This document shows, piece after piece, positions 1 through 32,000 of a stretch of DNA of 32,000 bases. How positions within the stretch are numbered: position 1 is the stretch's first letter; every line of letters begins with the position of its first letter. Location of the stretch: NCBI RefSeq assembly GCF_043950625.1, contig NZ_CP171007.1. One strand, written 5' to 3'. This DNA comes from Alkanindiges sp. WGS2144 (GTDB lineage Bacteria; Pseudomonadota; Gammaproteobacteria; Pseudomonadales; Moraxellaceae). The position numbers were made by a program, and so were the translations under genes. A model generated the notes under the pieces. The model was not told the origin of the DNA. It was given only the letters and a program-made list of their open reading frames with translations, and did no database searches.

Positions 1-1
1 A

Positions 2-139
2 CTGGCGGATGGCTCATGGTTTAGCACTGATACGCAGGTAGCAACCGAGGCCGCTACACGGTTGGCTACTATAGAACAAGAATTGATGGACAAACTGGAG
101 CGCTGGACAGAACTAGAAGCTGCCAGTCAAGGAGAGTAA
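2..139 (+). CDS. uup: ABC-F family ATPase Uup, C-terminal end (rest of the gene lies upstream of the window)
   Basis: Frame 2 is open from the window edge to TAA at 137-139. The tail ...WFSTDTQVATEAATRLATIEQELMDKLERWTELEAASQGE resembles the E. coli Uup C-terminal tail (...AEQELEQAFERWEYLEALKNGG), recalled from memory. Confidence 0.5.
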   Translation: MADGSWFSTDTQVATEAATRLATIEQELMDKLERWTELEAASQGE

Positions 140-143
140 CGCA

Positions 144-839
144 ATGCTGGGTATGAAAAAATCAATAGTCGTGGGCTTGGCTGGCCTGTCTTTGGCACTT
201 GGTGCCTGTAGCCACCTCACCAAAAATCAGCAGACAAAAATCCAGCCTAACAAGCCTCTGGTACAAAGCAACCAGATTTATTATGCGCCGGCACAAAGCT
301 ACAATCTGGATTTGGATACACCCGCCCTGCTGGGTAAACTCGACCTTAAACAAAGCTGTACTGCCGAAGGCAACAGCTTAAGCATTACCGACCAGATAGG
401 CCGTTTTTACCGGGTAGATGCCATTAACCTGAACAATAATCCAAAACTACCTCAGGCTAATGAACAAAATTCTGCTGCCCTAACCAGCCAGTTAGCGCAG
501 TTTTATAGTCAGTTGTATCAAACCCCGTTACAGGGTAATACCAAGTCCGTGCGCTCTGCTTTGGGTGCTTCAGGTTATGCCGTGTTAAGTCAGGATAACC
601 AGCAGGTCATTGGCTTGCTGATTCACAAGCGTGGTGACTACGCTTACGTACTACAACACACTCAGCCTCGTTATGATGAAAAAACCATGCAACAAGCGTT
701 GGCGCAGTTAGCCCAAAACATGCAAATCCCAGGTCGTCAGCTTAAAAACTCGACTTCTGAAATGGCTTTATCCATCGATTTAGCGCAATCTACTCCCGCA
801 CAATTAGCTGCCTGGAAAAAATCTGCCAACTGCTCATGA
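144..839 (+). CDS. hypothetical lipoprotein
   Basis: ATG at 144 lies 9 nt after AAGGAG (129-134). The N-terminus MLGMKKSIVVGLAGLSLALGAC has a signal peptide with a lipobox-like LGAC. The protein is Q/N-rich and I recognise no family. Confidence 0.6.
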   Translation: MLGMKKSIVVGLAGLSLALGACSHLTKNQQTKIQPNKPLVQSNQIYYAPAQSYNLDLDTPALLGKLDLKQSCTAEGNSLSITDQIGRFYRVDAINLNNNPKLPQANEQNSAALTSQLAQFYSQLYQTPLQGNTKSVRSALGASGYAVLSQDNQQVIGLLIHKRGDYAYVLQHTQPRYDEKTMQQALAQLAQNMQIPGRQLKNSTSEMALSIDLAQSTPAQLAAWKKSANCS

Positions 840-1768
840 GTTCCCATTCCACCCCTGCTGAACCCCGCTTTTCCCCCCGTTTTCTTGCCCCTAAATACTG
901 GGGCATCTGGCTGGGTGTTTTTTTGTTGTTACCTTGGGCATTTATGCCTTGGCCAGTACAACGGACTTTAGGAGCGGCTATTGGAAGGCTATTGTGGAAA
1001 GTGCTCAAATCGCGGCGCAAAACGACCCTGACTAATTTAAGAGTGTGTTATCCAGGTCTTGGCGATATTGAATATCAGCATATGGGACGGGAAGTTTTTG
1101 AAAACATGGGTATTGGTATTTTTGAAAGCCTGACCGCATGGTACAACCCCCAGCGTTTTAACGGCAAGGTGAGCATTAGCGGCCTGGAACACCTACAGCA
1201 GGCACAGCACAATGAGCGCGGCATTTTATTGCTGGGCTTGCACTCTACCCTGCTGGATGCAGGTGGGCTATTGTGCAGCTATTATTTTGATACCGATGTG
1301 GTGTATCGTCCACAAAACAATCCCATGCTGGACTGGCTAATTTACCGCTCACGCAGCACCATTTATGATCAGCAGATTGACCATGACAACATTCGCCTGC
1401 TGGTGCGTCGTTTAAAAGAAAAACATATTGTGTGGTACTCACCGGATCAGGATTTTGGCCTAAAACAGGGTGTGATGGCACCGTTTTATGGCGTGCCAGC
1501 TGCCACGGTTACTGCCCAGCGCCGCCTGATTAAAATGACCAATGCCGCTGTAATGTCGTTACACTTTTATCGTCAAGACAGCAAAAAACCGCACTACCAT
1601 ATTCATATTACCCCAGCTTTAGAAAACTACCCTACTCACGACGAAATTGCTGATGCCACCACCAGCAACCATCTGGTTGAGCAACAGCTTGACCTTGCAC
1701 CAACGCAATACATGTGGTTTCATCGCCGCTTTAAAACCCGCCCAGAAGGTTATCCGCCTGTCTATTAA
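836..1768 (+). CDS. lpxL: lipid A biosynthesis lauroyl/myristoyl acyltransferase (LpxL/LpxM family)
   Basis: The start overlaps the previous stop (ATGA). The N-terminus RFLAPKYWGIWLGVFLL, the motifs YRPQNN, WYSPDQDFG and the C-terminus QYMWFHRRFKTRPEG match the E. coli LpxL pattern (PEQYLWIHRRFKTRP). Confidence 0.8.
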   Translation: MSSHSTPAEPRFSPRFLAPKYWGIWLGVFLLLPWAFMPWPVQRTLGAAIGRLLWKVLKSRRKTTLTNLRVCYPGLGDIEYQHMGREVFENMGIGIFESLTAWYNPQRFNGKVSISGLEHLQQAQHNERGILLLGLHSTLLDAGGLLCSYYFDTDVVYRPQNNPMLDWLIYRSRSTIYDQQIDHDNIRLLVRRLKEKHIVWYSPDQDFGLKQGVMAPFYGVPAATVTAQRRLIKMTNAAVMSLHFYRQDSKKPHYHIHITPALENYPTHDEIADATTSNHLVEQQLDLAPTQYMWFHRRFKTRPEGYPPVY

Positions 1769-1817
1769 GGCTACCTTAACTAAGCCTGTGTTAAAAAAAC
1801 CAGCGAGCCATTTTTAT

Positions 1818-2924
1818 ATGAAAGTGATCCAGTTGCTTCCTGAACTCAACAGTGGCGGTGTAGAGCGCGGCACTCTGGAAATTGGCCGGGCGCTGGTCGC
1901 TCAGGGTCACCAATCAGTCGTAGTTTCTAACGGCGGACGACTAGTGCCACAACTGGAGCAGAAAGGTTCACGTCACCTGCAACTGGCCATTCATAAAAAA
2001 TCCTTAAGTAGCCTGTTCAAAATCCGCCCTTTACGGCGGCTGATTTTGCAGGAGCAACCCGATATTCTGCATGTGCGCTCGCGAGTACCTGCCTGGCTTA
2101 CTTATTTTGCGCTACGCGGCATTCCTGCGAACCAGCGCCCGCATTTAATCAGCACAGTGCACGGCATGTACTCCGTAAACGGTTACAGTGCCATTATGAC
2201 CAAAGCCGAAAAAGTGATTGCTGTGTCAGATAGCGTGGTGGAATACATTGAACGACATTATCCCAACTGCCCGCCCTCCTCGATTGTACGCATTTACCGT
2301 GGTATTGATTTAAAAGAATTTCCGCATAATTACCAGCCTTCTGCTGGCTGGTGGCAAGTGACCTATCAACTTTTCCCGCAGTTGGAACACAAGACCCTAA
2401 TTACTCTGCCAGGGCGCATTACCCGACTCAAAGGCCATGAATACTTGCTGGATTTGATTGATCAGCTGAAAGATGAGTTTAATGTGCATGGTGTCGTAGT
2501 TGGCGGCGCAGATGATAAAAAGCAGGCTTATCTGGATGAATTGCATCAGCGCGTGGAAGACATGAAGTTACAGGATCATATTACCTTTGTAGGACACCGT
2601 AGTGATATGCGTGAATGGCTGGCGGCCAGTGATCTGGTATTGTCATTGTCTACCCAGCCGGAAACTTTTGGCCGTACCGCCCTGGAAGCCCTGACACTGG
2701 GTACTCCGGTAATCGGCTGGAACCGCGGTGGTGTAGCCGAGATTTTACAAAAATGCTATCCCAAAGGATTGGTTGAACCCGAAAACACTGAGCAGCTATT
2801 TAAAAAAGTGCATCAATTACTGGTAACACCCGCTCAGCCCGCGCCAGTGCATGATTTTCAGCTAAAGCATATGACCGATCAAACGCTTGCTTTGTATGAA
2901 CAGGTGCTAGAGTCCAAATCTTAA
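1818..2924 (+). CDS. glycosyltransferase family 4 (LPS/LOS-type)
   Basis: I use the internal ATG at 1818 (MKVIQLLPELNSGGVERGT...) because the 1647 start overlaps lpxL. The protein has a GT4-like N-terminus and an EX7E-like C-terminal region (ETFGRTALEALTLGTPVIG). Confidence 0.75.
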   Translation: MKVIQLLPELNSGGVERGTLEIGRALVAQGHQSVVVSNGGRLVPQLEQKGSRHLQLAIHKKSLSSLFKIRPLRRLILQEQPDILHVRSRVPAWLTYFALRGIPANQRPHLISTVHGMYSVNGYSAIMTKAEKVIAVSDSVVEYIERHYPNCPPSSIVRIYRGIDLKEFPHNYQPSAGWWQVTYQLFPQLEHKTLITLPGRITRLKGHEYLLDLIDQLKDEFNVHGVVVGGADDKKQAYLDELHQRVEDMKLQDHITFVGHRSDMREWLAASDLVLSLSTQPETFGRTALEALTLGTPVIGWNRGGVAEILQKCYPKGLVEPENTEQLFKKVHQLLVTPAQPAPVHDFQLKHMTDQTLALYEQVLESKS

Positions 2925-3228
2925 ATTGCTGTGCTGATAACAGATCATGCGAGCAGCTTATAGATTGAATGTTTTTTGCCTGTATATAAACGACACAATC
3001 CGGGCGTGGCTCCCTGCCTGCCCGGATTAATGCTTGCGGCTGTGCTCTTTATGTTATTATTACCTGCTTTCCATGTCAGTATCGTTATCCGTGATACCAC
3101 CCTTCAGCTTCGTCTATCCCTAGGCGGCTTGTCCGTGCCGTATCCTGCGCTGATGGGTGTATCTTAGATAAAACCTGTTAGACAGCCTAGAGGTCAAATA
3201 CGGCAGATTCTGTAAGAAAAAGCTTACA

Positions 3229-4356
3229 TTAAGATAACGTTTGATTAGAGGATTGTTTAACAATTTCATCATCAATTATGTTTTTTTCTGCTTTCTCAAT
3301 ACCCTGTTCAATCTTTTCCGCTGCTTCCTGATAGTCGCTCATATCGGCTTCCAGTGGTGGCTGCTCATTTTGAATGCCCGGTGTATACTGTAATCTGGTC
3401 AACACTGGAAAATGATCTGAACCTATATGCGGTAAACGCTTCATCTCGATTAAAGTAAAATCTGAACCATGAAATATATGATCCAGTGACCAGCGTAATA
3501 AAGGGTAATCTGCATGAAAGGTGTTAAAAAAATGTCGGCCTACCCGTGGATCCAACAAACCACTGATACGCTGAAACAGGCGTGTAGTACGTGACCAGGC
3601 CACATCATTCAGATCGCCCATGACAATACAGCTCTGTTGCTGTTGTTCAATATGCCGTCCAACAATTAATAGCTCGGCATCGCGCAGTGTGGATTCTGCC
3701 GCCTCGGTAGGACTAGGTGGCTTGGGATGCAGACAATACAGCCTGACTTTTTTACCAGATTTTAAAGTAACATTGGTATGAATAGAGGGCACTTCCTCAC
3801 TCAGCAGAAATTTAATTTCTGTCTCCTGCAAGGGCAAGCGACTGTATAAATGCATACCATACAAATTATCCAGTGGTACCCGCACAATATACGGATACTC
3901 TGGCTCTATCGGGCTTAAGGCCTGCTCCCACACCAGATCACTTTCCAGGGTAAGTACGATATCCGGCTGATGCTGCTTAATTTGCTCAAGCAATAAGTAA
4001 TGCTTATGGTTCGAAGTCAGGACATTACTCACCAGCACACTAATTTGCTGGCTGGGTTGTTGTTCTGTTGTGGTTTTTACCTGCTTTGGCCAGACAGGAG
4101 TATATGGCAGTACCATTTTTAATTGATAAGCCACTGCCGCAATGAGCATTAATATTACAACCGCACGCCACTTATCCCAATGAGCTGGCAAAACCAGCAA
4201 CAAAATCAGGCAGATGATTCCAACAGATAAAATCTGCAAACGAGGGAAATCAAAACCACGAATCCACCACTCATCACGCGGTAATAGTGGCCAAAGCGTC
4301 GAAAATACCACAAGCAAGCTTAGGCTTTCCGGGATCAATAATATTACTTGCGGCAT
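3229..4356 (-). CDS. endonuclease/exonuclease/phosphatase (EEP) family protein with N-terminal transmembrane segments
   Basis: The ORF is 375 aa, and its first ~95 residues form 3-4 hydrophobic helices. The catalytic-domain hallmarks are GDLNDVAWS and a C-terminal SDHFPV, typical of the EEP fold. Confidence 0.7.
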   Translation of the reverse strand: MPQVILLIPESLSLLVVFSTLWPLLPRDEWWIRGFDFPRLQILSVGIICLILLLVLPAHWDKWRAVVILMLIAAVAYQLKMVLPYTPVWPKQVKTTTEQQPSQQISVLVSNVLTSNHKHYLLLEQIKQHQPDIVLTLESDLVWEQALSPIEPEYPYIVRVPLDNLYGMHLYSRLPLQETEIKFLLSEEVPSIHTNVTLKSGKKVRLYCLHPKPPSPTEAAESTLRDAELLIVGRHIEQQQQSCIVMGDLNDVAWSRTTRLFQRISGLLDPRVGRHFFNTFHADYPLLRWSLDHIFHGSDFTLIEMKRLPHIGSDHFPVLTRLQYTPGIQNEQPPLEADMSDYQEAAEKIEQGIEKAEKNIIDDEIVKQSSNQTLS

Positions 4357-4516
4357 TTTTTCGCATTTTTAGTAAGTTATCCTGCCGAGATTGTATTTTC
4401 TTTTGTGTCTGCTGCCCATCATTTTTTACTTTCTTATACTGCAAACGTGCAGTCAGGCTGTACATTTGCTACACTCAGATACTCTATTTTTCCGGCATTA
4501 TTTTGAGGCGTAATCA

Positions 4517-5638
4517 ATGAAAGTGGGCTTGGTTGGTTGGCGCGGCATGGTGGGTTCTGTGCTGATGCAACGCATGGTTGAAGAAAATGACTTTGCGCAT
4601 TTTGAACCATTTTACTTTTCAACCAGTAATGCAGGTGGCGAGGCACCAACATATGGCAACAAGACCACACCTGCCTTAATGAATGCCACAGACATTGATG
4701 CGCTTAAACAAATGGATGTAGTGGTTACCTGTCAGGGTGGCGACTATACCAGCGAGGTTTTTCCAAAGCTGCGCAACGCAGGCTGGAATGGCTACTGGAT
4801 TGATGCCGCCAGTACCCTGCGCATGAATGATGATGCCATTGTGGTGCTTGATCCGGTTAACCTGAATGTCATTAAGGACGGCTTAAGCAAGGGCATTAAA
4901 AACTATATTGGCGGTAACTGTACCGTGTCCCTGATGCTGATGGCTGTTGGCGCACTGTACCAGAACAATCTGGTGGAGTGGATGAGTGCCATGACCTATC
5001 AGGCCGCTTCAGGCGCTGGTGCGCAAAATATGCGTGAGCTAATCAGTGGTATGGGTTATCTGCGTGATGGCGTTCGGGATTTGCTGAATGATCCAGCCAG
5101 TGCCATTCTGGATATTGACCGTCAGATGGCTGCCCTACAACGTGATGAGCAGTTTCCTAAAGCCAACTTTGGCGTTCCGCTGGCAGGCTCACTAATCCCT
5201 TATATTGACAAGCAGCTGGACAATGGTCAATCCAAGGAAGAATGGAAAGGCCAGGCTGAATCCAACAAGATTCTGGGCCGTACAGGCAATGATATTATTC
5301 CAATTGACGGTTTATGCGTGCGTATTGGTGCCATGCGCTGCCATGCACAGGCACTCACGATCAAGCTGAAACAAGATGTGCCAATGGATGAAATTGAATC
5401 CATGATCCGTGAATCCAATGACTGGGTTAAAGTGGTGCCCAACACCCGTGAAGCCAGCATGGCTGATTTAACCCCGGTTGCAGTTACTGGCACGCTGACT
5501 GTACCTGTGGGTCGTATGCGCAAGCTCAACATGGGTAATGAATATCTGGGCGCCTTTACCGTTGGTGATCAACTGTTATGGGGTGCCGCAGAGCCATTAC
5601 GCCGTATGTTACGCCTACTGATCGAAGAACAGGCCTGA
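4517..5638 (+). CDS. asd: aspartate-semialdehyde dehydrogenase
   Basis: It is near-colinear with E. coli Asd. Shared motifs are [31 protein letters not shown] (active-site Cys), YQAASGAGA and [16 protein letters not shown]. Confidence 0.95.
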
Positions 5639-5666
5639 CACTGCGACTTTGTCTATAACGCTTTAG

Positions 5667-5704
5667 CCCGGGCAGGTTATTAATTCATTGAGTAACCTGC
5701 CCGG
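5667..5704 (+). terminator. candidate rho-independent terminator after asd
   Basis: A 12-13 bp perfect stem (CCCGGGCAGGTTA ... TAACCTGCCCGG) encloses a ~13-nt loop. The following T-tract is weak (ATATGTT). Confidence 0.45.
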
Positions 5705-5804
5705 ATATGTTAAAAACATTCAATTGATTTTCGCTTCTTTATTTCAATTACTGTTTTATTTTCCTAAGGAAAAAGATCATTCACTAGCATAATGGAATTT
5801 TAGT

Positions 5805-8591
5805 ATGGTCTTGCGTAAGCGCCTTTTTACCAGCTTAAGCACCGGATTACTGCCCCTACTTTCTGCATCTTTCTCTCATGCGTTGGTGATTCAGCCTGTG
5901 CAGGTAAAATCTGCACTGGGCGAACCCTTTTATGCTGAAGTTGGCTTATCTGACCTTAATCCGTCAGATTTAAAAAATATCTCTGTAGGACTGGCAAATC
6001 CGCAGGAACTAGCAGATCTGGGCGTTAAACCCGGTTCCTACCGCGGTACTCTAACCATCAGCCTGCAAGAACAGCCTGGCAATCGCGGGGTAGTGGTAAT
6101 TCGTAGCGGGCAGCCTGTCAATGAACCAATCATGGATTTTGTACTGCGGGTAAAAACCGGTCAGAATATCCGGCTACAGCGCATTAACGCCATGATTGAT
6201 CCAGCTAATAACCATAAAAAAATAGTTAGCCTCAAGCCACAGGCTCAGGTCACAACACCAGCTGATATACAACTTGCTGTCTCCAGTATGCCTACCATCG
6301 ACGCTCTCGATGTACAGCCTGAAAAAACCTCAAACACCGCTCAGGAACGCCGGCTTGCTGTCCTTAGAACAGCGCCACCTGACATGAAGCCCACCAGTAC
6401 AGTACCTGTGCAAGTGTCCAAACCAGTGACCCCTGCTAGCGCTCCGCGGGAAGTTGAAGTATCCACTACTCCCAAAAACAACCAGCCCCGACATGTGGTT
6501 AAAAACAATGAGTCCCTGTGGAAAATTGCCAAACAGCTTGAACCCCAGCTTAAGCAGCCTGTAGGGCAGATCATGCAGCGTATCCGTGACATGAATCAGG
6601 ACGCATTTATCGCAGGTGACCCCAATCAGCTTAAACGTGGTGCCACGCTGATACTGCCAGAACATGCCCAAAAAGCCACTCTGGTGAACGCATCACAGCC
6701 TGCACCCGTGCCCGCAGCCAAAAAACCACCACTTACACCTCCGGTAACCACCACTGAAAAGACTGTACGCAGTGGCCGCCTACCCAAGGCGGAACTGACC
6801 TTAATCGCGCCGACCACTCAGGGTAGCCCCCAAGGTAGCAGCAATACTGGTCAAAAAGCAGGTTTTCAGCCGCTATCACGCGAAATGGTCTTGAAAATTG
6901 GTCAAGAACGTCGTAAAACGGTTTTAATGCAACACGAAGTTAGTGAGCTGGATGCTCAACTCGCTCTAAACGATAAGAAGATCGCCATGTTAAACGCTAA
7001 ACTCGCCGAACTGGAACATCAGCTGAAAACGCGCAATCAGGCGCGTGGCAAATCCGTACAACAGCAGATGAAAGCACTGCCTCCCAAAAAAGCAGCCAAT
7101 GCCATTATTCCATTGTTTGCTTTTGCCAGTATGGCGCTGTTTGGGTTTATGCCCAATCTGGCTCGCGCCGCCGAAGGAGATGGAGGTGGAGGTGGCTTTC
7201 CTTTATGGCTTATACCGGTTGCCCTGCTGGTTATTGCCGTCATTGTAAAAGTTGTACAGGGTAAATCAGCAGATAAACGCCCAGCCCGCGGCAAAACCAA
7301 ACGCCCGGTCAGACGCGCAGCCCCAGCCACAAGAAAAGCTCAACCTGCTGCCCGCCCGGTGGCGCCCCAACAGTCAGCACCTGTACCCGTCGCCCGTCCT
7401 GTTGCGCAGCCGGAAGTCAAAGCAGATGTCTTACAGGAAGTACAAAGCTACATTGAGCGTGATCGTTACAGTCAGGCAGTTGGACTACTCCGGGATGCAA
7501 TTGCCAAAACCCCTGAGCGTGCCGACCTACAGGTCAAGTTACTCGAAGTGCTGGCCTTGCAAAATGATATTGATGCGTTTGAAAACCAGTTTAATATTGT
7601 CACTGCCTTTAATCAGCCAGAGCTTACCGAACACGCTGAGAAAATGCGCGCCTTACTACAGCCAAAAGCAGTTGAGCAAGATTTTAGCCCGGTTGAAGAT
7701 CTGGACTTTAACTTTGACTCCAGCTCATCTGCCATGCCTGAACAGACTGCGGTACAAGATCAGGGGACTGAGTACCTGGATATCGAAACGCAAGGTACTC
7801 AAAATCAAACTATTGAAAGCAATACGATCGAGTTCGATAGTCATGCCAGCCTGAATTCTGCTAACGTAGAAATGCCGCAGGAGATTCATGCACCAACCTC
7901 TACAGCCGATCAGTCTCTGGCTGAGCTGGAAGCAGAGTTTGGGTTTACTCAGGAGCCGATAAGCCCTGCACCGGAAAGTAACCTTGACTTTAAACTTGAT
8001 GAACTGGAAACAACACCTCAGGCTCAGCCACAAAGCAATCCTGTCGATTTTGCGCCAGCCACTTCCAGCGATGAACCTGCTCTTCAACCCGAAGATACAC
8101 CCATTGATCTGGAGTTTGACTTAAATGATTCATTTAACTTAGAAGAGGTAGAAGCACCCAAACCAGCTGTCTCTACCACCTTTGAGCTTGATCTGGAAGA
8201 TTCACTACTGGAAAAACCGGTAGAGAGCATACCAGCGCCAGCTAGTACCCAGGTTAATCTTGACGAGCTGCACGTTGAAGATACCAACTGGGCAGATGGC
8301 TTTGAAGATCAGGACTTTAATATTGGTAGTAGTGGTACACCGGCGCAAACCACGACCGCAGCTGTAGCCTCCGCCGCTCAGACAGACAGCAATCCGGAAG
8401 ACTTTTTAGCCAAGGAATTTCCATTTCTGGTTAATCTGGATGTACAGCAGACTAATCTGGAACTGGCTGAGAGCTACATTAATCTGGGCGAGCGAGCCAA
8501 TGCGCGTGAACTGCTTGATGAAGTGATCAGTCAGGGCAACCCTCAGCAACAGGCACAGGCACAGCATTTAATGCGCCAGCTGGCTTCATAA
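5805..8591 (+). CDS. fimV: FimV-like type IV pilus assembly/peptidoglycan-binding protein
   Basis: The 928-aa protein has a signal peptide and a LysM-like segment (HVVKNNESLWKIAKQL...RGATLILP). It also has a coiled coil, one TM helix (FPLWLIPVALLVIAVIVKVV), an acidic low-complexity region and the FimV C-terminal motif LAESYINLGERANARELLDEVISQG. It sits in asd-fimV-truA synteny, as in Pseudomonas. Confidence 0.85.
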   Translation: MVLRKRLFTSLSTGLLPLLSASFSHALVIQPVQVKSALGEPFYAEVGLSDLNPSDLKNISVGLANPQELADLGVKPGSYRGTLTISLQEQPGNRGVVVIRSGQPVNEPIMDFVLRVKTGQNIRLQRINAMIDPANNHKKIVSLKPQAQVTTPADIQLAVSSMPTIDALDVQPEKTSNTAQERRLAVLRTAPPDMKPTSTVPVQVSKPVTPASAPREVEVSTTPKNNQPRHVVKNNESLWKIAKQLEPQLKQPVGQIMQRIRDMNQDAFIAGDPNQLKRGATLILPEHAQKATLVNASQPAPVPAAKKPPLTPPVTTTEKTVRSGRLPKAELTLIAPTTQGSPQGSSNTGQKAGFQPLSREMVLKIGQERRKTVLMQHEVSELDAQLALNDKKIAMLNAKLAELEHQLKTRNQARGKSVQQQMKALPPKKAANAIIPLFAFASMALFGFMPNLARAAEGDGGGGGFPLWLIPVALLVIAVIVKVVQGKSADKRPARGKTKRPVRRAAPATRKAQPAARPVAPQQSAPVPVARPVAQPEVKADVLQEVQSYIERDRYSQAVGLLRDAIAKTPERADLQVKLLEVLALQNDIDAFENQFNIVTAFNQPELTEHAEKMRALLQPKAVEQDFSPVEDLDFNFDSSSSAMPEQTAVQDQGTEYLDIETQGTQNQTIESNTIEFDSHASLNSANVEMPQEIHAPTSTADQSLAELEAEFGFTQEPISPAPESNLDFKLDELETTPQAQPQSNPVDFAPATSSDEPALQPEDTPIDLEFDLNDSFNLEEVEAPKPAVSTTFELDLEDSLLEKPVESIPAPASTQVNLDELHVEDTNWADGFEDQDFNIGSSGTPAQTTTAAVASAAQTDSNPEDFLAKEFPFLVNLDVQQTNLELAESYINLGERANARELLDEVISQGNPQQQAQAQHLMRQLAS

Positions 8592-8633
8592 ACCTCAGCA
8601 GGTGTGTATTTTCTCAAGAGGCAACTATAGTCA

Positions 8634-9440
8634 TTATGGTTGCGAGTCTGTGGTAAATGATTTAAAAGGTGGACGACTATGCAAAACCCCTCTCTGCCTT
8701 GCCTCCTTAACACTATCAATCATCACAATATCACCAAGCCCCCCAACAGGCTGATCAATGACTTTACCCTCTTGCTGTGCTTTTAAGCGTTCCGTCGCTC
8801 TTAAAAACAGTACACGACCGTCCACATCATCGGATAAAAATTGAGGTGGAGTTTTCGTGACCCAAATGGTTTCAGCAACTTGTGAAACCTCAGCGAGTAT
8901 TTGAGCGCCTGAATTCCCACCACCCACAACGATGACTTTCTTACCTTTAAATGGGTCTGCATTCATGTAATGGGCTGAATGTAACTGTGTACCTTGAAAG
9001 TTTTCTTGTCCCGGATAATCAGGAATAAACGGCTGGCTCCATGTCCCGGTTGCACTAACCACGGCCTTGGCTCGCCAAAACTTTTCTCCAGCATATACGT
9101 CTAAATACTTTCCATTCGATTCCACACGATCGACATGTACTGGACGAACAATCGGAAATTGATATCTCTGTTCATAAGCCGATAAATACTGAATCACCTC
9201 ATTTCGTGTTGGATAGGTCTGTTCAGTGATGGGCATCATCCAACCGGATAGAGAACTCCAGGTATTAGGAGAAAAAAGACGCAATGACTCCCAGGTATGC
9301 AGCCAGGCACCCCCTGCTTGATTTTGCTCATCCAATATAATGAATGGGATTTTCTTGCGCTTTAAAAAATAAGCAGTAGATAAAGCAGCCTGTCCACCAC
9401 CTATAATGATGACATCTGTTTCCGTCTGTTTCTGGTTCAA
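8634..9440 (-). CDS. arsO: ArsO-like NAD(P)/FAD-dependent flavin monooxygenase, probably 3-prime truncated
   Basis: It has a TTG start. The first dinucleotide fold is [11 protein letters not shown], followed by an FMO-like [11 protein letters not shown] and a second fold, [14 protein letters not shown]. Only ~86 residues follow the second fold, and the ORF ends exactly at the island border. Confidence 0.6.
8636..8643. repeat. left copy of the 8-bp direct repeat ATGGTTGC (putative target-site duplication)
   Basis: The identical octamer recurs at 18226-18233, immediately outside the IS end. Confidence 0.65.
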
Positions 9441-9483
9441 CGCCTTTTCCCCTTTTGTTTTTTATATCTGATTTCTTTAGTGC

Positions 9484-9512
9484 AAAAACCCAATCATGAA
9501 GACTGGGTTTTT
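9484..9512 (-). terminator. candidate bidirectional rho-independent terminator after trxB
   Basis: The hairpin is AAAAACCCA, an 11-nt loop, then TGGGTTTTT. It lies 37 nt downstream of the trxB stop, with A- and T-runs on either side. Confidence 0.45.
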
Positions 9513-9548
9513 ACATTTATTCACTTTTTCAATTATGACAACCTACCA

Positions 9549-10502
<954 letters not shown>

Positions 10503-10519
10503 TTAATATCACCTAGCGT

Positions 10520-11224
10520 TTACAAACTACGCTGATTCACACGTTTAGATAATTCTTCAGCCGATTCCTTACGTTCAGAATAACGATCTGTCAGGTATTT
10601 GCTTTGACCACGGGTCAGTAGGGTGAACTTAAATAACTCTTCCATCACATCCACAATCCGGTCATAGAAAGCTGAAGGTTTCATTCGTCCATCTTCTTCG
10701 AATTCCAAGAATGCTTTTGGAACTGAGGACTGATTTGGAATGGTGATCATCCGCATCCAACGACCCAAAATACGCATCTGGTTCAGGCTGTTAAATGACT
10801 GTGATCCGCCACTGACTTGCATCAAGGCAAGAGTTTTACCTTGGGTGGCACGGATTGCACCCCCTGCCAGTGGAATCCAGTCTATTTGTGATTTAAAAAT
10901 TGAACTCATAGAACCATGGCGTTCAGGTGAACACCAGACCATGCCTTCTGACCATGCTAAAAGTTCATGCAACTCTTTTACTTTTGGATGCTCAGTATCC
11001 GCATCTTCAGGTAAAGGAAGCCCTTTAGGATGAAAGATTTTTACTTCCGCCCCAAAATGCTCCAGGATTCGACCGGCTTCAAGAACGGCAAGGCGACTGT
11101 AAGAGCGTTCTCGATTCGAGCCGTAAAGGAGCAAAATGCGAGGGGGATGAGCAAGTTCTTTTGCCTGAACTTTTTCAAAAGTCGGTTGCTCAAGAAGATT
11201 AAGATCTACGTTTGGGAGATTCAT
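10520..11224 (-). CDS. arsH: arsenical resistance protein ArsH (NADPH-dependent FMN reductase)
   Basis: The 234-aa protein carries [17 protein letters not shown] and [20 protein letters not shown], which are typical of ArsH. It lies in the ars operon. Confidence 0.88.
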
Positions 11225-11228
11225 AGAA

Positions 11229-12269
11229 TTAGGCCTCTTTAAAAACTTTTTTTCTCAGCCAGAGCGAAACACTCACCAAGGCAATCAACACCGGAACTTC
11301 GACCAATGGACCAATAATCGTGGTAAAAGCAACAGGTGAAGCGATACCAAAAGTGGCAATTGCGACTGCCAGTGATAATTCAAAATTATTCCCGGCTGCA
11401 GTAAATGCGATTGCTGTGGTCTTAGGATAGTCATTGCCCATCCATTTACTCATGAAGAAGCTGATAAAGAACATCAAAACGAAGTAAATGGTTAAAGGAA
11501 CCGCGATTCGTAAAACTTCCAGTGGAAGACTCACGACATCACCACCTTTTAGGCTAAACATGGCCAGAATCGTGAACAGTAAAGCCATTAAACTCAGCGG
11601 GCTGATTTTCGGAATAAACTGAGTTTCATACCACTCTACCCCTTTTTGTTTCACCAGAATCCAACGCGTTAAGAAACCCAACAGAAATGGAATACCAAGA
11701 TAAACCAGAACAGCATGGGTGATGGTCCAGAAATCAACATTAATGACCTGTGAAGCAACACCGAAATAAGGTGGCAGGAAGGTCAGGAATAACCAGGCAT
11801 AGGTACTGAAGAATAAAATCTGGAAGATACTGTTAAAGGCAACTAAGGCTGCAACATATTGATTATCACCACAAGCTAGGCCATTCCAAACCAATACCAT
11901 GGCAATACATCGAGCTAGACCAATTAGGATGACACCAGTCATATATTCGGGATAGCTATGTAAAAATATAATAGCCAGAGCAAACATCAGTACTGGGGCA
12001 ATTAGCCAGTTTTGTATTAAAGATAAAGTTAGTGTTTTTTTATCTTTAAATACTTGTGGCAACGTCGCATAGTTCACTTTTGCCAGGGGGGGATACATCA
12101 TCAGAATAAGACCAACTGCAATTGGAATATTCACAGAGTTGATACTTAATTGATCGAGTGCGACAGAAGCTTGCGGAAAGAAGTTTCCGATTGCAATACC
12201 TAGAGCCATGGCAATAAAAATCCATAGCGTCAGGTTACGATCTAAAAAGGATAAGCGTTTTTCAGACAT
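11229..12269 (-). CDS. acr3: ACR3-family arsenite efflux permease
   Basis: The 346-aa polytopic membrane protein starts [18 protein letters not shown], as ACR3/ArsB(ACR3) proteins do. It lies between arsC and arsH. Confidence 0.88.
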
Positions 12270-12274
12270 ATCTC

Positions 12275-12748
12275 TTACTCAACATTCGAAATTTTATTGA
12301 TTTCAGCAATGAGTTCAGGACGAGAAAGTTTATTTACATCTAGGGCAAATAAAGCATCTAAACGACGGTTGATATGTTCAACAGTGGTCATAAAAGCTTT
12401 CATTTTTTCTTCTTTATTTACTTCCAGGTGTGAAGGATCAGCTAGGCCCCAATGTGCCTTGATTGCTCCACCCAAATAAAGTGGACAGGCTTCTTGAGCA
12501 GCAGAGTCACATACCGTGATCACAACATCAGGTTGGTACTGTTCACAGTCATCAATCGTTTTACTCCATAAACCTTCAGTAGATAACCCTAAGTTTTCAA
12601 GGGTTTCTATGGTCAGCGGATGCACTTGTCCTGAAGGCTTACTCCCAGCACTATAGGCTTTCCAACCTTCCGGGGCACGGCTATTAAACAAAACTTCTGA
12701 CAATATGCTACGGCAGCTATTTCCGGTACATAAAAATAAAAATTTCAT
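12275..12748 (-). CDS. arsC: arsenate reductase, LMW-PTP (thioredoxin-coupled) type
   Basis: I chose the ATG at 12748 ([14 protein letters not shown]), which lies 4 nt after the arsR stop. The CX5R P-loop CTGNSCRS and a downstream Cys pair ([12 protein letters not shown]) resemble pI258 ArsC. An alternative GTG start is at 12760. Confidence 0.85.
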
Positions 12749-12752
12749 TGAA

Positions 12753-13076
12753 TTACTCACAATAACTATTTACAGAAAGGGGTTGTTGATCATCCAGCTT
12801 TGGCTCAGATTGAACTGTCTTCAAAATATCTAAAATTTCATAACACCAGTCGGCCAATTTTGGACTGATACTGTAGTAAACCCATTGGCTTTGTCTGCGA
12901 TCTTGAAGTAGTCCTGCAGCACGTAAAAGGGCTAGATGTCTTGAAATTTTAGGCTGACTTAGTTGTAGTTTTTCAATCAAATCACACACACATAGTTCTT
13001 TATTTTCAGCGATTAATGTCACTATATTGAGACGTGTTTCATCTGATAAGCATTTAAAAAAATTAACTTGATCCAT
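12753..13076 (-). CDS. arsR: ArsR-family arsenite-responsive repressor
   Basis: The ATG at 13076 is preceded by AAGGAGA. The protein has the metal-binding motif ELCVCDL and a winged helix (LSQPKISRHLALLRAAGLL). The ORF track extends it to a TTG at 13106. Confidence 0.88.
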   Translation of the reverse strand: MDQVNFFKCLSDETRLNIVTLIAENKELCVCDLIEKLQLSQPKISRHLALLRAAGLLQDRRQSQWVYYSISPKLADWCYEILDILKTVQSEPKLDDQQPLSVNSYCE

Positions 13077-13120
13077 ATAAGTCTCCTTCACATTGTTCCC
13101 ATCCAAGAGATGAGAACGTG

Positions 13121-13555
13121 CTATTTAATTCTTTGACCATTTTCATCAATAATTTTTTCACCATCTTCTTTGCTAAACGCGCATTTTTGAGGTAACGGGA
13201 GAATATCCAGAACAATTTCAGAAGGACGACACAAACGTGTACCTAAATCCGTCACAACGAATGGGCGATTAATCAAAATTGGATGTTGAAGCATAAAATT
13301 TAAAAGCTGTTCATCAGACCAATCTTCCTGATCTATTCCTAAATCAGAATATGGAGGTACATTTTTACGAATTGCTTCTCTAACACTTAAACCAGCACTA
13401 CGAATAAGTTCAACTAATTCTGCTTTCGAAGGTGGAGTCATTAGATATTCAATAACAATTGGTTCAACACCCGAATTACGGATTAAAGCCAGAGTATTGC
13501 GTGAAGTTCCACAAGCGGGATTATGATAAATCTTTATGACGCTAGAATTATTCAT
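13121..13555 (-). CDS. arsC: arsenate reductase, glutaredoxin-coupled (R773 ArsC) type
   Basis: The 144-aa protein is colinear with R773/E. coli ArsC. Shared motifs are IYHNPACGTSRNTL, MLQHPILINRPFVVT and GTRLCRPSEIVLDIL. Confidence 0.9.
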   Translation of the reverse strand: MNNSSVIKIYHNPACGTSRNTLALIRNSGVEPIVIEYLMTPPSKAELVELIRSAGLSVREAIRKNVPPYSDLGIDQEDWSDEQLLNFMLQHPILINRPFVVTDLGTRLCRPSEIVLDILPLPQKCAFSKEDGEKIIDENGQRIK

Positions 13556-13583
13556 TTTCCGATTAACTCAAATTTAAAATATC

Positions 13584-13612
13584 TTTATATATGAATATCC
13601 GAATATATTCAA
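13584..13612 (-). promoter_or_regulatory. candidate ars operon promoter with overlapping ArsR-type operator
   Basis: Read on the minus strand: TTGAAT (13612-13607), a 17-nt spacer, then TATAAA (13589-13584), about 30 nt upstream of the arsC ATG. The inverted repeat TGAATAT-N6-ATATTCA (13592-13611) overlaps the -35 box and the spacer. Confidence 0.4.
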
Positions 13613-13761
13613 TAAAACTGCTGTATCTTTTTATCCAATAGTAAGGGAATAAGACTTTAAGTTATTAATAAAAAATTAAATTGTGAATAAAAATATATAT
13701 CAAGCTAATAAATAAGTGACTAATGAGGAATTGAAACTATAACCAACCCCCCTCACAGTTC

Positions 13762-14580
13762 GGCACTGTTGCAAATAGAGATTTGAGTCGATGATGTTCC
13801 CTTTAAAAAGTACTTAGAAACCGAAAACCCTGTTGATTAGACACACTTCACCCTGAGGCTGACCATAATAAAATGACGATGCTTGTCCTTTACGTAGTGC
13901 ACGCATGACTTCAATACCTTTAATTGTGGCATAAGCCGTCTTCATAGATTTGAATCCTAATGTGGCCCTGATGATCCGCTTTAGCTTGCCATGATCACAT
14001 TCAATCACGTTATTTTTATACTTAATCTGCCTGTGCTCAAGGTCTGGTGGACATTTACCTTCCCGTTTTAACCGTGATAAAGCACGTCCATATGTGGGTG
14101 CTTTATCCGTGTTGATCACTTGTGGAATTTGCCACTTCTTCACATTATTTAAAATTTTTCCAAGAAAACAATATGCTGATTTGGTATTACGTCTAGAAGG
14201 AAGATAAAAATCAATGGTATCGCCACGTTGATCGACTGCACGATACAGATAAGACCATCGTCCATTCACTTTTACATAGGTTTCATCAATATGCCACGAG
14301 CTCAGATCTGTAGGATTACGCCAATACCAGCGTAAACGTTTTTCTATTTCAGGAGCATAACGTTGAACCCAACGGTAAATAGTCGTGTGATCAACATTCA
14401 CACCCCGTTCGGCCAGCATTTCCTGCAGTTCACGATAGCTAATGCCATATTTACAATACCAGCGCACAGCCCAAAGAATGATTTCGCCCTGAAAATGCCG
14501 ACCATGGAAAGGATTCATATGCTGCACCTTTAGCTAAAACAGTCTTCAGCTTACCATTCGTGGTTATTTGCAACAGTGCC
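13762..14580 (-). mobile_element. IS6/IS26-family insertion sequence (IS1006/IS1008-like), 819 bp, intact copy
   Basis: The terminal inverted repeats are GGCACTGTTGCAAATA at 13762-13777 and its complement ending at 14580. There is a single transposase ORF. Confidence 0.92.
13814..14518 (-). CDS. tnpA: IS6-family transposase
   Basis: From the ATG at 14518 the protein is 234 aa, the same length as Tnp26 and very similar to it (MNPFHGRHFQGEIILWAVRWYCKYGISYRELQEMLAERGVNVDH...). The ORF track adds 3 codons from a GTG. Confidence 0.93.
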   Translation of the reverse strand: MNPFHGRHFQGEIILWAVRWYCKYGISYRELQEMLAERGVNVDHTTIYRWVQRYAPEIEKRLRWYWRNPTDLSSWHIDETYVKVNGRWSYLYRAVDQRGDTIDFYLPSRRNTKSAYCFLGKILNNVKKWQIPQVINTDKAPTYGRALSRLKREGKCPPDLEHRQIKYKNNVIECDHGKLKRIIRATLGFKSMKTAYATIKGIEVMRALRKGQASSFYYGQPQGEVCLINRVFGF

Positions 14581-14603
14581 AAATAGATTCATTTTCGATA
14601 CTC

Positions 14604-15896
14604 TTACTTCAAAGCCAAAATTTTTCGGGCACCATTAAGTACGAATAAAGAAACCAGTATGCCAATGATTAAGTCTGGATAAGCTGATCCCGTCCACGCC
14701 ACGAGTACACCGGCAAATATAACGCCCATATTTACGACAACGTCATTCGCCGAGAAAATCCAACTGGCTTTCATATGTGCGCCATCTTCTCGATGACCAG
14801 AAATAAGATATAAGCATGTCACGTTAGCTATAAGTGCGAGCAGGCCAATAACAATCATGAGCGTTGATTCTGGCTCGCTTCCAAACATGAATCGTCTAAT
14901 GACATCAACAATCACGATAACAGCAAGTAATAACTGAATCCAACCTGCGAAATGGGCTGCTTTTATTTGATATTTCGCAGCTTTTCCGACGGCATATAGC
15001 GCAATACCATAAACGGCTGCATCGGCAAACATATCTAGAGAATCAGCAATCAATCCTGTAGACGCAGCAATAATACCGCTGATGAATTCTATAAAGAAAA
15101 GTAGAGCATTAATACCTAATAACAGTTTAAGTACTTTAGCTTGTCTCACAGGATCAGGTTCATTAGGTATATCGCCTGAAGAAAGCTGTATTTCATCAAG
15201 TTTCGCCCCAAAACCCAGTCCTTCGAGTTTAGCCGTAATTTGCTGAATCCCTTCATTATGGAAGACTTTCAGTTTTCGATTGGGAAGATCAAAAGTAAGA
15301 CCTTTAACTGCTTCAATATCTGCAAGAGCCATACGGACCATTTGCTCTTCAGCAGAGCAATCCATTTTAGGAATGGTGTAGGTACTTGTTTGCTTAGCCT
15401 GTTGATTGCTTATATAAGTTTCAGTCTTCACAAGCTTTGCACCAAAACCCAAAGCTTCAAGTTTGGTGGTTATATTTTCATCTTTTTGATTATGTAGAAC
15501 CTTTAAAGAACGGTTAGGTAAATCAAAGATGAGTTTTTGAACACCATCAATTGAAGATAGCGCCATACGAACCATCTGTTCTTCCGCAGAACAATCCATT
15601 TTGGGAACTAAGTATTCACTCATGTAGTGCGAATCTTTTAAAACGTCTTCAGTGCTTAAATTTTCTTTGGGATCAGAACCACAACAGGATTGAGCGGTAT
15701 CTTCACAACTGTTTGAAGTGTTACAGCAAGGAGATGAAGATTTTTTTTCTTCCTCTTCACCACAACAGCTAAGCGTATTATCACAATTCTTTGAATTGTT
15801 TGCTTCTGCAATTGATGGATGATTTTCTTGTTGAGATTTCTTATCTTCGCATGGTGTTTCTTTACTACATCCACAACCACTCATAATTATACCCAT
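14604..15896 (-). CDS. cation diffusion facilitator-type metal transporter with a Cys-rich N-terminus and two HMA-like domains
   Basis: The protein is 430 aa. There are 11 Cys in the first 72 residues (CGC, CC pairs). Two tandem ~65-aa HMA-like repeats each carry PKMDCSAEEQMVRMAL (coordinates about 15423-15617 and 15189-15383). They are followed by 6 predicted TM helices with DMFAD in TM2 and SANDVVVN in TM5. The ORF ends right after TM6. Confidence 0.75.
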   Translation of the reverse strand: MGIIMSGCGCSKETPCEDKKSQQENHPSIAEANNSKNCDNTLSCCGEEEEKKSSSPCCNTSNSCEDTAQSCCGSDPKENLSTEDVLKDSHYMSEYLVPKMDCSAEEQMVRMALSSIDGVQKLIFDLPNRSLKVLHNQKDENITTKLEALGFGAKLVKTETYISNQQAKQTSTYTIPKMDCSAEEQMVRMALADIEAVKGLTFDLPNRKLKVFHNEGIQQITAKLEGLGFGAKLDEIQLSSGDIPNEPDPVRQAKVLKLLLGINALLFFIEFISGIIAASTGLIADSLDMFADAAVYGIALYAVGKAAKYQIKAAHFAGWIQLLLAVIVIVDVIRRFMFGSEPESTLMIVIGLLALIANVTCLYLISGHREDGAHMKASWIFSANDVVVNMGVIFAGVLVAWTGSAYPDLIIGILVSLFVLNGARKILALK

Positions 15897-15919
15897 TAAA
15901 AAAATTATAAACTTTGAAT

Positions 15920-15950
15920 ATTAGAATCCCTATAGTTACTATAGAGTCAA
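15920..15950 (-). promoter_or_regulatory. MerR-type promoter/operator for the CDF gene
   Basis: Read on the minus strand: TTGACT (15950-15945), a 19-nt spacer, then TCTAAT (15925-15920). The spacer contains the dyad CTATAG-TAA-CTATAG (15930-15944). A long spacer with a central dyad is the MerR/CadR/PbrR promoter signature. Confidence 0.6.
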
Positions 15951-15973
15951 GAATCTTTGGAAATACTAACTCA

Positions 15974-16366
15974 ATGCATTTAAAAATTGGTGAACTCTCT
16001 AAAAAAACCTCATGTTCAGTATTAACAATTAGGTTTTATGAAAAGGAAGGTTTAATTCCGGAACCGGAAAGAACGGAAGGAAATTACCGCCTTTACGATG
16101 TAGGCTATGTTGAGCGAATTAAATTTATTTTGAATTGCCGAACTTTAAATATGAGTTTGAATGAAATTCGTCAATTACTTACCTATAAAGACAAACCTGA
16201 GAAAAATTGTTCAGATGTGAATGAATTAATTGACTTACATGTCAGTGCTATCAGAGAAAATATAATCAAGCAACAAAAGCTTATTGAACAACTATCTGAT
16301 TTAAGAGGTACTTGTGATGGTTTATGTACAATTGACCAATGTGGAGTTTTAAAAAATCTAGCTTGA
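15974..16366 (+). CDS. cadR: MerR-family Cd(II)/Pb(II)/Zn(II)-responsive regulator (CadR-like)
   Basis: The ATG at 15974 gives a 130-aa protein. Matching features are MHLKIGELSKKTSCSVLTIRFYEKEGL, GNYRLY and NCRTLNMSLNEIRQLL. The Cys residues at about 79, 114 and 123 are placed as in metal-binding MerR proteins. Confidence 0.8.
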   Translation: MHLKIGELSKKTSCSVLTIRFYEKEGLIPEPERTEGNYRLYDVGYVERIKFILNCRTLNMSLNEIRQLLTYKDKPEKNCSDVNELIDLHVSAIRENIIKQQKLIEQLSDLRGTCDGLCTIDQCGVLKNLA

Positions 16367-16459
16367 TTATCTAGACCTATGCTTTTTTCAAAAAATCGGC
16401 ACTGTTGCAAATAACCACGAATGGTAAGCTGAAGACTGTTTTAGCTAAAGGTGCAGCAT

Positions 16460-17119
16460 ATGAATCCTTTCCATGGTCGGCATTTTCAGGGCGAAATCAT
16501 TCTTTGGGCTGTGCGCTGGTATTGTAAATATGGCATTAGCTATCGTGAACTGCAGGAAATGCTGGCCGAACGGGGTGTGAATGTTGATCACACGACTATT
16601 TACCGTTGGGTTCAACGTTATGCTCCTGAAATAGAAAAACGTTTACGCTGGTATTGGCGTAATCCTACAGATCTGAGCTCGTGGCATATTGATGAAACCT
16701 ATGTAAAAGTGAATGGACGATGGTCTTATCTGTATCGTGCAGTCGATCAACGTGGCGATACCATTGATTTTTATCTTCCTTCTAGACGTAATACCAAATC
16801 AGCATATTGTTTTCTTGGAAAAATTTTAAATAATGTGAAGAAGTGGCAAATTCCACAAGTGATCAACACGGATAAAGCACCCACATATGGACGTGCTTTA
16901 TCACGGTTAAAACGGGAAGGTAAATGTCCACCAGACCTTGAGCACAGGCAGATTAAGTATAAAAATAACGTGATTGAATGTGATCATGGCAAGCTAAAGC
17001 GGATCATCAGGGCCACATTAGGATTCAAATCTATGAAGACGGCTTATGCCACAATTAAAGGTATTGAAGTCATGCGTGCACTACGTAAAGGACAAGCATC
17101 GTCATTTTATTATGTGTGA
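16460..17119 (+). pseudogene. tnpA: IS6-family transposase gene truncated at codon ~219 by an IS insertion
   Basis: The protein is identical to the copy-1 transposase up to ...GQASSFYY, then reads V-stop from the inserted element. The missing 3-prime end (GQPQGEVCLINRVFG.) resumes at 18124. Confidence 0.88.
17108..17114. repeat. left 7-bp direct repeat TATTATG flanking the IS481-family element
   Basis: The uninterrupted copy 1 has a single TATTATG at this site. Here it is present on both sides of the insert. Confidence 0.8.
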
Positions 17120-18116
17120 ATACTAGCACTTCCGCTGACATCATAACTTTAGCATAGTTTTTCTTTCAATCGCTCATAGGGTGTTTTTCCATCCATAGCA
17201 GCATGAGGTCTGGCATAGTTATAAAATGCCTCCCATTCCGCTAATTTAGCGTTTAGGTCGACATCATCGGTATAGTTTAATAACTGGTAAAACTCCATCT
17301 TGTCGGTCTTATGAGATCGCTCGACCTTGCCATTATGTTTGGGAGTTCGAGGCTTTATGTACCTATGATGAATTGCTAAATCGTTTAAATGCCAATGAAA
17401 TTTCGATTGGAATTCATGCCCATTATCGGTCTGGATGGTATGAATCCGAAAAGGAAACTTCTCAATAACATAATTGACAAAATCAATCGCATTAGCCTGG
17501 TTGTGCTTTTCATAGATTTTTAGTGCCCTGACTCTGGTTGCATCATCAATCGCAGTGTATTGATATCTTTTAATCCTCTTTCCATCTTGATCTTTGAAAA
17601 ATAAGAACTTTACATCAACTTGAACATGGTGGCCTGGTACTTGTTTCTCATAGCGCTGAGGAGTAGGAATGGATCGTTTTCGCTGATTCTGGGGCAGCCG
17701 ATTCAGACCATTACGTTTTAAAACGTGATATACACCCGCTGCCGAGATTTTAATTTGATGATAGCGCCATAAGTACCAACTGATCCTTACCTGCCCAAAA
17801 TGATAATGCTGACGTAAATGAAGAATCTTCTCTTCAATGGCAGGAGGCGTGCGTAACTTGGGATTTTCTGGACAGGGCTTGCTGTTGATTAGCCCAGATT
17901 CACCTTTAGTTTGGTAATTCTTTTTCCAACGATAGAAAGTATCTCGTGAAATACCAAAATAACGACAGGTGAAAGCAATATTCCCACTGTGCTCTGCATG
18001 AGCAAATACTTTTAATTTATGGGCGATTTCCCGCTGGGCTTTTGTACTCAAAATCGAAACTCCTGTGACATGAGGTAAAATTTACCAAAATGTCAGTAGA
18101 AGTCTCAATTTTCACA
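17115..18116 (-). mobile_element. IS481-family insertion sequence, 1002 bp
   Basis: The 26-bp imperfect IRs have TGT...ACA termini: TGTGAATACTAGCACTTCCGCTGACA at 17115-17140 and TGTCAGTAGAAGTCTCAATTTTCACA at 18091-18116. They match at 19 of 26 positions. There is a single DDE transposase ORF and a 7-bp duplication. Confidence 0.85.
17149..18051 (-). CDS. IS481-family DDE transposase/integrase
   Basis: The 300-aa protein has a TTG start. It has an N-terminal HTH (FGISRDTFYRWKKNY) and an rve-type core (VQVDVKF...TDNGHEF...HNGKVERSH). Confidence 0.85.
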   Translation of the reverse strand: MSTKAQREIAHKLKVFAHAEHSGNIAFTCRYFGISRDTFYRWKKNYQTKGESGLINSKPCPENPKLRTPPAIEEKILHLRQHYHFGQVRISWYLWRYHQIKISAAGVYHVLKRNGLNRLPQNQRKRSIPTPQRYEKQVPGHHVQVDVKFLFFKDQDGKRIKRYQYTAIDDATRVRALKIYEKHNQANAIDFVNYVIEKFPFRIHTIQTDNGHEFQSKFHWHLNDLAIHHRYIKPRTPKHNGKVERSHKTDKMEFYQLLNYTDDVDLNAKLAEWEAFYNYARPHAAMDGKTPYERLKEKLC

Positions 18117-18123
18117 TATTATG
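18117..18123. repeat. right 7-bp direct repeat TATTATG flanking the IS481-family element
   Basis: See 17108-17114. Confidence 0.8.
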
Positions 18124-18225
18124 GTCAGCCTCAGGGTGAAGTGTGTCTAATCAACAGGGTTTTCGGTCTCTAAGTACTTTTTAAAGGGAACATCATCGAC
18201 TCAAATCTCTATTTGCAACAGTGCC

Positions 18226-18233
18226 ATGGTTGC
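18226..18233. repeat. right copy of the 8-bp direct repeat ATGGTTGC
   Basis: It directly abuts the IS6-family IR at 18225. It is followed by C and a T7 run, which complete the split terminator. Confidence 0.65.
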
Positions 18234-18324
18234 CTTTTTTTATGGCTGCCGTCTGACCTTAATGCATTGAAATAATGTTAAAACTGTCCTCTACCGCTAA
18301 AGTAGCGGTGTTCCTGCTAAACGG

Positions 18325-19332
18325 ATGACCATATTTATGGACTGCTTGCCAAAACCTATAGCCCTGATTTATATGGGGGGTACTTTTGGTTGCACGGGTT
18401 CCCCGCTAAGCCCGCTGCCTGCTGATGTTTTTTTGCCCTTGCTCGGTACGTTGCTACGGAAAAACTATCCTGCCTTAGATCGGCTAACCGCTAGCAAAGC
18501 TATTCGTGACAGTAGCCATCTGCATCCACAGGACTGGCAGGACTTAATCCGGCAAATTGAGCAACTTGGGCAGCAGGGTTTTGAGCGCTTCCTGATTATT
18601 CATGGTACGGACACACTAGCCTACACGGCTGCATTTCTGGCAGAATATTTTAATGGTCATGCGATTCAGCTGGTCATCACCGGTAGCCAGTTTCCATTAC
18701 TGGATACAGCCGGCCAGCAGCTCAACCCGGCTAGTGATGCCTTGGGCAACCTGCATACCGCCTATCAGCAACTCAGCACAGCACAGGCATGTGGCTGCTG
18801 GGTGGCATTTGATGGGCAAATCTGGCCAGCGCATACCGTACACAAAATTCATAGCAGCCATACCCCCACATTTGCCGGCCAAACCACAGGAAGCATCCAG
18901 TCCCAGCCAGATTCAACTTCCAATTCGACTGATATCACTGCGCTTGAATATTTAAATATAGCCATCTATTATGCGCTGCCATTAAGCGCAGAACAGCAGG
19001 CTGCCCAGCTACAGCAGTGGCTTGCCTTAAAAAACCTGCAAGCACTCATCATTATGGCCTTTGGTGCCGGTAATTTGTGCCAGCATGCGCTGATTGCCCA
19101 GGCGCTGCAGCAGGCTGCTGACCAGCAGGTGATGGTTATTCTGGCAACTCAGGTACCCTTTGGCGGGGTCAACGCACGCTATGCTGCCGGACACTGGTTA
19201 CAGCACTATGGTGTATTGTCTGCTGCACACCTACCCTTACCGGCTGTTTATGCACGGCTAGCCTACCTGATGTGCCAACCACTGAGCTTTGATGAACGTC
19301 GGCGGCAGTGGGATGCACGGCTAACCACTTAA
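18325..19332 (+). CDS. asparaginase-family protein (type I L-asparaginase-like)
   Basis: IALIYMGGTFGCTG (the GGT nucleophile region) and IIHGTDTLAYTAAFL (the HGTDT motif) support the family call. The start codon is uncertain; the alternative is MDCLPK. Confidence 0.7.
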   Translation: MTIFMDCLPKPIALIYMGGTFGCTGSPLSPLPADVFLPLLGTLLRKNYPALDRLTASKAIRDSSHLHPQDWQDLIRQIEQLGQQGFERFLIIHGTDTLAYTAAFLAEYFNGHAIQLVITGSQFPLLDTAGQQLNPASDALGNLHTAYQQLSTAQACGCWVAFDGQIWPAHTVHKIHSSHTPTFAGQTTGSIQSQPDSTSNSTDITALEYLNIAIYYALPLSAEQQAAQLQQWLALKNLQALIIMAFGAGNLCQHALIAQALQQAADQQVMVILATQVPFGGVNARYAAGHWLQHYGVLSAAHLPLPAVYARLAYLMCQPLSFDERRRQWDARLTT

Positions 19333-19356
19333 TCTGAATACCTTACTGAGAATACT

Positions 19357-20154
19357 ATGCAACGTTATGCCCTTGGAATTGAGTTTAATGGTCAGCATTA
19401 CCGGGGCTGGCAAACTCAGCAGGCAGGCGTTGCCAGTGTGCAGCACACCATTGAACAAGCTCTGAGCAAAATTGCTGATCATAAAATAGAACTGCATGCT
19501 GCCGGACGTACTGATGCCGGGGTGCATGCCAGCAATATGATTGCCCACTTTGACACCAGTGCCACTCGGCCAGAACGCGGCTGGATGAGGGGTGCCAATA
19601 CACTATTGCCAAAAGATATTGCCCTGCGCTGGATCGCGCCAGTCAGCAGTGATTTTCATGCCCGTTTTAAGGCATGTGCGCGACGTTATCGTTATATTAT
19701 TTACCAGCATCAATACCGGCCTGCTTCCCTGTATGGGCAGGTGACGCATGTGTATCAAAAGCTCAATGTGGATAACATGCAGCAGGCTGTGGATAAATTA
19801 GTAGGTATCCACAATTTTACCAGTTTCAGGGCTGCTGCCTGTCAATCCAGTCAACCAGTACGGCATGTGAGCCATGCCAGATTATTTCAGCATGGCGCAT
19901 TTTTGGTGCTGGATATACAAGCCAATGGTTTTTTGCATCATATGGTACGCAATATTATGGGTACACTGCTGCAAATTGGCACAGGAGAACATGAACCGGA
20001 CTGGGTGGATTATTTACTGCAAGTACAGGATCGTACCAAGGCTGGTATGACTGCTCCGGCAGATGGATTGTATTTTATTCAGGCATATTACCCGGCAGCG
20101 TTTGACTTGCCACAGGTTGATCTGGGGCCAGTCTGGCTTAACCTGCCGGATTAA
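19357..20154 (+). CDS. truA: tRNA pseudouridine(38-40) synthase
   Basis: The protein carries MQRYALGIEFNGQHYRGWQ, the catalytic AGRTDAGVHA, RRYRYII and FLHHMVRNIMG. Confidence 0.93.
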   Translation: MQRYALGIEFNGQHYRGWQTQQAGVASVQHTIEQALSKIADHKIELHAAGRTDAGVHASNMIAHFDTSATRPERGWMRGANTLLPKDIALRWIAPVSSDFHARFKACARRYRYIIYQHQYRPASLYGQVTHVYQKLNVDNMQQAVDKLVGIHNFTSFRAAACQSSQPVRHVSHARLFQHGAFLVLDIQANGFLHHMVRNIMGTLLQIGTGEHEPDWVDYLLQVQDRTKAGMTAPADGLYFIQAYYPAAFDLPQVDLGPVWLNLPD

Positions 20155-20183
20155 CCCAGACTAACTAATGCAAAATATAATAA

Positions 20184-21194
20184 TTACAGCTGCTTGCGCT
20201 TGCGATATTCGACAGGCGTTTCATTGGTCCAGCGCTTAAAGGCACGATAAAAGGTGCTTGGCTCGGAAAAACCAGTTAAATAAACAATACGCTCTACACT
20301 TTCATTGGTTTGTGACAACAAACGCTTGGCCAGCCGGCAACGATAATCCGATAAAATCTGCTGAAAACAGGTATTGGCCTCACTCAGCTGGGTACGCAGG
20401 CGACGTGGCGTGATGTTAAGCTGGGCAGCTACAGTTTCCAGTGTGGTTTCACCACTTTCCAGAGTGGAACCAATGGCACGGCGCACCTCTCCGACCAGAT
20501 CATAACGGGCCAGTTCCTGTAACTTTTCCAGCGCCAATTGCTCATGCAAACGTAACAGTTCCGGCTCGGATTGCCACAGGGGATAATCCAGAATAGCAGG
20601 CTCAAAATACAGTCGCGTTTCAAGCTGCCCTAGCCTGACCGGACAACCATATACCCGTAAATACTCCCCGGTACTGGTGCCATGTTTATAATTAAAATCA
20701 ATACAGGTCGCGCGAAAACGCCCTTCGGTGACAAAATTAAAAAAGCGCAGTACGCCTGACATCACACACTCGCTAAAATGCCGGTGTGCCTGTGAGTCTG
20801 CATACTCCAGACGACCATTGGTCAGGTAACAGTTATTGGCGTCATACACCAGTTGTGCATTTAACGCATCACTAATCAGGCGCTGATAGGCCAGCGCCCG
20901 TCTTAAACCCTCGCCAAAAGTGCTGCTACTCATGAACAGGTATTCGATCACCTGTCCACGGTAAAGCGGCAAATGTTCGCCCAGACGCAGGCCAATGTCC
21001 GGATCACCAGTGACCTCTTCTGCTGCCTGCCAGAATGCTGACTGGGCACTTAAGGGAGTTCGTTTACGTGCATCCACCTGACTTAAGGCAACACCTGCAC
21101 GTCCCAGAATCTGCTCCACCGGCAAATTGGCACGCCGCATGGCCTGATAACCTAAACGCAAAATAATTGAAGCATCTGTCAGTTGTCCCGCCAT
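20184..21194 (-). CDS. AraC-family transcriptional regulator with an N-terminal AraC-type ligand-binding-like domain
   Basis: The 336-aa protein has a C-terminal double HTH (IVYLTGFSEPSTFYRAFKRWTNETPVEYRK). The target genes are not evident from the neighbourhood. Confidence 0.75.
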   Translation of the reverse strand: MAGQLTDASIILRLGYQAMRRANLPVEQILGRAGVALSQVDARKRTPLSAQSAFWQAAEEVTGDPDIGLRLGEHLPLYRGQVIEYLFMSSSTFGEGLRRALAYQRLISDALNAQLVYDANNCYLTNGRLEYADSQAHRHFSECVMSGVLRFFNFVTEGRFRATCIDFNYKHGTSTGEYLRVYGCPVRLGQLETRLYFEPAILDYPLWQSEPELLRLHEQLALEKLQELARYDLVGEVRRAIGSTLESGETTLETVAAQLNITPRRLRTQLSEANTCFQQILSDYRCRLAKRLLSQTNESVERIVYLTGFSEPSTFYRAFKRWTNETPVEYRKRKQL

Positions 21195-21367
21195 ATCTAC
21201 GCTCTCATTCGCCTTAAGTCGCCAATGCTTATTAGCACCATTCTGTCAGGTTATTGGCTGAATTGACAGCCTAGTTTAATACCATGGCACTAGAAATGAA
21301 ATGTATTGTTTATGCACTGTCCAGCATTTACGTGCCAAATGAAGATACACATCACTACCGGGATGGA

Positions 21368-21396
21368 TTGTTTTTTTGGCTAAGACTGTCTATAAT
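21368..21396 (+). promoter_or_regulatory. candidate sigma70 promoter of infA
   Basis: TTGTTT (21368-21373), a 17-nt spacer, then a perfect TATAAT (21391-21396). It lies 32 nt upstream of the infA ATG. Confidence 0.4.
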
Positions 21397-21427
21397 TTGC
21401 GCCTTATCTTTTCGTATCAGGTAGGCT

Positions 21428-21649
21428 ATGGCCAACAAAGAAGAACTCATAGAGTTTGAAGGCGTTGTCACCGAGACATTGCCCAATACCATGTTCCGCG
21501 TCCGTCTGGAAAATGGTCACGAAGTGATTGCTCATATTTCCGGTAAAATGCGCAAGCACTATATCCGCATTCTGACTGGCGACCAGGTTAAGGTTGAAAT
21601 GACACCCTATGACCTGACCAAGGGTCGTATTACATACCGCGCACGTTAA
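21428..21649 (+). CDS. infA: translation initiation factor IF-1
   Basis: The 73-aa protein is nearly identical in pattern to E. coli InfA ([36 protein letters not shown]). Confidence 0.97.
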
Positions 21650-21671
21650 GCCAAGTCAGCGCTTTATCATC

Positions 21672-21704
21672 AAGCCGCACTGTTGTTGCGGCTTTTTGTG
21701 TTTT
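21672..21704 (+). terminator. rho-independent terminator after infA
   Basis: The stem is AAGCCGCA, a 7-nt loop, then TGCGGCTT, followed by TTTGTGTTTT. Confidence 0.8.
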
Positions 21705-21914
21705 CACTACTCCTATAACCAGTTGGCGATCCAGAGCAAAATGCTGTATCCGTGCGATACCAGCCACAGCACTTAAACACCAAATACATAGCATACGATG
21801 TAAGCTATCACGACCAGCCTGACCAAAAGTTCATATTTTATTCATTATTGGGAGGAAAAAATTACCCCCAACGGTTAATATGGTTCATATTCCAGGGATT
21901 GACCGGTTGTGATC

Positions 21915-22811
21915 ATGCTATCTATTCATCCTGAAAATAAAATGCTACAGCTCCAGGGACGACACTATGGGCTATTTGCCCTGTCCTTTGCCTTATATTT
22001 TATCGCCGCGCTTTATTGCCTTTATATTTCCAGGCAGCCCGGCAGCATCGCTGCTATCTGGTACGCCAATGCGATTATGGTCATGTTCTTACAGGCGTTT
22101 GCTTATCGGGAGTGGCCACTGCTACTTGCGCTGGCCGCACTGGGCAATCTCGCTGCCAATATGGTGCTTAACGATCCCCTGGGCATGAGTCTGTCTTTTA
22201 TACCCGGTAATTTACTTGAAATTGTCTTACTGAGCTATGTAGTGAGACGTTTTATCCCTTTAAGACAGTGCATGAATAACCCGCAGGTTATATTAAAATT
22301 ATTTATCTTCAGCCTGCCGCCATTAGTGCTGAGCGCCCTGACTGGTGCCATGATCCTCATGTTTTATGGCTTTAGTGCTTATCTGCAAAACTGGCTACTA
22401 TTAATGATCAGTAGTCTTGCCGGCATTATTTCTATTTTTCCAGTAGGCATTTTGATCCTTCGTTATGGTTGGCATAATTTTATTCAGCTTAATCAATCTT
22501 TTGCCGTGCTCATGTGTATTCTACTGGCACTATCCACAGCCCTGTTTAGTTTTTTATACCTGCCCTATCCTTATGTATATATATCAGGTACCTTAATTCT
22601 GGTTGCCATAGTTGGGCGTTTTGCAGGCACTGCCATTGCTGTGCTGATCTATTCCATCATTATTAGTATTCTGATTTCTCTTGAGTTCTTTCAGGCCAGC
22701 TTGCAGGAAAGATACTTAAATGACGAGATATATTTATATTTGCCACTGGTGATGACACTACTACAGCCCTTGCTTCTAGCGACGGCCATGCAACGCATTT
22801 CAACCCGTTAG
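21915..22811 (+). CDS. integral membrane protein, MASE1-like sensor domain only
   Basis: It has about 8 predicted TM helices. The motifs IAAIWYANAIMV and NWLLLMISSLAGIISIFPVG resemble MASE1. No cytoplasmic output domain follows. The start is ambiguous (GTG 21909, ATG 21915 or ATG 21942). Confidence 0.45.
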   Translation: MLSIHPENKMLQLQGRHYGLFALSFALYFIAALYCLYISRQPGSIAAIWYANAIMVMFLQAFAYREWPLLLALAALGNLAANMVLNDPLGMSLSFIPGNLLEIVLLSYVVRRFIPLRQCMNNPQVILKLFIFSLPPLVLSALTGAMILMFYGFSAYLQNWLLLMISSLAGIISIFPVGILILRYGWHNFIQLNQSFAVLMCILLALSTALFSFLYLPYPYVYISGTLILVAIVGRFAGTAIAVLIYSIIISILISLEFFQASLQERYLNDEIYLYLPLVMTLLQPLLLATAMQRISTR

Positions 22812-22830
22812 CTCTCCTCTATGATGAGAA

Positions 22831-22861
22831 TCAAAAAGCGCGGCTATATCAATAACCGCGC
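22831..22861 (-). terminator. candidate rho-independent terminator after the FAD oxidase gene
   Basis: Read on the minus strand: GCGCGG, a 12-nt loop, CCGCGC, then TTTTTGATT. It lies 38 nt downstream of the stop at 22899. Confidence 0.55.
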
Positions 22862-22898
22862 CATGACTCAGCTTAATTGATAAAGGTTAATGGGGACG

Positions 22899-24308
22899 TT
22901 ACACATCAAAAATCTTGCCCGGATTCATAATACCATTCGGATCAAACACTTTTTTCAGCTCACGTAAATAGCCAATTTCAACCGCATCACGGGTATATTC
23001 CAAATAATCCTTTTTGGTCATCCCTACGCCATGCTCGGCAGAAATTGAACCGTTATATTTCTGCACAGTTTCAAACACCTGGGTATTCACCACTTTGCAC
23101 TGATCAAAAAACTCATCTTGGGTCAGGTTGGACGGTTTTAAAATATTTAAGTGCAGGTTGCCATCACCAATATGCCCAAACCAGCAAATCTCAAAGTCCA
23201 GATAATTGGCGGCCACAATCGCATCAATGTCCTTAATAAATGCCGGTACATGGCTAATCAACACCGAAATGTCATTCTTGTAGGGCGTAAATGGTGCAAT
23301 GGTCTCGCTAATATCTTCACGCAAGCGCCATAAATTAGTTGCCTGCGCCTGCGTCTGGCTCATTACGCCATCCAGCACCCAGCCCTGCTCCATGCAATGC
23401 TCAAAAATACTCATGGCATCATCCACCACGGCCTCAAAGCGGCCCTCAAACTCCAGCAAGACATAAAACGGGCATTCAGTATCAAACGGTTTAGCCACAT
23501 GCCCAGCATCCAGCACCTTTTGCATGGCCACCTGACCAAAAAACTCAAATGCCGTTAAATCAATACGTTGCTGAAAGGCATGCAAAATCGGCATCACGGC
23601 ATCAAAATCAGGCACCCCCAGCACCAGCACTTTTAAATCCTGTGGCTGGCGTGTCAATTTGATTTCCGCCTCAGTGACAATACCCAGTGTCCCTTCGGCA
23701 CCAATAAATAAATGTTGCAAGGCATAACCTGTGGCATTTTTAATCATGCCTTTATTGAGGTGTAAGATATCGCCCTTGCCCGTCACCACGGTTAAACCCA
23801 GTACCCATTCGCGCGTCATGCCGTATTGAATGACCTTAATGCCGCCTGCATTGGTACCAATGTTACCACCCAACTGGCTGGAGCCTGCTGAGGCAAAATC
23901 CACCGGATAATATAAGCCCTGGCTTTCCGCATATTGCTGTAACTGCTCAGTGACAATGCCTGCCTGTACTTTGACCATGCGATCCGCCGGATAAAATTCC
24001 AGCACTTTATTCATACGGTCAAGGCTGATCACTATCTCACCGTGACTAGCGACCGCACCCGCTGATAGGCCGGTACGCCCACCACTTGGGGTAATGGCAA
24101 TACGGTGCTGGTTGGCCAGCTTGATGATTGCCTGTACTTCTACTGTAGAGGAAGGAAATACAATAACCGAGGGATTAGGCTCAAAATGCTTGGTCCAGTC
24201 CTTGCCCCAGTTCATCAGGCTGTCATGGTCTGTTTTGACCCGCTGTTCGCCCACAATGGTAATTAATTGTTCCAGTACAACGGCAGATAAGGCAAGCGGT
24301 GCATTCAT
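22899..24308 (-). CDS. FAD-linked oxidase (GlcD family), likely D-2-hydroxyglutarate dehydrogenase
   Basis: The 469-aa protein has an FAD_binding_4-type N-terminal half (VVFPSSTVEVQAIIKLA..., GGRTGLSAGA) and a C-terminal oxidase domain (AEHGVGMTKKDYL). It is divergent from serA, as in the Pseudomonas D2HGDH/SerA pair. Confidence 0.7.
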   Translation of the reverse strand: MNAPLALSAVVLEQLITIVGEQRVKTDHDSLMNWGKDWTKHFEPNPSVIVFPSSTVEVQAIIKLANQHRIAITPSGGRTGLSAGAVASHGEIVISLDRMNKVLEFYPADRMVKVQAGIVTEQLQQYAESQGLYYPVDFASAGSSQLGGNIGTNAGGIKVIQYGMTREWVLGLTVVTGKGDILHLNKGMIKNATGYALQHLFIGAEGTLGIVTEAEIKLTRQPQDLKVLVLGVPDFDAVMPILHAFQQRIDLTAFEFFGQVAMQKVLDAGHVAKPFDTECPFYVLLEFEGRFEAVVDDAMSIFEHCMEQGWVLDGVMSQTQAQATNLWRLREDISETIAPFTPYKNDISVLISHVPAFIKDIDAIVAANYLDFEICWFGHIGDGNLHLNILKPSNLTQDEFFDQCKVVNTQVFETVQKYNGSISAEHGVGMTKKDYLEYTRDAVEIGYLRELKKVFDPNGIMNPGKIFDV

Positions 24309-24583
24309 GGCAAATGACTCTATAAAAAAGCAGACCGGGAAGGTTTATTGCGGCAAATATTAACATAGGATGCTGCAAAACCTATCAGAGTGTGATTTTG
24401 GCAGCGTTACAAAGAATGATTTTAAGGCAGCCTGACCAGTAGGCGGCTGAACTAAGAGCCGCACAAGCCACGTTAAAACAATACACGGGGTATCGTAATA
24501 AAATGTTAACAGAACATTGGAATATGCTAACATATGTGGCTTGATTTTTGGCCTTTACACTTTTCTGGTTTTTGGGAGCCACG

Positions 24584-25816
24584 ATGAGCCAACAACTTTC
24601 CTTGCAAAAAGATAAAATTCGTTTCCTGCTGCTTGAAGGCGTACACCAGAACGCACTTGATGTATTACATACAGCCGGTTATACCAATATTGATTACCGC
24701 AAAACTGCACTGGATGAAGACGCATTGATTGAAGCAATCAAAGATGCGCACTTTATTGGCTTACGCTCGCGTACTCAACTGACAGAAAAAGTAATTGCCG
24801 CGGCAAACAAGCTGATTGCAGTCGGCTGCTTTTGTATTGGTACCAATCAGGTCAATCTGGATGCTGCTTTAGAGCGCGGTATTCCGGTATTTAATGCGCC
24901 CTATTCCAACACGCGCTCGGTGGCTGAGCTGGTGCTGGCACAAACTATTTTACTATTGCGTGGCATTCCAGAAAAAAATGCCATGGTACATCGTGGTGGC
25001 TGGTCAAAATCAGCAGAAGGCTCTTATGAAGCTCGTGGCAAAACCTTAGGCATTGTGGGCTATGGCTCTATTGGCTCCCAGCTATCCGTACTGGCCGAAG
25101 CGCTGGGCATGAAAGTGATTTATTTTGATGTAATTGCCAAATTACCTTTGGGTAATGCCCGTCAGGTCGCAAGCCTGGATGATCTGCTGGCGCAATCTGA
25201 TGTGGTATCGCTGCATGTGCCTGATGTGCCATCTACCCGCAACTTTATGCGTGCCGAACAGTTTGCCCAGATGAAAAAAGGCAGCATCTTTATTAATGCG
25301 GCGCGTGGCACCTGTGTAGATATTGACGCACTGGCTGCGGCACTGAAATCCGGGCACTTAAGTGGTGCTGCCGTTGACGTGTTCCCCAAAGAACCAAAAT
25401 CCAATGACGAGGAATTTGTATCGCCACTGCGCGGCCTGGACAATGTGATCCTTACGCCGCACATTGGAGGCTCAACCCAGGAAGCACAGGCCAATATTGG
25501 TCTGGAAGTGGCTGAAAAATTTGTACGCTACTCCGACACCGGGGCAACCATCACCTCAGTAAACTTCCCAGAAGTGTCCATTCCCCAGCAGGAAGGCACG
25601 CATCGCTTGCTGCATATTCACCAAAACGTGCCTGGCGTGCTGTCAGCAGTGAACCAGTTATTTGCTGAGCAGAATATTAATATTGCTGCGCAAAGCCTGA
25701 TGACTAAAGGTGATGTAGGTTATCTGGTGATGGATGTGGCTGCCGCAGCATCCAGCGCTGCGCTGGAAGCCCTGCAAACCATTGAAGGCACCATTCGCGT
25801 GCGTGTGTTATACTAG
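24584..25816 (+). CDS. serA: D-3-phosphoglycerate dehydrogenase
   Basis: The ATG at 24584 follows GGGAG and gives 410 aa, the same as E. coli SerA. Supporting motifs are KIRFLLLEGVHQ, GIVGYGSIGSQL and TPHIGGSTQEAQ, plus a C-terminal ACT region. Confidence 0.92.
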   Translation: MSQQLSLQKDKIRFLLLEGVHQNALDVLHTAGYTNIDYRKTALDEDALIEAIKDAHFIGLRSRTQLTEKVIAAANKLIAVGCFCIGTNQVNLDAALERGIPVFNAPYSNTRSVAELVLAQTILLLRGIPEKNAMVHRGGWSKSAEGSYEARGKTLGIVGYGSIGSQLSVLAEALGMKVIYFDVIAKLPLGNARQVASLDDLLAQSDVVSLHVPDVPSTRNFMRAEQFAQMKKGSIFINAARGTCVDIDALAAALKSGHLSGAAVDVFPKEPKSNDEEFVSPLRGLDNVILTPHIGGSTQEAQANIGLEVAEKFVRYSDTGATITSVNFPEVSIPQQEGTHRLLHIHQNVPGVLSAVNQLFAEQNINIAAQSLMTKGDVGYLVMDVAAAASSAALEALQTIEGTIRVRVLY

Positions 25817-25885
25817 GTTTTAAATGCTGTGAAGAAGGCCCTGTCAGATGATGGGGTTTTTTTATGGCTCGAATCTTAAGGTAAA

Positions 25886-26968
25886 TCAATCCGGCACTTC
25901 CATAATATCACGTGGTTCCTTGCGTGGCTGCATGTTCATGTCATGGCGGAACTTGCTGGAACGTGCATAAGCCGGAATACGTACACGGTTAATAGAACCT
26001 AATGGTTGATGCTCCACCAGACAATGCCACGGATTAAACGACAATACATCATCGCCATATACACGCCGGGCTGGACTATAAGCATGCTGTGAGGGAATCA
26101 CAATTTTGCCAATCGGTTGATAATGTGATTTATCTTCGTCCCACTCAATCGAGGCATCTTCAATGGGCATTTCAGCGGGATGGGTACATAACTGGGCGCG
26201 TAGCTCATATTCCGCACCTGAACGGTTAAAGAAATCAACCACCAGATCACGAATGCCAGAGGGGCGCCCGTCAAGCTCCATGGTTTTTCCGGTCAGCTCT
26301 GTCACTGCTGGGGATAAGGGTGCAGCACTGATCTTGGCAATATAATCACCATAACGAATGGCAGCCATACTATAAAAGGTTTCGCCCAGAATATGGAGCG
26401 TGCCCATGGTTTTGAGAATCGAAGTTTTTGGAATGACCGCTCCGGCTATGGCACCAATTGGCTTGGTGAGACTGTCTCCCAGTTCTTTTAAAAAATTAGG
26501 CGTATTGTCCTGTAGCTCTGCAACCCGTTGCATGTTCCAGTAGGCTTTTACATGCCCAAATGGAATCACGGGAAAGTTCACCAGCAAAAAATCCTGTGTG
26601 ACTTCATTCTGATGCTCAGGCAAAATTTTTTCACCTTCCACCCCAATCACTTTAACTGCCATGCCATAAGCCGACGGAATATCATCATCCTTGATTTGCC
26701 CAAATGCGGTCGAATAACGAATCACCACCGGATAACGCTTGGGGCTTGCAAATAAACCCTGGGCCAGGTGCTCAGGCAAATGGTCATAAATTTCCAGGTA
26801 ACCTTTCACAATGCCGTGGCTTTTGGCATGCGCATCGCGGGTGGCATGCCGATGTTTATCAAAAGCCCGCGTATTGACCCGACTCATGGAAGTGACAATC
26901 CTGTCAATCAGCTCATCTTCATTTGGTGCTTTCACTTCGACATCTGGACTATATGGATAGTAGCGCAT
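25886..26968 (-). CDS. small catalase-related haem protein (catalase family, about 360 aa)
   Basis: The distal-side motif RDAHAKSHG resembles the catalase HAKG region. The proximal-side RIPAYARSSKFR resembles catalase R..xY..S...R with the Tyr ligand. At 360 aa it is too short for a monofunctional catalase. Confidence 0.6.
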   Translation of the reverse strand: MRYYPYSPDVEVKAPNEDELIDRIVTSMSRVNTRAFDKHRHATRDAHAKSHGIVKGYLEIYDHLPEHLAQGLFASPKRYPVVIRYSTAFGQIKDDDIPSAYGMAVKVIGVEGEKILPEHQNEVTQDFLLVNFPVIPFGHVKAYWNMQRVAELQDNTPNFLKELGDSLTKPIGAIAGAVIPKTSILKTMGTLHILGETFYSMAAIRYGDYIAKISAAPLSPAVTELTGKTMELDGRPSGIRDLVVDFFNRSGAEYELRAQLCTHPAEMPIEDASIEWDEDKSHYQPIGKIVIPSQHAYSPARRVYGDDVLSFNPWHCLVEHQPLGSINRVRIPAYARSSKFRHDMNMQPRKEPRDIMEVPD

Positions 26969-27019
26969 GACATATTCTCGGGCTGGAAAATCAATATTTA
27001 TTTGCTTTAAAAAGCTTGT

Positions 27020-27472
27020 TTAGGCGGTAGCCTGTTTTTCTTTTTGACGTTCAAACTCTTCAAAATACTGCACCGCCAGCTGTTCTTTTTGTTTATCCGT
27101 TAAAATTTTGCCGGACATCTGAAAAAACCGGTGCTCTTCTTCAGATAAATGATGATGCACCTGATCGACCAGTTTTTTGGCAGCTGCCATCCATGCGGAT
27201 GTGGTTTGATCGGCCTGTTCTACTTCTTCAAGATACTCATCAATTTTATGATGTTCCGATAGCGCATGCCGGGTTAGATCCACGCCGTTGTCATCCATTA
27301 ATAAAGGAATATAAAAATAACGCTCTTCGGCGGTTTCATGTGCTTCCAGTTCAATTTTAAATTGTTTAAAAATTTCATCCCGCTCGGCAGACGCACCGTG
27401 AGTCTGTAAAAGTTGTGCCCCAAGTTTGCGTTGTACATCATGGCTTTGACGTAGGGCTTCAAAGATATTCAT
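27020..27472 (-). CDS. hemerythrin-like (HHE cation-binding) domain protein
   Basis: The ATG at 27472 lies 8 nt after AGGTG. His/Glu motifs repeat through the protein (HDVQ, HETAEE, HHKIDE, HHHLSEEEH). It lies 51 nt upstream of, and co-oriented with, the catalase-related gene. Confidence 0.7.
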   Translation of the reverse strand: MNIFEALRQSHDVQRKLGAQLLQTHGASAERDEIFKQFKIELEAHETAEERYFYIPLLMDDNGVDLTRHALSEHHKIDEYLEEVEQADQTTSAWMAAAKKLVDQVHHHLSEEEHRFFQMSGKILTDKQKEQLAVQYFEEFERQKEKQATA

Positions 27473-27589
27473 GGCTAACACCTGTTATTGATGGGTTCAT
27501 TCGTGCATTTAAAATAACTCATTGATCTTATTGAACGTGTTACAAAGTGCGAGCAGTGTTTGATGGTTTGTAAAGAAGAATTTGGCTCG

Positions 27590-27634
27590 TAAAAAAGAAA
27601 AGCCCAGTGATTTCTTCCTGAAACCTATGGGCTT
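27590..27634 (-). terminator. rho-independent terminator (minus strand) downstream of recD
   Basis: Read on the minus strand: AAGCCCA ... TGGGCTT with an extended inner stem (GGTTTC/GAAATC), followed by TTCTTTTTTACG. Confidence 0.6.
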
Positions 27635-27822
27635 ATGCGGCTGTATAAGATGGTTTGGTTATTATCACTTAGTCCGTTAAATGTCCGGTTTCTCAACCAT
27701 GTTGAACTTGTTTTTGGTGCTTTACTTGCTATTCCATGCCAGCAACTTATCGTGAAGTCATAATGCCTAATTCACAAAGTCTTCAATAGTGGTGAAAAGA
27801 TGTAAGTTATGTAAGCCAAAGC

Positions 27823-29604
27823 TTACGTAGAGGTCACTTTGTGTTCATAATTGTCACTATTGACCATTTTTTGTAGAAGCCTTTTAAAACCTGTGTGACG
27901 TAAAGCCTTGTTTTTTAAAGCCTGCTCTATACTGATTTGCTCACCCCATAGGTCTACTTTTTGCCGGGCACGGGTCACAGCGGTATACAATAATTCACGG
28001 CTTAACAATTCTTTAGCAGCCGATTCAATAATCACTGCAACATGATTAAACTCTGAACCCTGCGATTTATGAATAGTTAACGCAAACGCTGTTGTAATCT
28101 CATGCAATGGCAAGCGGGTAATGGCAATGCCCTGCTTTAGATGCGGAAAATACACTTGCCATTTGCCCTGTTCATCCTGCAAACACAGGCCAATATCTCC
28201 ATTAGACAACTGTAAGCCATAGTCATTACGGTTCATCATCACCGGTCGCCCGACAAACCACTCGTTAGTGCTGGCCGCACCATTGATAGACACCTGTAAG
28301 CGCTTTGACATTTCCTGATTAATTTTTTGTGTCCCTAAATGCCCGGCGCGCATCGCTGTCAAAATCCGATAGGTGTCAAAGGCAGCAAAAAGCTGTTCGG
28401 GTGCATCACCCGCTTTAAGCGCCTGAGCATAAGGGATAAAACCCTGCCATAACTGCTCAAACAATTGCTGGTCAGTCAAAGTTTGCGGGTCAACATGACG
28501 TAGCTGTTGCGGCGATTGGATAAATGCCTGCCAAAATTGTGATATGTCCTGCTGCAAAATAGCTGTAGCCAGTTGCCCAATGCCCTGTGTTGCACTAAAA
28601 CGCTTACTTTCGGTCAAATGGATCTGATAGCTTTTTAGCGCTGGCGTTTGCTGTAGATCGGCCAGTACGGCACCGGCATCTACCGCCGCCAGCTGATCGG
28701 CATCCCCCAGAATAATTAAACGCGTTCCTGCGGCAATGGCGGCAAATAGCAAACTGGCCAGCGCCAGATCCAGCATGGAACCTTCATCCAGCACAATCAA
28801 GTCATAGGGTAAGGGTGCCTGTGCATGATAACGTGGTTTGCCATTACTACCCAAACCCAGTAAGCGGTGCACGGTTTGCGCCGTTTGAATATGGCTGCTT
28901 TCAATACCTGATTCCCGAAAGGCAGTATCTAGAACACTTTGCATACGCTGTGCGGCCTTGCCAGTAGGGGCAGCCAGTGCAATCCGCAAGTCCGGCTGGG
29001 CCTGCTGCAATGCCTTGACAATACGTACCAGCGTATAGGTTTTACCGGTACCAGGGCCACCGGTAATCAGGCTAAAAGAATGCCGGGCAGCCAGCACAAT
29101 GGCTTGGCGCTGTAAAGTATTGGCTGTTTCACTGGCATCAAATTGTACAGATACTGCACGGACAGGTTCTAAAATGCGTGTTAATTGTTCAGCCAGCAGG
29201 TTTTCCTGTTGCCACTGCCGGTAAAAATACAGATAATCCTCCGCCCTGACCAGTGGGGCGGGCTGCTGCCTGGCAGTGGCCTCATCCACAATAGCCGGGT
29301 GTTGCATTAAGCTGGAATTCAGGCTATGTTGATCAATTAATAGACACGTATGTCCAGCTTCCAATGCTCGGCCAAGATGAACAATAATTTGTTTTAATTC
29401 ATCTTTTTGGCAATCCTTTAGGAATGGATATAACTGGGCCAGATGCTCAGCCAACGCAACAAACCATGCGTTTTCTTCCGTGTCTAGTATAAAGTCTGGG
29501 TTATCAACAGACTTATTCACAGTGTTATCAACAGGTTTATCCACAAACTTATCCGCAAGGTTATCAACAGAGTTATCCACAGGTTGCGTATAACTACAAT
29601 TCAA
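27823..29604 (-). CDS. recD: exodeoxyribonuclease V alpha subunit RecD
   Basis: Matching motifs are Walker A GGPGTGKT, LAAPTGKAAQRM, VLDEGSMLDL, the helicase motifs and C-terminal TIHKSQGSEF...LLYTAVTRAR. The start is uncertain: the TTG at 29604 lies 3 nt after the recB stop, and the alternatives are GTG codons inside the 12-bp repeat array. Confidence 0.88.
   Translation of the reverse strand: MNCSYTQPVDNSVDNLADKFVDKPVDNTVNKSVDNPDFILDTEENAWFVALAEHLAQLYPFLKDCQKDELKQIIVHLGRALEAGHTCLLIDQHSLNSSLMQHPAIVDEATARQQPAPLVRAEDYLYFYRQWQQENLLAEQLTRILEPVRAVSVQFDASETANTLQRQAIVLAARHSFSLITGGPGTGKTYTLVRIVKALQQAQPDLRIALAAPTGKAAQRMQSVLDTAFRESGIESSHIQTAQTVHRLLGLGSNGKPRYHAQAPLPYDLIVLDEGSMLDLALASLLFAAIAAGTRLIILGDADQLAAVDAGAVLADLQQTPALKSYQIHLTESKRFSATQGIGQLATAILQQDISQFWQAFIQSPQQLRHVDPQTLTDQQLFEQLWQGFIPYAQALKAGDAPEQLFAAFDTYRILTAMRAGHLGTQKINQEMSKRLQVSINGAASTNEWFVGRPVMMNRNDYGLQLSNGDIGLCLQDEQGKWQVYFPHLKQGIAITRLPLHEITTAFALTIHKSQGSEFNHVAVIIESAAKELLSRELLYTAVTRARQKVDLWGEQISIEQALKNKALRHTGFKRLLQKMVNSDNYEHKVTST
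29501..29584. repeat. seven tandem 12-bp units, each carrying a DnaA-box-like 9-mer
   Basis: The 9-mers start at 29501, 29513, 29525, 29537, 29549, 29561 and 29573. In order they are TTATCAACA, TTATTCACA, TTATCAACA, TTATCCACA, TTATCCGCA, TTATCAACA and TTATCCACA. On the minus strand the array encodes (V/A)(D/N)(N/K)x repeated seven times. Confidence 0.9.
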
Positions 29605-29607
29605 TAT

Positions 29608-32000
29608 TTAATGCTGTCCCAGAAGCTGATCCAGCTGCTCAATGAGTTCAATATCGGCTTGCCAGTGCAATATCCCTGTCTGGCTGCTGCTAGCCTGCAT
29701 GCCACGCAAATACAAATACACGGCGCCACCCAAATGTTGCTCGGACTGATAGTCCGGCAAACGCACTTTTAAATAACGGTGCAAAGCCACCTGATACAAA
29801 ATAGCTTGCAGCCAGTAACCTGACTGGCTCATATTGTCACGCAAGGCATTTTCCTGATAACAATCAAACTCATCGCCCAAGTAATTGCTCTTATAATCTG
29901 CAATATAAAATCTGCCCTGATGCTCATACACCAGGTCAATAAAACCATGCAGATAACGCGCATGAAATACAGGATTGAGCGGTGCAACCGGAACCTGATA
30001 TTGCTGTAATAGCGCATGAATGGCCTGCACGGGCATACGCTGTGTGGATACCGCCAGATGAAACTCAAACTCATGAATTTGTGTGGTCAAACCGGCAAGT
30101 GTGGCCTCATCCGGTAGTCTGGCATGCAGAATATGGTTAAACCAGTCAACCATTTGCTCCATCTCAACAGGCGCTTGCTTGTAGCGTTCAAGCTGGGCGT
30201 AAATGGCAAAGTTCTGAAGCTTTTTTTCAAAAATTCTGGGCCACTGTTCAGGGTAAGCCGGGTTGAGCTGCTCTAAAATATGATGCAGGCAATCCCCTGC
30301 ATTGGCTCCGCGAGGAAAGCGAAAACATAGCGGTAAAAGCGCAGGCTCTGCTTCAGTTTGTGCTTGTATTAAGGCAACTGGTATGGCTGCGCCGGATTTA
30401 CCGTCATGCTCATCATCGTGCATTAAGGTGTCGGCAGCAGGTACGTCTTCCGGTAAGACAGAAGTCCGCCTTTGGTGGCGTGATAACTGGCTAAAGCTGG
30501 TTAATCCCCAGGCATAAACCTGATGATTGGGTAAAGGCCGCGCCTGAATATCAACGCTTGTATCAACTTGCTTATAAAAAAATTGTGGGCATTCACTTAA
30601 GCCATCCTGTACGGCCGTATTATCATCGGCCCAGCCATCGCGTGCAGGGGGCAGCCAGTGATATAATGCACCTTTTATTTTACCCTTGTCATCCACAGGT
30701 GGCGGCGCAACAACGTATAACCGCACACTGGCGCGGGTTAGGGCCACATAAATCAGGCGGCGCAGTTCGGCCTGTTCACGCTCCTGATGCGCTTGCAGTT
30801 GCACTGCATCACGGTCAGAAAATGCCAGCATGCGCTGTTGGTCTTGCTCATAAAAAATAATTTTAGACGGCGACGCACGGTTTGACTTGTCTAGCCCGGC
30901 CACAAAAACAATAGGAAACTCCAGTCCCTTGGATTTGTGAATGGTCATCAGTTGCACACCCTGCTCACCCGATAAGCGGCGCTCCAGTTCCCATTCACGC
31001 TGCTGCGGCTGGCTAATTTGCCGCATTAGCCAGGCCAGTAAATGATGCTGACCCTGAATTTTTTCACTTTGCTGGTGAATAATTTCAAGCAAATGGCGTA
31101 AATTGACCACCAACCGCTCCGCATGTGGTTGTCTGGACAATTGCTGCCAGATATCAAAATGCTCACTCAATTGTTGCCATGCAGCCAGAAAACCAGCCTT
31201 ATACCAGCGCTCACCCAGCGTAAAAAACAGGCCCTGCAAACTGGCCAACTCATCAGGGTTTTGATCAAGTTCGATCAGATCACTTAAGGTTTTACCCATC
31301 ATCAGACCAGACAAGGCACGGCGTAAACGACCTTCATGATACGGTGCCAGCATGGTTTGTAATACCGCAACAAGATCTTCTGCCAAAGGACTTTGAAAAA
31401 TACTGACCCGGGAACCACGCCATACCGGCACATTGGCACGCTGCAACGCGGCCTGTACTTTGTCCAGCTGGCTGTTGGAACGGCACAACACCGCAATATG
31501 ATTGGGCGTGATGGTCTCTTGTGTTGAGTTATTTTTAAGAAATACCTGCCCCTGCTGGCTAGTTTTGAGTAGCTGAATAATTTGCCAGGCCACCTGCTCA
31601 AATTCGGTTTTTTGTTCTTCTACACACAGCAGACGCAAGGGGCGATGGTTAATATTTGGCCCGTCATGCAGCTCGGCCGTATTGCGACCACCTGCCTGCA
31701 CCGGTTGGTAATACACATTTTCGCCCAGTTCCAGTGTGAAACTAAACAAACGGTCGACCGCAGCCACCAGCGGCGCAATAGAACGCTGGTTAAATTTTAA
31801 AAAATGCTGCTGACCACCCAGTTGCATTACTTCTGTTTTAGCACGCTGATAGGTCAGCATGTCGCCACCACGGAAGCCATAAATGGCCTGCTTGGGATCA
31901 CCCACCAACACCAGGCATGAGCGAGGATTAAGCAAAGCACTGCTTTGCCCGAGCGAACGAGGAAAAAGCAGAGCATTGCTCTGCCCTGAGGCGCACCGCG
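29608..32000 (-). CDS. recB: exodeoxyribonuclease V beta subunit RecB (5-prime part beyond the window)
   Basis: The frame stays open to the window edge, so the TTG at 31935 in the ORF track is not the real start. Matching features are VLVGDPKQAIYGFRGGD, MTIHKSKGLEFP, LIYVALTRA and the C-terminal nuclease motif GFIDLVYEHQGRFYIADYKSN. Confidence 0.9.
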   Translation of the reverse strand, partial: RCASGQSNALLFPRSLGQSSALLNPRSCLVLVGDPKQAIYGFRGGDMLTYQRAKTEVMQLGGQQHFLKFNQRSIAPLVAAVDRLFSFTLELGENVYYQPVQAGGRNTAELHDGPNINHRPLRLLCVEEQKTEFEQVAWQIIQLLKTSQQGQVFLKNNSTQETITPNHIAVLCRSNSQLDKVQAALQRANVPVWRGSRVSIFQSPLAEDLVAVLQTMLAPYHEGRLRRALSGLMMGKTLSDLIELDQNPDELASLQGLFFTLGERWYKAGFLAAWQQLSEHFDIWQQLSRQPHAERLVVNLRHLLEIIHQQSEKIQGQHHLLAWLMRQISQPQQREWELERRLSGEQGVQLMTIHKSKGLEFPIVFVAGLDKSNRASPSKIIFYEQDQQRMLAFSDRDAVQLQAHQEREQAELRRLIYVALTRASVRLYVVAPPPVDDKGKIKGALYHWLPPARDGWADDNTAVQDGLSECPQFFYKQVDTSVDIQARPLPNHQVYAWGLTSFSQLSRHQRRTSVLPEDVPAADTLMHDDEHDGKSGAAIPVALIQAQTEAEPALLPLCFRFPRGANAGDCLHHILEQLNPAYPEQWPRIFEKKLQNFAIYAQLERYKQAPVEMEQMVDWFNHILHARLPDEATLAGLTTQIHEFEFHLAVSTQRMPVQAIHALLQQYQVPVAPLNPVFHARYLHGFIDLVYEHQGRFYIADYKSNYLGDEFDCYQENALRDNMSQSGYWLQAILYQVALHRYLKVRLPDYQSEQHLGGAVYLYLRGMQASSSQTGILHWQADIELIEQLDQLLGQH
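31915..31986. repeat. two tandem 36-bp units inside recB, each with a perfect 17-bp palindrome
   Basis: The palindromes are GCAAAGCA-C-TGCTTTGC (31932-31948) and GCAGAGCA-T-TGCTCTGC (31968-31984), exactly 36 bp apart. The units are about 75% identical. They encode GQSNALLFPRSL / GQSSALLNPRSC. Confidence 0.8.

Follow-up and report, generated by a model that had tools for sequence, protein, structure and literature searches.

The recB/recD junction of Alkanindiges sp. WGS2144 carries seven DnaA-box-like 9-mers arranged head-to-tail at an exact 12-bp period. The array is conserved across at least two genera and, as read from the alignments of its units, purifying selection acts on the DNA motif and not on the peptide that the motif spells. 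We lean, with a little better than even confidence, towards the view that it is a conserved DnaA-binding site gating recD expression, composed of six overlapping double boxes. DnaA is the replication initiator and also regulates a few replication, nucleotide and repair genes through single or paired intergenic boxes; what is new here is an array that is long, strictly phased and unidirectional and lies where the genes for two subunits of the main enzyme of double-strand-break repair meet. To our knowledge, recD is not a known DnaA target, and none of the literature that we searched describes DnaA boxes arrayed at recD.

The array occupies positions 29501-29584, plus strand, of the window, the 32,000-nucleotide stretch of contig NZ_CP171007.1 that was analysed. 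Both recB and recD are minus-strand genes, and the TTATCCACA orientation of the boxes, read on the plus strand, corresponds to the antisense strand of recD. A pattern search returned seven same-orientation 9-mers with at most one mismatch from TTATCCACA over 29501-29581, with starts at 29501, 29513, 29525, 29537, 29549, 29561 and 29573; in plus-strand order they read TTATCAACA, TTATTCACA, TTATCAACA, TTATCCACA, TTATCCGCA, TTATCAACA and TTATCCACA. Tandem Repeats Finder gives a period of 12 with 6.9 copies (29500-29582), so that the sequence and both programs agree with the original prediction, made from the sequence alone, of seven such 9-mers from 29501 onward. Its tally was also reproduced: scored with the box consensus of other Gammaproteobacteria, which was taken as valid for this host and may not be the host's own, two boxes are perfect, one (TTATTCACA, unit 6, 29513-29521) conforms to the stringent consensus TTATNCACA and the other four each differ at one position. 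The perfect boxes are the recB-proximal one (29573-29581), which is transcribed first and is proposed as the high-affinity anchor, and unit 4 (29537-29545), whose GTG (29544-29542) is the start in the database gene call P0001 (573 aa).

Seven boxes are thereby packed within 81 bp outside oriC. The window as a whole holds 20 matches with at most one mismatch, compared with 9.05 ± 2.87 in shuffled sequences, and none of 100 shuffles reached 20. The per-site chance of such a box is 28/4^9 = 1.1e-4, which by arithmetic puts seven in register at ~1e-28 per position; a chance origin of the array is excluded. Throughout 1.37 Mb of DNA searched, in-phase runs of at least four boxes were found only at recD 5' ends.

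As predicted, the array begins 24 nt past the recB stop codon (TAA, 29608-29610, minus strand) and covers early recD codons, spanning the first ~35 codons of the ORF. On the coding strand, each unit reads (T)GTG GAT AAC NNT and encodes V-D-N/K-x. The start of recD is uncertain: the longest ORF (27823-29604, minus strand, 593 codons) opens with a TTG at 29604-29602, for which the Shine-Dalgarno (SD) pairing estimate is -3.9 kcal/mol, and the in-array GTG codons at 29580, 29544 and 29520 are the other candidates. The TTG had been placed correctly beforehand, whereas the three GTG positions had been given 2 nt too high (29582, 29546 and 29522). An open frame through the array is no evidence of translation, because the box constraints forbid stops in that frame; GTG, GAT, AAN and NNT codons cannot be stops, and the frame is open by construction.

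The product was identified as RecD by its similarity to E. coli RecD (1W36_D, phmmer E = 8.6e-75), by homologues named exodeoxyribonuclease V subunit alpha and by its position downstream of recB. The phmmer alignment starts at residue 106 here and at residue 87 in E. coli. In the AlphaFold model, residues 1–44, encoded by 29473-29604 (minus strand), have a pLDDT <50, with values of 25–34 over residues 1–40, and the fold begins with a helix at 46–57. The array would thus lie in a predicted disordered N-terminal tail, and both results are consistent with the earlier claim that this stretch has no counterpart in E. coli RecD.

We compared 20 recD loci from Alkanindiges-like bacteria and Acinetobacter, nine being array-bearing Moraxellaceae among the matches listed (genome scan and RecD alignment) and 11 coming from exact protein look-up. 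The array is present at the recD start in 20 of 20, in the same orientation, with the 12-bp period and with spacers of exactly 3 bp throughout. It counts seven or eight units in the 12 Alkanindiges-like loci and three to eight in the eight Acinetobacter loci, many Acinetobacter having only three. Among the culturable carriers are Alkanindiges illinoisensis and, in Acinetobacter, A. lwoffii (with three units), A. proteolyticus, A. courvalinii, A. beijerinckii and A. chinensis. The leading well-formed unit is perfect at 18 of the 20 loci, compared with only ~20% of all units. RecD identity is 58–75% among the 12 Alkanindiges-like loci and only about 40% between the genera carrying the array; the relatives listed in the homologue search with A. 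proteolyticus RecD were all at least 80% identical. The array starts 1–75 nt past the recB stop and straddles the recD start at every intergenic length. It is absent from the five Psychrobacter and Moraxella loci examined, and of a further 146 RecD representatives at 50% identity only four carry the repeat. Several Acinetobacter species are also without it (e.g. P0086 from A. indicus, P0092 and P0096), so the array is dispensable in some lineages.

The constraint on the units was measured in 120 units from 19 loci, the phylogenetic relatedness of which makes raw unit counts overstate independence, an effect mitigated by a column-wise test. The nine box positions carry 1.04–1.81 bits each and the spacer positions 0.33–0.43 bits, and the consensus, TTATC(C/A)ACA, is the DnaA box; variation is tolerated at positions 3 and 5, which are known to be degenerate in that box. 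T fills the third position of the variable x codon, immediately before GTG, in 116 of the 120 units, against a background T3 frequency of 0.30. Valine is encoded by GTG (68 units), GTT (26), GTA (1) and GTC (0), compared with background frequencies of 0.39, 0.23, 0.22 and 0.16, respectively. Residue 2 varies between D, N, H and Y, all with NAT codons that match the N of TTATNCACA, while residue 3 alternates between N and K (AAN), its third base falling outside the box. In the column-wise test, a codon alignment of 12 loci, the four x columns hold two to six amino acids (four to six in three of them) with T3 in 12/12, compared with 2.2% of the variable columns in the rest of RecD in which 11 or more of the 12 sequences share the third base.

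These data bear on the two readings that the original prediction had left side by side, an in-frame coding microsatellite and a functional DnaA-binding array. The comparison of relatives proposed with it has now been made, and shows a stable number of units in the 12 Alkanindiges-like loci and box positions that are more constrained than the spacers. In addition, unit-specific spacers are kept across species, and the units are therefore orthologous and not homogenised. Variable copy number, homogenised units and constraint on the peptide, the marks of a coding microsatellite, are thus not displayed by the array, and the first reading is rejected on the stable unit number, the orthology of the units and the constraint on synonymous and third-codon box bases. 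A chance or neutral slippage product without function would fit a tandem repeat whose period is divisible by three and which lies in a dispensable tail, but has a negligible probability, given the persistence of the array across genera with such divergent RecD proteins, its steady unit number, the lack of homogenisation and its position-specific constraint. The second reading gains support at the sequence level only, from the DNA-level selection and from the match to double boxes described below.

Selection on the peptide itself was weighed against the same data. A (V/A)(D/N)(N/K)x tail of RecD with a role in RecBCD, resembling DnaA boxes merely through codon choice, would fit the reading frame, which the array shares with recD at every locus, and the Alkanindiges-like loci, where a good SD sequence and start at or ahead of unit 1 make translation of the units probable. 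The fixed third-codon bases and the near absence of GTA and GTC contradict it, as do the chemically unrelated replacements at residue 2, all of which retain NAT, the predicted disorder of the tail and a frame that would be open in any case. Indeed, some units lie outside the recD ORF. At locus L092, the TAA of unit 1 is the recB stop, another in-frame TAA occurs within unit 2, and the ATG lies in unit 3; loci L003, L004, L007 and L086 have an in-frame stop one codon upstream of unit 1. In eight of eight Acinetobacter loci (all but L092), the best SD-start pair is formed by GAGGA of the penultimate unit and GTG of the last well-formed unit, in agreement with the PGAP annotations, and the Acinetobacter array therefore appears to be mostly 5'-UTR. 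Units outside the ORF and lineage-specific starts indicate that conservation applies to the DNA and not to the peptide as a translated product, and we regard selection on the peptide as very improbable.

Another explanation is a cis element unrelated to DnaA, which could be the target of another DNA-binding protein with a similar motif or a multi-GUG translation-initiation device with GGA/GAGGA SD-like elements. Every unit has its GTG ~7–8 nt downstream of the GGA of the preceding unit, and the Acinetobacter TGAGGATAA unit resembles the recD Shine-Dalgarno sequence. We nevertheless consider such an element improbable: the 120-unit consensus is exactly the DnaA box, down to the tolerance at positions 3 and 5, neither the conserved T preceding GTG nor the AA following GAT plays a part in SD or start function, the in-array GTGs of the Alkanindiges-like loci have weak SD-pairing energies (about -3 kcal/mol), and the spacers show the very preferences seen in non-coding DnaA box pairs. 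The latter were obtained from metagenomes, where a scan for adjacent perfect pairs yielded >120 loci, none with more than three in-phase units; some of the non-coding tandem pairs flank dnaA/dnaN. The preferences C/G/A, T/C and C/A/T at the three spacer positions (CTC, CTT, ACC and GTC being the commonest) are common to these pairs and to the recD arrays.

DnaA is a regulator of repair and replication genes in E. coli, where ChIP-seq showed binding to box pairs spaced by 2 or 3 bp and a sharp loss of binding when one bp is added to the spacer (PMC11317965). The uniform orientation and spacing of the boxes at recD conform to the rule derived from these pairs (PMC11317965). The double boxes of polA, purH, nrdA, mioC, dnaA, datA, DARS1 and DARS2 are, like the array, head-to-tail 9-mers with a 3-bp spacer that join a near-consensus box to a weaker one, the strong box usually being the 3' one in the TTATCCACA orientation; they also share with it the spacers GAG, which is frequent in E. 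coli, and AAG (CTC and CTT on the other strand) and the association with replication and repair genes (PMC11317965). The spacing, spacer sequences and weak-then-strong polarity of the array therefore match those of double DnaA boxes bound in vivo. Unlike them, the recD array chains six pairs into seven in-phase boxes and is intra-operonic, placed at or across the beginning of a coding sequence, where a putative DnaA site doubles as codons.

The right-half (R4) array of E. coli oriC has a high-affinity anchor followed by same-orientation weaker sites 2–3 bp apart, which are filled cooperatively by ATP-DnaA. Judged also by the oriC row of Table 1 in PMC11317965, this anchor-plus-weaker-sites layout resembles that at recD, which differs from oriC by its location between recB and recD coding sequence and by its strict 12-bp period, the only near-helical period that fits the reading frame. 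Replication origins are intergenic box clusters next to an AT-rich unwinding element, usually adjoining dnaA/dnaN or gidA, where the GC skew switches. An origin at this site was rejected on these coding flanks and on the GC skew: the cumulative skew is nearly monotonic over the window, with no inflection or sustained reversal, and neither dnaA nor dnaN was among the window proteins scanned.

Under the DnaA reading that we prefer, DnaA, preferentially ATP-DnaA, would bind the perfect recB-proximal box and then oligomerise head-to-tail over the six weaker boxes, covering ~84 bp with the polarity that we infer from the R4-anchored low-affinity array. The nucleoprotein complex would stand in the path of RNA polymerase arriving from recB; in Acinetobacter it would cover, or closely follow, a recD-proximal promoter, the 5'-UTR, the Shine-Dalgarno sequence and the start codon. 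Transcription of recD relative to recB would fall in proportion to DnaA availability, and the RecD content of RecBCD, hence its nuclease/recombinase balance, would be tuned to the replication-initiation state. Up to seven DnaA molecules would be held as a by-product, and the V-D-N/K-x peptide would be a tolerated read-out of the boxes in the disordered RecD tail. The most far-reaching form of this reading, a DnaA filament acting as a recB-recD gate that directly sets the RecD:RecBC ratio by initiation status or replication stress in Acinetobacter and relatives, is put forward tentatively, as something possible but short of probable.

Four of the seven boxes (TTATCAACA three times and TTATCCGCA once) do not satisfy the stringent TTATNCACA consensus, an observation that runs against the DnaA reading, and their occupancy would need cooperativity.

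The DnaA roadblocks known to us involve single boxes or pairs; we know of none between the subunit genes of one enzyme complex and of none with a seven-box array. According to work cited in PMC11317965, DnaA bound to a box in a transcribed region of E. coli stops elongating RNA polymerase and exerts polarity on the downstream gene. Our literature search returned nothing on the orientation dependence of such roadblocks.

Regulation in E. coli takes no more than one box pair; with seven boxes the array has more than a simple transcriptional operator requires, which leaves room for a role in titration or in the DnaA cycle. The array could therefore be a DnaA-management site, either a datA-like or box-cluster sink or a DARS-like element, which would titrate DnaA or alter its nucleotide state, with the recD 5' end merely tolerating it and any effect on recD incidental. 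Double boxes are the basis of datA, DARS1 and DARS2 in E. coli, the last two of which adjoin the repair genes uvrB and mutH (PMC11317965), stable B. subtilis clusters bind DnaA as set by local box density and affinity (PMC2533591), and recent experiments support chromosomal DnaA titration (PMC12371093). Like datA and the B. subtilis clusters, which are non-origin multi-box sites with stable DnaA binding that can affect neighbouring genes and initiator availability (PMC2533591), the array consists of several close boxes outside oriC; those sites are intergenic, of mixed orientation and irregularly spaced, and datA needs IHF, whereas the recD array is regular, unidirectional, partly coding and tied to the start of one gene. 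Loci of the datA type are also marked by stimulated hydrolysis of DnaA-ATP or a measurable influence on initiation, and by a location near oriC. DARS-type sequences, which share only the 3-bp-spaced boxes with it, promote ADP release from DnaA; their requirements are a specific box core and, for DARS2, sites for IHF/Fis. A management role is disfavoured by the three units of many Acinetobacter, a poor sink into which the recD SD sequence and start codon are built, and by the tie of the array to the recD start codon in every lineage while the recB-recD spacer ranges from ~1 to 75 nt. This fixed position at the recD translation start favours, and does not settle, a coupling of DnaA status to recD over a DnaA sink, and we judge the management role rather unlikely, though not to be neglected.

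The pattern points, on sequence evidence, to an undescribed link between replication control and the recombination enzyme, with an array maintained by DNA-level selection even in places where the boxes are translated. Should DnaA bind, initiation control would be linked mechanistically to RecBCD composition in a lineage that takes in clinically important, naturally transformable Acinetobacter; the growth of DnaA oligomers along 3-bp-spaced sites could be studied on the array as a natural substrate that is independent of the origin, and the array would be a textbook example of dual coding, with a regulatory array overprinted on recD codons or 5'-UTR. If the gate operates, the initiator would directly set the switch between the DNA-destroying RecBCD and the recombinogenic RecBC. 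The hypothesis is directly testable because synonymous changes can destroy all seven boxes.

Other elements were considered at the junction. Fur boxes (GATAAT hexamers) and CRP sites (TGTGA) were rejected by inspection, since they account for neither the periodicity nor the remainder of the unit, and an RNA element was rejected on the lack of any Rfam match at E ≤ 1 and an mRNA fold z-score of +0.81. A promoter and terminator scan of 29300-30000 gave counts not above those of shuffled sequences. The 3' part of recB occupies 29608-31935 on the minus strand, where the ORF listing begins at an internal TTG, and the full gene likely extends past the window edge. Its assignment agrees with the orthologous loci, in which the neighbours at the recB position carry UvrD-helicase and PDDEXK_1 Pfam domains and recB lies upstream of recD in every case.

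On the plus strand of the window, positions 29501–29581 read gTTATCAACAgacTTATTCACAgtgTTATCAACAggtTTATCCACAaacTTATCCGCAaggTTATCAACAgagTTATCCACAggt. A pattern search found seven 9-mers within one mismatch of TTATCCACA, in a common orientation and with gaps of exactly 3 bp, and Tandem Repeats Finder returned a period of 12 with 6.9 copies. Sequence, pattern search, and repeat finder thus confirm the original prediction of seven same-orientation boxes with a 12-bp period at the recB/recD junction; its description was accurate, except that the coordinates of the GTG codons within the array were 2 too high. A chance origin was ruled out: the window contains 20 DnaA-box matches against 9.05 ± 2.87 in shuffled sequences, seven in-register boxes have a p of ~1e-28 per position by our arithmetic, and in-phase runs of at least four boxes are confined to recD 5′ ends in the 1.37 Mb of DNA examined. 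In the ORF listing, recB ends with a TAA at 29610–29608 (minus strand), and the longest recD ORF extends on the same strand from a TTG at 29604 to 27823; the public gene call of RecD (P0001, 573 aa) uses the unit-4 GTG at 29544 as its start. Each unit reads (T)GTG GAT AAC NNT on the coding strand, encoding V-D-N/K-x seven times. In the AlphaFold model, residues 1–40 have a pLDDT of 25–34 and the fold begins at helix 46–57, the RecD tail being, according to this prediction, a permissive site for writing a DNA motif.

RecD of A. illinoisensis (Alkanindiges) is 72% identical to that of the window, and homologues at 58–75% identity all open with 5–8 (V/A/M)(D/N/H/Y/E)(N/K)x units. The same N-terminal units are observed in many Acinetobacter RecD proteins (~40–45% identity) and in a large Acinetobacter group including A. 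proteolyticus, modestus, dispersus, courvalinii, tjernbergiae, and beijerinckii. At the DNA level, a same-orientation array of 12-bp period stands at the very start of recD in all 20 related loci of our sample, with 7–8 units in the 12 Alkanindiges-like loci and 3–8 in the 8 Acinetobacter loci; as the loci are related, these unit counts are non-independent. No array was found at the Psychrobacter and Moraxella recD loci examined, it is missing in some Acinetobacter, e.g., A. indicus, and, of 146 additional RecD representatives from 50% identity clusters, only 4 have the V-D-N/K-x repeat. Given this distribution over recD loci and homologues, the array is old in the Acinetobacter/Alkanindiges lineage rather than recently expanded there. 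Spacers are unit-specific across species, unit 4, for example, reading ...AAA CCT in most loci; because units retain their own spacers, neither slippage nor gene conversion has homogenised the array. These spacers and the persistence of the array over the lineage make a neutral microsatellite unlikely.

Among 120 units from 19 loci, information per position amounts to 1.04–1.81 bits over the nine box positions and 0.33–0.43 bits over the three spacer positions. The first T of each TGTGGATAA occupies the third position of the x codon just before it, a codon that is highly variable, and is present in 116/120 units; elsewhere in recD, T has a third-position frequency of 0.30. Valine is encoded by GTG (68), GTT (26), GTA (1), and GTC (0), against a background of 0.39/0.23/0.22/0.16. 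Residue 2 is D, N, H, or Y, chemically unrelated residues that all have NAT codons, the first base of which is the N of TTATNCACA, while residue 3 is either N or K, since the box includes only the AA of its codon. In a codon alignment of 12 Alkanindiges-like recD genes, the four ungapped x columns hold 2 to 6 amino acids (4–6 in three of them) with a third base T in 12/12; of the columns with at least three amino acids elsewhere in RecD, only 2.2% share one third base in at least 11/12. Judging from these sequence patterns, selection acts on the DNA and not on the peptide.

GTG, GAT, AAN, and NNT are never stop codons, so the frame through the array is open by construction and an ORF across it is not evidence of translation. 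In locus L092, the TAA of unit 1 is the recB stop, a second in-frame TAA lies within unit 2, and the ATG is found in unit 3; an in-frame stop one codon ahead of unit 1 is present in L003, L004, L007, and L086. The penultimate unit is TGAGGATAA in 8/8 Acinetobacter loci (all examined except L092), and its GAGGA is the best Shine-Dalgarno match to serve the GTG in the last well-formed unit (~−6 kcal/mol, 8/8 loci). NCBI annotations often start recD at this GTG, other sources at unit 1 or unit 4. Public annotations of Acinetobacter recD conflict, with starts at the unit-1, unit-4, or last-unit GTG or at an ATG just before the conserved Trp (loci L003–L008 and L061; proteins P0093/P0094, P0109/P0095, and P0141–P0148). 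In the Alkanindiges-like clade, the best Shine-Dalgarno sequence and start are at or just before unit 1, so that in this clade the array is probably translated. The array peptide is therefore not consistently translated, and this, together with the box-base constraint on codons and the predicted low-pLDDT tail, makes a repeat selected for a peptide function unlikely.

The unit consensus is exactly TTATC(C/A)ACA, with tolerated changes mainly at positions 3 and 5, where the DnaA box is degenerate. The recB-proximal well-formed unit is perfect in 18/20 loci, compared with ~1/5 of all units; read as TTATCCACA, it forms a strong anchor on the 3′ side of a series of weaker sites, a polarity that may be likened to that of the R4-anchored array carried by oriC. 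In E. coli, ChIP-seq detected DnaA almost only at "double DnaA boxes," head-to-tail and 2 or 3 bp apart, as at purH, polA, datA, oriC, and DARS1/2; at a typical site, a weak box is joined through GAG or AAG to a strong box on its 3′ side, and one added base pair between boxes strongly lowers binding (PMC11317965). The recD array strings together six double-box-like pairs agreeing with this geometry, and its commonest coding-strand spacers, CTC, CCT, GTC, and ACC, are those of the E. coli double boxes. The same spacers occur in 72 non-coding tandem perfect pairs among the metagenome matches listed, in which the spacer has C/A/G but never T at its first position, T/C at the second, and C/A/T at the third; some metagenome pairs are located in the interval from dnaA to dnaN or immediately ahead of dnaA. 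The exact consensus and the spacers argue against recognition by a different factor and against a translation device with several starts, both unlikely. An RNA-level explanation was dropped, as there was no Rfam match and mRNA folding was not unusual. From sequence, we consider it highly probable that DnaA binds the array.

The array begins 1–75 nt past the recB stop and, at any spacer length, straddles the recD translation-initiation region. DnaA bound in transcribed DNA is a roadblock to RNA polymerase, and repair and replication genes are under DnaA regulation (PMC11317965). We lean toward a DnaA oligomer covering the junction and lowering recD relative to recB: the leading perfect box would nucleate the oligomer, which would span the junction so that rising DnaA availability decreases recD expression relative to recB, and the output of RecBCD versus RecBC would be tuned via the recD level. 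The main rival, for which we see about one chance in four, has the array serving chiefly as a DnaA sink or as an element like datA or DARS that only happens to reside in a tolerant spot; seven boxes do exceed the needs of an operator, but a pure sink is at odds with Acinetobacter arrays of three units and with the strict linkage to the recD start. DnaA boxes, double boxes, box clusters, and DnaA roadblocks are already known. No description of DnaA boxes at recD was found in the literature, and what appears to be new is a strictly phased, unidirectional array of seven boxes, its overprinting on coding sequence or 5′-UTR, its location between two RecBCD subunit genes, and its conservation across genera.

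A second small cluster lies within coding sequence at 19767–19813, inside the truA ORF (19357–20154, plus strand): perfect TGTGGATAA boxes at 19767 and 19788, 21 bp apart, are followed by an inverted GTATCCACA at 19805, the encoded peptide being NVDNMQQAVDKLVGIHNF. By chance, the whole window should contain only ~0.24 perfect boxes. Head-to-tail perfect pairs separated by 3 bp occur frequently across very diverse bacteria (at least 120 metagenome matches, L093–L212), share a preference for CTC, CTT, ACC, and GTC, and lie in non-coding DNA in 72/130 cases among the matches listed. Two of these loci (L183:1740 and L202:652) have ~10 boxes within 500 bp between serS and a trmK-like methyltransferase gene of a low-GC organism, which may represent a non-origin DnaA-box cluster. 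A recurrent ORF, "...KPNLIYVKNFVDKDVDN...", from gut and other metagenomes (L097, L107, L119, and L145) bears a perfect double DnaA box that is likewise read in the VDN frame. The 12–18 kb region of the window has a lower GC content (0.37–0.39) and contains a minus-strand ORF (17149–18051) with integrase-core (rve) and transposase helix-turn-helix domains, which looks like an insertion sequence. Downstream of recD, a hemerythrin-domain gene and a weak catalase-like gene occupy 25886–27481 (minus strand); the hemerythrin gene is also found in L081–L086, with the catalase-like gene identified in L082 and L083 only, and is replaced by a TauE-family gene in the more distant loci L087–L091.
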